From the NCBI GenBank assembly GCA_038884715.1, contig JAWABG010000003.1:41304-93933 (forward strand): a DNA stretch of 52,630 nt, in the 5' to 3' direction. The stretch comes from Candidatus Woesearchaeota archaeon (lineage in GTDB: Archaea > Nanobdellota > Nanobdellia > Woesearchaeales > UBA9642). Both the position numbers and the translations under genes were made by a program. The notes beneath the pieces were generated by a model. It saw nothing but the letters and a program-made list of their open reading frames with translations, was not told where the DNA came from and did not search any database. Below, piece by piece: positions 1 through 52,630 of this stretch (position 1 is the first letter of the stretch; each line of letters opens with the position of its first letter).

Positions 1-384
1 AATTCAGAAAATAAACATAGCAAGAGTGCTGTAAGCATTGACTATTTTTTGAAATTTAAGTACAGCATAATAATCTTGGTCATAATTGGCATAGTGTTAT
101 TTATTTTCACCCGTGACATTATCGTTTTTGTGAGACTTTTCTTTGCATTCATAATTATTGTATACATTCCAGGATATTTGTTAAGTCTTTTATTATTTCC
201 TGATTGGGGCAATCTTGAAAAATCAATTATTTCTGCTTTTGTTGGAATAGCTCCAGTTTCTTTAGTTGGATACTGGCTGAGTATTTTTGGGATTAAGACA
301 ATAAATATTTGGTTTGCATTGATATGTTTTGTAATATCATTAATTTTAATATTTGTAATAATAAACAAAAGACAAAAGGTATAA
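1..384 (+). CDS. C-terminal part of a polytopic membrane protein (5' end lies outside the window)
   Basis: The frame of ORF 49..384 stays open back to base 1, so the TTG at 49 is probably internal. The product is very hydrophobic (IIILVIIGIVLFIF, FFAFIIIVYIPGYLLSLLLF, VGIAPVSLVGYWLSIFG, FALICFVISLILIFVII). No family recognised. Confidence 0.4.
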   Translation, partial: NSENKHSKSAVSIDYFLKFKYSIIILVIIGIVLFIFTRDIIVFVRLFFAFIIIVYIPGYLLSLLLFPDWGNLEKSIISAFVGIAPVSLVGYWLSIFGIKTINIWFALICFVISLILIFVIINKRQKV

Positions 385-502
385 TATATTTAAATTAATT
401 AATGTATATAAAAAATAATGTACATATTTCTCGGAATTCATAATTTTATTCTATAAAAAAAAGAAAACTATATAAATGTTGACAGGATTGTGAAATCGTT
501 AA

Positions 503-1273
503 TTGTATGGTGGAGATCATTTGTTAGGGGCATCTAGGTTAGATGGCGGAGTTATTAGAGACAAGCTTAAATTAAGCATCCTCTATCCTGCTTTTAATGA
601 AGAACAGAATGTAAAAAATATTCCGGTTGAATTATTGCCATATATTGAAAAACTAGGAATCCCATATGAAGTTATAATTATTGATGATGGATCAAAAGAC
701 AATACATTAAATGAAGCAATTAAGCTCAAAATTAAATATCCTGTTATTAGAGTTCTGAAGCATAAAAAGAATATGGGATTGGGTGCAGCAGTAAAAACAG
801 GTATTAAAAATGCTAAAGGTGAATTATTGGTTACTATAGATGGTGATTTTACATTTCATCCAAGGCAGATTAAGGATTTATTTAAAAGATTTCAAAAAGG
901 GGATGTGGATTGCGTAATCGGCTCTCCAACCCTGAAAGGGTATGGAAAGGATGTCCCGTCTTACAGAATTTTTTTAAGCAAAAGTGTAAACCTGCTATAC
1001 AATATCCTGTTAGGTAAGAGGATAACTGCAGTAAGTCCAATATTTAGGCTGTATAAAACAAGGCAGCTAAAGAAATTAAAGATTCAGGCAAACGGTTTTG
1101 ATATTAATGCAGAAATACTTTTTAGATTATTAGAAAAAAACAGAATTGTAACAGAAATTCCTGCCAGATTAACAACGAGAAAATTTGGTGAATCGAAATT
1201 AAATAATGTTAAAGAAATTAAGAATCATATAAAACTGTTATTAAGAATATTGAGCTGGAAAATCAAAGGATAA
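503..1273 (+). CDS. Family 2 glycosyltransferase (dolichyl/polyprenyl-phosphate sugar synthase-like)
   Basis: GT-A signatures: LSILYPAFNEEQNV, VIIIDDGSKDNT, TIDGDFTFHP (DxD-like), then a C-terminal amphipathic/TM region. The start is uncertain: the track uses TTG at 503, and the conserved core begins near KLSILYP. Confidence 0.8.
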   Translation: MYGGDHLLGASRLDGGVIRDKLKLSILYPAFNEEQNVKNIPVELLPYIEKLGIPYEVIIIDDGSKDNTLNEAIKLKIKYPVIRVLKHKKNMGLGAAVKTGIKNAKGELLVTIDGDFTFHPRQIKDLFKRFQKGDVDCVIGSPTLKGYGKDVPSYRIFLSKSVNLLYNILLGKRITAVSPIFRLYKTRQLKKLKIQANGFDINAEILFRLLEKNRIVTEIPARLTTRKFGESKLNNVKEIKNHIKLLLRILSWKIKG

Positions 1274-1293
1274 AGATAAATCAAGCGGTAAAA

Positions 1294-2382
1294 ATGAAAG
1301 TTGCAGTATTGGTTGGGACTAGACCAGAAATAATCAAGATGTCACCTATCATTAGGTATTGCGAGGAGTTAAAAAACAAAAAAGAAGATTTTGATTATTT
1401 TGTAATACATACAGGTCAGCATTATTCTTATGAGCTTGATAAAATATTTTTTGAAGAACTTGAACTGAAACCGTGCAAGTATTATCTTGAGGTGGGTTCA
1501 GGAAAGCATGGTGCAATGACTGGAAAGATTCTTGAGAGGATAGAGGCAATTTTAGAGCAGGAGAAGCCAAACGTTATTCTAGTTGAGGGCGATACAAATA
1601 GTGTTATGGCTGGCGCTCTTGCTGCGGTTAAGTTGCAGATAAAGGTAGGTCATGTTGAAGCAGGATTAAGAAGTTATGACAGAACAATGCCAGAAGAAAT
1701 AAACAGGGTTATAACTGATCATATATCTGATTATTTTTTTACCCCAACTGAACAATCAAAGAAAATTCTTTTGGGTGAGGGTATATCCGAATCAAAGATT
1801 ATTGTTACAGGTAATACTATTGTCGACGCTGTTTATCAGTCATTAGAATTATCATATAATAAATCAAAAATTATTGAAACCTTAGGGTTAAAAAATAAAA
1901 AATATGCCCTCGTGACTGCTCATCGACAAGAAAATGTTGACGATCCTGTTAAATTAAAAAATATCTTTAAAGGCTTTGAACTGTTGTATAGAAAATTAGG
2001 CCTTGAAATTGTTTACCCTATTCATCCTAGGACAAAAAAAAGGATAAATGAGTTTAAAATTAATCCAGAAGGATTTGTGAAGCTAATTGATCCTATAGGT
2101 TATTTAGATTTTTTGCAATTAGAAAAAAATGCAAGTTTGATACTCACTGATTCAGGAGGAGTTCAAGAAGAAGCTTGCATATTAAAAGTGCCATGTGTCA
2201 CTCTAAGAGAAAACACAGAAAGGCCGGAAACCATTGAAGTTGGGGCAAACATTCTTGCAGGAACAGATCCAATGAAGATGCTTAAATCTTCTGAAAAAAT
2301 GTTAAATGCTGGAAAATTATGGGAGAATCCCTATGGTAAGGGGGATGCAGGAAAGTTAAGTGTTGATTTTTTGTTTGAGTGA
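1294..2382 (+). CDS. wecB: UDP-N-acetylglucosamine 2-epimerase (non-hydrolysing)
   Basis: Full-length match to the epimerase_2 pattern: MKVAVLVGTRPEIIKMSPI, HTGQHYSYE, VEGDTNSVMAGALAA, HVEAGLRSYDRTMPEEINR, TDSGGVQEEA. It follows the GT2 gene on the same strand after a 20-nt gap. Confidence 0.9.
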   Translation: MKVAVLVGTRPEIIKMSPIIRYCEELKNKKEDFDYFVIHTGQHYSYELDKIFFEELELKPCKYYLEVGSGKHGAMTGKILERIEAILEQEKPNVILVEGDTNSVMAGALAAVKLQIKVGHVEAGLRSYDRTMPEEINRVITDHISDYFFTPTEQSKKILLGEGISESKIIVTGNTIVDAVYQSLELSYNKSKIIETLGLKNKKYALVTAHRQENVDDPVKLKNIFKGFELLYRKLGLEIVYPIHPRTKKRINEFKINPEGFVKLIDPIGYLDFLQLEKNASLILTDSGGVQEEACILKVPCVTLRENTERPETIEVGANILAGTDPMKMLKSSEKMLNAGKLWENPYGKGDAGKLSVDFLFE

Positions 2383-2394
2383 ATTTTTTTTGGT

Positions 2395-3035
2395 TAAATA
2401 GTGACCTCCTCCCCGCACTAAAGTGCGGGGCTTCCGGTGAAGCAGTCTAGGGAAGTTTGGTGGATGTCCATCTGATTTTTTATGTAATTGTCAAATATAT
2501 CAACGGTATTGAATCCAACGCTACTTGCGTAAGCGCCAGGGCTGAAAAAGTGCCCTCTTAGATACCTCAATCTGAATTTTGGCTGTTTCCTGAAAAGCTG
2601 GAAGCTTAGGTTACCCTTAAGAAGTTGCAATGCTTTGATTTGGCTCATGCTTGTAGGAGCTTCAACACTCATATAGATATGTTCTGGCATCACAAAAAGT
2701 TCCCTGATTGTCATATTGTGCCTTTGCGCAGTTTCACACAATATTTCCTTGCAAAGCTTTTTATACTTTCCCTGCTTAAACATCTCGTATCTGTATTTTG
2801 TGCACCATTCAAGATGGTGCACGTTGACGCCGACTTTGTGCGCATAATGTTTGATTTCAAGTTTTGACATACTGCTCGCCTCCGGCGAGTAGAGCTCACG
2901 CTAACTTGGGAAAGTTGGTGCGTGGCGCAAAAAAAATTTTTCGTTCGCCACGCATTTTATTGTTATAAGAATAGAAAAATGTATTGCTATTCATCCCTCG
3001 ACCTAAAGGCCGGAGATTTCTGGCTCTACGAGTTT
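2395..3035 (-). mobile_element. IS200/IS605-family insertion sequence, IS200 type (tnpA only, no tnpB); boundaries approximate
   Basis: A Y1 transposase ORF flanked by GC-rich hairpins that stand out from the AT-rich background: CCCCGCAC-TAAA-GTGCGGGG (2411-2430), CTCGCC-TCC-GGCGAG (2875-2889), TGCGTGGCG...CGCCACGCA (2919-2954), GCCGGA-GATT-TCTGGC (3009-3024). Subterminal hairpins are the hallmark of this IS family. The segment is visibly more GC-rich than its neighbours. Confidence 0.6.
2418..2870 (-). CDS. tnpA: IS200/IS605 family Y1 (HUH) transposase TnpA
   Basis: Typical about 150-aa TnpA: HUH motif in VNVHHLEWCTKYRY, conserved MPEHIYMSV, and a C-terminal tyrosine region (GHFFSPGAYASSVG...DNYIKNQ). 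Confidence 0.85.
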   Translation of the reverse strand: MSKLEIKHYAHKVGVNVHHLEWCTKYRYEMFKQGKYKKLCKEILCETAQRHNMTIRELFVMPEHIYMSVEAPTSMSQIKALQLLKGNLSFQLFRKQPKFRLRYLRGHFFSPGAYASSVGFNTVDIFDNYIKNQMDIHQTSLDCFTGSPAL

Positions 3036-3049
3036 AAAATGTTATTGAG

Positions 3050-3340
3050 GTGAAAAATTTGCAAGAAATTAAGAAGGTTGGAGTTTTAAGTTTAGGTAAA
3101 ATTTATGCAATTAGTGGAGCAATTGGCGGATTAGTTTTGGGGATTATCATTGCGCTATTATACAGTGTAGCGGGTATTTATACAATAAAACAAGGCGGTG
3201 GAGCTGGAGGATTATTATTTACTGGTTTTGGTGCAACATTAATAATTATTCTACCAATAATATATGCGGGATTTGGTTTTATAATTGGAGTAATAGTTTC
3301 TTTTGCATACAATATTATGCGGGTCTGGTTGGAGGAATAG
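3050..3340 (+). CDS. Small glycine-rich membrane protein (2-3 TM), hypothetical
   Basis: ORF with a GAGGTG Shine-Dalgarno-like sequence overlapping the GTG start (an in-frame TTG at 3059 is an alternative). Hydrophobic segments AISGAIGGLVLGIIIALLY and LIIILPIIYAGFGFIIGVIVSF flank a GGGAGG loop. Confidence 0.45.
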   Translation: MKNLQEIKKVGVLSLGKIYAISGAIGGLVLGIIIALLYSVAGIYTIKQGGGAGGLLFTGFGATLIIILPIIYAGFGFIIGVIVSFAYNIMRVWLEE

Positions 3341-3385
3341 AAATTGAATTGCAACAAAAATAATTAATAAAATTTTTTCTGTTTT

Positions 3386-3796
3386 TTATATAGAATAAAT
3401 CAGTAATGATATCACAATCCCGAGTATAGCACCAACGATAACTTGAGAAAGAGTATGACCAATATTTTTAGTTAATCTTTCGTGTTGAATATGATCTATT
3501 TTCATAATTTTATTTATAATTTCCGCTTGAATTCCTGTCTGTCTTCTAACCTTTAAAGCGTCATTTATAATTATCAATGTTAGAATTACACTCAGACCAA
3601 ATAATGCAGACACACCTTGTTCAAATAAAATTCCACCTGTAACTGCTGTCATCGCAGCAACATGAGAACTCGGCATTCCCCCATTCTGAAATAACATTTT
3701 TAGGCTGAAAAATCCTGTCTTGTTATACTCAATTAATGTCTTTATAAACTGTGTTATAATTATTGCCATTAATCCTGTTATAAAAACATCACTCAT
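3386..3796 (-). CDS. DUF212 / divergent PAP2 (acid phosphatase, vanadium-haloperoxidase-related) membrane protein
   Basis: Signature FQNGGMPSSHVAAMTAV plus the downstream NDALKVRRQTG...GHTLSQV pattern of the DUF212 family. Its ATG (3796-3794) overlaps the TGA of the upstream VWA gene (3795-3793) as an ATGA overlap. Confidence 0.75.
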   Translation of the reverse strand: MSDVFITGLMAIIITQFIKTLIEYNKTGFFSLKMLFQNGGMPSSHVAAMTAVTGGILFEQGVSALFGLSVILTLIIINDALKVRRQTGIQAEIINKIMKIDHIQHERLTKNIGHTLSQVIVGAILGIVISLLIYSI

Positions 3797-4788
3797 GGTA
3801 CCACCCTAAATCTTGTGCTTATTAATCCCCACTCAACAAATATTAATATGAGACTTGCCAGAAGCAAACCCCAGCTTATGTTAATACTGAGCTTAGCTTT
3901 TTCAGACAAATTATTTATTTCCTGATATGCTGTTTTTAGTTTTTGAGTATTATCTGCCTTATAATTGGTTGCATTAGTAGAATTGCTTATTAGTATCATA
4001 GAATCTTCATTTATTATAGATGAGATATTATATGTGGTCGGCAAATAACCTATTGGCGCTGCCTCAGTGCCTATAGTTATTGTATAGACCTTAACATGAT
4101 TCTTATTTGCATAATCAATACTTTGCTTTATTGAGTCTTTAAGAAAATAACCAATAGTGTTACTTCCGTCACTCATCAGAATTATTACTTTGCCCTTTTT
4201 AAGGTTCTGTGATATTGTCTGAGGCTTTAGCAATAAATTTGTGCCTGTAATTATTGCTCCAGGAATATTGGTGCCACCTGACGCTTGCACCTCAATACCT
4301 GTTATAACATCTTCAACCCTACCCCTATCCGTAGTTGGAACTATTTCAACGATTGGAACTCCTGCAAAACTCACAACACCAATTTCTCCTTGAGTGTCTA
4401 AAGTTTTTACAAAATCAATAGCAGTTGTTTTTGCCATCTCAAGTCTTGTATGCTCTGCATCAAGATCAAGGGCTGTCATAGATGCACTTGTATCAATAGC
4501 AATAACGAAATCATTGTTGTTGCTCTCACCCTCATACCAAATAACTGTGCCTGCTGCTGCAAAGATCATGCATATCAAAATAAGTATTCTGAGTATTAGT
4601 ATTATATAATTCTTTGTCAAGAGTCTTTCTCCTGTTACTCTTTTGAGGGCTTCAAAATTAGCAAACTTTATTGCCTTTTTTTTAGTATGCTTTAAAAGAA
4701 AAAAATGAGTAATAACTAAAAACGGAACACTAATTAGATACCACAAAAAAATTGGATTCTCAAATTCAACTGTGATTCCAAATGGCAT
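3793..4788 (-). CDS. VWA domain membrane protein, BatA-like
   Basis: BatA-type N-terminus with two TM helices (NPIFLWYLISVPFLVITHFFLL; YIILILRILILICMIFAAAGTVIW). VWA MIDAS motif VIAIDTSASM, plus GGTNI and ILMSDGSNT, and a C-terminal TM helix. Confidence 0.8.
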   Translation of the reverse strand: MPFGITVEFENPIFLWYLISVPFLVITHFFLLKHTKKKAIKFANFEALKRVTGERLLTKNYIILILRILILICMIFAAAGTVIWYEGESNNNDFVIAIDTSASMTALDLDAEHTRLEMAKTTAIDFVKTLDTQGEIGVVSFAGVPIVEIVPTTDRGRVEDVITGIEVQASGGTNIPGAIITGTNLLLKPQTISQNLKKGKVIILMSDGSNTIGYFLKDSIKQSIDYANKNHVKVYTITIGTEAAPIGYLPTTYNISSIINEDSMILISNSTNATNYKADNTQKLKTAYQEINNLSEKAKLSINISWGLLLASLILIFVEWGLISTRFRVVP

Positions 4789-4984
4789 TTTATAATTATC
4801 TATTTCTATATTATCGACGTGTTTATTTTATTATCTCAAAACTTTATATGTATATCAACTTTATTTTAATTATATTAATTTATTTATATTAATTGTGTTA
4901 TTATTTTATATTCAATATTGTTTATTTTGTTGTTTATTATATTTTTATTCTATTATATATGTATATTCTGTATTATCTAGATAA

Positions 4985-5893
4985 TTATCTTTGCTGGTAT
5001 CTTAATAATATCGCTCTTGTTCTGAAATAGGTCATTATTGGCTCAAGGAAATCCTTATCAGTTTGCAGAATTAAAAAACCCCCCTTAATTTTTTTAAATT
5101 CTTTTCGAATTTCCTCTTCCTCTTTTTTAACATATGCCTTGTACTTATCAGCATATTGATTAACATCAACATACAGCTTTTCATTACTATAAGGATCCTC
5201 TAGTATATATTGGCCTGTTCCTTTTGGTAATTCCCTGTCTCTTGGATCCCTAACCATTATTCCAATAATGTCATATTTTTGGCTTAATACTTTAAGATAT
5301 CTTTGCCATTCACTCTTTAATCCTAAAAAATCAGAAACAATTATTATTAAAGCTTTTGTTTGTAAAAAACTCATTAAAAATCTTGATGCTTTCACAAAAT
5401 CAAAATCTCCTCCATAATTATTTGGATTTATAATTTCTTTTATAATCCTGTAATGAATCTGACGGCCAATATTTGGATAAATCTTTACGTTTAGTTTATC
5501 AGTAAACAAGCCAAGACCAACAGCATCTCCCGCCCTCAGTATTGCTAAGCTCATACTAGCAACCATTTCAGCTACATACTCTGCCTTTAATTTTCCTGTA
5601 CTGCTAAATAGCATGCTATTAGAGACATCAACAAGAAAAAACACATTCAGATTTTTTTCTTCTTCATATTCTTTTACTAAGACATCCTTTGCCCTAAGTG
5701 ATGCCTTCCAGTCAATTAAACTAGCATCATCACCAAAACTATACTGTCTATATCCCGAGAACTCCATACCTCTACCTTTGAATAGTGCAGTCCAGTTTCC
5801 TTCAAGAACTCTTGAAAGCATTGTCTTTCTAGCTAAGACTTCAAGCTTTCTAATTCGTTGAACTGTTTCAGCTTGGAATTCTTTTATTGGCAT
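4985..5893 (-). CDS. DUF58 domain protein (MoxR-associated, VWA-like)
   Basis: Conserved DUF58 block FSGYRQYSFGDDASLIDWKASLR followed by FFLVDVSNSM. Same strand as the MoxR and VWA genes. Confidence 0.85.
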   Translation of the reverse strand: MPIKEFQAETVQRIRKLEVLARKTMLSRVLEGNWTALFKGRGMEFSGYRQYSFGDDASLIDWKASLRAKDVLVKEYEEEKNLNVFFLVDVSNSMLFSSTGKLKAEYVAEMVASMSLAILRAGDAVGLGLFTDKLNVKIYPNIGRQIHYRIIKEIINPNNYGGDFDFVKASRFLMSFLQTKALIIIVSDFLGLKSEWQRYLKVLSQKYDIIGIMVRDPRDRELPKGTGQYILEDPYSNEKLYVDVNQYADKYKAYVKKEEEEIRKEFKKIKGGFLILQTDKDFLEPIMTYFRTRAILLRYQQR

Positions 5894-6154
5894 CTTAAAT
5901 CCTTTTAATTAAATACTTAGTATAAATTAATTAAATACTTAACATAAAAAATACTATAATGTATCTATATAAAGATTGTGGAAATAGCTAAGAATGTTTT
6001 TATATATATAGAAAAATGCTTTTTATCGAAATAGTTTAATTTAGTCTGATTATATTTTTAGAATCAATATTATTTACTAATGTTTTAAGTATTATTAATA
6101 TTTTATTGTATCCTAATATTAATATATGAAGAAAAAAAAGGATTGAGCAAAATT

Positions 6155-6186
6155 TGAAGATGTTTTTGTTTGAAGATGTTTTTGTT
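6155..6186. repeat. Perfect tandem duplication of the 16-nt unit TGAAGATGTTTTTGTT
   Basis: Read directly: 6155-6170 and 6171-6186 are identical. It lies in the 374-nt spacer between the moxR stop and the DUF58 start. Confidence 0.9.
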
Positions 6187-6267
6187 AATGCAAAAAAATA
6201 GATTTGTTACAAAAAATATTAATTATATAAAGAGACAAAATATAAAAAATGATAGTAACACAAATAT

Positions 6268-7374
6268 CTACAGTATTGGTACTTTCTTCAATATTTCATC
6301 AACGATCTGATCAGTATTTACCTCTTCTGCTTGACCTTCATAATTTAGGATTATTCTGTGTCTAAGAACGTTGTGTGCAATCTCTTTTACATCCATTGGT
6401 GTAATAAAAGGCTTTCCCTTTAGGAATGCGTGTGCCTTTGCAGCAATAAACAGTGCAATTGATGACCTCGGACTTGCTCCGTAATCAATAAATTTTCCGG
6501 CAGAAATATTATACTTTTTTGGATTTCTTGTTGCATCAACAAGCCTTATTATATAGTTCTCAACTTTTGTATCTGCATAAATTCTTTTTACATCATCTTG
6601 AATTCTAATAATAATATCAGGATTAACAATTGGTTTTAAATCAAAATCCTCGAATTTATGCAGTGTAATATTTTTGTGCAATATAAGAACCTCTTCATCA
6701 ATATCTGGATATAACATTAACAGTTTATATAAAAATCTGTCAATCTGTGCTTCTGGAAGTTTGTATGTTCCTAATGACTCCAAAGGGTTTTGTGTTGCCA
6801 TTACAAAAAATGGAACAGGTAATGGAAATGACTCCTTTCCAATTGTTGCTTGTCTTTCTTGCATGCTTTCTAAAAGTGCTGATTGTACCTTGGGGGGAGC
6901 CCTGTTTATTTCGTCTGCAAGAACAAAATTTGCAAAAATAGGCCCTTTAACTGTATAAAATCCTTTTCCTTCTTCATAAGTGGTTATACCTAAAATATCT
7001 GTTGGTAAAAGATCTGGAGTAAACTGAATTCTTGAGAATTGGCACCCCGAGATTTTTGACAATGTTCTGATGAGTAAAGTCTTCGCCAACCCAGGAATAC
7101 CTTCAACAAGAACATGACCATTACATAAGAGGGCTTCAATTAAGTTATCAACCATCTGATCTTGACCAACAACGACCTTACCTACTTCAGTTCTTATAGC
7201 CTCAAAAATGCTCTTGTAAATTAGCAATCTTTTTTTAAAATCATAACCATGAGAGATCTCAAATTCTTTTTTTTTAATTATGGCATACTCTTTCTCAATC
7301 TTCTCTCTTTCAGAAGCCTTCATACGTTTATTTAGAAAGTTCTCATATAAATAACTTCTTATTCTACTGAACAA
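6268..7374 (-). CDS. moxR: MoxR-family AAA+ ATPase
   Basis: Walker A GHVLVEGIPGLAKT, Walker B FVLADEINRAPPKVQSALLESMQE, TQNPLE, and the C-terminal lid GASPRSSIAL. It has an N-terminal extension of about 45 aa relative to minimal MoxR. Confidence 0.9.
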   Translation of the reverse strand: MFSRIRSYLYENFLNKRMKASEREKIEKEYAIIKKKEFEISHGYDFKKRLLIYKSIFEAIRTEVGKVVVGQDQMVDNLIEALLCNGHVLVEGIPGLAKTLLIRTLSKISGCQFSRIQFTPDLLPTDILGITTYEEGKGFYTVKGPIFANFVLADEINRAPPKVQSALLESMQERQATIGKESFPLPVPFFVMATQNPLESLGTYKLPEAQIDRFLYKLLMLYPDIDEEVLILHKNITLHKFEDFDLKPIVNPDIIIRIQDDVKRIYADTKVENYIIRLVDATRNPKKYNISAGKFIDYGASPRSSIALFIAAKAHAFLKGKPFITPMDVKEIAHNVLRHRIILNYEGQAEEVNTDQIVDEILKKVPIL

Positions 7375-7417
7375 GAGTAAACAACATTTTTAAATCAAAA
7401 AACCTTTTTCCAGAATA

Positions 7418-8224
7418 ATGCCAAAACAGTTAAGTGAAGCTGAAAAAAAAAGAATTCTTAAAGAGAATCATCATAAAAAGATAGACTATGCTCTAGAAAA
7501 AGCATTTCTTAAGGACTTTGATGTCTATAATCTAGTACAAGACTTTTTTGCAGAATTCCTAAATTTAAACTACAAATTTACTCATGAAGAACTAGTAAAA
7601 GAACTTGATAAGCTTTTTCTTGAGGACAAATTAAAAATTAAGATTATTAATTTTCTTGAAAAACTATCTTTCATGGAATTTAACAGTGATTCAGAGCCAA
7701 CTCAAGATGAGTTAAAAAGATTAATTTTGGAATTCAAGGAGATTATTAACCAGCTTATAATATTCCAAGAAGAAATACATAAGGGATTATTTGGTAGCAT
7801 AATTTATTGGTTCAAACAAAAATTCAGAACAATAAAACCAAGAAAAGAAGTTAAAGAAATAAAAATTGAGATACCAAACGGTATTGAAATACCTAAACAC
7901 ATTCAAAATGAGAATAAAATTCCAGTTCCGAGCCAACCAGTGAAACAAACAATACCTCCACAAAAAAAACAACCAGAAATAAAGAACCAACAACCAAAAC
8001 AAACAGCAGTCTCAGTAATTCAATCAACACAAAGCGGAACAACAAGACCTCTTTACAATGTTACCTTTTTGATTAATCAAATCAACCAGCATATTGCAGC
8101 AAAAAAAATACCCCAGGCCAGAATATTCTATAAGCATTTAATAGGGATATATACAAATGCTTCACCAGAAAACAAGAAAAAACTTTACCCCATTATAATT
8201 AATCTACATTCAAGGATAAAATAA
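7418..8224 (+). CDS. Hypothetical protein with a P/Q/K-rich linker
   Basis: Long ORF, helical N-terminal half, low-complexity stretch PVPSQPVKQTIPPQKKQPEIKNQQPKQT. No family recognised. Confidence 0.4.
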   Translation: MPKQLSEAEKKRILKENHHKKIDYALEKAFLKDFDVYNLVQDFFAEFLNLNYKFTHEELVKELDKLFLEDKLKIKIINFLEKLSFMEFNSDSEPTQDELKRLILEFKEIINQLIIFQEEIHKGLFGSIIYWFKQKFRTIKPRKEVKEIKIEIPNGIEIPKHIQNENKIPVPSQPVKQTIPPQKKQPEIKNQQPKQTAVSVIQSTQSGTTRPLYNVTFLINQINQHIAAKKIPQARIFYKHLIGIYTNASPENKKKLYPIIINLHSRIK

Positions 8225-8303
8225 AAAAACAATAAAAAACAAAATTAAATAAAAAATTTAATCAAATTATCAATATTACTTTTTCTCTCAAGAATTGTTC
8301 TCC

Positions 8304-11300
8304 TTAATTGTTTTCCTTTTTTGTGCTCTGGTTTCTTATTTTTCTTACTTTCAAAATTACTAATGGAGCAACAATAAACAATATTAAGATAAAAAATAAT
8401 AATATATATAGTAAAAATTTATTTGTATTCCGAACTATTTTTTGGAACCAATTAAATGGAGCTTGCTCATCAGGTTTTTTCTGATCCCTTTGGCTTATCA
8501 AATATTTACATCCTTCAATAACAGAATTAACATCTACCAGTGCATTTTCATAAGCTCCCTTAACTATATAACCTTGAGCTCTCTCCAAGATCTCATTTAA
8601 TTCAAGACATTCAGGATTACTCTCTAGTAAATCGCGAGCAAACGTTACCTTTGTCTGAACTTGCTGACCTATGTCCTCTCTTTCTAAAGAATTTATGAGA
8701 ACTGATGCCGAATCGCTGAATAAAGGAGTTGTTACATTCGCATCAATCTTTATCTCAAAGTTTTCTCCCAATCTATAATTTTTTACAGTTAATGTTACTT
8801 TTTTTGTTTCTTTAAATCTAATTATGTCAAAATAATCCTGATCAAATTGAAGTGATACATTAGAAGCATTTGTATGCGCGGCTAATCTCACTTCTTTTAT
8901 ATCTTCTGACCAATTATTCTTTATTTGAACAGGAATCTTTATTGTTCTGTCTTTATAAATAACAACAACATCAGGTATAATTAATTCCACAACTTTGGGA
9001 ACATCAACTTCTTCAGGTGTTGGAACTGAGACTATTTGCCTCGAGCTACCCCCACCACTAGTAACAATAGGCAGAGGCTGTGTAACATTCTCTGCTGTTT
9101 TTGATATATTAATCTGTACCAGATTACTATCATATGTCAGACCACCATTATCAGTTGCAATAAAGCTCACATAACATAATCCTGTGTTTGTAGGATTAAT
9201 GATTAAATCCTGACCAGAAATTGATATATCAGCATATTCACAAGTTCCATTCATTGAATAACTTAGATTATTAGTTTCACCCAAATCTGAGCATATAACT
9301 CCATTGCTATTTAAGTCATCATCATCATCAATAAATCTCTGGATGCCATTTCCACAATCAAAATATCCTATTATTAAAGTGGACTGGTTTACACCAGTTA
9401 TGTTTTCTAGTAAATTCTTAAGATAAGGTCCTCTGTTTACATTCGAAACATTAACAAGCCACTCCCATGAAGCATTCATATATGTTTCATCAAAAACAAA
9501 AAGAGTAATATTTTTTAAACCAGAAGAAAAAAAATCAAAATAATAGGATAGATTCATAGTTGTTGCGTTTAGATTATTTTGATAATACCAAGCATAAGTA
9601 AGTGTATCAACATTTTCATCAGTTGTGAAATGGCTAAACTTAACAGTCGAATTTTCACTAATGTTTATTGTCGTAGATCTGGCTCCTGAAAAATTTGATG
9701 TATTAATTAATTCAAATATAGTAAAATTTGATATTGGTAAACCATACGGACTAATTAAATTTATATTAGGAGGATTTGTTCTATCATAAACACTAAAATT
9801 CACAATCTGGCTTTCTGTTGCATTTGACAAGTCCGTAACTGAAAAATTAAATGAATAATTACCAATGTCAAGATCTGTCGGGTTAAAGCCTACTAGTATG
9901 GAATAGTTAGTATTTTTAGTCATAGTAAAGAAAGAATAATCAGTACAGTTCACACCGTTACTCGTGTTTAAACAACTAAATGTTAAATTCTCAAAAACAC
10001 CAACATTTTCTAGATCAAGATCATAATCAGTTACATTTATTTGTAGACTTGAAATATGTTCGACAACAATTATCGGAAATGTAATGGAATCACTAATATT
10101 ATTCCTATTCATATCAAAAAATGGGGCGTCATTTACATTGAGAACTGTAAAGTTCAGTATGTATAAATCTGACGCTCCCAGGGGATCTATTATAGAAATA
10201 TTAATAGAATGATTGCCTACTTGTGAATTTGTTGGAGTGAAGTTTAGAAGTTTATTATCAGATACATTATAGATTTTATAAATATTGGAAGAAAACTCTG
10301 TATTTGATATAAAGCTCCAGATATATGGTCCTCCTTCTGGATCAGTCACATTAATATTTATGAGGCATTCTAATCCTTGACTACAAGTAAGGTTTCCACT
10401 TACATTAATAATCGGGGCAGTGTTATTTATAATATATATATTAACTATTCTTGAAGCATTCAAACCAAAGCTGTCAGTAACAGTAATATTATAACTATAA
10501 TTTCCTATATAAGAATCAGTCATTGCTGATACATTTGTAATTATACCTGTTGTATCATTTATCATGAATTTTGTTGATTCATTTATTGAATATATTATCC
10601 AATCTCCACTATTATAAACCAACAAGTCGGGGTCTGTTGCATTAACCTTATAAGTAAAAGTAACTCCCTTTGCTCCAGACAAGTTAGACATATTGTTACC
10701 CGACCTTAAATTCTGCGAATAAAATGACATTTCATATATAATAGGAGGATCATTCGTGTTTGTTAGATTTAAACTTAAATTTATTGAATAACTTGCGCCT
10801 CCTCCTGACGCATTATCTGTAACAGTAATTATAATATTACTACACACAACATGATTATTTGTTAGATTTGAAATGTTTATTATACCAACAGCATTTACAT
10901 GTGTACCGTTCCATGTTCCATTATTAATTGTCTGTATTACCCAAGGATTCGATAAACTGCAATTTAAGCTATTGACTGAAAAGTTTAGTATTTGACCTTC
11001 ATCTATATCGCTCGCATTTATTTCCATAAGAAAAGATTGATTCTGAGTCCCATTAGTATTATTTACACTTGTAATATTAGGAATGTGATTAACTGGATAT
11101 ATTATTAAACCAAAAAAATAGAGAGCTGAAGCATTAAGGAAGTCGGTTATATTGACCATAATAGTATAATTGCCTCTTTCTGTATATACTGGTGCGTTGC
11201 CTGGCCTGTTAAATGTAATGTTTGCTGAAGTACTACTGATTGAAGTTATTTTTAAATAATCTAACGACGAGTTTATGCTAAAATTTAATGGATAGTTTGA

Positions 11301-12071
11301 CTCTTCATCAACTCCTGTAATAATCAAACTATATGGAACTCCTTCTGTAGCTGTCTGAGGACCGAGCACTGGATCAAAGTATGGTGCATCGTTGACAGCA
11401 AGAACTTCAAATATTACTTCTTTTGAACCAGCACCATCCGTATCTTCAGCATAAATTCTCATAGTATGATTACCAATCTGAGCATATGATGCATTGAATG
11501 TTATTGTTGAAGTTGTCATTGAAAATAGTGGTGTAGAATATACTGTCCCTCCATGTGGAGTAGAATTTCTGTCTCTTGCAAACCAACCTATTATTAAATC
11601 ATCATCGTAATCGATTGCAATGGCTGTGATAGGCCCAAACACAACATCTTCTAAAGCATTTTGTTTGAGTGTTGGAAATGTTATTACAGGAGGACTGTTT
11701 TGAATTTGAATTGAACTTGAATTCATTTGTGTAGTATTGTGTGTATAATTAGAACCAATCACCCCACACGTCCAATATTCATTTTTTCTTGTATATAAAT
11801 TTGACAATATTGCTGTTGATTCAACGCCGCTTGTAACAGTTTGTGTATTGCTAAAAAAGATAGCTGATCCATTAAACCAAGTATAGTTTACAAAAAGATT
11901 TCCTTCACCAGTAATATTAAAAGTGCATATAATATCTGTTAAAGTTGTTGCATTTGTTGTAGTTATAATTGAATATTCAACATTTAGTGCACTTGAAGAT
12001 TTTATTAATAATGTGAATATAAATAAGATAAAAATCACAAATATTATTCTCATTATAAATCTCCTTTTCAT
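8304..12071 (-). CDS. Giant C-terminally anchored surface glycoprotein with cadherin-like / Ig-like repeats
   Basis: N-terminal signal/anchor (IIFVIFILFIFTLLIKSSSA). Repeated module junctions VNDAPYF, VNDAPFF, TNDPPII, NSPPVITF, NTAPIINV. C-terminal TM helix (FLLYILLFFILILFIVAPLVIL) plus a basic tail. About 75 N-X-S/T sequons by my hand count. Confidence 0.75.
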   Translation of the reverse strand: MKRRFIMRIIFVIFILFIFTLLIKSSSALNVEYSIITTTNATTLTDIICTFNITGEGNLFVNYTWFNGSAIFFSNTQTVTSGVESTAILSNLYTRKNEYWTCGVIGSNYTHNTTQMNSSSIQIQNSPPVITFPTLKQNALEDVVFGPITAIAIDYDDDLIIGWFARDRNSTPHGGTVYSTPLFSMTTSTITFNASYAQIGNHTMRIYAEDTDGAGSKEVIFEVLAVNDAPYFDPVLGPQTATEGVPYSLIITGVDEESNYPLNFSINSSLDYLKITSISSTSANITFNRPGNAPVYTERGNYTIMVNITDFLNASALYFFGLIIYPVNHIPNITSVNNTNGTQNQSFLMEINASDIDEGQILNFSVNSLNCSLSNPWVIQTINNGTWNGTHVNAVGIINISNLTNNHVVCSNIIITVTDNASGGGASYSINLSLNLTNTNDPPIIYEMSFYSQNLRSGNNMSNLSGAKGVTFTYKVNATDPDLLVYNSGDWIIYSINESTKFMINDTTGIITNVSAMTDSYIGNYSYNITVTDSFGLNASRIVNIYIINNTAPIINVSGNLTCSQGLECLININVTDPEGGPYIWSFISNTEFSSNIYKIYNVSDNKLLNFTPTNSQVGNHSINISIIDPLGASDLYILNFTVLNVNDAPFFDMNRNNISDSITFPIIVVEHISSLQINVTDYDLDLENVGVFENLTFSCLNTSNGVNCTDYSFFTMTKNTNYSILVGFNPTDLDIGNYSFNFSVTDLSNATESQIVNFSVYDRTNPPNINLISPYGLPISNFTIFELINTSNFSGARSTTINISENSTVKFSHFTTDENVDTLTYAWYYQNNLNATTMNLSYYFDFFSSGLKNITLFVFDETYMNASWEWLVNVSNVNRGPYLKNLLENITGVNQSTLIIGYFDCGNGIQRFIDDDDDLNSNGVICSDLGETNNLSYSMNGTCEYADISISGQDLIINPTNTGLCYVSFIATDNGGLTYDSNLVQINISKTAENVTQPLPIVTSGGGSSRQIVSVPTPEEVDVPKVVELIIPDVVVIYKDRTIKIPVQIKNNWSEDIKEVRLAAHTNASNVSLQFDQDYFDIIRFKETKKVTLTVKNYRLGENFEIKIDANVTTPLFSDSASVLINSLEREDIGQQVQTKVTFARDLLESNPECLELNEILERAQGYIVKGAYENALVDVNSVIEGCKYLISQRDQKKPDEQAPFNWFQKIVRNTNKFLLYILLFFILILFIVAPLVILKVRKIRNQSTKKENN

Positions 12072-12092
12072 TTTATTTTTTCTAATACATAT

Positions 12093-12212
12093 TTATTTTA
12101 TGTTTTCTAATATAGTTATGATTAACTCTTTGATTGTAGTATTTCTTTTGACTGCCTCTAACTTTAGATCTCTGTGCAGTTCATCTGGAATTTTTATGTT
12201 AATATTTACCAT
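12093..12212 (-). CDS. Small ribbon-helix-helix (CopG/Arc/MetJ-like) protein, paralog 1
   Basis: Using the internal ATG at 12212: MVNINIKIPDELHRDLKLEAVKRNTTIKELIITILENIK, which has a beta-strand then helix-turn-helix RHH layout. The extra 21 codons of the 60-aa track ORF are encoded by a GC-rich hairpin. The stop lies 21 nt upstream of the giant glycoprotein start on the same strand. Confidence 0.5.
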   Translation of the reverse strand: MVNINIKIPDELHRDLKLEAVKRNTTIKELIITILENIK

Positions 12213-12224
12213 ATTTTTAGAAGG

Positions 12225-12271
12225 AAAAAAGCGTCCGTGTTGCATTGGGGGACAAAACAGGGCACAGACGC
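12225..12271 (-). promoter_or_regulatory. GC-rich hairpin plus T6 in the leader of RHH paralog 1 (terminator/attenuator-like)
   Basis: On the minus strand: GCGTCTGTG-(23-nt loop)-CACGGACGC followed by TTTTTT, ending about 12 nt before the ATG at 12212. This is a 9-bp stem with one G-U pair. Confidence 0.4.
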
Positions 12272-12332
12272 TCATTCCTTGTGGTTTTTTTAGGTCTTGT
12301 TAGTTTTGATATGTAAGTATGTAGATAATTAT

Positions 12333-12364
12333 AAAAAAATGGGCAGTGCAAATAGCACCAGCCC
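12333..12364 (-). terminator. Hairpin plus oligo-T terminator-like element downstream of RHH paralog 2
   Basis: On the minus strand: GGGCTGGTGC-TATTT-GCACTGCCC (imperfect stem) followed by ATTTTTTT, starting 8 nt after the stop of 12372..12512. Confidence 0.45.
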
Positions 12365-12371
12365 TATCGTT

Positions 12372-12512
12372 TTATTTCTTTTTTTTAAGTACCACCAGAC
12401 CCTCCTGAAGTTCTGTTATTATGTACTCTTTTAGTGTGATATTTTTTAGTACAGAACGAATCTTAAGTCTTTTATGAAGCTCGTCATTAATTTCAATATT
12501 TATGTTAACCAT
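12372..12512 (-). CDS. Small ribbon-helix-helix protein, paralog 2 (46 aa, below the ORF-track cutoff)
   Basis: Hand translation: MVNINIEINDELHKRLKIRSVLKNITLKEYIITELQEGLVVLKKKK. It shares MVNINI-I-DELH--LK-------T-KE-IIT-L with paralog 1. Confidence 0.5.
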   Translation of the reverse strand: MVNINIEINDELHKRLKIRSVLKNITLKEYIITELQEGLVVLKKKK

Positions 12513-12698
12513 TTTCTTAGTAAGGTCATTAACTTAATAAGTTAATTAAGTTCAATTATTTAAATTATTTATATAATTTATATAACTTATTTATAAATAT
12601 TTTTATTTATAAAAATTTGGAAGAACAAAGAAAGGAACGCGCCTTTTCATTAAAAGCAATACACAAGATTTATATAATTCCTAATCAAAAACTAAACA

Positions 12699-13973
12699 GT
12701 GAAACTATATTTTCATGGCGGTGCGAGGGAGGTTGGCAGGTCATGTATTGAGTTAGAGACCTCTGGAGACCGTTATCTTATAGATGCAGGATTAAAATTT
12801 CGTGAAGATGGATTTGACTATCCTGTCAAAGTTTTTGAAATGAGAGAGATTAACGGATTGTTCTTGAGCCATGCACATCTTGACCACACAGGATCTCTTC
12901 CATTATTTGAACATTATAACTTAATATGTCCAATATTTGCAACAGCTGAAACAAAATATCTATCAAAAATACTATTAAAGGATTCATATAGAGTTGCTAG
13001 AATAAGACATCTTCATCCAGCATATGGAAACACAGAACTAAAAAAAGTTAGTAAAACTACAAAGATTGTCAGTTTTAAGAAAAGATATGCATTTAGAAAA
13101 CTGTTTTTTACCTTCTTTAATGCAGGCCACATACCTGGCAGTGCAAGTATTTTATTTGAATTAGAGGATAAAAGATTATTATATACAGGAGATTTTAATA
13201 CAAAAAACACAGAATTAATGAAACCTGCAGATGTAGAATATAACAACATTGATATACTTATTACAGAATCAACATATGGCAATACAACGTTACCTGAAAG
13301 AGAAGAAACAATGAAAAAATTTCTTGATAAGATAGAAGAAACAATAAAAAGAGGGGGCAGTGCGTTAATTCCTGTTTTTGCTTTAGGAAGAGGGCAAGAA
13401 ATATTGTTAATGTTAGGAAAAAGAAAATGGAATGTGCCAATAGTTTATGATGGAATGGTAACTAAGATAACAAATAAGATTTTGTCAACACCTGATAATT
13501 ATGTTGCTCAACAAAAGGAATTAAAAAATCTAATGTCAAAAGTGGAATTGGTTTCGTCTGAAAGACACAGAGGACTAGTTATGAAGAAGCAAGCGATAAT
13601 AGTAACAACAAGCGGAATGGTTCAAGGCGGACCTATACTCAATTATGTAAAGAATATGTGGGGTAACCCTAAGCACTCAATATTACTAACAGGTTTTCAG
13701 TGCAAGAGAACAAACGGAAGACTTTTATTAGAAGAAGGATATCTCTTCCTTGACGGCTGGAAAACATATGTGAAATGTGAAGTAAAAGAATTTCAATTCT
13801 CAGGCCATATTGATAGACCGGATTTAGAACAATACATAAAAAAGGTGAACCCAAAAGTAGTTATTATACAACACGGAGATGAATCTGAAGCCCAACCGCT
13901 GTTTGAATGGTGCCAGAATAATACGAATGCAAAAATTTATTTTCCAAAGGTAAATGATGAATTGGAATTTTAA
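12699..13973 (+). CDS. beta-CASP metallo-beta-lactamase RNase (aCPSF2-like, no KH domains)
   Basis: MBL motif LSHAHLDHTGSLP, GHIPGSA, TESTYG, and the C-terminal beta-CASP histidine region FSGHIDRPDL and VIIQHGDES. GTG start. Confidence 0.8.
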   Translation: MKLYFHGGAREVGRSCIELETSGDRYLIDAGLKFREDGFDYPVKVFEMREINGLFLSHAHLDHTGSLPLFEHYNLICPIFATAETKYLSKILLKDSYRVARIRHLHPAYGNTELKKVSKTTKIVSFKKRYAFRKLFFTFFNAGHIPGSASILFELEDKRLLYTGDFNTKNTELMKPADVEYNNIDILITESTYGNTTLPEREETMKKFLDKIEETIKRGGSALIPVFALGRGQEILLMLGKRKWNVPIVYDGMVTKITNKILSTPDNYVAQQKELKNLMSKVELVSSERHRGLVMKKQAIIVTTSGMVQGGPILNYVKNMWGNPKHSILLTGFQCKRTNGRLLLEEGYLFLDGWKTYVKCEVKEFQFSGHIDRPDLEQYIKKVNPKVVIIQHGDESEAQPLFEWCQNNTNAKIYFPKVNDELEF

Positions 13974-14054
13974 AAACCAAAATAAGAAAAATATTTTAAT
14001 TATATAAAAATGAACATATAAAAATATAAAAAAATATATGAAAGAGGTAAATTT

Positions 14055-15335
14055 ATGGACCTAAACTATATTAATCTTAAATACAAACCATCAAAAACAG
14101 ACTTGATTGCTGAATACTTAACTGAACCAAATAACTGCTCTATAGAAGAGGCTGCCGAGAACATTGCAAAAGAGTCAAGCATTGGAACATGGACAGAATT
14201 ATCAACAATAAATAAAAATATTGCTAAAAGGCTTAAGCCAAATGTATTTTATATAAACAAAAAGCAGAACTTAATTAAGATAGCATATCCATATGAGTTA
14301 TTTGAGTTTGGAAATATGCCCCAGATTTTAAGCTCAATAGGTGGAAATATATTTGGAATGAAGATTATTAAAACATTAAGGCTTGAAGATATTCAGTTTC
14401 CAAAAATCATGATGAATCATTTTAAAGGACCAAAATTCGGGATAAAGGGAATAAGAAAAATTACAAAAACAAAAAAAAGGCCATTAATTGGGACAATTAT
14501 TAAGCCAAAACTAGGACTTAATGCGAAGGAACACGCGCAATGTGCATTTAATGCGTGGGTAGGAGGAATTGATATTGTGAAGGATGATGAAAACCTGACA
14601 AGTATGACATTCAATAATTTTGAAAAAAGAATAACAGAAACTATAAAATTAAAGGAAAAGGCTGAAAAAATGACAGGAGAAAAAAAAATCTATATGCCAA
14701 ATATTACAGCAGAAACAGAGACAATGAAAAAAAGGCTTAAATATGTTTACGATTCTGGAAATGAATATATTATGATGGATATACTAACTGCGGGAATGTC
14801 TGGACTTCAAACAGTAAGAAGCATAATAGAAGACTATCCGTTAGTAATACATGCTCATCGTGCAGGCCATGCAGCCTTGACAAGAAATTCGAAGCACGGA
14901 ATCTCTATGTTATCTATTGCAAAAATTGCTAGATTAATAGGTGTTGACCAATTACACATAGGAACAGCGGATGTAGGTAAAATGGAAGGCTCAGATTTTG
15001 AAACACAGGAAATTGAAGATGAAATAGAACAAAAAATAATAAGAAAAAAAGGACATATTCTAGAGCAAGATTGGCATAACATCAAGCCAGTATTTGCAGT
15101 TGCTAGTGGGGGCTTACATCCTGGAGGACTACCACTTATTATAAAACGTTTAGGATATAACATTGTTTGCCAAATGGGTGGTGGTGTACATGGCCATCCA
15201 AATGGAACTCTTGCAGGAGCAAAAGCCGCAAGACAAGCACTCGAAGCTGTGATGAAAGGAAAGAAATTAGAAGATTATGCTCAAAATCATATTGAATTAA
15301 TGCTCGCAATAAAAAAGTGGGGCATAAAAGAATAA
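14055..15335 (+). CDS. rbcL: Form III ribulose-1,5-bisphosphate carboxylase/oxygenase, large-subunit type
   Basis: RuBisCO catalytic blocks are intact: GTIIKPKLGL, GGIDIVKDDENL (carbamylated Lys context), VIHAHRAGHAA, ASGGLHPG, QMGGGVHGHPNG. There is no small-subunit gene, and the 426-aa length is typical of archaeal form III. Confidence 0.9.
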   Translation: MDLNYINLKYKPSKTDLIAEYLTEPNNCSIEEAAENIAKESSIGTWTELSTINKNIAKRLKPNVFYINKKQNLIKIAYPYELFEFGNMPQILSSIGGNIFGMKIIKTLRLEDIQFPKIMMNHFKGPKFGIKGIRKITKTKKRPLIGTIIKPKLGLNAKEHAQCAFNAWVGGIDIVKDDENLTSMTFNNFEKRITETIKLKEKAEKMTGEKKIYMPNITAETETMKKRLKYVYDSGNEYIMMDILTAGMSGLQTVRSIIEDYPLVIHAHRAGHAALTRNSKHGISMLSIAKIARLIGVDQLHIGTADVGKMEGSDFETQEIEDEIEQKIIRKKGHILEQDWHNIKPVFAVASGGLHPGGLPLIIKRLGYNIVCQMGGGVHGHPNGTLAGAKAARQALEAVMKGKKLEDYAQNHIELMLAIKKWGIKE

Positions 15336-15406
15336 CAAAAAAACAATAAAGATTAAAAAAAATTTAACCACTAAATATTTAAAGCGAGTATTCTTAACTT
15401 AATTAG

Positions 15407-16888
15407 ATGAAGCTCAAAGTTAGAAATATTCCAATAAGTACAGGAAACGCTAATATTGCTGTAATTAATGAGGAAGATGCAATAAAATTTGATCTATTTC
15501 CTGAAGACAGGATTAAGGTTATTTATGGAAAAAATGATGTTGTTGTATCACTTGATATAACAAAAGACAAATCAATGCCTCCAGGATACATATATGTTAT
15601 GGAAGAAGTTACAGAATATTTACATCTAAAAAATAATAAACTCGTGAAAATTGAAATGGCTCAAAAGCCAATCTCTACTAAGTATATCAGAAAAAAACTT
15701 TCAGGAGGAAAGCTAACAAAAAAAGAGATTTATACTATTATTAAAGATATTGTTAAAGGAAATCTAACAGATATTGAGCTTACTTATTTTGTTTCTGGTT
15801 GCTACAGTCATGAATTAAGTATTGATGAAATTACATATATGGTAAAAGCTTTAGTTGATACAGGTCAAAGATTTAGGCCGAGAAAAAAAATTGTAGTAGA
15901 CAAACATTGTATAGGTGGAGTTCCAAATAACAGGACGACAATTATTGTAGTACCAATAATTGCCGCATATGGATTATGTATCCCAAAAACTTCATCAAGA
16001 GCAATTACTAGTCCTGCAGGAACTGCAGACACTTTAGAAGTATTGACAAATGTAAATCTGGACATAAAAAAAATGTCAAAGGTTGTAAAAAAAACAAACG
16101 GGTGTTTAGCGTGGGGTGGCTCTCTTAATCTTGCACCTGCTGATGACAAGATCATAAGAATTGAATATCCTATTTTCATTGATACAACAGGTCTTTTAAT
16201 GTCTAGTGTGCTCGCAAAAAAATATTCGGTAAGTGCGACACATGTAATAATTGATATTCCATACGGACCCGGAGCAAAAGTCGAGACAAGGGTGAGGGCA
16301 TTAAAATTAAAAAAGTTATTTGAATTAATGGGAAGAAGACTGGGTATAAAAATTAGGGTTTTACTTACAGATGGAAGCCAGCCTGTAGGAAATGGTATTG
16401 GGCCATTACTTGAATGTATTGACTGCATTAAAGTCTTAAGAAACAAAAAAGACGCACCACAAGACCTAAAAGAAAAAAGCATTTATCTTGCAGGACAATT
16501 ATTGAATCTTAGTGGGGTAACAAAGAGTGAAAATGATGGAGAAAAGATTGCAAGAGATATACTTGAATCAGGCAGAGCCTACAAAAAATTCATAGAAATT
16601 ATAAAAGCTCAAGGAATGAAAAAAATGCCAAACAAAGCAAAACTAAAACTTGATTTTAGAGCTACAAAAACAGGAAAAATAAAAGAAATTCATAACTCTT
16701 CAATATCCAAGATTGCAAGACTCTGTGGCGCCCCAAAAACAAAAGAAGCAGGACTATACTTATACAAAAAAGTTGGAGATAGTGTAAAAAAAGGGGAAAA
16801 GATTATTACTCTTTATGCTAATAACAAAGATCTTTTAAGATATGCTAAACAAAAATATTTGAGAAATTTGCCAATAATTATTGAATAA
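15407..16888 (+). CDS. deoA: AMP phosphorylase (archaeal DeoA, thymidine phosphorylase family)
   Basis: Archaeal-type N-terminal domain (MKLKVRNIPISTGNANIAVINEEDA) followed by the glycosyl-transferase family 3 core (DKHCIGGVPNNRTT, TSSRAITSPAGTADTLE) and a C-terminal alpha/beta domain. It lies directly downstream of rbcL on the same strand. Confidence 0.85.
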   Translation: MKLKVRNIPISTGNANIAVINEEDAIKFDLFPEDRIKVIYGKNDVVVSLDITKDKSMPPGYIYVMEEVTEYLHLKNNKLVKIEMAQKPISTKYIRKKLSGGKLTKKEIYTIIKDIVKGNLTDIELTYFVSGCYSHELSIDEITYMVKALVDTGQRFRPRKKIVVDKHCIGGVPNNRTTIIVVPIIAAYGLCIPKTSSRAITSPAGTADTLEVLTNVNLDIKKMSKVVKKTNGCLAWGGSLNLAPADDKIIRIEYPIFIDTTGLLMSSVLAKKYSVSATHVIIDIPYGPGAKVETRVRALKLKKLFELMGRRLGIKIRVLLTDGSQPVGNGIGPLLECIDCIKVLRNKKDAPQDLKEKSIYLAGQLLNLSGVTKSENDGEKIARDILESGRAYKKFIEIIKAQGMKKMPNKAKLKLDFRATKTGKIKEIHNSSISKIARLCGAPKTKEAGLYLYKKVGDSVKKGEKIITLYANNKDLLRYAKQKYLRNLPIIIE

Positions 16889-17061
16889 ATTATTAAGTAA
16901 AAATAAATTAAGTAAGAGTAATAATAAATAATAACAACATATTTACTTGATATAAAATATATTTTTTTATATACGTCTTAATATGTGTTTGATTTAAAAT
17001 AATATATAAAACTATAAAAAATCGAATTATCAGAAAATTAAGAGAGAATAAAAAATAATTA

Positions 17062-17586
17062 TTATTCTATTTTTATTATTTTTATTTTGAATGTTAATTT
17101 TTTCCCTGCTAAGGGATGATTAAAGTCAAGACTGATAGTTGTTTCATCCACATCTATTATTAATGCGGGATATTGCTGTCCATCAGGAGCATTAACAATT
17201 AAGTACATACCTGGTTTTGGTTCCTGTTGCTCAATTGATTTGTTTCTAGGTATCTTTTGTATTAGTTGACTGTGTTTCTCTCCGTATGCTTCTTCTGGCT
17301 GCAGTGTAAATGTCTTTTCATCACCAATCTGCATATCCATAATATTACTTTCAAAACCTTTTATAACCATTCCTTTTCCAATCTCAAATTTTAATGGCTC
17401 ATTATGATTTAGAGAGCTATCAAAAACAGTTCCATCCTCAAGATTTCCAGTATAATCAAGAGTAACAATACTTCCATATTTAACGACATCAGATGAGTTT
17501 CCAGAAGTTAATTTGTTTTCTGAAATTGATTTTGTTGCTACATGCTTTTTTTCAATATTAGACTTATCAGCATCCATAAATATCAC
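17062..17586 (-). CDS. FKBP-type peptidyl-prolyl cis-trans isomerase (SlyD-like, with insert-in-flap)
   Basis: VTLDYTGNLEDGTVFDSS, FEIGKGMVIKGFE, FNHPLAGKKLTFKIKI. A polar N-terminal extension of about 35 aa. Confidence 0.85.
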   Translation of the reverse strand: MIFMDADKSNIEKKHVATKSISENKLTSGNSSDVVKYGSIVTLDYTGNLEDGTVFDSSLNHNEPLKFEIGKGMVIKGFESNIMDMQIGDEKTFTLQPEEAYGEKHSQLIQKIPRNKSIEQQEPKPGMYLIVNAPDGQQYPALIIDVDETTISLDFNHPLAGKKLTFKIKIIKIE

Positions 17587-17764
17587 CTTTAAAAATTATT
17601 TATCGAAAAAACAAGAACAGAATAATAATCTAATATCTCATTTCAACGATTTATTAGAAAATAATAACAATTAACTTATAAGTGTTTTGGTTTAGTTTAA
17701 TAAAAAAAACAAATTTATAAAAAATAAATAAATCCTATCAAAGAATAGTAACAAACATTTTTAA

Positions 17765-18817
<1,053 letters not shown>

Positions 18818-19153
18818 TAAAATGTTTATTTTCTGCTATTATTATTTAGTCTACGATCAATTTTAATAATATTCGTTTTAATAATATTCTACTAATGACT
18901 ATTTTAATAAATTATTAAATTTATATGCAAACACAAAACAATATATAAAAAAATTCAACAAAATATATAAATCAAGACATCATCATTTTACCGTGATATT
19001 ATTATTACTATTATATCTACTATTATTATAATTATAATAATTATCATTATAAATATTTAACACAAATAAAGCATCGATACTGTTCATTATAGAACCTGAA
19101 TATTCCTTATATAATATTCCTTATATAATAGTAGTCTTTATTAGGGGGTGCTT

Positions 19154-19270
19154 ATGAGGTGTGCTGAGTGTAAAAAGCCAGTAACACAAATAGGAAATGG
19201 TATTTGGTATTGCAACAATTGTGATAAAATAATAATTGACAAGAAAGACCTTTATGAAGAAAAAAAATAA
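19154..19270 (+). CDS. Small zinc-ribbon protein (38 aa, below the ORF-track cutoff)
   Basis: Hand translation: MRCAECKKPVTQIGNGIWYCNNCDKIIIDKKDLYEEKK, with two CxxC pairs. AGGGGGTG lies 5 nt upstream of the ATG. Located between gap and pgk on the same strand. Confidence 0.45.
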   Translation: MRCAECKKPVTQIGNGIWYCNNCDKIIIDKKDLYEEKK

Positions 19271-19309
19271 GTTAATAGGTTAATTTAATAAAAATATAAG
19301 GGTGAAGAA

Positions 19310-20464
19310 ATGAAAACAATTAAGGATATAAACATTAATGGAAAGAAAGTTATACTTAGAGCAGGGTTTGATATGCCTCTTGATGAAAACGGCAATATTA
19401 CAGATGATTCAAGAATTAAAGAGACTATTCCAACTATAAAATATATTATCGAACGTGCAAGACAATTAATAATAATATCTCATATGGGTAGACCTGAAGG
19501 TAAGATTGTAGCTAAACTGAAAAATGATGTTGTAAAAAGAAAATTGGAGCAATTGCTCGGTGTGGAAGTCATAAAACTCGACTCGTGTATAAACATTACA
19601 ATTCCGAACGATAAAAAAATTATTTTGCTTGAAAACCTAAGGTTTCATATAGGTGAGGAAAAGAATGATCCTGAGTTTGCAAAAAAATTAGCAAGTTATG
19701 CGGATATTTATTGTAATGAAGCATTTAGTGTTATGCATAGGGATGCTGCGAGCATTACAGGCATAACAAGATATCTGCCCGGATGTGTAGGATTTTTGGT
19801 TGAAAAAGAGCTTAAATATCTTAATCTAGGTAATGCACAAAGGCCGATGGTGGCAATCTTAGGAGGTAGTAAGATAAGCACAAAACTTCCTGTCATAAAT
19901 GAACTCTTGAAGAAGACAGATTATTTGTTACTCGGCGGAGCAATGATTTTCACTTTTTACAAGGCAAAAGGATATGAAATTGGAAAAAGCCTTTATGAAA
20001 AAGATCAGCTTGATATGGCAAAACTGTTGTTAAATAATGAAAAACTTGTTCTTCCGACAGACGTTGTTGTTGCTAAAGAGATCAAGGAATATGCAGAGAA
20101 CAAAACAGTGAATGTTGAACAAATTCCACCAGAATACATAGGGCTCGATATTGGTGAAGAATCTGTGAAAAGATTCAGAAAAATCTTAGATAAAGCTAAA
20201 ACAATAGTGTGGAATGGCCCCTTAGGAAAGTTTGAAACAAAGCCATTTGACACAGCAACCAATGATATTGCTAGATATTTAACACAGCTAAATGCTATTG
20301 TAATAGTGGGCGGAGGAGAAACAGCTGATGCTATTGATAGGTTGGGTATTAAAGAAAAAATTACGCATGTAAGCACAGGTGGCGGCGCCAGTCTCGAAAT
20401 GTTAAGTGGTAAAGTTTTACCAGGTATAAAAGCACTTGAAGAAAATGAAATTGAATATTTTTAA
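19310..20464 (+). CDS. pgk: Phosphoglycerate kinase
   Basis: RAGFDMPL, IISHMGRPEG, LENLRFH, AILGGSKISTK, WNGPLGKFE, STGGGASLE. Confidence 0.9.
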   Translation: MKTIKDININGKKVILRAGFDMPLDENGNITDDSRIKETIPTIKYIIERARQLIIISHMGRPEGKIVAKLKNDVVKRKLEQLLGVEVIKLDSCINITIPNDKKIILLENLRFHIGEEKNDPEFAKKLASYADIYCNEAFSVMHRDAASITGITRYLPGCVGFLVEKELKYLNLGNAQRPMVAILGGSKISTKLPVINELLKKTDYLLLGGAMIFTFYKAKGYEIGKSLYEKDQLDMAKLLLNNEKLVLPTDVVVAKEIKEYAENKTVNVEQIPPEYIGLDIGEESVKRFRKILDKAKTIVWNGPLGKFETKPFDTATNDIARYLTQLNAIVIVGGGETADAIDRLGIKEKITHVSTGGGASLEMLSGKVLPGIKALEENEIEYF

Positions 20465-20529
20465 TATATTTTTTTGATTCGGTGTTACATAATAATATTT
20501 ATTATAATTAATAATATTTATTATAATAT

Positions 20530-20904
20530 TTATTTATAAGTTTGACCTGAATTCGTAATATCCTGACAGTATTTACCGACAATAAAATTATTTATATTCC
20601 TATTTTTTTCTTGGTTAGAATTTTCAGGACATAATAATAATCTTATAATATATGCGACTTGCTTAAAAAACTCATTCTCAGAATTATTATTCACTGGGTG
20701 GGTTAAACAGTAACGCATAGCAATTTTTTCAATTTGCGATTCTCTGAATTTAGACTGTATACTATCACTAAATCTATCACTAATTTCAAATTTCCCAGTA
20801 TTGATGTTATTATTAATGGTTATATTTCCATGCCCTTCATATTTAAAAATAATATTTTGTGATATCAAATTAACCAAAGGTTTAATATCAATTTCAAATA
20901 ACAT
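20530..20904 (-). CDS. Hypothetical protein
   Basis: Isolated 124-aa ORF between AT-rich spacers. No motif recognised. Confidence 0.35.
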   Translation of the reverse strand: MLFEIDIKPLVNLISQNIIFKYEGHGNITINNNINTGKFEISDRFSDSIQSKFRESQIEKIAMRYCLTHPVNNNSENEFFKQVAYIIRLLLCPENSNQEKNRNINNFIVGKYCQDITNSGQTYK

Positions 20905-21164
20905 AAAATCACCCTAAATGGGCATTATATTAAATAGGCATTTTTTATATTAATATTATTATTTGTTATTCTATTTTTTTATTTTTGTTTTTATACATAT
21001 TTAAATTTTTGTATTTGTATTTAAATATATTACTTTTATTTAATTAATATATATTAATATTTATTTATATCTTTTCATTAAAAAAACAAAAAAACAACCA
21101 TTAACACACACTTTCGTTTTTTTATATTTTTATATATTTTTTATATTTGCTATTTTTTATTTAA

Positions 21165-21623
21165 CTATTTTTGCTTTTCCCTTCTAAGAAAGTTTCCTCT
21201 GTCGATAATATTTTTTATTACTGTTTGCGCATTCTTAATTTCAATTCTTCCCATTCCAAGATTCTCATCATTTTTATTCTGAACTAGTACAAAAGAACCT
21301 TCTTCAAATTTTTTTATGTTATCAGCATTTATTAAACCTTCCTCAAAGATATCCCTTCCGCAAAGAAAAAGCCATTCTGATTTCTCATTCACACTTATCT
21401 TTTTATGTGTTTTTCTAGCAAGAATTTCTAGTAAAGCCAAACTTGGTTTAAAATCTTTTTTTTCTTCACCAAGAAAAACACCTATATTGAAAGGATTTTC
21501 ACTAATCTTGTTTCTAAAATCCAACAATTCCTGGCTGACCAAATAGTATCTACCACCAATTTTAGAAATAGATTTTATTTCATCATTAGTAAATATCTTC
21601 ACAAACGCAGTTATTTTATTCAT
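21165..21623 (-). CDS. NIP7-like pre-rRNA processing protein with C-terminal PUA-like domain (tentative)
   Basis: Size and layout match archaeal NIP7/UPF0113 homologs: N-terminal ...GGRYYLVSQELLDF..., C-terminal GRDIFEEG...SFVLVQNKNDENLGMGRIE. Recognised from memory of the family only. Confidence 0.4.
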   Translation of the reverse strand: MNKITAFVKIFTNDEIKSISKIGGRYYLVSQELLDFRNKISENPFNIGVFLGEEKKDFKPSLALLEILARKTHKKISVNEKSEWLFLCGRDIFEEGLINADNIKKFEEGSFVLVQNKNDENLGMGRIEIKNAQTVIKNIIDRGNFLRREKQK

Positions 21624-21655
21624 CTTTACAATATTTTCTTTATTTTTATAAAAAA

Positions 21656-22894
21656 TTACTTTATTATTAATTTAAAGCTAAAGTGCTTATAAATTTTTTC
21701 CTGAATCTTTTGCTTGATTAGTTTTATATTTAAGCTTTCAATTTGCCCTTCTGTAAATTGAATTTTTTTTGTCAAGACTTCAATTTGTTTGTCCAACTCA
21801 TTAATAAATTTATAAGTATCATTAAGTTTTACAATAGTAATATTTTTTCTTATTTTGTCATCTGTCTCTTTAATATTATCTTGAATTTTTTTAATTTCAA
21901 ATATTTTATCTTTTAAAAAAGCATCGTTAAGTTTATCAATAATTTCTACTGATTTTTCTTTTTTAGAATCTTTTAATTCAATTTTATCATGAACTAACTC
22001 TTCTTTCAATTTTTTAAGTTCATTTACAATTTCGAGGTTATCATCAGATAAAAGGGCAGTAACGCAATCAGTCAAATAGTTTTCGACAATAACTTTATTC
22101 ATAGTTATTTTGCTATGTTTTCTCATTGCCCTTTCAAGATCAGAGAAATAGCTGCTAATTTCATCCTTAATTTTCTTTAAATAATACTCGAGATCAGCTT
22201 TTTCTTTTAGAAAATTATTGTAGTATGTGTAATCAGTTGTTTTTTTCAACTGACTAATGTACAACTCTGCCTTTTCCTTCTTTAAACTCAAATCATTGAG
22301 TTGTTCATTCATTTGATCTTGCTCTTGCTGTAAATCATTTTTCTTCTTACGAGTTTTCTCTATACTTTTGATATCATCTTTTATGAGTACAATCTCGTCT
22401 ATTTTCTCTCTTTCAAAAAGCTCATTTATCTTAATTATTGTCTCTTCAAACTCCTTAATTCGACGTGCAACAGTGTATATCTCGTCTTCAAAAAAATGTT
22501 TTAATACAAAATAATTCTTTTGAGTTGCATTATTCAGCGCTTCGAGCTTTTCAAAAAAATCCTTGAAAAACGCATGAAGCTCTAAAGAATCAGTTGGTAG
22601 GGTTATTTCTTGAAAAAAAAGCTTTGTTCTTTGCACATAATTATTCTTATTACCTAGCATTATTTGATATTCTTTATTAGGAATATTTTTATTTGATAAT
22701 TCGGATTCTTCAAGCTCTTTAATTGCTTCAAGGATTTTTTTTAACTTATAAGTTGCATAATCCTTTTTCTCTTGAAGATCTGTTTTAAATTTAGAGAGTT
22801 TTTCATTTGTTAATTTGTTCACATAAATAGCAAGATCTTTCTCATTAACCTCTTCAATAACTTCCTTTTTCTTTAGAAAATTAAATAAGCCCAT
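21656..22894 (-). CDS. Long coiled-coil protein, hypothetical
   Basis: 412 aa, K/E/L-rich with heptad-like repeats throughout and no TM segment or enzymatic motif. The stop lies 32 nt upstream of the NIP7-like gene start. Confidence 0.5.
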   Translation of the reverse strand: MGLFNFLKKKEVIEEVNEKDLAIYVNKLTNEKLSKFKTDLQEKKDYATYKLKKILEAIKELEESELSNKNIPNKEYQIMLGNKNNYVQRTKLFFQEITLPTDSLELHAFFKDFFEKLEALNNATQKNYFVLKHFFEDEIYTVARRIKEFEETIIKINELFEREKIDEIVLIKDDIKSIEKTRKKKNDLQQEQDQMNEQLNDLSLKKEKAELYISQLKKTTDYTYYNNFLKEKADLEYYLKKIKDEISSYFSDLERAMRKHSKITMNKVIVENYLTDCVTALLSDDNLEIVNELKKLKEELVHDKIELKDSKKEKSVEIIDKLNDAFLKDKIFEIKKIQDNIKETDDKIRKNITIVKLNDTYKFINELDKQIEVLTKKIQFTEGQIESLNIKLIKQKIQEKIYKHFSFKLIIK

Positions 22895-22988
22895 AAATAG
22901 TAAAAAAAGTTTTTGTTTTTTATTAATTTTGCGATAAAAAAATACTAATTAAAGAAAGCTTAATAAATAATTAAAATATAATAAGGTT

Positions 22989-23324
22989 ATGAAGAAAAAA
23001 CACTCAAAAAAGACAGACAAACAATTGAAAATAGCCGAAGAAAGAATAGTTGAACTTTTCAGTCTTGCAGAAAATGGATTTAAAAATAATCCTGCTCTAA
23101 GTAATAGATATATAACTTTGGCTCGAAAAATTTCTATGAAATATAAAGTAAAAATTCCTGCTGAGCTAAAAAGAAGATTCTGCAAGTATTGCTATTCGTA
23201 TCTCTTCCCGGGAATTAACTGCAGAGTAAGACTGAATAATGACAAGATAATTTATACTTGCTTTAAATGTAAGAATTTTATAAGATTTCCTTATAAAAAA
23301 AGAATAATTAATAAACAAAACTAG
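22989..23324 (+). CDS. rnp4: RNase P protein component 4 (Rpp21 / Rpr2 family)
   Basis: LKIAEERIVELFSLAE...NPALSNRYITLARKISMKYKVKIP...KRRFCKYCYSYLFPGINCRVRL...IYTCFKCKNF: an N-terminal helical pair plus the C-terminal CxxC...CxxC zinc ribbon typical of Rpp21. Confidence 0.8.
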   Translation: MKKKHSKKTDKQLKIAEERIVELFSLAENGFKNNPALSNRYITLARKISMKYKVKIPAELKRRFCKYCYSYLFPGINCRVRLNNDKIIYTCFKCKNFIRFPYKKRIINKQN

Positions 23325-23411
23325 TTAATAAGTAAAATAGTTTGTATATATAACAATATTGTATATAATTGTGTATATAACAATAAAAAAAATAAGTTTA
23401 TTGATTTTTAT

Positions 23412-24719
23412 TTAATTAATTTTTTTATGATTAAAAACAATTCTTTCTATTTCATAGGTTCCTAGTTTTGGAGCATCAAGGAATCCTTGCCATGCAGCAT
23501 CTGCGAGTCTTCCATCATTTAGCCAGTCATCGAGCCATTCATTTACAAACTTTGGATCATATTGAAAGTAACCACTACCTATGTGCTCAACCCAATTCTT
23601 ATTCATGTACTCATGATATCCGATTGGCTCAGTCATAATTAGTGGAAGTCCTAAAGCTGTGAAAAAAACCATCTCGCTTGGCTTTGTCCATAGAATATCT
23701 GTCGTTCTTAGTGCTTTATTAACAATTGAAAAATATGTTCTCTTGTCAAGAGCTCTCAATAACCTTACGCCTTCACCTCTTAAATTATCCAAACCCAGAT
23801 GCTTTATTTCTTTCATAAACAATTCATAAATCTCCATATGGGTTCCTGTTGCAAGATTTAGAATTATTTCTTTATCAAAAATTTTTTTTCTTAAACTTTT
23901 AAGGACTTCAAGTCCAATCTTTGCCTGGACTCCTGCACCCCCTATCATAAAAGTAATCGTTAGTTTATGATCTTTTTTAAATGACATTTTTTTTATTCCA
24001 AGATGTTTTTTAATACTGTCCTCATACTTGCTGATAAATATTTTTTTGGGATCTAAGTTTATTATTCTCTTTGCTAAATCGTGTTTTAAGTTTTTAAGAG
24101 ATGGACCGCCCAAATTTTCTTTGGGAAGAGGAAATCCTGTCAAATATATATTCTCCTGTTTAACGCCATATTCTTTTAGCCGTCTCGCTGCTTTTTCGCA
24201 AGGAGCAAAATATTTTATATTAGATTTTTTTGGATCTCGAGCAACCCACACCCTATTAATGTCAGTGTCTGTGACCACACAATAAATATTCTTTAGTCCA
24301 TAAAAATCAGCTGCAAGCGCGGGAATAAAAAATGTTGTAATAATTGGTAAATCTTTTGATTTCAAGTAACTGATTAAACCGCTGCATAATCCTTTTTTTA
24401 TTTTTACATAAACATAATTTACAGCAATTGTTGGTCTTGAAAGATCTCTAAACGGATAATACGGTACAATGCTTTGTATTCTATCATACATATTGAATAT
24501 TCTTCTGCCAATAATTGGAAATTCTGTAAATCTAGAAATCCAGTTATAGAATGCTTGAGCCTTTCGCCAAATTCTCTGGTCCTTTTCAGAAATTAACTTG
24601 TCAGAATTTGCTGTAATAATTCTTTCATATGCAATGTCCTGCAACGGATTAGCTGCTCTTTGATGACCATAACCCATGTCTGCAGTTATAACCCATGCTT
24701 GATTCCTCTTTTTTTTCAT
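23412..24719 (-). CDS. GT-B fold glycosyltransferase-like protein (MGDG-synthase / MurG-like), tentative
   Basis: After the likely start MKKKRNQAWVITADMGYGHQRAANPL (G-x-GH-xxAA, as at the N-terminus of GT28-type enzymes) comes a second Rossmann-like half, ITFMIGGAGVQAKIG. The track ORF extends to 24800, but those 27 extra codons look like translated AT-rich spacer. Confidence 0.4.
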   Translation of the reverse strand: MKKKRNQAWVITADMGYGHQRAANPLQDIAYERIITANSDKLISEKDQRIWRKAQAFYNWISRFTEFPIIGRRIFNMYDRIQSIVPYYPFRDLSRPTIAVNYVYVKIKKGLCSGLISYLKSKDLPIITTFFIPALAADFYGLKNIYCVVTDTDINRVWVARDPKKSNIKYFAPCEKAARRLKEYGVKQENIYLTGFPLPKENLGGPSLKNLKHDLAKRIINLDPKKIFISKYEDSIKKHLGIKKMSFKKDHKLTITFMIGGAGVQAKIGLEVLKSLRKKIFDKEIILNLATGTHMEIYELFMKEIKHLGLDNLRGEGVRLLRALDKRTYFSIVNKALRTTDILWTKPSEMVFFTALGLPLIMTEPIGYHEYMNKNWVEHIGSGYFQYDPKFVNEWLDDWLNDGRLADAAWQGFLDAPKLGTYEIERIVFNHKKIN

Positions 24720-24828
24720 TCTGTCAATGTTATAATAATTATAGTTTATATGTTTTTTTAATAAGTAGTTGTTTGTGGTTGTTGGAAAAAGAACTTTCAA
24801 ACAAAAGAGTAGTTATAAAAGAAACTAA

Positions 24829-27342
24829 CTAGTTGTTCCTTTTAACCTCGTTAATAAATCTCTGAACAGTCTTAACAAGATATTCTGGTTGAGTCTTGAG
24901 TACTTCACAAGTTTTTTCGATAACATCCCCGTGATATTTCTCTATTGACGTTAACTCAAATTTTTTTTGTTGTTTTTTCTTTATAATGGCTTTCCATAAT
25001 TCAAACAATTCTTTAGCCCTACCAGGAATTTCATTTTCAGAACAGTCAAGTAATTTTTTTAATTCAATTAATATATTACTCCTTTTGATGTTTTGCATTT
25101 CAGCAGCCCTACCCGCAACAAACTCTATTCTCACTATTCCATCCTGAATTTTTGAAGTCTTAAGAATTTTTATTATTCCAACATCTCCAGTTACGTCAAG
25201 ATGAGTTCCACCACAAGCCTCTGCATCTATTCCTTCAATATGTACAATTCTCAGTAGTTTTCCAGGAACAGCACCACCTTGATAAATTGTAAAGCCAAAT
25301 TTTCTTTCAGCAACGCCTCGCTCTATTATCATCTTATGAACAGGAAGATTATCATTTACAATTTTATTAGCTAATATTTCAATCTTAACTTTTTGTTCAT
25401 CCGTCAGAGAATCATAATGAGTTATATCAAGTCTTGCCTTTTCGAGTGTTTTGCTAGCACCTGCCTGCCAAACATGCTTTCCTAAAACATTTTTCGCAGC
25501 CCCATTTATTATATGCGTGGCTGTGTGGTGTTGTGCAAGCTGCTGTCTTCTATCCATATCAATATTTCCTTTAATTTCTTGGCCTTCTTTGAAATTAACC
25601 TTATCCATAACATGAATAATTACATTTCCTTGTTTGAACACATTAACAACATTACACCCGTTCAATGTTCCAATATCGTGTAATTGTCCTCCTGATGTAG
25701 GGTAGAATGCTGTTCTATCAAGTATAACATTATTATCAATTATTTTAAGCACTTTGGCCTTAAATTCCAGAAGGTCGTAATGATCATAATACAATATATC
25801 TGTGTTAGGTAGTCCATCTAATTTCAGTTTTTCGTCTTTAAATGTCTGTGTGTTATGTATTTTTTTATCTGCATTATGTTTTTGTACAACAAGAGAATAA
25901 AAATTTTCTGGAATTGAAATCTTCTTATGTTTTTTTTCAAATTCTGATTTTAATTCTTCTGGATTAATCCCGTAACTGTCATAGAGTTCAATTAACTTTT
26001 TTTCATCAATATCTTTTTCAACGAGGCCTTGAATTATCTTCCAATTTCTCTCCCTGCTTTCTTTAAATTTCTTATTTTCATATTCTAAAATATTTATTGT
26101 TTCGTTAATATTTTCTAATAGCTCAGGAAACAATGGTTTCAAATATTTTGCGTGCATTTTTACAATCTCACCCATATCAATATTCCATTTATTCTGTTCC
26201 GCTATGCTTAAAGCTCTTCTATAAATACTTCTAAGATTATAACCACCTCCTACATTACTAAACAAAACTCCATCATTAATTGCAAATAAGACACTTCTCA
26301 AATGCTCTGCGATTGAATACATGCCTGCTAAAGGCAGAATTTTTTTCTTCAAATCATTAACATTCAGATTTAATTTTGTTGCAATAAATTTCCAATTTTT
26401 TTCAATATTTTCTGCTTCGTTTATATTTAAGAGTGCAGCATATGGAAGAAATTTTTTCATAAATCCTTTTTCAACTATTTCTTCCATATTTGTAATTTTT
26501 TTTAAGTATTTTATTACATCTGGAAAAGTTGCTTCATATAATGTTTCTTTTCCAAGGCTGAACCATGTGTTACGTTCATGCCCCATACCCATATCTAATA
26601 CCTTCAAGTTGAGCTCGTGCTCTCCATTGGGTGTATTTTCATACTGCATATAAACCTGGTTACCAAGCTCTAGACCTCCTGAGAAAAACTCCATACACGG
26701 CCCGAAATTTCCTCCTCCTGCCCAGCCATCTTCATGATAAAAAATTTTTGTTTTTGGAATTTTATGCCCTTGAGTCAGCCACTTATGAATATGAATGAAA
26801 TAATCATCTTGCTTCCATTCTTCTTTTTTCACAAAGGCATGCTGTCCAATCATTACAAATCCGGTACAATGGCTTCCAGTAATACCAACATTATCAATAT
26901 CATTGAATCTAAGACAGAATTGAGGAATAACCAATGGATTTGCGGGAGGATCAATAGTTCCATTTACAACCCATGGCTGAAAATCATAAATGCTGGCTTG
27001 GACAAAATCTGTATCATCTCTCCACCTTGCAGCAACAGGATATCTTTTTATTGGTGTATAACCAAACTTCTTGAACATATTACTAAATGTTTTCCATAAC
27101 TCGATGTACTCCATTTTATTCTTTGAAGGAGTGTTTTGAATAAAGTTAAATCCACCCTTGCATTCTGCATCGCCACAAATATCGTTGCATTCAACTGACC
27201 AAAAGAATTTTTTACATTTTATACATTGTTGTCTCTTGAAACCTTCGTTTTTCAGAACGTTCACTGCAAAAAACTTCTCAGGATTCTTTTCGGTTCTCTT
27301 CCTAAATTCATTTTTTAATTCTTTATCAGTTAACATAAGCAA
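24829..27342 (-). CDS. alaS: Alanine--tRNA ligase, archaeal type
   Basis: Archaeal AlaRS N-terminus with a Cys-rich segment (CIKCKKFFWS...CGDAECKG), a class II core (FCLRFNDIDNVG, GGGNFGPCMEFF), and editing-domain motifs QHHTATHIING and EACGGTHL. Confidence 0.9.
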   Translation of the reverse strand: MLMLTDKELKNEFRKRTEKNPEKFFAVNVLKNEGFKRQQCIKCKKFFWSVECNDICGDAECKGGFNFIQNTPSKNKMEYIELWKTFSNMFKKFGYTPIKRYPVAARWRDDTDFVQASIYDFQPWVVNGTIDPPANPLVIPQFCLRFNDIDNVGITGSHCTGFVMIGQHAFVKKEEWKQDDYFIHIHKWLTQGHKIPKTKIFYHEDGWAGGGNFGPCMEFFSGGLELGNQVYMQYENTPNGEHELNLKVLDMGMGHERNTWFSLGKETLYEATFPDVIKYLKKITNMEEIVEKGFMKKFLPYAALLNINEAENIEKNWKFIATKLNLNVNDLKKKILPLAGMYSIAEHLRSVLFAINDGVLFSNVGGGYNLRSIYRRALSIAEQNKWNIDMGEIVKMHAKYLKPLFPELLENINETINILEYENKKFKESRERNWKIIQGLVEKDIDEKKLIELYDSYGINPEELKSEFEKKHKKISIPENFYSLVVQKHNADKKIHNTQTFKDEKLKLDGLPNTDILYYDHYDLLEFKAKVLKIIDNNVILDRTAFYPTSGGQLHDIGTLNGCNVVNVFKQGNVIIHVMDKVNFKEGQEIKGNIDMDRRQQLAQHHTATHIINGAAKNVLGKHVWQAGASKTLEKARLDITHYDSLTDEQKVKIEILANKIVNDNLPVHKMIIERGVAERKFGFTIYQGGAVPGKLLRIVHIEGIDAEACGGTHLDVTGDVGIIKILKTSKIQDGIVRIEFVAGRAAEMQNIKRSNILIELKKLLDCSENEIPGRAKELFELWKAIIKKKQQKKFELTSIEKYHGDVIEKTCEVLKTQPEYLVKTVQRFINEVKRNN

Positions 27343-27595
27343 TCACTCACCATAAAAATTATAGAAATAAAAAGGGTTTAAATAGATGACTGTTTTTTCT
27401 GCTCAAATAAAATATGCAAAAGATTTATTAATTTTAGAGTTTGTTAAAAACCTATAATCACACCAAACCATTTAATGTTAAAGTTATTTGTAAAAAGAGC
27501 ATATTATAAAAAGAGTGCCCAAAACACGATTTATTATTTTATTAAGAGGTTTTTAATAAGAGACATCTTTAATAGAGTTCTCAAAAAATGAAAAA

Positions 27596-27808
27596 TTAAA
27601 ATTCTAATTTTTTCCTTAGTATATTCATAAGTTCTTCTTCTTTTGTAATTATCTTATATGGAATTCTAACAATATATATTCTTCCCATTAGTGCGTATTC
27701 TTCATTTTGGTGGATATATACCTCAAAGAATTTCACATAAAAAATAAAGTATATCTCTGTATCTGTTATTATACATTCAGTTTCCTCGAAAAAGTTTTCC
27801 TTAAGCAT
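27596..27808 (-). CDS. Hypothetical 70-aa ORF (weak)
   Basis: Only an ORF in an otherwise non-coding island. No motif. It may be non-coding. Confidence 0.2.
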   Translation of the reverse strand: MLKENFFEETECIITDTEIYFIFYVKFFEVYIHQNEEYALMGRIYIVRIPYKIITKEEELMNILRKKLEF

Positions 27809-27833
27809 AGGGCTCCTCGTAAAAGTAAAAAAT

Positions 27834-27892
27834 GTTCCCTGCAGATTATGGGAGGGGTGGGGTTGTAGAAAGTTCTGATTTCTACAGGGAAC
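27834..27892. other. GC-rich structured element (nested inverted repeats plus G-tract), function unknown
   Basis: GTTCCCTG (27834-41) pairs with CAGGGAAC (27885-92). Inside lie the G-tract GGGAGGGGTGGGG and the hairpin TGTAGAAA-GTTCTGA-TTTCTACA. This is one of the few GC-rich patches outside genes and tRNAs. Confidence 0.3.
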
Positions 27893-27964
27893 TTGTATGA
27901 AATTGATGTTAGCGTTTTATTATTGTTAGTACTTTTTCATTTAGTTAATGCTTTGCATTTATGA

Positions 27965-27988
27965 TTTTTTGCACAATTTTTTGCACAA
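27965..27988. repeat. Perfect tandem direct repeat, 2 x TTTTTTGCACAA
   Basis: Read directly: 27965-27976 equals 27977-27988. Confidence 0.9.
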
Positions 27989-28002
27989 CTGAGCTTGAAA
28001 GG

Positions 28003-28136
28003 AAAAAACCAGAGTCTTTGTACTAAATGCGGATTCCCTTTTGTGTTTTTTTATTTTTTTTTTTATTCTTGTTTTTTTCACAAAAATTTTATATATTAGG
28101 AGTTTTGACACATTTAGTGTTTCACTCTGGTTTTTT
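28003..28136. repeat. Imperfect inverted repeat of about 27 nt flanking a T-rich core
   Basis: The left arm AAAAAACCAGAGTCTTTGTACTAAATG (28003-28029) compares with the reverse complement of the right arm, AAAAAACCAGAGTGAAACACTAAATG (28111-28136): 13 nt and 8 nt perfect blocks. The centre is dominated by T runs. Confidence 0.8.
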
Positions 28137-28286
28137 TGTTTGAAAGAAAGCCTTTACTAACATTTTGTATTAGTGTTGCTATTAGGCTCTACTAATATTT
28201 TTTATTAGTTTTTGCTTTCTCTCAGCATGAAATTCGTGATGTGTTTTGCTTCTTGGCAAAACTGTAATTTACATAGTATTTGGAGT

Positions 28287-28703
28287 TTATCTTTTAATAT
28301 TGAGTCTTAATGCGGGTTTTCTAAGTTCTTGTAGCCACATTAAGCCTATTCTCATCATGTTTTTGTTAAATTTTTCGCTTAGCTTGTAGGTTTTTTTGTA
28401 TAGGTCATAGTCTATCATTCCCATTGTCTTCATCGGTGTTAGTATCCTATCATAGAATTGTCTTTTATTGTATGATATTTGGTTTTTCTTTTTTTTCCCA
28501 AGACTAGATTTATCATCTTCTTCAACTAGTGTTCCTTCATGTAATGCTGTAGCGAATAATGACATTTCAGTTTTTCCAAGTTCTCCATTTCTTTGTTTCA
28601 TTTCTTCCATTAGCATTTTTGCAACAACAACTTGTTGTTTTGTTGCAAAAATAATTTCAAATATGTCGTCTGGAATATTGTATTGGTCGAAGAGTATTAC
28701 CAT
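28287..28703 (-). CDS. Hypothetical protein, possibly a winged-helix DNA-binding protein
   Basis: 138-aa ORF. The C-terminal part (RQFYDRILTPMKTMGMIDYDLYKKTYKLSEKF) resembles a wHTH recognition helix plus wing. An acidic/lysine linker sits in the middle. No family recognised. Confidence 0.35.
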   Translation of the reverse strand: MVILFDQYNIPDDIFEIIFATKQQVVVAKMLMEEMKQRNGELGKTEMSLFATALHEGTLVEEDDKSSLGKKKKNQISYNKRQFYDRILTPMKTMGMIDYDLYKKTYKLSEKFNKNMMRIGLMWLQELRKPALRLNIKR

Positions 28704-29095
28704 GTTTTACTCACCATTATGATTTAATTGATTTTGTTATGATTTAAATCTTGTTGTGTTTTATTTTGTTCTTAATTTATTTATTTTATATATTAAAAGC
28801 ACTACTAATATATAAATGTTACGATTTTGTATACTGGTTTAGTTTTTATTAATTTTGTTTGTGGTTGTTATTTTATGGTAATAAAAAAATAATTTATTGT
28901 AGATTATTACATGTCAATAAACAGTATGACATTTAATAAGAAACTGTTTTATTTGTATAAAAATAGTTTTTTGTATGAAATTTAGATTTGCTTATTTTCG
29001 AAAAAAAAGTCAGAGATCATAATTATTACCAAAAAAACAAAATTTAGCAGAACATATTGAAAAAGATTTAGATGAAATTTTTTATTCTAATTTAA

Positions 29096-31000
29096 TTACT
29101 CCTTATCAAAAAATTTTATAAGTTGTTTCTCATAATCTAGTGTTATATCTATATCCCAATCTATAGGAAACAATTTTCGATAAATTGGAAAGACATATCG
29201 CATATCTAAGAATATGACTGCTCCCCTGTCTGTTTCACTCCTAATGCACCTGCCGGCTCCCTGAATTGTTCTTGTAATGGCGGGTATGACATAACCATAA
29301 TCCCAACCTTTACCAAATTTTTTATCATAATACTCAATAAGTGCCTTGGTTTCCAAATTTGGTTTTTGTAAAGGCAAACCAACCATTATAACACACTTTA
29401 GATAATCGCCTGGCAAGTCAATCCCCTCAGAAAAACTTCCACTAACCACCCCGAGTAAAACAGCTCCTGACTTATTATAACTCTTAAAATTCTCTAAGAA
29501 TTCCTCTTTTTCATTCTTTTTCATTCCACTTCTCTCAAAAAATATTGTTTTGTTGGTTTTTCTTGATATCATCTCACTCATCTTTGTCATCAGTTCGTAA
29601 CTTGGAAAAAATATCACCGAATTTCCAGGTACTATATTAACAATTTTTGAACAAATATCACTTATGTGTATATACTGCAATTCATTTCTTTCCATAAATT
29701 TTGTGCTTGTGCTAGGAACTATTATATTTAATCGGTTCTTTTTAGGAAATGGACTTACAAAACTCTTCTCGTTGGCATTTTTAACTCCTAATAAATCCTT
29801 GTACATACTAGTCGGATTAAGCGTTCCGCTCATAAGTATTGAATGGTAACATTCATCAAAAATTTTTTTAGTTATAATTGATGTATCAAGACATCTATAG
29901 CTTAGAGCTATTATTTCATCATTACCTTTAGTGTCAAGAGACACAATTCTTGTAAAACCCTCATCCCCATTTTTCCATTGCTCTAAAAAATTTGAAATTG
30001 AACCTATATATGACATACGCTGAGCCCGCCTCACCGCATCACTGATTAAATTAAGCTCAATAATTAAATCATCATAATCTTTGATTTTTTGGACTTTTTC
30101 AACAAAATTTTCTCTCGTGATATATTGTTCTTTTTGAAAAGATCTATTCCATATTTCGTTTTTATTATTTTCTATAATTTTTTGATTCTTGATGAGTTTA
30201 GAATAATTTTTTAGTATTTCACCCAATTCTTTAATTACGTGTAGAGCTTCTGGATGAAACTTTCTAGCTTCTTTAATAGCTCGTTCTATAATTATATTTG
30301 TAAGAAATGCAGAACTCAAATCTTTGATTCTGGAAGGAAGATTATGCGCTTCATCAACAACAACAATACATTCATCAATTTTAATATCCAATTTTTTGAA
30401 TACAGTTTCCCGTACATAAGGATTAAATATATAGCTATAATCACCAATAATTATTGTAGTATTTTTTGCAATCAGTAATGAAAGCTCGTAAGGACATATT
30501 GCGACTCTTTTTCCTTCCTCAAAAACTTCTTCTATTGTACAAATTTTTTCTTTCAAAAGTTTATATGATATTTTCGCTTCTGAACTAATCCTTTCTCCTT
30601 TTTTAAAATTTTCAAAAAATACACATTGATGATCTGCAACAAGGGCTCTGCAGTATTCTAAAAAATCTCTGCTTCTTAATAAAGTTACATTTTCTTGCAC
30701 ACAAAGCCATTTTTTTCCAATAATACTTATTCCTGTGATTTTTGTATTATTCTTCTTATTAATCTGTTGAAGAGTCTCAATAATAATCTTGTGCTGAGTA
30801 TGTCTTGATGTTAGAAAGAAAACTTTGAGTTGATTTTTAATTGCAAAAGGCAATACAACACTCAAAACAGCAGCAGTTTTCCCAAGCCCTGTAGGAGCAT
30901 TAACAACAGAATGAGTATTATTTCTAAGATTTTCACTCAAAAATTTAATAAGATCTTCTTGACTTTCTCTTATTTTATCAAAGGGAAATAGAAGCTCCAT
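29096..31000 (-). CDS. xpd: XPD/Rad3-family 5'-3' DNA helicase (FeS-cluster helicase)
   Basis: Walker A NAPTGLGKT, four Cys of the FeS domain (WLCVQEN, EYCRAL, HQCVFF, ICPYE), DEAH box VVVDEAHNL, and C-terminal motifs SGSFSEGIDLPG and QGAGRCIRSETDRG. Confidence 0.85.
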   Translation of the reverse strand: MELLFPFDKIRESQEDLIKFLSENLRNNTHSVVNAPTGLGKTAAVLSVVLPFAIKNQLKVFFLTSRHTQHKIIIETLQQINKKNNTKITGISIIGKKWLCVQENVTLLRSRDFLEYCRALVADHQCVFFENFKKGERISSEAKISYKLLKEKICTIEEVFEEGKRVAICPYELSLLIAKNTTIIIGDYSYIFNPYVRETVFKKLDIKIDECIVVVDEAHNLPSRIKDLSSAFLTNIIIERAIKEARKFHPEALHVIKELGEILKNYSKLIKNQKIIENNKNEIWNRSFQKEQYITRENFVEKVQKIKDYDDLIIELNLISDAVRRAQRMSYIGSISNFLEQWKNGDEGFTRIVSLDTKGNDEIIALSYRCLDTSIITKKIFDECYHSILMSGTLNPTSMYKDLLGVKNANEKSFVSPFPKKNRLNIIVPSTSTKFMERNELQYIHISDICSKIVNIVPGNSVIFFPSYELMTKMSEMISRKTNKTIFFERSGMKKNEKEEFLENFKSYNKSGAVLLGVVSGSFSEGIDLPGDYLKCVIMVGLPLQKPNLETKALIEYYDKKFGKGWDYGYVIPAITRTIQGAGRCIRSETDRGAVIFLDMRYVFPIYRKLFPIDWDIDITLDYEKQLIKFFDKE

Positions 31001-31162
31001 GAATTTAGGAATTTTATTATTTTTATAAAGTTAATTGTGTTCATTTAAAAAGAATTTAAAAATAGAAATAAAGTATAATATACAATAATATATAATATAA
31101 AAGTATAAATTAATATAATAGTAATAATAATATTAATAAATAAATCTCACCAAAATAAAATT

Positions 31163-31609
31163 ATGAAGTACGCCCACACTATTGAGATTAGGGTTTTTGT
31201 TAATCCACAAGATAATGAAGATTTTATTAGAAATACTTTTATTAAATTACTCTCACTTGATCCTAAAAAAGAGAATGTGAAAATAAATAGGAGTTCCGCT
31301 TTAGGTTTTAATGAAAAAAAGATAGTAATCCTCGAAGCTCAATTAGTTAAAGACAGACATATAAGTACTTTTCTCGATCATTTAAATTACAATTTGAAAC
31401 GAGAACAAAAAAATTTACTTTTAAGACAAACAAATAGATTAGATGACAATCTTAATTTTTTTATTCGATTCGATAAAGACAAATTATTAAACAACGAATA
31501 TTTTATTATTGATCATGGTAATTGCTTTCATATAAGAATAAATATCGCTGCTTTTCCAAGATCAAGAGAAGCAGCAATAAAAGTTATTGGCAATATATTT
31601 AAAGATTAA
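31163..31609 (+). CDS. DUF54/COG1325-like predicted RNA-binding protein (tentative)
   Basis: The N-terminus AHTIEIRVFVNPQDNEDFIRNTFIKLL resembles the conserved start of the archaeal 'RNA_binding' (DUF54) family. The size fits (148 aa). Recognised from memory only. Confidence 0.35.
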   Translation: MKYAHTIEIRVFVNPQDNEDFIRNTFIKLLSLDPKKENVKINRSSALGFNEKKIVILEAQLVKDRHISTFLDHLNYNLKREQKNLLLRQTNRLDDNLNFFIRFDKDKLLNNEYFIIDHGNCFHIRINIAAFPRSREAAIKVIGNIFKD

Positions 31610-31675
31610 ATATAAAAAATTATAAAAAATAAAATTATCTGACAAAAGAATAAGAAAATAAAAAAAGAGGATTTT

Positions 31676-33916
31676 ATGGATATTTCAAAAGAAGAGCTTA
31701 GGCATATAGAGGAAGAGTACAAGGCAAAAATTGATAAACAATTAAAAAATTTTAGCCCGGAACAATTACAGCCAATAACAACAAGAGAATATAATAAATT
31801 TAAGATGGAATATATGCCAAAGCACATGAATTTTTATGAAAGACTCTGCAATATTTCAGAAAAAATACTTAATCTTAAGGCAGATAAGAAAAAAATACCA
31901 GAAATACAAGAAGCAATTAATATATGTCATTTAAATGTTACAACAAGTGGTGTTGCAAGTGCTGCAATATTTTTACCATTAGTTATAGTATTATTGGGTT
32001 TATTATTTGGATTTATTCTTCCCATGCTTTTAAGTCCTGAAAGTCAAATAAACATGTTTTTAACGTTAATCTTTCTTGTTATTGCTGTTATTTTAATTAT
32101 ACCTCTGCAGAAATTTCCTTTTTTTCTTGCTAATAGATGGAGAATGAAGGCGAGCAATCAAATGGTTCTGAGTGTATTTTACATTGTAACATATATGAGA
32201 CATACAAGCAATTTGGAAAATGCAATCAAATTTGCTGCAGAACATCTTAATCCTCCATTATCACTAGATCTAAAAAAAGTTTTATGGGATGTTGAGACAG
32301 GAAAATATAGTAATATAAAGGAATCGCTTGATAATTACTTAGAATCATGGAAAAAATGGAATATGGAATATATAGAAAGTATCCATTTAATCGAGAGCAG
32401 TCTATACGAACAATTCGAGGATCGCAGATTGAACGCGCTGGATAAAGCATTAAATACAATACTGGAAGAGACTTACGAAAAAATGCTTCATTATGCTCAC
32501 AGTCTTCAAGGCCCCCTCACAATGCTGCATATGCTTGGAATAATTCTACCAATTCTAGGACTTGTTATTTTACCACTTGCCGTTAATTTTATCGGAGGAA
32601 TAGAATGGTATCATTTAATGCTACTCTACAATATTATTCTTCCAATAATTGTTTATTATATCGGAAAATCTATTTTAACAACAAGGCCCACAGGTTATGG
32701 TGAGAGTGATATTTCTGAAAATAATCCTGAAATAAAAAAATATAAGAATATTATTCTTAAATGGGGAAAGGAAGAAATAAAAATCAATCCACTATATATT
32801 GCAATATTTGTTTTTAGTCTTCTTTTTTTTATTGGAATACTTCCCTTAATAATACATTCAATAATACCAGAATTTGACATTGTAATTAATCAAAACGGAT
32901 TAATGCTTGTTAATGTAAACCAGCAAGATCAAATAAAGGGATCAACATATCAACTCTTAGGATATAGAACAGATCCCCAGACTCAAAAAACTAAAGGCCC
33001 GTTTGGAATAGGTTCTGCAATAATAAGCCTTGTTTTAACATTAAGTTTTGGTATAGGGATAGGACTGTATTATTATATAAAGAGTAAAAACGTAATCAAA
33101 ATTCGAAACCAGGCAAAAAAACTTGAGCAAGAATTTGCTAGCGCACTTTTTCAGCTTGGAAACAGAATAGGAGATGGGATTCCTGCAGAGATAGCATTCA
33201 GGAAAGTTGCTATTGTAATGCAAGGAACAATAAGCGGTAAATTCTTCGAGATAGTGGACTTAAATATTTCAAAACTTGGTATGAGCGTCGAGCAAGCAAT
33301 CTTTGATCCAAAAAAAGGAGCACTGATTTATTTCCCTTCAACTATTATTGAAACCTCGATGAAGGTATTAGTTCAGAGTAGTAAAAAAGGTAACATAGTT
33401 ACGAGTCAAGCATTAATCAATGTTTCAACTTATATAAAAGAGATGCACAGGGTTGATGAAAGACTTAAGGATTTAATGAGTGATATTATTAGTAACATGA
33501 AAAATCAGATAAGTTTTCTTACTCCTGCAATTTCAGGAATTGTTGTCGGAATTTCATCAATGATTACTGCAATTCTTGGAAGTCTTGGCACTCAGCTTTC
33601 ACAATTAACAAGCGAAGGAGGGAGTTTACCTGAAGGGGGTGGAAATATCGGAATGGTAATGCTTGAAATGTTTGGAATAGGAGTTCCGCCATATTATTTC
33701 CAGTTCATGGTAGGACTCTATGTTGTACAGATTATATTTATTCTAACAGTTCTCGTAAATGGAATTCAGAACGGATCAGATACTCTTAATGAGCATTATT
33801 TATTAGGTAATAACTTAATAAAAAGCACAATAACTTATTGCATAATTGCTTTTATTGTAATGCTAATATTTAACATTATAGCTGCATCAATTATTGGAAA
33901 TATACAGATTACATAA
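31676..33916 (+). CDS. Large polytopic membrane protein with two GspF/TadC/FlaJ-like (T2SS-F) repeats, a putative type IV filament platform protein
   Basis: Two cytoplasmic helical-bundle segments, each followed by TM clusters. The second reads FASALFQLGNRIGDGIPAEIAFRKVA...LGMSVEQAIFD...YFPSTIIETSMKVLVQSSKKGN, which follows the T2SS-F pattern. The first (NLENAIKFAAEHLNPPLSLDLKKVLWDVETGKYSNIKESL) is a weaker copy. No secretion ATPase or pilin gene is adjacent. Confidence 0.45.
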   Translation: MDISKEELRHIEEEYKAKIDKQLKNFSPEQLQPITTREYNKFKMEYMPKHMNFYERLCNISEKILNLKADKKKIPEIQEAINICHLNVTTSGVASAAIFLPLVIVLLGLLFGFILPMLLSPESQINMFLTLIFLVIAVILIIPLQKFPFFLANRWRMKASNQMVLSVFYIVTYMRHTSNLENAIKFAAEHLNPPLSLDLKKVLWDVETGKYSNIKESLDNYLESWKKWNMEYIESIHLIESSLYEQFEDRRLNALDKALNTILEETYEKMLHYAHSLQGPLTMLHMLGIILPILGLVILPLAVNFIGGIEWYHLMLLYNIILPIIVYYIGKSILTTRPTGYGESDISENNPEIKKYKNIILKWGKEEIKINPLYIAIFVFSLLFFIGILPLIIHSIIPEFDIVINQNGLMLVNVNQQDQIKGSTYQLLGYRTDPQTQKTKGPFGIGSAIISLVLTLSFGIGIGLYYYIKSKNVIKIRNQAKKLEQEFASALFQLGNRIGDGIPAEIAFRKVAIVMQGTISGKFFEIVDLNISKLGMSVEQAIFDPKKGALIYFPSTIIETSMKVLVQSSKKGNIVTSQALINVSTYIKEMHRVDERLKDLMSDIISNMKNQISFLTPAISGIVVGISSMITAILGSLGTQLSQLTSEGGSLPEGGGNIGMVMLEMFGIGVPPYYFQFMVGLYVVQIIFILTVLVNGIQNGSDTLNEHYLLGNNLIKSTITYCIIAFIVMLIFNIIAASIIGNIQIT

Positions 33917-33996
33917 AAAATTCTATTAACCGAAACTCATTTAAATACCTTTTTTGTTCTTTTTTTTATCAAAAAATTTATTTATCCTTAACAGAT

Positions 33997-34107
33997 GGGG
34001 CGATAACTCAGACTGGGAGAGTGCACCGCTGAAGTGTGGAGAATTACATAACTGAGTTTTTCATCTCAAATCCGGTGATGTCCTGGGTTCAAATCCCAGT
34101 CGCCCCA
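33997..34107 (+). tRNA. tRNA-Phe(GAA) with a 37-nt intron at 37/38 (34035-34071)
   Basis: Acceptor GGGGCGA/TCGCCCC plus A73. D arm ACTC-AGACTGGGA-GAGT. Anticodon stem CACCG/CGGTG with loop CTGAAG|intron|C. Variable loop ATGTC. T arm CTGGG-TTCAAAT-CCCAG. No encoded CCA. The central BHB helix has only 3 of 4 pairs (CTGA/TCAA, one C-A mismatch), i.e. a relaxed motif. Confidence 0.9.
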
Positions 34108-34209
34108 TATTATATGTAATTTATTATTATATTAATTTATTATTATTATATATGTAATTCATTACAATGTTCTAATTCTTATAATCCAATTTGATAATAT
34201 TTTATAGAA

Positions 34210-35418
34210 TTAGTTTCTAAGCCACTCAATTTCTTCGTTATTTAGTTCAAATTCATCAGCAAGTCTTACAGAATTTTTCTTATCTTTTTTAAAAATTGTT
34301 TTCATATATAGAATTGTATCCTTAATCACTTTTTTTTTGCTTGTGTGAGTTTTTTCAGCAATCTTTTCTGCAATAGAATCCCTCCTCGTGTTTTTCATGT
34401 TTGACATCCAAATTTTAAGTATTCTTGAGCTTTCCTTATACTGGACAAATTTTTTGTATTTTTCTTTTTTTGATATTGCAACTCCAACGCTGAGCAAATT
34501 ATAGCAATAAACATAAAATCTGTAGTACTGCCATTTTCTTATTCTTCCAAAAAATATATCTGCTTTTGCCACATTATCATATGCATTTTTTAAATCATTA
34601 ATCTCTGTATATTCATATGGTAAGTTGTAATCAAGCCATAGAAAGATTTTTTCAAGGTCCTCATTAATATTATCAAAAGCGCTTATTGCTATATTAACAT
34701 CTTTTGTCTTAAAAACTTTCAACATTGCATTAATAATAGTGTCTGTTTTCTCTCTAAAAGATAATTCTTCTATATCCCGACTATTAATTCTTCCGTCTGA
34801 TGCAAATATCTCTAAGTCATTAATGGCTGCTCTCATATCACCCCTAGAAATATGGCTCAGTTTATTTAAAGCATCATTATCATATGCAATATGCTCATTA
34901 TCACATATCTTTTTTAATTTTGCAAAAATAGTTGTTGCATTTAGGGGTTTAAAATTTATCATCACACATTTTTTTCTAAGACTGGAAAGTTTTTGGTCCC
35001 ATGGATCGTTTGCAATTATTATAATTGGGTAATTTGATTTTTCAATTAATTTCAATAATGCCTGAACACCTCCTCTATCAGTGTTACCTGCTAATCCATC
35101 AATCTCATCTATCAAAATAATCTTGCCTTGAAAGAAAAAAGATTTGTTATTCAATGCTTGACCAATAAGACTATTTATTTGATCAGCATTTCTTGTATCA
35201 CTTGCATTAAGCTCAAATAATTCAAAACCCAACTCTTCTGCAATGGCATGAATTGAACTTGTTTTTCCATTTCCATTATCACCATAAACCAGTAAAGCCT
35301 TTTTTCCTTTTTTAGTATAATTAATCACAAAATCCTTTATTTTTATCAAAGAATCTTCATTGCCTACAACATCACACACTTTTCTTGGCTTATACTTGTT
35401 TATCCAAGGAACATCCAT
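34210..35418 (-). CDS. rfcL: Replication factor C large subunit
   Basis: PWINKYKPRKVCDVVGNE, Walker A LVYGDNGNGKTSS, Walker B IILIDEIDGL, a sensor region, and the C-terminal basic/PCNA-interaction-like tail typical of archaeal RFC-L. Confidence 0.85.
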   Translation of the reverse strand: MDVPWINKYKPRKVCDVVGNEDSLIKIKDFVINYTKKGKKALLVYGDNGNGKTSSIHAIAEELGFELFELNASDTRNADQINSLIGQALNNKSFFFQGKIILIDEIDGLAGNTDRGGVQALLKLIEKSNYPIIIIANDPWDQKLSSLRKKCVMINFKPLNATTIFAKLKKICDNEHIAYDNDALNKLSHISRGDMRAAINDLEIFASDGRINSRDIEELSFREKTDTIINAMLKVFKTKDVNIAISAFDNINEDLEKIFLWLDYNLPYEYTEINDLKNAYDNVAKADIFFGRIRKWQYYRFYVYCYNLLSVGVAISKKEKYKKFVQYKESSRILKIWMSNMKNTRRDSIAEKIAEKTHTSKKKVIKDTILYMKTIFKKDKKNSVRLADEFELNNEEIEWLRN

Positions 35419-35528
35419 ATAAACTTATGGAAAACACTAGAAGATTAAAAATCTTACTAAATATAGAAAAATATTTAAAATCAAAATATAAGAATAACTA
35501 AATAAATCATTAATGGAGAGGATGGATA

Positions 35529-35708
35529 ATGGCAAACAAAAAAATAGCAATAATAGGAATAATATTAATTATTATTGGACTTATAGGTACTTTTTATGGA
35601 TTATCATTGTTAGTTCAGACACCAACTATAAAAGCAATAATATTTACCGCTGTAGGATTAATTCTAGTAGTTCTGGGATTCTTTTTCTATACCAATAATA
35701 AAGGTTAA
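35529..35708 (+). CDS. Small two-TM membrane protein (59 aa, alternative frame to the track ORF)
   Basis: Hand translation: MANKKIAIIGIILIIIGLIGTFYGLSLLVQTPTIKAIIFTAVGLILVVLGFFFYTNNKG. GGAGAGG lies 8 nt upstream. This is more protein-like than the overlapping 61-aa N/Y/I-rich track ORF 35513..35698. Confidence 0.4.
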   Translation: MANKKIAIIGIILIIIGLIGTFYGLSLLVQTPTIKAIIFTAVGLILVVLGFFFYTNNKG

Positions 35709-35909
35709 AAATATAGGGATTTGTTTTTTATTTAGTATTAAGTTTTTTATTTTTTAAAAGAATATAATAAAAAAATATAAAAAAACACGTATCTAATTTA
35801 TTAGTTGTTTTATTTTATTAATTATTTCTTATTGTTTTTATTTAGAAAAAAAGCATTAATACTTAAATTAAGAATTTGTTAAAATAATAATTAATATTAA
35901 ATTTAATAT

Positions 35910-36002
35910 TACGGTTGCCGGGAGTCGAACCCGGGCCACAAGCTCATTCCAGATTCTAGTAATCTGTGGGAAGCTCGGATCATACCGTTAGACCACAACC
36001 GT
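35910..36002 (-). tRNA. tRNA-Gly(CCC) with a 22-nt canonical intron (35945-35966)
   Basis: Minus strand: acceptor ACGGTTG/CAACCGT plus A73. D arm GTCT-AACGGTA-TGAT (G10-U25, as in many tRNA-Gly). Perfect BHB: CGAGC-TTCC-[CAC]-AGATT-ACTAG-AATCT-GGAA-[TGA]-GCTTG. Mature loop TTCCCAA. 4-nt variable loop TGGC. T arm CCGGG-TTCGACT-CCCGG. Confidence 0.85.
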
Positions 36003-36194
36003 GTAAAATATTAAAAAAACTAAATTATATTGGTATAAATAAATTATGGAAATAAATATGTTGTGAAAATAATAATTTGTTAGCTTGGCATATTAATTAT
36101 ATAACATTAATAACATTTAAGAGAAGAATAACAAAAAGAAGTTCTGAGTTAATCAAAACCTTTTTAATTACTCTATAACTCTTTAAATGATTAT

Positions 36195-36321
36195 GCGGGA
36201 GTGCCGGAGTGGTCAAATGGAATAATAAGCCAGACTTTACGGGCACGGTTCAGGTAACATAAAAATGTTTGAGTTGCCGTGTGGCTTAGTGCCTACGTGG
36301 GTTCAAGTCCTACCTCCCGCA
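36195..36321 (+). tRNA. tRNA-Leu(CAG) with two introns: D-loop (36217-36238) and 37/38 (36255-36275)
   Basis: Acceptor GCGGGAG/CTCCCGC plus A73. Class II variable arm TGGCTTAGTGCCTAC. T arm GTGGG-TTCAAGT-CCTAC. Anticodon BHB: CACGG-TTCA-[GGT]-AACAT-AAAA-ATGTT-TGAG-[TTG]-CCGTG. D-region BHB: GGTC-[AAA]-TGG...CCA-GACT-[TTA]-CGG. Removing both introns gives an 84-nt class II tRNA with D arm CCG-GAGTGGTCAAA-CGG. Confidence 0.85.
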
Positions 36322-36330
36322 TTTTTAAAA

Positions 36331-36571
36331 ATGGTTAAATATCTTCATCTTGTGGATAATAATAGATTAGTTGGTAAGATTTCTCGAGAAGAAACTCTAA
36401 AAACTAATTGCATACAGAAGTGTTACAATTCTTGTTATAAATAAAAAAAATTATTCAGAAAAGATATTCACAAAAGAACAAAAAATAAGGAAATTTATCT
36501 TTCATTGTGATATTTTTGTAAGTGGCGGATTACAAAACTTACAAAAGAGAGCCATAAGAAAAATAAAATAG
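36331..36571 (+). pseudogene. Possible decayed Nudix/IDI-like gene (frameshifted and truncated)
   Basis: Frame 1 gives MVKYLHLVDNNRLVGKISREETLKTN... with a stop at 36442. The +1 frame continues as LIAYRSVTILVINKKNYSEKIFTKEQKIRKFIFHCDIFVSGGLQ..., which resembles the N-terminal half of Nudix/IDI proteins (h-H-R-A-hshhhhN, P-G-x-W-D-x-S-V-GG). No Nudix box follows. Confidence 0.25.
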
Positions 36572-37183
36572 AAAGTTGGAATAATTAATTCAAAAATCGG
36601 TTTTTATGTAAAAATAAAGTGCATTTAAATGAGATTTCAATAACACAATTCATACTTGGAACAAAAGATATCAGAGCGACGACAGTATTCCCGATGAACA
36701 GCGAGACTTTACTGTAAAAAATTTATTATTTTCTTTAATTTTTTATAACCTTTCAAAAATCCTTTGGATTTTCTTAGTTTATTGCCATAAACTTTTTAAA
36801 ACATGTTTATTTCTTGTTTTATTAATGAAGGCATTGATAACCATTGACATGTTTGTTAGATATATTGAGATAAGAAAAGAAAAGTATAGATTAATTAATA
36901 ACCAACTTAAGCTTATTCAGGCATTTAAGAAGTCAAAACAAAATAGTCGAAATTTATTTTGGGGGCATTTATCCCATGGTCTGTGTGTATTTCTCAGCAA
37001 CCGACATAGCAATGAGAGGCATTCTTCCAAATATAATTTCAGACGCTTCAAGCTCTCTGCGATAGACAGAACTCATAATTAAAACCTTAAAAGGTTCAGC
37101 GAAATATTAGGACTGGTGATAACAACAAAAGAACTAACTAATAAATTAGACAAAAAAATTTAAAAAAATTAATAAGTGACAAA

Positions 37184-38383
37184 ATGCTCATTGGGATCGT
37201 GGCGAAGCCTAATACTGGAAAAAGCACTTTATTCAAAGCATTGACTTTAGCAGACGTATTAATAGCAAATTATCCCTTTGCAACTATAGCACCCAATCAC
37301 GGGATTGGCTTCGTAAAGGTTGACTGTGTCGATACTTTTTTTAATACACAATGCAATCCGAGAGAAGGTTTTTGCATCGAGCATAAAAGATTTATTCCTG
37401 TTGAACTGATTGATGTTGCAGGTCTTGTGCCGGGTGCTCACGAAGGAAAAGGAATGGGAAACCAGTTTCTTGATGACTTAAACCAAGCTGATTGTTTGAT
37501 TCATGTTATTGACATTTCTGGAAGTACCAATGAAAAAGGAGAACAAGTTGCAACAGGCAGTTATAATCCAGAAAATGATATTAAATTCTTAGAAACAGAA
37601 TTAGATTATTGGTATTTACGAATTCTAAAAAAAGGTTGGGAGAAATTTTCAAGGCAAATTATGCAGGAGCATAAAAAAATAGAAATCGAACTTGCAAAAC
37701 AACTTTCAGGTCTTAGAGTCAACGAAGATATTGCTAAACAAGCAATTAAAAATTTGAAATTAAACCCGGACAAGCCCGCAGAATGGAGCGAAGACGAGCT
37801 TCTCACTCTTGCAAGTGAACTACGAAAAAAAACAAAGCCAATAATTATTGCAGCCAACAAGATTGATGTCAGGGGAGCAAAAGAAAAATATGAACAATTA
37901 AAAAAAGACTTTCCAAATTATATTATTATACCTTGTAGTGCAGAATCAGAACTTGCATTAAAAGAAGCTGCAAAAAAACAATTGATTAATTATATACCAG
38001 GAGAGAATCATTTTGAGATTATAGACGAGAGAAAGGTGTCTGAGCAACAAAGAAAAGCTCTTGATTTTATTCAAAAAAATATTTTAGAACCATTTGAAAC
38101 AACTGGAGCTCAGACAGTCCTAAATACTGCAGTTTTTGACATGCTTAAATATATTGCAATATTCCCGGGCGGGCTTCATAAACTAGAGGATCAGTATGGA
38201 AGAAAGCTTCCTGACTGTTTCCTAATGCCACCAGGAACAACAGCTTTAGATTTTGCATATAAACTACATTCTGACTTAGGAGACCATTTCATTAGGGCAA
38301 TAGACGTAAAGAAAAAATTGACTGTAGGTAAAGAACATAAATTAAACCATCTTGATGTTATAGAGATTATAAGTGGAAAATAG
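37184..38383 (+). CDS. Obg-family GTPase (YchF/Ygr210-like) with C-terminal TGS domain
   Basis: G1 GIVAKPNTGKSTLF, G3 IDVAGLVPGA, G4 AANKIDV, and a C-terminal TGS-like segment PPGTTALDFAYKLHSDLGDHFIRAIDV...LNHLDVIEI. Confidence 0.85.
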   Translation: MLIGIVAKPNTGKSTLFKALTLADVLIANYPFATIAPNHGIGFVKVDCVDTFFNTQCNPREGFCIEHKRFIPVELIDVAGLVPGAHEGKGMGNQFLDDLNQADCLIHVIDISGSTNEKGEQVATGSYNPENDIKFLETELDYWYLRILKKGWEKFSRQIMQEHKKIEIELAKQLSGLRVNEDIAKQAIKNLKLNPDKPAEWSEDELLTLASELRKKTKPIIIAANKIDVRGAKEKYEQLKKDFPNYIIIPCSAESELALKEAAKKQLINYIPGENHFEIIDERKVSEQQRKALDFIQKNILEPFETTGAQTVLNTAVFDMLKYIAIFPGGLHKLEDQYGRKLPDCFLMPPGTTALDFAYKLHSDLGDHFIRAIDVKKKLTVGKEHKLNHLDVIEIISGK

Positions 38384-38609
38384 AATTATTTTATAACTTA
38401 CTTCTTTATTAGAGGGGGATCAAATATTTTCCCAAAGAAATGACTTATATTAGTTGCATAGAATAAACATATAGAATAAATAATAGGTCCCTGGAAACTT
38501 CAAGAAAAATCAACAAATTATGAATAAAAAAACAACAGTAGCAATACCTATTAAAATTTCAAATTTTTTTGTTATCTTGTGAGAGATAATAAATTTCACT
38601 AATTCATAA

Positions 38610-39014
38610 TCATTCCGACGTAAAGCTATAGACAGAACTATAAAAGAGAACAGACCATTCATGAACGTTCAGATTGGCAATATTATAAGTAAGCCATTTG
38701 AATTTTTAAGGGAATATACTCCCACCATTAAACTTACTCCGAATAATGTGAATATTAAAAAAAAATCCAACTAGCCATTTTTCAAATTCACTTTTTTGCC
38801 TTTTCAAGAATACTTGGTATAATGATACTATTAAAACCTCCAAAATAAGGTAATGAAAACAACAGGATGAAAGGATGAACTAGAAAAAGTAAAAAAATTC
38901 TCTTGTTTCAATATAACTAAATAATAAAACAAAAGCAAAACCATATAAAAACAAAGTTAAATTGTCAAATCTGGGAATTATAAAACCTAATATCTTTTCA
39001 ACCACCTTGTTCAT
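38610..39014 (-). pseudogene. Decayed membrane-protein gene (one frame, interrupted by TAG, TAA and TGA)
   Basis: From the ATG at 39014: MNKVVEKILGFIIPRFDNLTLFLYGFAFVLLFSYIETREFFYFF, then TAG (38882-80), then 57 sense codons, TAA (38708-06), 31 sense codons and TGA (38612-10), all in the same frame. The content is hydrophobic. Confidence 0.3.
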
Positions 39015-39043
39015 AACAATATTTGAGTAAAATATCTATATAA

Positions 39044-39142
39044 ACTTATCTTTTCATTTACGCAATTGATGTTAAGAAAAGATTGAGAAAAGAACACTTA
39101 CTTAATCATTTGGATGTTGTTGAAATTGTTGCGGGCAAATAA
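39044..39142 (+). pseudogene. Displaced, diverged fragment of the 3' end of the YchF/Ygr210-like GTPase gene
   Basis: The fragment translates to TYLFIYAIDVKKRLRKEHLLNHLDVVEIVAGK-stop. The intact gene ends DHFIRAIDVKKKLTVGKEHKLNHLDVIEIISGK-stop at 38383. Same strand, about 0.7 kb downstream. Confidence 0.6.
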
Positions 39143-39186
39143 AAGAATTAATATAAAAATATTTAAAAAATTTAAGTACTCATTAA

Positions 39187-39438
39187 TTATTCATTCTTTG
39201 TATATAAGTTATAGACTATTCCTATACAAATTACAATTAATGCCGCTCCAAAGAATAATCTTGCCACATCAACTGGTTTTGAAGGTGTTTTTGAAACTAT
39301 TGGCTCATTCACAACAGCACCAGTTATACTATCACTAAAACTTACTGGTCCATAAATAACAGATATCATATAAATTACAGCGATTATTGCAACAACTGCA
39401 ACACCCAAAACGGCATAAAATTCTTTTTTATTTTCCAT
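39187..39438 (-). CDS. Small two-TM membrane protein, hypothetical
   Basis: 83 aa with N- and C-terminal TM helices (FYAVLGVAVVAIIAVIYMISVIY; LFFGAALIVICIGIVYNLY). The upstream acidic-protein ORF ends 11 nt before its start, on the same strand. Confidence 0.45.
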   Translation of the reverse strand: MENKKEFYAVLGVAVVAIIAVIYMISVIYGPVSFSDSITGAVVNEPIVSKTPSKPVDVARLFFGAALIVICIGIVYNLYTKNE

Positions 39439-39449
39439 TAAATCTCACC

Positions 39450-39917
39450 TTAATCTTCTTTTTTTTCTTTTGCTAATCCGTATTTTGTCAATACCGATTT
39501 GTAAATCTTGAAATCATCAGATTCTTTGAATTCTTTTAATTTTGTTTCGGGCATATATTTTAGCCATTCATAACTCATTTTTAAAACCTTCTTTGTGTCC
39601 TCATCAAGTTCGTGGTCGAGCTCTTCCTCTTCTATTATTTTCGCTTCCTCTGCTTCATTCGCAATTTTGAATTTGTTAATTAACCTTCTGAATAAACCTT
39701 CTTTTTGTCGTTCAATAGCCTCCTCTTCTTCTTCAAGTTCTTCTGCTTCTCTTTCTAGTTCAGCCATGTCTTCAATTTCTTTCTTTTCTTCTTCAACAGT
39801 CATTTTCTTCACTCCTCTGTCTTTATTCTTAAAAAAATTAAATAATCTGCCTCGCGCCTTCCTCTTTTTATTTCTAATATAATCAGTCAAATCCTTATTA
39901 AAATCATCCTTATCCAT
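39450..39917 (-). CDS. Acidic coiled-coil protein, hypothetical
   Basis: 155 aa with a basic N-terminus followed by E-rich helices (EREAEELEEEEEAIERQKE). No motif recognised. Confidence 0.45.
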   Translation of the reverse strand: MDKDDFNKDLTDYIRNKKRKARGRLFNFFKNKDRGVKKMTVEEEKKEIEDMAELEREAEELEEEEEAIERQKEGLFRRLINKFKIANEAEEAKIIEEEELDHELDEDTKKVLKMSYEWLKYMPETKLKEFKESDDFKIYKSVLTKYGLAKEKKED

Positions 39918-40030
39918 AAATCCAGCCTTTTTTTAAATATGCTTCGATCTTATAATCATAAAGAAATATATAAAGGTTGCGGATAATTTATTATAGAAAT
40001 ATCAAATTTAATATAAAAACGTTATAGAAC

Positions 40031-40184
40031 TGGGGATGCAGGGAATTTCAGATAAATTATTTATCCTTTGAACCCTGATCCGCTGGTATAGCCCTTTGTT
40101 AGTCATCACAAATATTTTTTATATTTGCTCATCGCTCCACAAAGACTGGAGCCAGCTATTCTAGCCAGGTTATACTACATCCCC
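40031..40184 (-). tRNA. tRNA-Trp(CCA) with two introns: 58 nt at 37/38 (40088-40145) and 22 nt at 59/60 in the T loop (40045-40066)
   Basis: Minus strand: acceptor GGGGATG/CATCCCC plus A73. Anticodon stem GCTGG/CCAGC with mature loop CTCCAGA. T-arm BHB: CAGGG-TTCA-[AAG]-GATAA-ATAAT-TTATC-TGAA-[ATT]-CCCTG, which gives the mature T loop TTCAAAT. The D stem is weak (G-U, U-A, A-A, U-G), which is the main uncertainty. Confidence 0.8.
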
Positions 40185-40462
40185 AGCAAAAAATAAGAAA
40201 TACAGAGATTTTATAAAGTTTATGACTATAAACATAACTCATAACTCAAAATATTTACGACTGAAAAAATCTATATAACTTTAAAAATATATTAAAGACA
40301 CATATAATTTTTTGACTTTAAGAATTTGCATTAATAAAAATATAATAAACTCTATTAAGTTGTAAATATCTGTTTTTTGTTAAAAAAAATCAGTAATTTA
40401 TAAAAGGTATTAATATATCAAGTGTTAGATTTTTTTTAGTAAAGCAAAAATAAAAAAACAAA

Positions 40463-42787
40463 TTATTTTTTTCTTTTTCCTGGTAGAGGTCTTCTATATG
40501 AATATATGGCTATTAAGAATATTAGGAATAAAATAAGTAGCAACGGAATTAGTATCAAATAATATTTTATTGCAGACATATACTGCATAAATGTTGGTTT
40601 AACAACCTGGACAACAGATAATGTTATTGGATCGCTTAACGTTTCTCCTCCTTGCGAGTCAAATGCAGTAATAATTGCTGTTTCTTTCCCATAAAAACCT
40701 TTTTTTGGAGTTAATATTAAAGTATCTCTAATAATTTCTGCTTCAATGTTTTCAACTCCACTAATGCTATATGTTAGTAAATCCATATCTGGATCATTGA
40801 AATAGTTTGAAAGATTAACTTTGTATTTTGTATCTTGAGGCCATTCAAAATAAAGAGCTGAACTGTTTGTTTCTGCATGGTAAGCCTTAGGAAGATCTGG
40901 TATTCCAAACACCACAACAAGTAATAAAGCAACAATTAACCATATGGCTAAAAGCCAATACATTAAATTCATGTTCTTCTCAATTCTTGTTGAGAATTTC
41001 ATTAAATACTTTGGTGCACGAATAATAGTTATTATTAGTAAAATTAACAGAATTAATAATATTAAGGCTAAAATAAAAATAATTAGTCTAGTTAAGTCAA
41101 AAAAAATGTATTCATATGCTTTTTCAAAAATATTTTTATCACGAATATGCAAAATGAGTGGAATTTCGTAAGTAATATTTGGAGTATATGTTCTTGCATA
41201 AAGGGTAATATTGTAATCACCAGGCCCAAATTCTTCATTTCTATTTAAAACAAAACTAATCCGTTTTTCTTCTTTTGAATTTAGTTCAACATTCTTTGTC
41301 TCAAGGTCAACCCAATTAGGAGTATCTGCTGTTAAAAAATAATCATTATATATGCGACCATCATTTCTTATTTTGTATAATACATTATTTGCGTCATATC
41401 TTGCTGTAACTTTTTTTATAGGAATATTAACATAATAGCAAGAATGACTTGATAATGATTTAACTTCAAAGCTCTGTGAAAATTTTAGATAACCAAAACT
41501 ATTTACAGTCACTGTAACATTAGAACTCTTATCAATATCTGGACTATCAAAAAATATTTTTGTGTGGTCGTATTCTCCTGGTTTTATAATAAAATCATTT
41601 TTTTCCGGAATAAAATCTTCATCTGTAATTGATATTGAAATATTTTCATCAAACTTTCCTAAATTTGTGAAATTCATCATGTATTCATATGTTCCTGGAC
41701 ATAATGGTTCTTTAGGAGTATCAAGATTCACAACTAAGTTCCAACAATTGACCTGCTCAACTTTTATTGGAAGTTCCTTCTTCACTTTTCCAAGCTCATC
41801 CTCAACAACAATTATGAGAGTGTGAAAACCAGGCTTTTTTTCTTTTTTAATAAGTATTTCTATCTGCTTATCCTCAAAACCATTAAGTATTACTTGTTTT
41901 AGATAACTAACTCTAAGACCATCCTGCACCTTTACAATAATTTTGTACTTATTTGAAAAGAATACTTCATTTTTAATATTAAAGTATACTTTTGAATCTT
42001 GAAATAGACATGCAATTTGTTCAGAATTAGCGTTTAGGGAATAAGAATAATTTTTTTCAATTCTTAGATTATGCTCGAGTTCAGCTTTCAATTTTGTTGT
42101 TTTAGTCTCTACAACAAAAGGTATTTTGTATTCTCCGTTTATATTGCAGTCAAATTTTAATGATACATTTATTTCTTTTAACTCTCCCGGTTTTAATTTA
42201 AACTGTTTTGATGAGTAATTAATATTTTCGTCATACTTGCTCTTTATGTTATATGTTTCTTCAAATGTTCCAATATTTTGCACATAAATAGTATATAATG
42301 CAGAATTGCAAGGATTAATGCTATTATTATATGCAATCATTGAGACTTTTAAATTCTGACATGGGCCAATGGTTAATTGTTTTTTAACTGATTTTACAAC
42401 ACCCAGATTTGAGCTAATAGTTAAAAGCATACTATCTTTTTTTTCAGTGCATAAATCAAAGACAGTTAATGTTATTATTTTTATTTCTCCTGGAGCGAGA
42501 AAAAAATTTGATTCAGAAAATAACACATAATCCAAGTTTGATTCAATAACAAAATTTGCAGGAAATGTGCCTGTATTTTTAATAAGCACTGTGTCTGCTC
42601 CAGAAGTGCAGCTACACACATTAAAAACAGAGCCAGTTGTTACAGAAAAATCTGTGCTAACTCCTCCAGGATTAACAATGATATCTGAAGCAGAAAATGG
42701 AATTATAAATGAAAAGAGCAGAATAGTTATAATACTAATTAATAATACTTTTGTTGTTAAAAAGCCATGGTTTTTGATGAATTTCAT
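40463..42787 (-). CDS. Multi-domain envelope membrane protein (CARDB/DUF11-like beta-sandwich repeats, central TM helices, C-terminal cadherin-like domain and anchor)
   Basis: N-terminal signal/anchor. Four modules carry the N-x-G-x-F motif (KNTGTFPANF, QNIGTFEETY, TNLGKFDENI, RNDGRIYNDY). TM helices LIIFILALILLILLILLIITII and LMYWLLAIWLIVALLLVVVFGI. Then a domain with FNDPDMDLLTYS, and a terminal TM helix YYLILIPLLLILFLIFLIAIY. Confidence 0.7.
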   Translation of the reverse strand: MKFIKNHGFLTTKVLLISIITILLFSFIIPFSASDIIVNPGGVSTDFSVTTGSVFNVCSCTSGADTVLIKNTGTFPANFVIESNLDYVLFSESNFFLAPGEIKIITLTVFDLCTEKKDSMLLTISSNLGVVKSVKKQLTIGPCQNLKVSMIAYNNSINPCNSALYTIYVQNIGTFEETYNIKSKYDENINYSSKQFKLKPGELKEINVSLKFDCNINGEYKIPFVVETKTTKLKAELEHNLRIEKNYSYSLNANSEQIACLFQDSKVYFNIKNEVFFSNKYKIIVKVQDGLRVSYLKQVILNGFEDKQIEILIKKEKKPGFHTLIIVVEDELGKVKKELPIKVEQVNCWNLVVNLDTPKEPLCPGTYEYMMNFTNLGKFDENISISITDEDFIPEKNDFIIKPGEYDHTKIFFDSPDIDKSSNVTVTVNSFGYLKFSQSFEVKSLSSHSCYYVNIPIKKVTARYDANNVLYKIRNDGRIYNDYFLTADTPNWVDLETKNVELNSKEEKRISFVLNRNEEFGPGDYNITLYARTYTPNITYEIPLILHIRDKNIFEKAYEYIFFDLTRLIIFILALILLILLILLIITIIRAPKYLMKFSTRIEKNMNLMYWLLAIWLIVALLLVVVFGIPDLPKAYHAETNSSALYFEWPQDTKYKVNLSNYFNDPDMDLLTYSISGVENIEAEIIRDTLILTPKKGFYGKETAIITAFDSQGGETLSDPITLSVVQVVKPTFMQYMSAIKYYLILIPLLLILFLIFLIAIYSYRRPLPGKRKK

Positions 42788-42860
42788 TTTTCATTTTCTC
42801 TAAAAAAAACATTTGAGGTGAAATTAGAGATAAAAAAGAAAAAAATACTAATAAAAAATA

Positions 42861-44144
42861 TTAGTAATATGTTTTGGTTTCCTCTTCTTTATTATCTGAG
42901 CTCTTTAACTTGTTGAATCCAACTATTAATCCAATAATTATCAAGATTATTACCAGAACAATCAAGCCCCATTGCAATGCGATTCTTACCTTTGTAAGAT
43001 CGGTCGTTGAGCTAGTTCCTTTTGCAATGTTTGCTGTTAAAGGAATTTGTTTTATCTCTTTTCCTGATTCAACATTAAGAGTGAAAACCTTTTGACCCTC
43101 TTCTGCTGTATCTAATGCAGTAAGTGAAACCAAAACTGTTTTGCTTGATTTTGCAGGAACTACAATAACACTTGAAGGATCAATCTTTGTCGTTGCCCAA
43201 TTGCCTGTACCACTAACAACTATTGTGTATGTTCTTTGAACATTTGCATCATTTGTTATGAGAACTGGGTATACAACACTTGCTCCTTTTTGCACATCTT
43301 GAGTAGGTGGAACTGCAACAGTTGTTCTATCTTCGATTTCTTCTTTAGCTGAACAAACAGGATCACTGATTACATTGATTGAATAAGTTTTCTCAGTAGT
43401 TTCATACTCATCAAAGTCTATCTTAACTTTTACATCATAAGTTCCTGGTTGTATACATTCAGGAATTCTTAAAAGTAATTCTTCGAATGAATCAGACTCA
43501 TCTTCATTCAATTCATCCATAAATTCAGAATCTTCTATATTTAGTGCAGGCATTCTTACTGTTGCTTTCAAATCTTCAAGGTCATCATTACCATAATTTT
43601 TTACTTTTACTTTTACCGTAAATGCTCTTCCTGCCATAACTTGTTGAGGGCTAAATGAAACATCTTTTATCATAACAGCATCCTCTTCATCAAGACCTTC
43701 AACATTAAGTTGATATGTTTTATCTAATAAATTTCCATCCCTATCTTCAACCCTTATTCTTAATTTGAAATAATCTTTATCCATTTTTATAGGAACTTTC
43801 AAGTTAAGAGTCTTTGTTACAATAGAATTTGCACTCATATCAAATGGTCTTGTAGTATCAGAAACTAGATCTTCTTCCTGTTCGCTATACCTGTAACCAT
43901 ATATGTCTGCTTCTATTTGAACATCATCTAAATCTTGCAATGCCTTAAATCTTATCTTGATTTCAAGATCTTCTCCTCTTGCATAATCATATGCTTCAAA
44001 ATGAGAGCCATTAAAAACATCAACTTCATCTCCATTTATTTTTACCCACTGAAAATCTGCTCTGTCTTCAGCTTTTACTGCGGTTACAAATAATGCAAAT
44101 ACAAATACTGCCAAAGAAAACAATACCAAATTTTTTCCATTCAT
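42861..44144 (-). CDS. Secreted, C-terminally anchored acidic surface protein (S-layer candidate)
   Basis: Signal peptide LVLFSLAVFVFALFVTAVKA, acidic beta-rich modules, a CARDB-like segment (VKVKNYGNDDLEDLKATV), and a C-terminal TM helix GLIVLVIILIIIGLIVGF plus a charged tail. Confidence 0.7.
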   Translation of the reverse strand: MNGKNLVLFSLAVFVFALFVTAVKAEDRADFQWVKINGDEVDVFNGSHFEAYDYARGEDLEIKIRFKALQDLDDVQIEADIYGYRYSEQEEDLVSDTTRPFDMSANSIVTKTLNLKVPIKMDKDYFKLRIRVEDRDGNLLDKTYQLNVEGLDEEDAVMIKDVSFSPQQVMAGRAFTVKVKVKNYGNDDLEDLKATVRMPALNIEDSEFMDELNEDESDSFEELLLRIPECIQPGTYDVKVKIDFDEYETTEKTYSINVISDPVCSAKEEIEDRTTVAVPPTQDVQKGASVVYPVLITNDANVQRTYTIVVSGTGNWATTKIDPSSVIVVPAKSSKTVLVSLTALDTAEEGQKVFTLNVESGKEIKQIPLTANIAKGTSSTTDLTKVRIALQWGLIVLVIILIIIGLIVGFNKLKSSDNKEEETKTYY

Positions 44145-44511
44145 CTTCCATTACCCCCAAATAATTTTTTAAATAATTTTTTAGATTATACTTATATTAT
44201 ACTATTTGTATAGTATCCTTATAAAAATTAACTAATATATAAATGTTTCGCTGAATAACCATTTTAGAGTGAATACTGTTTGTAATTATGATTCAGTTAG
44301 TTTTTATTAATATATTGATAATTATTAATTATAATTATTATTGAAAATTAATTGTTATTATAATTGTTATTACATTACTATGCAAACTTATCAAATTTTA
44401 TCTTTAATTTTTATAAAACTTTATTTATTATTATTTTTAACCAATTTATTTTTACTAATTTTCATTATTATTAAGCTTTAATATACAAACAAAAAAAAAC
44501 AAGATAAAAAA

Positions 44512-47500
44512 TTAATTAATTATTCTTAGATCCCTATACTTTACTCTCTTTATATCTCTATTCTGTATAACAATCTTTGCATTGTATAATCCTACTGGCT
44601 CGTTATAAAGATCAAAATCTAACTCAACATTGTCATCCTCTCCTTTTTCAATATTAAATCTGACTGATTGAGTCTTTATTCCAAGCTCGGGAATAATTAA
44701 ATAAAGCTCCAAGTCATCGAGATCGAAATCTCCTGTGTTTTCAATAAATACATTTAACCTCACTGTATCAGTTGTTTTTGCTCTAAATTTTTCACCGGCC
44801 TCAACACCGATTAAGTCGATATCTCCAATATACAATCTTGCTTCATCTTCTTCAACTTTTTCTCCCACAGTAATTGTTATTACATCAATATCTTGTAGTC
44901 CTGATTCATGAATTCCTGTAAGAGTTATCGTATGCCTGCCTCTGGATAAAAGTTGGGTGATTTTTCTTCCCGTACCTATATCACCATCAATACTTGATTT
45001 CCAATGTAATTGATCATCTCTTAAAGGAATATAATCTATTCCATCAAAATAACTGCCTGTTCCTGTAAACTGAATTGCTCTATTTTCAAAAAGAGTGCCA
45101 TCTGCAGGGCTAATTATTTTAACATCAACTTCTTGTGTTTTAACCACATATATTATAATACTGTCTTCATCAGTCATACCATCCTCATCTGTTGCTTTCA
45201 GTATAATCTGATATGTTCCTGGTTCTAGATCAATTATTTGCTCATCACCCTTACCAATAAAAATCCTTTCATAACTTAACGATTTTCTTATGTTCATAAT
45301 TGAATCAGTGTATTTACCACCACCCAAATCTGAATTTATAGAAACAATATCTTTAATTGGGTTTTCTTTACTTTGGATTATAACACCCGATATCTGAGAA
45401 GTATCATCAGATATTGACGCTACTTTTCTATGAACTTTATTTAAATCAATATAATACCAGCTTAGCTCTTCTGGTCTAAGTCTCCTTATGCTTTGTCCAT
45501 CAGTATCAGTACCATATCCTGTCAATTTTATTGGACTAAGTACTCTTGCATTATTTTTAGGACTGGTTATCACTGCTGTAGGAGGATAATTGTCTGGCGG
45601 TGATTCTAAAACAATAACTCTTATTGTATCATTACTACGTAATCCTTGACTATCTGTTCCAGTAAGAGTAATTATGTGGGTTCCAACACTCAAGTTGTGT
45701 TGAATAGTTCTTCCATACCCAAGAATACCATTTATACTAGAACTCCACTCTAGGCTTGAATTAGGTAATGGTCCATCTTCCACATCAAAACCTCTTCCAG
45801 TAAAAATAATAATTTCATTTTCTTTGAATTGTGAATTGTCATTTGGACTTAGTATAATAACGTTAGGCGGAGTATTTGGATGCTCGATCGGCAACACCTT
45901 TACCAGGACCCTACTGGCATCAGTTGCACCATCGAGATCTGTTAATATTAATGTAATATAAGCTTCACCAGGACTTGTTGCGATTAAGTGAAGCGTTTTT
46001 CCAACAACGTCTCCTGTAAAATAATTATTGTAAGGAATATCTGCTATCCAAGTCAAGTTTGAACCAGAGTCTTCAACATCATATTCATAATTTTGAAGTT
46101 CAAATGTTAGTGTTTCGTTTTCATACATTGTAACTTCTATAGGCATTCCTATTATGTCAGGTGGATTATTTCTAATACTAACACCGACCTGAGCTTCTCC
46201 TCCTTGTCCATTATTAAAAACAAATGCAAAAACAAAGCTATCTCCTAAAAAATCATGACTAGGAGGAATTGGCTCTAATTTATAGTAATAATAACCATTC
46301 TCAAAACTCATTCTTGTCAAATTCACTCTCCCACCAGGATGACTCACAAGAGCAGCCATAGATACAATTTCATTAGGAACAGTATTATTACCAAGGTCAA
46401 CTACTCTGAATTTTGCATAAAGGTTTTCCCCTCTAAAAAAATCATAGTCCTCATGCTGGAAATTTGAATCATTATATATTGTTAAATCAACTATTCTATA
46501 GGCTTGTGGAATTACTTGGAATCTGTATCGCGGCCAAGTATCATTATCAGGAATATATCCCTCTTTATGGGCTTCTGCATAAACAGTGAAATTACCTGTT
46601 CTGTTCATCTGTCTCTGGGCTTCACAACCTCCAGTAATTCTATCAGTTATGCATCTTCCGAACTCATCAGGATCATAAAAATAAATTATTACTTGCGCAC
46701 CACCCACTGGTTGACCTGTCTGTATATCACTAACATACACACTACAACTCTGGTTATGCCTTACAATTATACTGGGAAAACAAACTATACTTGAAACATT
46801 TAATCTATGCATTGGCTCATTGACATAAATAACTAGTGGTTCAGAAATATCATATAAATTTCCATCACTTACAGTAAGGAATGCAGTATATACACCTGTG
46901 TTTTGATAAATGTGAATAGGATTAGTCTCAGTAGAATTTTCTCCATCTCCGAAATCCCAATAATAAGTTATTGTATCCCTATCTGGATCATAACTTTGAT
47001 CTCCTCTAAAATGCACAATTAAAGGAGCATATCCCTGTTGAGGAGTTGCATTTGCAATTGCTATTGGCGCGTGGTTTTCATAAGGCAAGTTGTTTACAGT
47101 TACTGTAATATCCTGATAGTCCTGTAAGCTTCCATCACTTACATATACTCTTACAGTATAAACACCCTCATCTCCTTCGTGTGTTTGCCATGTAAATACA
47201 TTATTGCTCTGTTGAAATCTTGGATTATTTATACTAAACGTTAAGGTATCATTATCTGGATCACTTGCATATGCTCTTATAATTGCAATTTCGCCTTCAG
47301 TAATATTAATGTCACTTATATGCTCAAGTATTGGAGCCCTATTAACATTATTAACTGTAATATTTATTCTTTCACTATCAATGCCGCCTTCACCATCACT
47401 TACAATGAAGAAGACAGGATAAATTCCGGCTTGATTAAAATTTGGTCTCCAACTAAATTGCCATTCATTTGGATTTATTTCAGTAACAGTTGCACCTGTT

Positions 47501-48015
47501 GGCAAATTCTCAATTTGCATATTTAAATCCTGGCTGTCTGGATCAGATGCGGTTATTAGAAATAGTAACAATTGTCCTTCATCAATTATCTTGTTTCCTA
47601 TTGGATTAAGTACTGGTGGTCTATTTGGTTGTGTTGCTTCATTAACAATCAGTGTTAATTCTCGTTGCTCCCATGATCTAAAATCACTAACTCTTACTTT
47701 CACATGATATGTTCCCGGGTTCAAATAAATACCGGGTGTTGCTGTATATTCGTGGTAAAAATAATTTTCATTATAATGAATTATATTATCAAATTCATAC
47801 AAGAAATTATAATTGTTGTCTGTAAAATTAACAGAGATATCAATGGGTGGATGCAATCCATATGCGAATACATAAAATGTTGCAGTATCACCTTGATTAA
47901 TTGTTTTAACTGTTGTGTTATCCATCCATAATGTGCTAAGAGTTACAGCCAAAACAGATGGAATTAAAAAAAACATCATTAATATTAACGGAATAAATAT
48001 AGCGAATTTTTTCAT
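44512..48015 (-). CDS. Large secreted adhesin-like protein with cadherin-like, PKD and Ig-like repeats
   Basis: Signal peptide FAIFIPLILMMFFLIPSVLA. Cadherin-like repeats (NRPPVLNPIGNKIIDEGQLL...ASDPDSQDL; VNRAPILEHISDINITEGE...ASDPDNDTLTF). PKD motif YYWDFGDGENSTETNPIHIYQNTGVYTAFLTVSDG. Duplicated module LEWSSSINGILGYGRTIQHNLSVGTHIITLTGTDSQGL / LHWKSSIDGDIGTGRKITQLLSRGRHTITLTGIHESGL. No C-terminal anchor. Confidence 0.8.
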   Translation of the reverse strand: MKKFAIFIPLILMMFFLIPSVLAVTLSTLWMDNTTVKTINQGDTATFYVFAYGLHPPIDISVNFTDNNYNFLYEFDNIIHYNENYFYHEYTATPGIYLNPGTYHVKVRVSDFRSWEQRELTLIVNEATQPNRPPVLNPIGNKIIDEGQLLLFLITASDPDSQDLNMQIENLPTGATVTEINPNEWQFSWRPNFNQAGIYPVFFIVSDGEGGIDSERINITVNNVNRAPILEHISDINITEGEIAIIRAYASDPDNDTLTFSINNPRFQQSNNVFTWQTHEGDEGVYTVRVYVSDGSLQDYQDITVTVNNLPYENHAPIAIANATPQQGYAPLIVHFRGDQSYDPDRDTITYYWDFGDGENSTETNPIHIYQNTGVYTAFLTVSDGNLYDISEPLVIYVNEPMHRLNVSSIVCFPSIIVRHNQSCSVYVSDIQTGQPVGGAQVIIYFYDPDEFGRCITDRITGGCEAQRQMNRTGNFTVYAEAHKEGYIPDNDTWPRYRFQVIPQAYRIVDLTIYNDSNFQHEDYDFFRGENLYAKFRVVDLGNNTVPNEIVSMAALVSHPGGRVNLTRMSFENGYYYYKLEPIPPSHDFLGDSFVFAFVFNNGQGGEAQVGVSIRNNPPDIIGMPIEVTMYENETLTFELQNYEYDVEDSGSNLTWIADIPYNNYFTGDVVGKTLHLIATSPGEAYITLILTDLDGATDASRVLVKVLPIEHPNTPPNVIILSPNDNSQFKENEIIIFTGRGFDVEDGPLPNSSLEWSSSINGILGYGRTIQHNLSVGTHIITLTGTDSQGLRSNDTIRVIVLESPPDNYPPTAVITSPKNNARVLSPIKLTGYGTDTDGQSIRRLRPEELSWYYIDLNKVHRKVASISDDTSQISGVIIQSKENPIKDIVSINSDLGGGKYTDSIMNIRKSLSYERIFIGKGDEQIIDLEPGTYQIILKATDEDGMTDEDSIIIYVVKTQEVDVKIISPADGTLFENRAIQFTGTGSYFDGIDYIPLRDDQLHWKSSIDGDIGTGRKITQLLSRGRHTITLTGIHESGLQDIDVITITVGEKVEEDEARLYIGDIDLIGVEAGEKFRAKTTDTVRLNVFIENTGDFDLDDLELYLIIPELGIKTQSVRFNIEKGEDDNVELDFDLYNEPVGLYNAKIVIQNRDIKRVKYRDLRIIN

Positions 48016-48151
48016 CTATACCACCTTTGATTTATTTTTTATTATACTCGTTTTTAATTATGCACTTATTTAGTTCATAAGTTAATATGATGTTGTCCAC
48101 ATATATTTGTATGCATTATAGTATATTCAACATTAAAAATAATATTGAAAA

Positions 48152-49573
48152 TTAATGTATTGGAAATCCAAAAGACAGTTTAACTGACCAGTTATGCGGG
48201 TTATATGCTTTAATTTCTGCGCCAGTTTGATTAGGACCAAGTCTGATTTTTGGATCGTTGGGCGAGTACATACCAATTAAACTTAAAACGATGGGGGTTT
48301 CAAGAGTTAATCCTGCACCCAACATATAATGAGATTCTTTATCATCTTGTGTCCAAGAATAACCACTAGCGTCTAAAATATTTCCATTTCTTGATTCAAT
48401 TCTCTCAGTGACATCATGATTCGCAGTTATATTATAAATATCAAAGCCTGCTATCAAATTTGCCCAAAGATGTTTTTCTATTCTTATTTTTGGTCCTGTA
48501 AATATTTTGATGTTATTAAAATCTACGTTTGAACATTGCTCACCAACTCCACGCAAACCATTCGGCATATATGGCGTCTGTTCATAGATTGTGGTTCCTA
48601 AGTCATTGCTTCTTGTTTTAAACAAACCCCCAACCAGTATACCAAGATTGTGTGTTAAAGAAATTCCAAAATCAATCCCATAAGCATCTTGATTCGTAAG
48701 ATTTAATGTTATATATGAATTGTTTCTTGTTTTTTGATTGGTTGATGGTTTCTCTTTATCGACTTGTTCTGATGGTGCAACAGGTGGCATAATAATGGGT
48801 GAGTGTGTTTCAACTTGTGTGAATGTTGGTAATTGTGTGAGTGTTGGAGTATAATCTGAAAAATGTATCATAATCTTTCCTGAGGTCGAACCTTTAATTT
48901 TCCCATCTTCACCAATAACAGAATATTGTATTACGTATAAACCATCATGAAATTTTTTGTTTTCATCTTCTGTCCATTGGGAGTCATTATCAAATGCTTT
49001 TTGCAATATTTCAGCATTTGCAATGCTTGTAAAGTATTTATCATCAACTCTAAAAAGTTCTCTTGTATTGTTAGACATTGCCTGCTCTCCTCTTTTAGTT
49101 AAAACATTTTTATCATCATTTTTTATTGTGCTTATTTCTCTTTGTTCTCCTATATAACCTGGTAAAAATTTTATTGTAACATGGCCTTGTTTTGAGTATT
49201 CTCCAAAATCGTCCAATAGTTTGCCAATCATCGCATCAAATTTATAGGTTTTCGTAGGGTCATACAAATCATCAATAGGATCTGTAAGTGTGTGAAGGCT
49301 TTGAAAATTATTATAATCTCCGTGAACTTGATATTCACCGATTTTTTTTTCTGGATTTATATTAATAATTATTCCTTTGTCCTTTTTAACTGAATTTTGT
49401 ATTTGAGAAACTTGTTCTATATTATTCTTTTTAGATAGGGGTGTATCTTTGGGCCAATTGGTATAAACGTCTTTAGCTATTGCGAAAGCTCCAAAACTAA
49501 ACAAAAATATACTTGTTGTTTTTACAGTATTGAACGTTTTTTTGATAATTTCAACGAGATCTAATTTTTTCAT
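48152..49573 (-). CDS. Envelope protein with N-terminal anchor/signal and a beta-barrel-like C-terminal domain, hypothetical
   Basis: N-terminal hydrophobic helix TTSIFLFSFGAFAIA. The C-terminal 190 aa or so consist of short amphipathic alternating strands (YGIDFGISLTH, LGILVGGLFKT, IKIFTGPKIRIE, LWANLIAGFDIYNI, HYMLGAGLTLE, IVLSLIGMYS, NWSVKLSFGFPIH) and end in an aromatic-rich strand. Confidence 0.6.
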   Translation of the reverse strand: MKKLDLVEIIKKTFNTVKTTSIFLFSFGAFAIAKDVYTNWPKDTPLSKKNNIEQVSQIQNSVKKDKGIIININPEKKIGEYQVHGDYNNFQSLHTLTDPIDDLYDPTKTYKFDAMIGKLLDDFGEYSKQGHVTIKFLPGYIGEQREISTIKNDDKNVLTKRGEQAMSNNTRELFRVDDKYFTSIANAEILQKAFDNDSQWTEDENKKFHDGLYVIQYSVIGEDGKIKGSTSGKIMIHFSDYTPTLTQLPTFTQVETHSPIIMPPVAPSEQVDKEKPSTNQKTRNNSYITLNLTNQDAYGIDFGISLTHNLGILVGGLFKTRSNDLGTTIYEQTPYMPNGLRGVGEQCSNVDFNNIKIFTGPKIRIEKHLWANLIAGFDIYNITANHDVTERIESRNGNILDASGYSWTQDDKESHYMLGAGLTLETPIVLSLIGMYSPNDPKIRLGPNQTGAEIKAYNPHNWSVKLSFGFPIH

Positions 49574-49859
49574 AATGAATCCCCCAACAATCAGTGGTGT
49601 GTTTATCTATAATGTAAGAAGAACGAAATACTATATAATATATAAATTTTTTGCTTGTAACCCTTTGAGAGTGATAAAGATATTATAAGATATTACTTGT
49701 AAGATTTTATTTCTACACTTTTATTTGGCATAAGTTTATGCTTTAATTCCAAATCAATAAACAAGTAATGAATTAAAAAAAGCTCTAAGAGTATTATTTT
49801 TAAATTTTTTAATAAAAAGAACAAATTTTTATAATATAACTGTTTTAATTAAAGAAGAA

Positions 49860-50960
49860 ATGATATCAGTAATTGGCGCTGGTGTGAGCGGAACAAGTGC
49901 TGCAAGAGAATTATCAAAGCATTTTGATGTCAATATTTTTGAAAAGAATAGAAGCCCATACAAGACGTGCAGTAGTATTTTAACATACAAAATTGAAGAA
50001 GTAGAGAAAATTCCAAAAAAACTGATAAGAACAAGAATCAAAACAGCAAAAATCCACGCCCCGAATGGTAAAATTCTAGAGATTAATTTCAAAAAACCCG
50101 ATATAGTTTTTAACAGACAAGAATTAAACCAATATTTTGCAGACAAAGCCGTTGATGCAGGTGCAAATTTATTTATGGAACATGAATTCGTTCATACTAA
50201 TTATAAATCCGTTGCAATTAAAGATAAAAAGAATAAAAAAATCAAGGATTTTAAAGTAGAATATTTGATAGGTGCAGACGGAGCAAACAGTAATGTTGCA
50301 AAACAAGTAGATTTGTTTGGTAAAAGAAGATTTTTTATTGGAATAAAAGCAGAGCTAAAATCAAAAAATGACAATACGATAAATTTCTTTCCTTACATCA
50401 AAGATTTTGCCTGGCAGAGCCCTATTGACGAGGAAACAATCGAAATCGGAGTGTGTGCAGAACGAAAAGCAAAGGAATCGTTTGATCTTATTATAAAAAA
50501 ATTTTCTGGAAGAATAATAAAAAAAGAAGCAGCAATTATACCAATCTGGAATCCAAAACAATTATTGCAAAGAAACAACGTATTACTCGTGGGTGATGCA
50601 GGAACAATTAATAAAGCAACAACAGGTGGAGGAATAATTTATGGAATAATAAGTGGAAGGATCGCAGCAAAAGAAATAATTAATACCAAGAAAACAAATA
50701 GAAAATTAAAAAATAAATTAAATTATGAAAATGAACTAAGAAAAAAACTTGGTAAAAATCTGTGGGTGCATCTTAAAATACGCAACATATTAAACAAATT
50801 CAGTGAAAAAGATTGGAATGACTTAATAAATAAATTTCAGAATCCAAAACTAAAACAAATTCTCGCAACAGAATCAAGGGATTACCCTTTGAAATTCACT
50901 GGAAAAATGCTTATTAGCGATATAAGTCTAATAAAATATATTGCAAAAATGATTTTGTAG
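49860..50960 (+). CDS. Geranylgeranyl reductase family FAD-dependent oxidoreductase
   Basis: N-terminal dinucleotide fold ISVIGAGVSGTSAARELSK, LIGADGANSNVAK, and LVGDAGTINKATTGGGIIYG, typical of the archaeal GGR / digeranylgeranylglycerophospholipid reductase family. Confidence 0.75.
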   Translation: MISVIGAGVSGTSAARELSKHFDVNIFEKNRSPYKTCSSILTYKIEEVEKIPKKLIRTRIKTAKIHAPNGKILEINFKKPDIVFNRQELNQYFADKAVDAGANLFMEHEFVHTNYKSVAIKDKKNKKIKDFKVEYLIGADGANSNVAKQVDLFGKRRFFIGIKAELKSKNDNTINFFPYIKDFAWQSPIDEETIEIGVCAERKAKESFDLIIKKFSGRIIKKEAAIIPIWNPKQLLQRNNVLLVGDAGTINKATTGGGIIYGIISGRIAAKEIINTKKTNRKLKNKLNYENELRKKLGKNLWVHLKIRNILNKFSEKDWNDLINKFQNPKLKQILATESRDYPLKFTGKMLISDISLIKYIAKMIL

Positions 50961-50997
50961 TGAAATAAAGAAAAAAAAGAGACTATATATCTTAATA

Positions 50998-51690
50998 TTA
51001 CCGCATAATCTTCTTTAGTATCATATTATAGAATATTTTCATTGCCTGCCTGAATCCGCCATGTCCTTTTTTAAGAGTTTCATTATCGTATCTTATTATA
51101 ACTGGCACTTCCTTATATTTAAGATTCTTGTTTTTTATTTCTTCAATAATTTCAGACGCATGAGCCATTCTATCCATTGTAATTTTTATTTTTTTAGCTG
51201 CATTTCTGCTTAATACTCTAAATCCATTATGTGCATCTGTTAGTTTAACACCATAAAAAATATTTTGTACAATTACAGATCCTTTAAGCAAAAATTTTCT
51301 TAATAAAGGTATATTATCTTCGTTTTTATTATCGAGAAACCTCGAACCTAAGCTAACATCGTATTTTCCAGAAACAACAGGCTCTAACATTCTCGGAATA
51401 TCTTCAATCCTTTGTTGATTATCTGCATCAAAATGCACTATTATATCAGCACCATTTTCTAGAGCATAGCTCATACCTGTTTGTAATGCTGCACCCTGAC
51501 CTCTATTTATTATGTGCCTTAATACAGTTGCTCCTGCTTTTTTTGATTCTGAATAAGTATTGTCAACGCTTCCGTCATCTACAACAATAATATTTAAATA
51601 ACCTTTTTTTTTTAATCCATTAATTACTTCAAATATTGACTTACCCTCATTATATGCAGCAATCACAAAAAATACCTTTTCTTTTTTCAT
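50998..51690 (-). CDS. Family 2 glycosyltransferase (polyprenyl-phosphate sugar synthase, ArnC/DPM1-like)
   Basis: VFFVIAAYNEGKSI, IIVVDDGSVDNT, GQGAALQTG, HFDADNQQ (DxD), HNGFRV. 230 aa with no TM tail. Confidence 0.85.
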   Translation of the reverse strand: MKKEKVFFVIAAYNEGKSIFEVINGLKKKGYLNIIVVDDGSVDNTYSESKKAGATVLRHIINRGQGAALQTGMSYALENGADIIVHFDADNQQRIEDIPRMLEPVVSGKYDVSLGSRFLDNKNEDNIPLLRKFLLKGSVIVQNIFYGVKLTDAHNGFRVLSRNAAKKIKITMDRMAHASEIIEEIKNKNLKYKEVPVIIRYDNETLKKGHGGFRQAMKIFYNMILKKIMR

Positions 51691-51866
51691 ATTCTTAAAG
51701 TATATTCATTTTTATATTTACACATTTATATATTTATTAATATTTATATATTTATTATTATAATCTTTATTATTCTCATTTCTAATATTTTTATTATTCT
51801 TATTTTATAATATATACATTAACAATATTTTCAACAACAAGTAATTATAATTTTTTAATAATTTGT

Positions 51867-52208
51867 TCATAGGGTAATAAAAGTTACTCCTAATATAATA
51901 AAGACAATTCCAAGCCATTTTAATATATTCATTTTTTCATGAAGATACTTTATTGATAATAGTGCGATAAAGACATATGTTAAGGATGCGAGAGGATAAA
52001 GAAATGAAAGTTCACTAAATTTCAACAGCCAGACAAATAGCATACATGAAACTCCATAAAAAATAAGTCCAATAAACAGATATTTATTTTTTATCAACTT
52101 ACTAATATTAAATTCCACATTAGGGGCACTTAATTTAAAAAACAAAGATCCTAATGCACCTATAAAGCAGGACACCACCATCAAAATAAGGATTAATACA
52201 ATATTCAT
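51867..52208 (-). CDS. Small 4-TM EamA/DMT-superfamily half-transporter (ArnE/ArnF-like), second of a pair
   Basis: Using the ATG at 52208 (MNIVLILILMVVS...), which overlaps the stop of the upstream paralog as ATGA. It has four hydrophobic helices and the SELSFLYPLASLTYVF motif, paralleling GELSVVYPFFSLSFIW in its neighbour. The track's longer start (52265) lies inside the upstream gene. Confidence 0.6.
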   Translation of the reverse strand: MNIVLILILMVVSCFIGALGSLFFKLSAPNVEFNISKLIKNKYLFIGLIFYGVSCMLFVWLLKFSELSFLYPLASLTYVFIALLSIKYLHEKMNILKWLGIVFIILGVTFITL

Positions 52209-52597
52209 TTTCCACCTCTGGAAATAAATATCACTCCAAGAATAATTGCCATAATCCCGATCCAATCACCAAAATTCATTGATTCTTTTAATATAACAAG
52301 CGACAATAATGATACCCATATAAAACTAAGTGAGAAAAAAGGATAAACCACTGAAAGTTCTCCTTCCCTTAATGCAATTAATAGTAACAATGCTCCAAAA
52401 CCATAAGTCATAAATCCCAGAAGTAATAAATAATTTAATATTAAACCACGCAGTGAAAATTCAAATGTTTTTGATGAATATTTAAATAACAATTGTCCAA
52501 TTGAAGTAAATATAGTCGATAACATTACGAGTATTATTGACTTAACTGAAGTTTTTCTTTTATGATTATTTTTTTTATGTAACATACTATTTTTCAT
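52205..52597 (-). CDS. Small 4-TM EamA/DMT-superfamily half-transporter (ArnE/ArnF-like), first of a pair
   Basis: 130 aa with a basic N-terminus and then four TM helices. EamA-like motif GELSVVYPFFSLSFIWVSLLS. Paralogous to the downstream ORF. Confidence 0.6.
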   Translation of the reverse strand: MKNSMLHKKNNHKRKTSVKSIILVMLSTIFTSIGQLLFKYSSKTFEFSLRGLILNYLLLLGFMTYGFGALLLLIALREGELSVVYPFFSLSFIWVSLLSLVILKESMNFGDWIGIMAIILGVIFISRGGK

Positions 52598-52630
52598 TTT
52601 AAAAGAATCTTTGTATTCCTGTATAATTAA

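Follow-up and report, generated by a model that had tools for sequence, protein, structure and literature searches.

A tRNA-Leu(CAG) gene with two predicted introns, one of them in the D-loop, in a Woesearchaeota/Pacearchaeota-like archaeon

In a 52.6-kb stretch of archaeal DNA (52,630 nucleotides, the window hereafter) a tRNA-Leu(CAG) gene was recognized by sequence reading at positions 36195-36321 of the forward strand (127 nt); the sequence and its comparison with related genes indicate that it is interrupted by two introns, one in the D-loop and one at the usual anticodon-loop site. We consider it about 90% probable that this is a functional gene, from whose 127-nt precursor both segments would be spliced out as introns. 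It should be stressed that the D-loop intron could not be distinguished from a chance structure on the tRNA-Leu(CAG) sequence alone; with the relatives of the gene taken into account, however, it is clearly beyond chance. The source lineage is a Woesearchaeota/Pacearchaeota-like DPANN archaeon.

Results

Exons, introns and the predicted mature tRNA

The elements of the gene and of its immediate surroundings are as follows:

36160-36171 (+): A/T-rich box (CTTTTTAATTAC), 24-35 nt upstream of the gene
36195-36216 (+): exon 1; acceptor-stem 5' strand GCGGGAG, U8 G9, D-stem 5' strand CCG, D-loop to A21 (GAGTGGTCAA)
36217-36238 (+): predicted intron 1; 22 nt (ATGGAATAATAAGCCAGACTTT), in the D-loop, Sprinzl 21/22, relaxed HBh' motif
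36239-36254 (+): exon 2; A22, D-stem 3' strand CGG, G26, CACGG, loop U32 U33 C34 A35 G36 G37 (anticodon CAG)
36255-36275 (+): predicted intron 2; 21 nt (TAACATAAAAATGTTTGAGTT), canonical position 37/38, strict hBHBh' motif
36276-36321 (+): exon 3; G38, CCGTG, variable arm GGC-TTAGT-GCC, T arm GTGGG-TTCAAGT-CCTAC, CTCCCGC, A73
36322-36326 (+): TTTTT run immediately 3' of the discriminator base

The acceptor stem is formed by GCGGGAG (36195-36201) and CTCCCGC (36314-36320) with 7 bp, the discriminator A73 stands at 36321, and CCA is not encoded in exon 3 (36276-36321). Between the acceptor stem and the anticodon stem there are 42 nt (36202-36243), as had been counted previously, where about 20 would be expected. 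When 36217-36238 (22 nt) and 36255-36275 (21 nt) were excised in silico, the remaining 84-mer was called tRNA-Leu(CAG) by ARAGORN. Removal of the D insert alone gave the same tRNA with a 21-nt intron, and removal of the anticodon intron alone gave no call. The minimum free energy structure of the predicted mature 84-mer is a cloverleaf (-37.3 kcal/mol), and the ARAGORN cloverleaf has the features of a class II tRNA-Leu: a long variable arm, a 3-bp D stem, a GG-containing D-loop, A73 and a Leu anticodon. Thus the original prediction of a tRNA-Leu(CAG) carrying both a canonical and a non-canonical D-loop intron is supported by ARAGORN on the 84-mer, and also by the related genes described below. 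The three exons are colinear inside 127 nt, without a split or permuted arrangement. The TTTTT run is likely an archaeal transcription stop, a weak indication in a genome of 30% G+C, and the A/T-rich box is a possible, weak candidate for a TATA element, such boxes being common in an A+T-rich genome.

The unspliced gene escapes the standard programs. In default mode ARAGORN called no tRNA in the whole window, and the Rfam tRNA model at its gathering threshold had the tRNA-Phe gene at 33997-34107 as its sole match there, missing the tRNA-Leu gene. A permissive Rfam search scored the latter at 24.2 bits against a threshold of 29 bits, in a wrong register starting from 36203; since it stays below 29, this mis-registered alignment was rejected as a better alternative fold. 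Our own tRNA-Leu covariance model (R1) matched 36229-36321 at 34.4 bits, including an anticodon-loop insertion that it placed as 22 nt, and matched the D arm separately (36204-36220, 11 bits), leaving the true 5' acceptor strand unaligned. R1 did not bridge the 22-nt D-loop insert and offered no competing structure, and neither model aligns the whole unspliced gene as one piece. A better-scoring covariance-model fold of 36217-36238, which the original prediction had named among the findings that would speak against it, was therefore encountered with neither model.

Geometry of the two splicing motifs

The anticodon-loop insert folds as CACGG(36244-48)-TTCA-[GGT]-AACAT-AAAA-ATGTT-TGAG-[TTG]-CCGTG(36277-81). 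The helix/bulge geometry previously proposed for this region holds exactly: GGT and TTG are bulges of 3 nt each on opposite strands with a 4-bp helix between them, and our BHB scan classified the motif as strict hBHBh', with a central helix TTCA/TGAG of 4/4 pairs, an inner helix of 5 bp and an outer helix of 6 bp.

The D-loop insert reads GGTC(36211-14)-[AAA]-TGG...CCA hairpin-GACT(36233-36)-[TTA]-CGG. The central helix GGTC/GACT has 4/4 pairs (one G-U), the inner helix TGG/CCA has 3 bp, and the exon half of the central helix consists of G18 G19 U20 C20a. This insert had been credited with a bulge-helix-bulge of its own, and the two 3-nt bulges and the 4-bp helix are indeed present; an outer helix directly abutting the 3' bulge is, however, absent (length 0), which does not agree with the strict hBHBh' form. 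GAGU, which separates the D stem from the central helix, is unpaired, so that the predicted 3' splice site lies in a 4x3 internal loop. The motif belongs to the relaxed HBh' class and is not a full BHB.

The proposed shape is the minimum free energy structure of the isolated D region (-8.5 kcal/mol, 62% of the ensemble), and pairing in the D-intron helices reaches a probability of 0.92-0.97 in the ensemble computed for the whole precursor. In the single sequence the fold is not significant (z = -1.46; 17 of 200 shuffles fold as well), and the BHB scan showed that relaxed BHB-like motifs are frequent by chance in the three tRNA genes of the window.

Intron-less and intron-bearing relatives

GTDB genomes, one per species, were scanned with the 22-mer of exon 1, degenerate at 4 positions. 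As this query ended at the predicted 5' splice site, the sequence 3' of exon 1 was unconstrained. At least 119 tRNA-Leu stretches were found, nearly all in MAGs of Woese-, Pace- and Nanoarchaeota. The matches listed include 110 complete tRNA-Leu genes, 70 of which are intron-less (82-86 nt). All of these 70 genes of Woese-/Pacearchaeota encode the junction GGTCAA-ACGG, the same that is predicted after splicing, and all 70 encode the predicted spliced D arm, CCGGAGTGGTCAAACGG. The proposed cut after the second bulge nucleotide, taking out 36217-36238, and the claim that excision restores a class II D arm are both borne out by this agreement among the matches listed. The predicted mature tRNA-Leu(CAG) is identical at 76 of 84 positions to the intron-less genes of two genomes (L075 and L030), and its anticodon arm, GCACGGTTCAGGGCCGTG, recurs unchanged in an intron-less Leu(CAG) gene of a third (L053).

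In at least eight GTDB genomes (L012, L014, L019, L020, L027, L035, L065, L106) an insert, 21-85 nt long, occupies exactly the 21/22 site. Each of the eight parses as GGTC-[AAN]-hairpin-G(A/G)(C/T/A)(C/T)-[NNA]-CGG, and the central helix has 4/4 pairs in seven of them. Those relatives that have T, C or G as the last base of the bulge remove the one-base ambiguity caused by the run of A and fix the junction at GGTCAA^ACGG (Sprinzl 21/22).

A 52-nt D insert in L088 was rejected as an intron, being a partial tandem duplication of exon 1; on the minus strand (gene start 2003) the 52-nt duplication immediately precedes a tRNA-Leu(TAG) gene that is intact and has no intron. Position 42/43 gave five seeming inserts of 9 nt, likewise rejected as alignment artefacts in 84-nt genes. 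Inserts also occur elsewhere in related tRNA-Leu genes (L015, L035, L040, L032, L116, L090, L041, L048, L087, L104, L111): in the 5' strand of the anticodon stem (~29-31), in the T arm (~53-59) and in the variable arm, at positions taken from pairwise alignment and approximate outside the D-loop. The tRNA-Leu gene of L015 reaches 217 nt with up to about five inserts. At its gathering threshold the Rfam tRNA model reported the D-intron gene of L012 (42.6 bits) and left the intron-less 84-nt genes of L053 and L075 unreported, of which its speed filters may be the cause.

Conserved structure of the D-loop inserts in metagenomes

Metagenomes were scanned with a pattern that demanded an insert of at least 15 nt at the D-loop site and in which ACGGR as well as the 3' half of the central helix was fixed in advance. 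At least 120 stretches were recovered, with at least 101 distinct genes carrying D-loop inserts of 18-48 nt. ARAGORN recognized 72 of the 101 genes once the D insert had been taken out, and typed 52 as tRNA-Leu, among which every one of the six anticodons occurs; for the other 20, additional non-canonical introns have probably led to mistyping. An anticodon-loop intron is also present in 39 of the 101 genes listed.

Since the pattern itself forced parts of the other two helices, which makes these partly circular, the inner helix is the sole independent test. An inner helix of at least 3 bp next to the bulge was found in 70 of 101 genes, against 6.6 +/- 2.5 (at most 16) after shuffling. In a gapless alignment of 98 motif cores all five inner-helix pairs vary on both sides in a compensatory manner (the pair adjoining the bulge is U-A in 40, C-G in 39, A-U in 7 and G-C in 7), and the covariation score of 0.452 (0.169 shuffled) was reached in 0 of 500 shuffles. 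Paired cells over the whole structure, with the partly circular helices included, amount to 92.1%, against at most 44.6% when the partners are slid. The D-loop inserts of the GTDB and metagenome genes listed are mutually unrelated in sequence and range from 18 to 85 nt. Conserved structure with varying sequence and length is, at the level of comparative sequence analysis, the signature expected of a spliced BHB intron and not of a retained expansion or a random insertion.

D-loop introns of 42-48 nt form two hairpins (L065, L153, L155, L181, L185, L209, L220, L239, L243), and their middle is a near-copy of the exon junction, e.g. GGTCCAAAAC or AGTCCAAAAC; the arrangement resembles a splicing motif that has been duplicated or nested.

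Alternative readings of the locus

If the locus were a decaying pseudogene, the 22-nt D-loop segment would be a random insertion that happens to fold. The insignificant single-sequence thermodynamics of the D region, the chance occurrence of relaxed BHB-like motifs and the failure of standard tRNA finders to see the gene would all suit such a history. Nevertheless all four stems are intact, as are G18G19, the T-loop, A73 and the variable arm; the insert stands at the exact site and in the geometry of more than 100 related genes with unrelated insert sequences; and the invariant GGTCAA-ACGG junction would not be regained by excising a random insertion. We judge decay very improbable.

It might also be supposed that the 22 nt are retained, giving a mature tRNA whose D-loop is enlarged by an additional hairpin; this hairpin is predicted to be stable in the precursor. 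Against this, the inserts of the relatives differ in length (18-85 nt) with unconserved sequence, most relatives lack the insert altogether (70 of 110 are intron-less among the matches listed), and what is conserved, two 3-nt bulges and a 4-bp helix, is the very definition of an endonuclease cleavage site. The motif moreover sequesters G18G19, which the tRNA elbow requires. Retention is very unlikely on these grounds, and the reading as a spliced intron is preferred.

A regulatory function of the D-loop intron through an alternative precursor fold had been suggested from the pairing of TAAGCCA (36226-32) with TGGCTTA (36282-88) of the variable arm. The 7-nt complementarity is real, the two heptamers being exact reverse complements; the alternative fold itself did not stand. 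As many as 227 of 5000 shuffled introns have a 7-nt complement in some part of the gene, 91 related D-loop-intron genes are not enriched in complementarity to the variable arm (mean 3.89 nt against 3.81 shuffled), and the ensemble pair probability is about 0.01, to be compared with 0.92-0.97 for the BHB helices. The complementarity is accordingly regarded as fortuitous, and the alternative fold as very unlikely.

A different tRNA, the tRNA-Phe(AAA) with a 31-nt intron (36194-36322) that ARAGORN -i reports on the unspliced sequence, is next to impossible: its fold, which contains mismatches, takes D-intron sequence as the anticodon arm and makes no use of the perfect hBHBh' at 37/38, a proper tRNA-Phe(GAA) stands 2 kb away, and it is supported by no relative, whereas the Leu reading matches R1 and the 70 intron-less genes.

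Splicing endonuclease genes

A tRNA-intron-endonuclease domain was not found by Pfam in the ORFs of at least 70 aa of the 52.6-kb window, nor was endA found there by tblastn with the M. jannaschii EndA (100% identical to PDB 1a79), and the window has no rtcB gene. Among the approximately 240 tRNA-Leu loci the same query gave six matches in the list obtained:

L195: 2327-2833 (-), EndA gene
L010: 4408-4908, EndA gene
L055: 6274-6780, EndA gene
L110: 4924-5412, EndA gene
L067: 6346-6741 (-), EndA gene
L009: 1198-1593, EndA gene

The distance between EndA and tRNA-Leu was 3.5-4 kb in the three loci checked (L195, L010, L055); in L195 a tRNA-Leu with a D-loop intron and the EndA gene are about 4 kb apart. 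For ~1.6 Mb of sequence and genomes of roughly 1 Mb, one or two such cases were estimated by chance, against the six observed. The proximity may be a conserved linkage, one that is absent from the window.

Compared with the M. jannaschii alpha4 enzyme, the EndA ORFs of the related contigs (175-215 aa) are colinear and free of insertions, and the Tyr/His/Lys triad is retained in them. Both Pfam endonuclease domains are present in the two that were scanned (L195 and L010). The best PDB matches are the N. equitans alpha subunit (3iey_A) and the M. jannaschii alpha4 enzyme (1a79); six residues by which the N. equitans subunit is longer, located between its catalytic Tyr and His, are missing from the related-contig enzymes. 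Judged from their sequences, the related-contig enzymes appear to be single alpha-type units and not an epsilon2 fusion of the three-unit epsilon type. A broad-specificity endonuclease in the source genome is a reasonable and plausible assumption.

Discussion

The course of events that we propose starts with transcription of the tRNA-Leu(CAG) gene into a 127-nt precursor with two introns. EndA would cut after the second nucleotide of each 3-nt bulge (36216/17, 36238/39, 36254/55 and 36275/76), and an RtcB-type ligase would join the three exons; CCA, not being encoded, would be added after splicing. Since G18 G19 U20 C20a are held in the central helix of the D-loop motif, the D-loop/T-loop elbow would be blocked until the D-loop intron is out, and an enzyme acting on this motif, which has no outer helix, would have to accept a relaxed HBh' form as its substrate.

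The closest known case is the pre-tRNA-Glu(UUC) of M. kandleri, which has a canonical 37/38 intron together with a relaxed HBh' D-arm intron (Kaneta et al. 2018, PMC5829648); the mature tRNA was seen by RNA-seq and the D-arm intron was cut in vitro by EndA (PMC5829648). Cleavage of the D-arm intron was efficient with the loop-bearing (alpha-beta)2 EndA and poor with others (PMC5829648). In both genes an anticodon-loop intron of strict BHB form goes with a D-region intron of relaxed HBh' form, in the Leu gene as predicted from sequence. The M. kandleri insertion site appears to be about 1 nt from 21/22, an A21-to-G37 fragment being mentioned (PMC5829648). A further difference is that M. kandleri is a hyperthermophilic euryarchaeon and its tRNA-Glu is of class I, whereas the present gene encodes a class II tRNA-Leu in a DPANN archaeon of 30% G+C.

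Archaeal tRNA genes are well known to hold as many as three introns (PMC4090602, PMC4033280), and the multiple-intron tRNAs of Thermoproteales/Crenarchaeota have introns at non-canonical positions, 20/21, 22/23, 25/26 and 56/57 among them (Sugahara et al. 2007/2008; PMC4090602, PMC4033280). The present gene resembles these in having short BHB-type introns, HBh' included, at non-canonical sites such as the D arm, often in company with a canonical intron. The enzymes are different: Thermoproteales and Crenarchaeota have an (alpha-beta)2 EndA with a Crenarchaea-specific loop, whereas the EndA of the related DPANN contigs is of the single alpha type with no insertion relative to M. jannaschii.

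Within DPANN, ARMAN-1 and ARMAN-2 have disrupted tRNA genes and an epsilon2 EndA (PMC3239211), and an abundance of disrupted tRNAs is known from ARMAN and other DPANN genomes (PMC3239211, PMC5829648). ARMAN-1/-2 belong to the same superphylum as the present gene, but the related-contig EndA is not of their three-unit epsilon type. Alpha4-type EndAs have been noted in DPANN lineages with many disrupted tRNAs (Kaneta et al., PMC5829648); the survey of disrupted tRNAs covers one Pacearchaeota and one Woesearchaeota genome (PMC5829648). Our literature search found no description of a recurrent tRNA-Leu 21/22 site in Woese-/Pacearchaeota. The two-intron tRNA-Leu(CAG) extends the known archaeal pattern, and the gene itself leaves the knowledge of archaeal tRNA splicing unchanged.

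A practical consequence should be emphasized. Standard tools miss the present gene; Woese-/Pacearchaeota genomes will therefore appear short of tRNA-Leu isoacceptors, and this apparent absence distorts completeness estimates and the inference of codon reassignment in an abundant uncultured group. Furthermore, the at least 101 examples of the 21/22 site make up a natural set of relaxed HBh' substrates for the compact EndA of the related contigs, a set that bears on how DPANN enzymes cut non-canonical introns.

We also advance, as a speculation on which we would not bet even odds, that the tRNA-Leu 21/22 intron is lineage-wide in Woese-/Pacearchaeota, is cut there by a single-unit alpha-type EndA without the insertions to which the cutting of relaxed motifs has hitherto been attributed, and possibly acts as an elbow checkpoint. 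Under this proposal the presence of the 21/22 intron in all six Leu isoacceptors would mean that it is either old or repeatedly re-inserted, and, since the motif locks G18G19 in its central helix, the D-loop intron could be a point at which folding or processing of the tRNA elbow is checked. If this were true, an alpha-type EndA lacking insertions would be credited with the cutting of relaxed motifs, which would be a further, undescribed route to broad specificity.

Other features of the window and of related contigs

Two more tRNA genes stand within 2.3 kb of the tRNA-Leu gene:

33997-34107 (+): tRNA-Phe(GAA), 37-nt intron at 37/38; 50.7 bits; in the tRNA cluster
35910-36002 (-): tRNA-Gly(CCC), 22-nt intron (35945-35966) at 37/38, strict hBHBh'; 47.3 bits; in the tRNA cluster

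The central helix of the tRNA-Phe(GAA) intron has 3 pairs and a C-A mismatch, i.e. a relaxed motif. Introns are thus present in all three tRNA genes of the window, each of them missed by ARAGORN in default mode, and a scan of the window for T arms with acceptor stems, aimed at hidden tRNAs, returned the three known genes only. The nearest homologue of the Obg-like GTPase of the window is 89% identical in amino acids (L001) and the rest are at about 70%; the named ones come from Woesearchaeota, Nanoarchaeota and Nanoarchaeia, and the source was accordingly placed among Woese-/Pacearchaeota-like DPANN archaea. An exact copy of the GTPase sequence was not on record. The tRNA cluster upstream of this GTPase is not kept in L001 or in L002-L004.

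DPANN-type tRNA-Leu genes were also met on contigs deposited under other names: Candidatus Nomurabacteria (a CPR bacterium) or "bacterium" for L012 (MFUO01000018.1), L006 and L036 (DAIQOR01), and "uncultured Methanosarcinales archaeon" for many further loci. L012 carries the BHB D-loop intron. The bins or taxonomic labels of these contigs are probably wrong.

The window, with a G+C content of about 30%, encodes replication and translation proteins of archaeal type (an RFC large subunit, an XPD helicase, AlaRS and the RNase P protein Rpr2), as well as an IS200/IS605-type Y1 transposase (TnpA) ORF at 2418-2870 (-) (Pfam Y1_Tnp, E = 2e-22). A form III-like RuBisCO large subunit adjoins an AMP-phosphorylase-like gene (Glycos_transf_3) at 14055-16888 (+), RuBisCO and AMP phosphorylase being a nucleotide-salvage pair typical of DPANN archaea, and GAPDH and PGK follow this pair at 17825-20464.

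What the first reader, a model, noticed from the sequence alone, without database searches (positions are those of the whole stretch)
40031..40184. tRNA-Trp(CCA) with two introns, one of them at 59/60 inside the T loop
Seen (minus strand):
- A 9-bp terminal helix CTGGGGATG/CATCCCCAG encloses a 154-nt gene.
- Between T-stem strands CAGGG and CCCTG lie 29 nt instead of 7. They fold as TTCA-[AAG]-GATAA-ATAAT-TTATC-TGAA-[ATT], a perfect 4-bp central helix with 3-nt bulges, stacked on the T stem.
- Cleavage after the second bulge nucleotide removes 40045-40066 (22 nt). This yields the canonical T loop TTCAAAT, identical to the tRNA-Phe T loop in this window.
- The anticodon intron (58 nt, 40088-40145) has canonical spacing: CTCC-[AGT]-CTTTGT...ACAAAG-GGCT-[ATA]. 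Only 2 of the 4 central pairs form, so the BHB is relaxed.
- The mature anticodon loop is CUCCAGA.

Inference: this tRNA needs two splicing events and a tolerant endonuclease. A T-loop intron also blocks T-loop/D-loop tertiary folding until it is removed.
Basis: partly seen in the sequence, partly recalled or inferred. Interest (0 to 1): 0.75.

Follow-up and report, generated by a model that had tools for sequence, protein, structure and literature searches.

The report
Two-intron tRNA-Trp gene, DPANN archaeon
This is a real tryptophan tRNA gene of a tiny (Woesearchaeota-like) archaeon, interrupted twice: by a methylation-guide-type intron beside the anticodon and by a 22-base intron in the T loop. 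That layout is already known from other archaea, so it is correct but fairly ordinary.

Summary
Window 40184..40031 (minus strand) is a 154-nt tRNA-Trp(CCA) gene. Removing 40088-40145 (58 nt, site 37/38) and 40045-40066 (22 nt, site 59/60) leaves a 74-nt sequence that ARAGORN calls tRNA-Trp. The unspliced gene is invisible to ARAGORN and Rfam.

- **T-loop intron:** it forms a perfect hBHBh' motif (5 / 4 / 5-6 bp helices, two 3-nt bulges).
- **Relatives:** among 82 distinct related tRNA-Trp genes (80 new ones plus the window, L055 and L110), 12 carry a 59/60 intron of unrelated sequence with the same splice geometry. Four carry a 53/54 intron.
- **Host:** a 30%-GC DPANN archaeon, Woesearchaeota/Nanoarchaeota-like.
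- **Window context:** all four tRNA genes here are interrupted. tRNA-Leu also has two introns.
- **Anticodon intron:** it belongs to the known tRNA-Trp box C/D guide-intron class. It keeps only the C34 guide and a D'/C' pair.

59/60 introns are already described in Thermoproteales and ARMAN-2, so this is a new member of a known kind.

Side lead: in the closest relative this same gene is broken at 21/22. It is replaced by a four-intron tRNA-Trp linked to a LAGLIDADG endonuclease gene. That endonuclease family sits beside tRNA-Trp in 8 of 8 loci examined.

The parts
40031..40184 (-). tRNA-Trp(CCA) gene, 154 nt, positions 1-73 with two introns
   Evidence: Spliced 74-mer called tRNA-Trp(cca) by ARAGORN. 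Acceptor, anticodon and T stems covary in 74 relatives.
40146..40184 (-). Exon 1, tRNA positions 1-37 (acceptor 5' strand, D arm, anticodon stem 5' strand, CUCCAG)
   Evidence: Contains the 21-mer GTAGTATAACCTGGCTAGAAT, which was found in 96 metagenome contigs.
40088..40145 (-). Intron 1, 58 nt, canonical site 37/38, relaxed BHB (h 5 bp, H 2 of 4 bp, h' 5-6 bp)
   Evidence: BHB scan. ARAGORN -i reports this intron once intron 2 is removed. MFE fold keeps the anticodon stem and the CUUUGU/ACAAAG helix.
40133..40139 (-). UGGAGCG, antisense to G31-A36 of the same tRNA; putative guide for 2'-O-methylation of C34
   Evidence: GGAG lies within the first ~10 nt of 70 of 72 distinct relatives' introns. 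The fifth base upstream of the following box pairs with C34 (read from the sequence).
40129..40132 (-). AUGA, D'-box-like element (consensus CUGA)
   Evidence: ATGA at this fixed offset after GGAG in 55 of 70 introns; CTGA in L001.
40108..40128 (-). 8-bp hairpin GCAAAUAU-AAAAA-AUAUUUGU joining the D'-like and C'-like boxes
   Evidence: Present in the MFE and centroid folds. Relatives have a hairpin of different sequence at the same place.
40103..40109 (-). GUGAUGA, perfect C'-box (RUGAUGA)
   Evidence: Sequence. A GATGA, AATGA or TGTGA-type (C'-like) box follows the hairpin in 67 of 70 relatives' introns; the rest have none.
40067..40087 (-). Exon 2, positions 38-59 (anticodon stem 3' strand, 4-nt variable loop GGAU, T stem 5' strand, UUCAAA)
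40045..40066 (-). Intron 2, 22 nt, site 59/60 in the T loop. Strict hBHBh': T stem (5 bp) / UUCA:UGAA (4 bp) / GAUAA:UUAUC (5 bp), bulges AA|G and AU|U
   Evidence: Top-ranked BHB in the gene. About 1e-3 of shuffles match it. 18% GC against 54% in the mature tRNA. The same site and geometry occur in 11 other distinct genes.
40031..40044 (-). Exon 3, positions 60-73 (U60, T stem 3' strand, acceptor 3' strand, discriminator A73); no encoded CCA
40209..40217 (-). TTTATAAAA, TATA-box-like element ending 25 nt upstream of tRNA position 1
   Evidence: Sequence. The same CTTTATAAAA lies upstream of the orthologous remnant in L001. Function is inferred.
40015..40019 (-). T5 run 12 nt downstream of A73, a likely archaeal terminator
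   Evidence: Sequence; function is inferred.

Best explanation
This is the functional tRNA-Trp(CCA) gene of a DPANN (Woesearchaeota/Nanoarchaeota-like) archaeon.

- Transcription: the gene is transcribed from its own TATA-type promoter as a precursor of about 154 nt.
- Before splicing (inferred): the 5' part of intron 1 (UGGAGCG followed by AUGA, a hairpin and GUGAUGA) pairs with G31-A36. With L7Ae, Nop5 and fibrillarin it directs 2'-O-methylation of C34, as the homologous tRNA-Trp intron does in Euryarchaeota. This pairing excludes the BHB fold, so methylation would come first.
- Cleavage: the precursor then refolds. The archaeal splicing endonuclease EndA cuts both bulge-helix-bulge motifs, and an RtcB-type ligase joins the three exons.
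- Intron 2: it borrows the T stem as its outer helix and T-loop bases U54-A57 as one strand of its central helix. The T loop, and therefore the T-loop/D-loop elbow, can only form after it is excised.
- Final step: CCA is added after transcription, because it is not encoded.

Shown here: the sequence anatomy, in-silico splicing, and comparative conservation of both splice geometries and of the guide and boxes. Inferred: expression, the order of events, the methylation and the enzyme type.
For: - Splicing in silico gives a 74-nt tRNA-Trp(cca).
- Intron 2 is a perfect hBHBh' motif and the best BHB in the gene. About 1e-3 of shuffles match it.
- A TATA-like box lies at about -25 to -33 and a T5 run follows the gene.
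- Exons are 54% GC. The introns are 33% and 18% GC in a 30% GC genome.
- Of 95 related genes spliced in silico, 93 are called tRNA-Trp by ARAGORN; the other two are truncated at the contig end.
- The cloverleaf on 74 distinct spliced sequences has 94.5% of cells paired and 11 pairs with double changes. The T stem is 100% paired. 0 of 500 shuffles reach the observed covariation score.
- 12 of 82 distinct genes have a 59/60 intron of 22-83 nt. Interiors are unrelated, but all end xGAA-NN|U60. The base opposite R57 co-varies (A-U 4, G-C 3, G.U 3, mismatch 2).
- Four distinct genes have a 53/54 intron whose central helix co-varies with the T stem: TCTG/CAGA, TCAG/CTGG, TCCG/CGGA.
- All four tRNA genes in the window are interrupted, and tRNA-Leu(CAG) has a D-loop intron as well as a 37/38 intron.
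- The host is archaeal DPANN by YchF hits, RFC, XPD, form III RuBisCO and AMP phosphorylase.
- GGAG-N2-ATGA is conserved in 55 of 70 anticodon introns, and a C'-like box in 67 of 70.
- Literature: 59/60 and 53/54 BHB introns were cleaved in vitro in ARMAN-2 (PMC3239211). DPANN EndA with the L3 loop goes with more disrupted tRNA genes (PMC5829648). The tRNA-Trp intron guides Cm34 and Um39 (PMC7994747).
Against: - There are no expression data.
- EndA, RtcB, L7Ae, Nop5 and fibrillarin are not in the 52.6-kb window, so the machinery is assumed.
- The rest of the genome cannot be searched for a second tRNA-Trp gene.
- The central helix of intron 1 has only 2 of 4 pairs.
- The guide duplex is only 6 bp. 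The intron lacks terminal C and D boxes and the second (position 39) guide that longer relatives have. Methylation-guide activity of this short form is therefore uncertain.
- The D stem is weak (G.U, U-A, A.A, U.G). It is invariant in the comparison set by construction of the search pattern. The only variation seen is A12.A23 to C12-G23 in L220.
Confidence: 0.85

Rival explanations
1. The locus is a decaying or silent tRNA-Trp pseudogene. The T-loop insert is an unspliced insertion, and the cell uses another tRNA-Trp gene elsewhere.
For: Standard predictors do not see the gene. The D stem is weak and the anticodon BHB is relaxed. In the closest relative, L001, the orthologous gene is indeed dead and replaced. 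The rest of this genome could not be examined.
Against: Every universally conserved tRNA position is intact after splicing. The insert is a perfect BHB placed so that excision restores exactly a 7-nt TTCAAAT loop. A promoter-like box and a terminator are intact. The same weak D arm is present in all 96 contigs, including 10 distinct intron-less genes. The same site is occupied in 11 other distinct genes. No other tRNA-Trp and no endonuclease cassette lie in the window.
Confidence: 0.05
2. The gene is functional and both inserts are spliced, but the anticodon intron is only a structural BHB intron. The GGAGCG/AUGA/GAUGA elements would be relics of an ancestral box C/D guide and no longer direct methylation in this short form.
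For: Terminal C and D boxes and the position-39 guide are absent. The guide duplex is 6 bp, shorter than usual guides (my own knowledge). The spacing of the boxes is not the usual roughly 12 nt (sequence). In Haloferax the intron and its methylations are dispensable, according to a title cited in PMC4090602.
Against: GGAG-N2-ATGA and the C'-like box are retained in nearly all 70 introns, including the whole short-form subfamily (WIN, L139, L148, L153, L173, L198, L211, L212). They are retained although the BHB needs none of them. The fifth-base rule points exactly at C34 in the window and in L001.
Confidence: 0.3
3. The 59/60 intron is not neutral baggage. It was gained or kept because it interrupts a target for DNA-level parasites of tRNA-Trp genes (homing endonuclease cassettes or integrating elements). 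Alternatively, it is a leftover of such an invasion.
For: A LAGLIDADG gene family sits convergently against tRNA-Trp in 8 of 8 loci. In L001 the window-like allele is broken at 21/22 and at 59/60 and replaced. Among genes with the intact D-arm 21-mer, only multi-intron genes (2 of 10 against 0 of 49, p=0.026) have a distant endonuclease homologue downstream.
Against: The intron that goes with the endonuclease is 22/23 (7 of 8 loci), not 59/60. The window gene lacks it and keeps the intact 21-mer. There is no endonuclease gene or its ATGTCCAGTG motif in the window. The sample is small, and the endonuclease's target is unknown.
Confidence: 0.15

Closest known systems
ARMAN-2 (Ca. Micrarchaeum, DPANN) pre-tRNA-Cys(GCA) with a 59/60 intron and pre-tRNA-Pro(GGG) with 53/54 and 59/60 introns (Fujishima et al. 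2011, PMC3239211)
   Same: Same superphylum, same insertion site 59/60 in the T loop and the same BHB logic. The Pro introns are strict hBHBh', like the one here. Relatives of the window gene also use 53/54.
   Different: A different tRNA (Trp) in a different lineage (Woesearchaeota-like). Here the T-loop intron is combined with a 37/38 box C/D-type intron. ARMAN-2 has an epsilon2 EndA that was shown to cut its 59/60 substrate. The enzyme here is unknown; the literature suggests alpha4 with the L3 loop for Woese/Pacearchaeota (PMC5829648).
Multi-intron tRNA genes of Thermoproteales and other Crenarchaeota (sites 20/21, 22/23, 45/46, 53/54, 59/60 and others; reviewed in PMC4090602)
   Same: One to three BHB introns per gene at the same set of non-canonical sites, with scattered presence or absence among close relatives.
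   Different: Those hosts are thermophilic TACK archaea with (alpha-beta)2 EndA. Here the host is an AT-rich DPANN genome.
Box C/D guide intron of euryarchaeal pre-tRNA-Trp (sR50; guides Cm34 and Um39; Clouet d'Orval 2001, Singh 2004, summarised in PMC7994747)
   Same: Same tRNA and same 37/38 site. An antisense element to the anticodon loop places C34 five bases from a D'-type box, followed by a C' box. Long-form relatives (L055, L110 and others) also carry a second guide, GGUCUG-UUGA, that puts position 39 at the fifth base.
   Different: The window intron is a 58-nt short form. The D' box is AUGA, there are no recognisable terminal C/D boxes and no position-39 guide, and the guide duplex is 6 bp. 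No Rfam family matched it.
'Collaborative homing' of a free-standing homing endonuclease and an intron (F-CphI with the psbA group I intron of cyanophage S-PM2; PMC6083498)
   Same: This applies only to the side observation. A free-standing endonuclease gene sits next to an intron-bearing gene, and the intron splits a highly conserved sequence that is intact in endonuclease-free alleles.
   Different: Here the intron is a protein-spliced BHB intron in an archaeal tRNA gene and the enzyme is LAGLIDADG. Nothing has been tested biochemically, and the window gene itself has neither the endonuclease gene nor the 22/23 intron.

Membership tests
Archaeal EndA-spliced (BHB) tRNA intron at non-canonical site 59/60 | Two 3-nt bulges on opposite strands separated by a 4-bp helix, flanked by helices h and h', with cleavage after the second bulge base | tested here: met
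   H=4, h=5, h'=5-6 at 40045-40066; about 1e-3 of shuffles match it.
Archaeal EndA-spliced (BHB) tRNA intron at non-canonical site 59/60 | Excision restores a canonical tRNA (7-nt T loop, cloverleaf, conserved bases) | tested here: met
   74-nt product called tRNA-Trp(cca), T loop TTCAAAT. The cloverleaf covaries in 74 relatives.
Archaeal EndA-spliced (BHB) tRNA intron at non-canonical site 59/60 | Archaeal host that encodes the splicing endonuclease EndA and an RNA ligase | not testable with these tools
   The host is archaeal (DPANN) by protein content. No EndA or RtcB ORF lies in the window, and the rest of the contig could not be fetched.
Archaeal EndA-spliced (BHB) tRNA intron at non-canonical site 59/60 | Intron position and splice geometry conserved in relatives while the intron interior varies | tested here: met
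   12 of 82 distinct genes have a 59/60 intron (22-83 nt), all ending xGAA-NN|T.
Archaeal EndA-spliced (BHB) tRNA intron at non-canonical site 59/60 | Demonstrated removal in vivo or in vitro | not testable with these tools
   No RNA data. Cleavage of a 59/60 substrate has been shown only for ARMAN-2 EndA (PMC3239211).
Canonical 37/38 BHB tRNA intron | Intron between positions 37 and 38 with a BHB built on the anticodon stem | tested here: met
   ARAGORN -i places a 58-nt intron there. h=5, h'=5, but H is only 2 of 4 pairs, so the motif is relaxed. The same GG(C/A)(U/C) 3' strand is seen across the subfamily.
tRNA-Trp box C/D guide intron (sR50 type) | Antisense element to the anticodon loop that places C34 at the fifth base upstream of a D/D' box | tested here: met
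   UGGAGCG-AUGA at 40139-40129; G9 of the intron pairs with C34. The pattern is in 55 of 70 relatives. The duplex is only 6 bp.
tRNA-Trp box C/D guide intron (sR50 type) | Both box pairs present: terminal C (RUGAUGA) and D (CUGA), plus internal D' and C' | tested here: not met
   Only D'-like AUGA and C' GUGAUGA were found. There are no terminal C/D boxes in the 58-nt intron and no Rfam C/D hit above chance.
tRNA-Trp box C/D guide intron (sR50 type) | Second guide targeting position 39 | tested here: not met
   No complement to positions 35-41 in the window intron. A perfect 7-nt complement is present in 12 of 72 relatives, for example L055 and L110.
tRNA-Trp box C/D guide intron (sR50 type) | Host encodes L7Ae, Nop5 and fibrillarin; Cm34 present in the mature tRNA | not testable with these tools
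   These genes are not in the window, and there are no modification data.
Split or permuted tRNA gene | tRNA halves encoded at separate loci or in permuted order | tested here: not met
   All three exons are collinear within 154 nt.

The most novel reading that the evidence does not exclude
Non-canonical BHB introns of tRNA-Trp in these DPANN archaea would be gained, spread or retained through interplay with a free-standing LAGLIDADG homing endonuclease. That endonuclease would target the invariant D-arm sequence of tRNA-Trp. The 22/23 intron of endonuclease-linked alleles would then be the immunity element ('collaborative homing' of a protein-spliced intron). The window gene would be an uninvaded, still susceptible allele, whose orthologue in the sister genome (L001) has been cut at 21/22 and replaced. 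The 59/60 intron might belong to the same conflict. If true, this would give a first concrete DNA-level mechanism for gain of archaeal tRNA introns.
Probability: 0.2. Interest if true: 0.8.

Novelty: new member of a known kind. Interest (0 to 1): 0.35.

Why it matters
For annotation, this tRNA-Trp gene is missed by ARAGORN and by Rfam's tRNA model, and the two-intron tRNA-Leu beside it by Rfam and by ARAGORN without its intron option (with it, mislabelled Phe). A MAG of this lineage would therefore appear to lack tRNA-Trp and tRNA-Leu(CAG). This is the 'incomplete tRNA set' problem noted for DPANN (PMC5829648).

For biology, the comparative set shows that T-arm introns (59/60, 53/54) are common and patchy in one tRNA family of Woesearchaeota-like archaea. 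They coexist with a conserved methylation-guide intron. That makes this tRNA a convenient natural series for studying the order of guide-RNP action and of two splicing events.

The larger prize, if the side lead holds, is a testable mechanism for how protein-spliced tRNA introns move. The mechanism of intron transposition in Thermoproteales is still described as unknown (PMC4090602).

Tried and rejected
1. A genome-contig scan with CTGGCTCCAG-N{2,14}-TGGAGCG was too loose. Nearly all of the 120 hits were random bacterial sequence. Only L055 and L110 were true tRNA-Trp genes.
2. I tried to fetch the rest of the 93.9-kb contig through proteins at the window ends. They are not on record. A genome-wide search for a second tRNA-Trp gene or for EndA was therefore not possible.
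3. I considered a box C/D RNA spanning exon 2, with the C box GUGAUGA in intron 1, the D box CUGA inside intron 2 and a 4-bp terminal stem. The SNORD58 match has E=9.9, the idea conflicts with the BHB, and relatives without the T-loop intron keep the same C' box. Rejected as chance.
4. A C/D-like match lies just downstream of the gene at 39965-39879 (E=5.8). It overlaps the TATA box and 5' end of the next ORF. Rejected as chance.
5. No EndA, RtcB or fibrillarin was found among the 34 window ORFs scanned with Pfam.
6. I checked for a LAGLIDADG gene or its ATGTCCAGTG motif in the window. Both are absent.
7. ARAGORN's 'tRNA-Phe(aaa)' at 36194-36322 is a mis-parse of a two-intron tRNA-Leu(CAG).
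8. Brute-force ARAGORN testing of D-loop deletions in tRNA-Leu did not discriminate between candidates. The BHB criterion picked the site.
9. Several literature look-ups failed or the papers are not held. The primary papers on the tRNA-Trp intron are therefore cited only through reviews.
Full report
**1. What is at the coordinates**

On the minus strand, 40184..40031 reads GGGGATGTAGTATAACCTGGCTAGAATAGCTGGCTCCAG | 58 nt | ACCAGCGGATCAGGGTTCAAA | 22 nt | TCCCTGCATCCCCA.

- ARAGORN in default mode finds no tRNA in the whole window.
- Rfam at gathering threshold finds only the tRNA at 33997-34107.
- A permissive Rfam scan of 39800-40400 gives only chance-level hits.
- With only the T-loop stretch removed, ARAGORN -i reports the gene with a 58-nt intron at the canonical place. 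With only the anticodon intron removed, nothing is found.

Every sequence statement in the finding is correct. This includes the T loop TTCAAAT shared with tRNA-Phe. It also includes the possible 9-bp terminal helix, which needs the two flanking bases on each side.

**2. Are the two inserts introns of the archaeal (bulge-helix-bulge) type?**

I wrote a scanner for two 3-nt bulges separated by a 4-bp helix and flanked by helices h and h'.

- The T-loop insert ranks first in the gene (H=4, h=5, which is the T stem, and h'=5-6).
- The anticodon insert ranks second (H=2, h=5, h'=5).
- The MFE fold of the 154-nt precursor keeps the acceptor, anticodon and T stems and puts a hairpin in each intron (z = -3.4).
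- Shuffling the 22-nt insert gives H=4 with h'>=4 at this site in 189 of 200,000 trials.
- The exons are 54% GC, and the introns are 33% and 18% GC in a 30% GC window. This is the pattern expected if only the exons are under tRNA constraint.
- A TTTATAAAA box ends 25 nt upstream of position 1, and a T5 run follows the gene. Their function is inferred.

**3. Host**

The window encodes an RFC-type clamp-loader subunit (AAA+/Rad17 domains), XPD, a YchF-type GTPase, form III RuBisCO next to a nucleoside/AMP phosphorylase-family protein, GAPDH, PGK and AlaRS. The YchF protein's named best hits are MAGs labelled Woesearchaeota, Nanoarchaeota or 'archaeon'. One relative is at 89% identity and the rest are at 70% or below. 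The organism is therefore a DPANN archaeon. No EndA, RtcB, L7Ae, Nop5 or fibrillarin gene is in the window.

**4. Relatives**

The D-arm 21-mer GTAGTATAACCTGGCTAGAAT was found in 96 metagenome contigs. I spliced the downstream genes in silico by alignment to the mature consensus. ARAGORN called 93 of 95 products tRNA-Trp(cca); the other two are truncated.

There are 82 distinct genes, counting the window, L055 and L110:

| Architecture | Distinct genes |
|---|---|
| No intron | 10 |
| Anticodon intron only | 56 |
| Anticodon intron plus 59/60 intron (one, L173, also has 45/46) | 12 |
| Anticodon intron plus 53/54 intron | 4 |

- On 74 distinct spliced sequences the cloverleaf is 94.5% paired, with 11 pairs changed on both sides. 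The T stem is 100% paired. 0 of 500 shuffles reach the observed covariation score, and slid controls fall to 40-54% paired.
- The D stem (G.U, U-A, A.A, U.G) is invariant here only because the search pattern fixed it. The one relative found by another route, L220, has C12-G23 in place of A12.A23. This is weak support that these positions face each other.
- The 59/60 introns are 22-83 nt long with dissimilar interiors. All end xGAA-NN|T, so GAA pairs with U54-U55-C56. The base opposite R57 varies with it (A-U 4, G-C 3, G.U 3, mismatch 2).
- The 53/54 introns use the T-stem 5' strand in the central helix, and the intron partner co-varies: TCTG/CAGA, TCAG/CTGG, TCCG/CGGA (sequences).
- The window's intron is the shortest and the most canonical of the series.
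- Within the subfamily that shares the window's anticodon-intron type, extra introns differ. WIN has 59/60, L139 has 53/54, L173 has 45/46 plus 59/60, and L148, L153, L198, L211 and L212 have none. This points to frequent gain and loss.

**5. The anticodon intron is the known tRNA-Trp guide-intron type, in a reduced form**

- In 70 of 72 distinct anticodon introns, GGAG lies within the first ~10 nt.
- In 55 of 70, ATGA follows two bases later. A hairpin and a C'-like box (GATGA or AATGA in 63, a TGTGA-type variant in 4) follow in 67 of 70.
- In the window this reads UGGAGCG-AUGA-(8-bp hairpin)-GUGAUGA (40139-40103).
- UGGAGC is antisense to G31-A36, and the fifth base upstream of AUGA pairs with C34 (read). 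L001 has the consensus CUGA at this position.
- Longer relatives such as L055 and L110 also carry ...GGUCUG-UUGA, which places position 39 at the fifth base.
- This matches the published box C/D intron of euryarchaeal pre-tRNA-Trp, which guides Cm34 and Um39 (PMC7994747; primary papers are cited there and in PMC4090602).
- The window's 58-nt form lacks terminal C/D boxes and the second guide, so its activity is uncertain.
- The guide pairing and the BHB compete for C34 and C35. Any methylation must therefore precede splicing (inference, in line with the published sequential model).

**6. Other tRNA genes in the window**

A permissive Rfam scan and ARAGORN -i add two more genes. All four tRNA genes in the window are interrupted, and two of them twice.

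- tRNA-Gly(CCC) lies at 35910-36002 (-), with a perfect 22-nt canonical intron.
- A gene at 36195-36321 (+) was mis-called Phe(aaa) by ARAGORN. It is tRNA-Leu(CAG) with two introns.
  - The 37/38 intron is at 36255-36275 (H=4, h=5, h'=5).
  - A 22-nt D-loop intron is at 36217-36238 (HBh' type: H GGTC/GACT 4 bp, h' 3 bp, no h).
  - The spliced 84-mer is called tRNA-Leu(cag).

This supports the view that the organism's splicing system handles non-canonical sites, including a relaxed one.

**7. Comparison with what is known**

- Non-canonical sites including 53/54 and 59/60 are listed in the review PMC4090602.
- ARMAN-2, another DPANN archaeon, has pre-tRNA-Cys with a 59/60 intron and pre-tRNA-Pro with 53/54 plus 59/60 introns. 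Its EndA cut the 59/60 substrate in vitro (PMC3239211).
- Kaneta et al. (PMC5829648) predicted tRNAs for one Woesearchaeota and one Pacearchaeota genome. They linked L3-loop alpha4 EndAs of DPANN with more disrupted tRNA genes, and noted that incomplete tRNA sets hint at undetected disrupted genes.

The finding is therefore a correct new instance of a known kind. On the 'tolerant endonuclease' point, the T-loop intron is a strict motif, so the published rule (strict enzymes need hBHBh') does not demand tolerance for it. The relaxed anticodon intron and the HBh' intron of tRNA-Leu do.

**8. Side lead from the closest relative**

L001 has YchF at 89% identity and is syntenic with the window. There the orthologous gene is destroyed.

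- Its first 23 bases, GGGGATGTAGTATAACCTGGCTA (tRNA positions 1-21), and its last 14 (positions 60-73) flank about 1.05 kb.
- That insert holds a different tRNA-Trp gene (acceptor GGGGACA) with four BHB introns at 15/16, 22/23, 37/38 and 45/46. The spliced product is called tRNA-Trp.
- It also holds a convergent LAGLIDADG ORF.

Homologues of that ORF at 50-60% identity were looked up in seven further distinct loci.

- In all eight loci a tRNA-Trp gene abuts or overlaps the ORF's 3' end.
- Seven of the eight carry a 22/23 intron, which splits the otherwise invariant 21-mer. Three also have 15/16 and two have 53/54.
- Remnant tRNA 3' ends lie beyond the ORF start in L001, L218 and L220.
- L221 and L225 are syntenic with the window.
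- Among 59 distinct genes with an intact 21-mer and enough downstream sequence, only two have a (distant) homologue downstream. Both are multi-intron genes (2 of 10 against 0 of 49, p=0.026).
- The window has neither the ORF nor its ATGTCCAGTG motif.

A free-standing homing endonuclease that cuts the uninterrupted D arm, with the 22/23 intron as immunity, would fit. This would resemble 'collaborative homing' (PMC6083498). It is untested and concerns relatives rather than the window gene. Published reviews give three as the maximum number of introns in one archaeal tRNA gene (PMC3239211), so the four-intron gene is worth checking.

**9. Verdict**

I put 0.85 confidence on a functional two-intron tRNA-Trp gene. 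It is a new member of a known kind, with modest interest (0.35). The more novel reading, tRNA-Trp introns tied to a homing endonuclease, has about 0.2 probability of applying to this locus and would be of high interest if true.

Noticed in passing
window 36195-36321 (+): tRNA-Leu(CAG) with two introns. One is a 22-nt D-loop intron at 36217-36238 (relaxed HBh': H GGTC/GACT, h' 3 bp, no outer helix). The other is a strict 21-nt 37/38 intron at 36255-36275. Rfam misses the gene and ARAGORN -i mis-calls it Phe(aaa). The spliced 84-mer is called tRNA-Leu(cag).
   Followed up: yes
window 35910-36002 (-): tRNA-Gly(CCC) with a perfect 22-nt canonical BHB intron (TTCC/GGAA, AGATT/AATCT). It scores 47 bits against the Rfam tRNA model, but was only reported with the permissive filters.
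   Followed up: yes
window 33997-34107 (+): tRNA-Phe(GAA) with a ~37-nt anticodon-loop insert. My strict BHB scan found no clean motif at 37/38: h' next to the bulge is only 1 bp, and a GAGA/TCTC helix lies further in.
   Followed up: partly
L001 16404-17519 (minus strand): The orthologous tRNA-Trp of the closest relative is broken at 21/22 and 59/60. It is replaced by a cassette holding a four-intron tRNA-Trp gene (15/16, 22/23, 37/38, 45/46; L001 17382-17189) and a convergent LAGLIDADG ORF (16574-17227). Four introns exceeds the published maximum of three per archaeal tRNA gene.
   Followed up: partly
L218, L220, L221, L222, L224, L225, L226 (LAGLIDADG ORFs and the ~300 nt past their stop codons): This LAGLIDADG family is next to, and convergent with, a tRNA-Trp gene in 8 of 8 distinct loci. 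Seven of the eight tRNA genes have a 22/23 intron that splits the otherwise invariant D-arm 21-mer. The motif ATGTCCAGTG (CACTGGACAT on the ORF strand) lies just upstream of the ORF's TATA box in L001, L218, L221, L224 and L225. This suggests a free-standing homing endonuclease that targets tRNA-Trp.
   Followed up: partly
L220 ~540-650; L218 ~900-915; L001 16411-16424: Leftover tRNA 3' ends (T arm and/or acceptor 3' strand) lie beyond the start of the LAGLIDADG ORF. L220 has two in tandem, as if the locus had been invaded repeatedly.
   Followed up: no
L123, L138/L174, L139, L195, L221, L224: These tRNA-Trp genes have a 53/54 intron. Its central BHB helix uses the T-stem 5' strand, and the intron partner co-varies with it (TCTG/CAGA, TCAG/CTGG, TCCG/CGGA).
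   Followed up: partly
window 2388-2870 (-): An HgcC-family RNA match (39 bits, below the gathering score of 50, E=1.6e-5) overlaps the 3' end of an IS200-like Y1 transposase ORF (2418-2870). It is possibly an IS200/IS605-associated RNA.
   Followed up: no
window 14055-16888 (+): Form III-type RuBisCO large subunit is followed by a nucleoside/AMP-phosphorylase-like gene (thymidine phosphorylase-family Pfam domains). This pair resembles the nucleotide-salvage pair reported for DPANN archaea (my own knowledge) and is consistent with the taxonomic call.
   Followed up: no
window 40043-40114 (-) and 39879-39965 (-): Two weak box C/D snoRNA-like matches (SNORD58 E=9.9; snoR21 E=5.8). The first joins the C' box of intron 1 to a CUGA inside intron 2. 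Both were judged to be chance.
   Followed up: yes
window 40030 and 40185-40186; L001 flanks of the remnant: The bases flanking the tRNA (CU upstream, G downstream, with A73) can extend the acceptor helix to 9 bp in the precursor. The same flanks are kept in L001 but not in more distant relatives. Their meaning is unknown.
   Followed up: no
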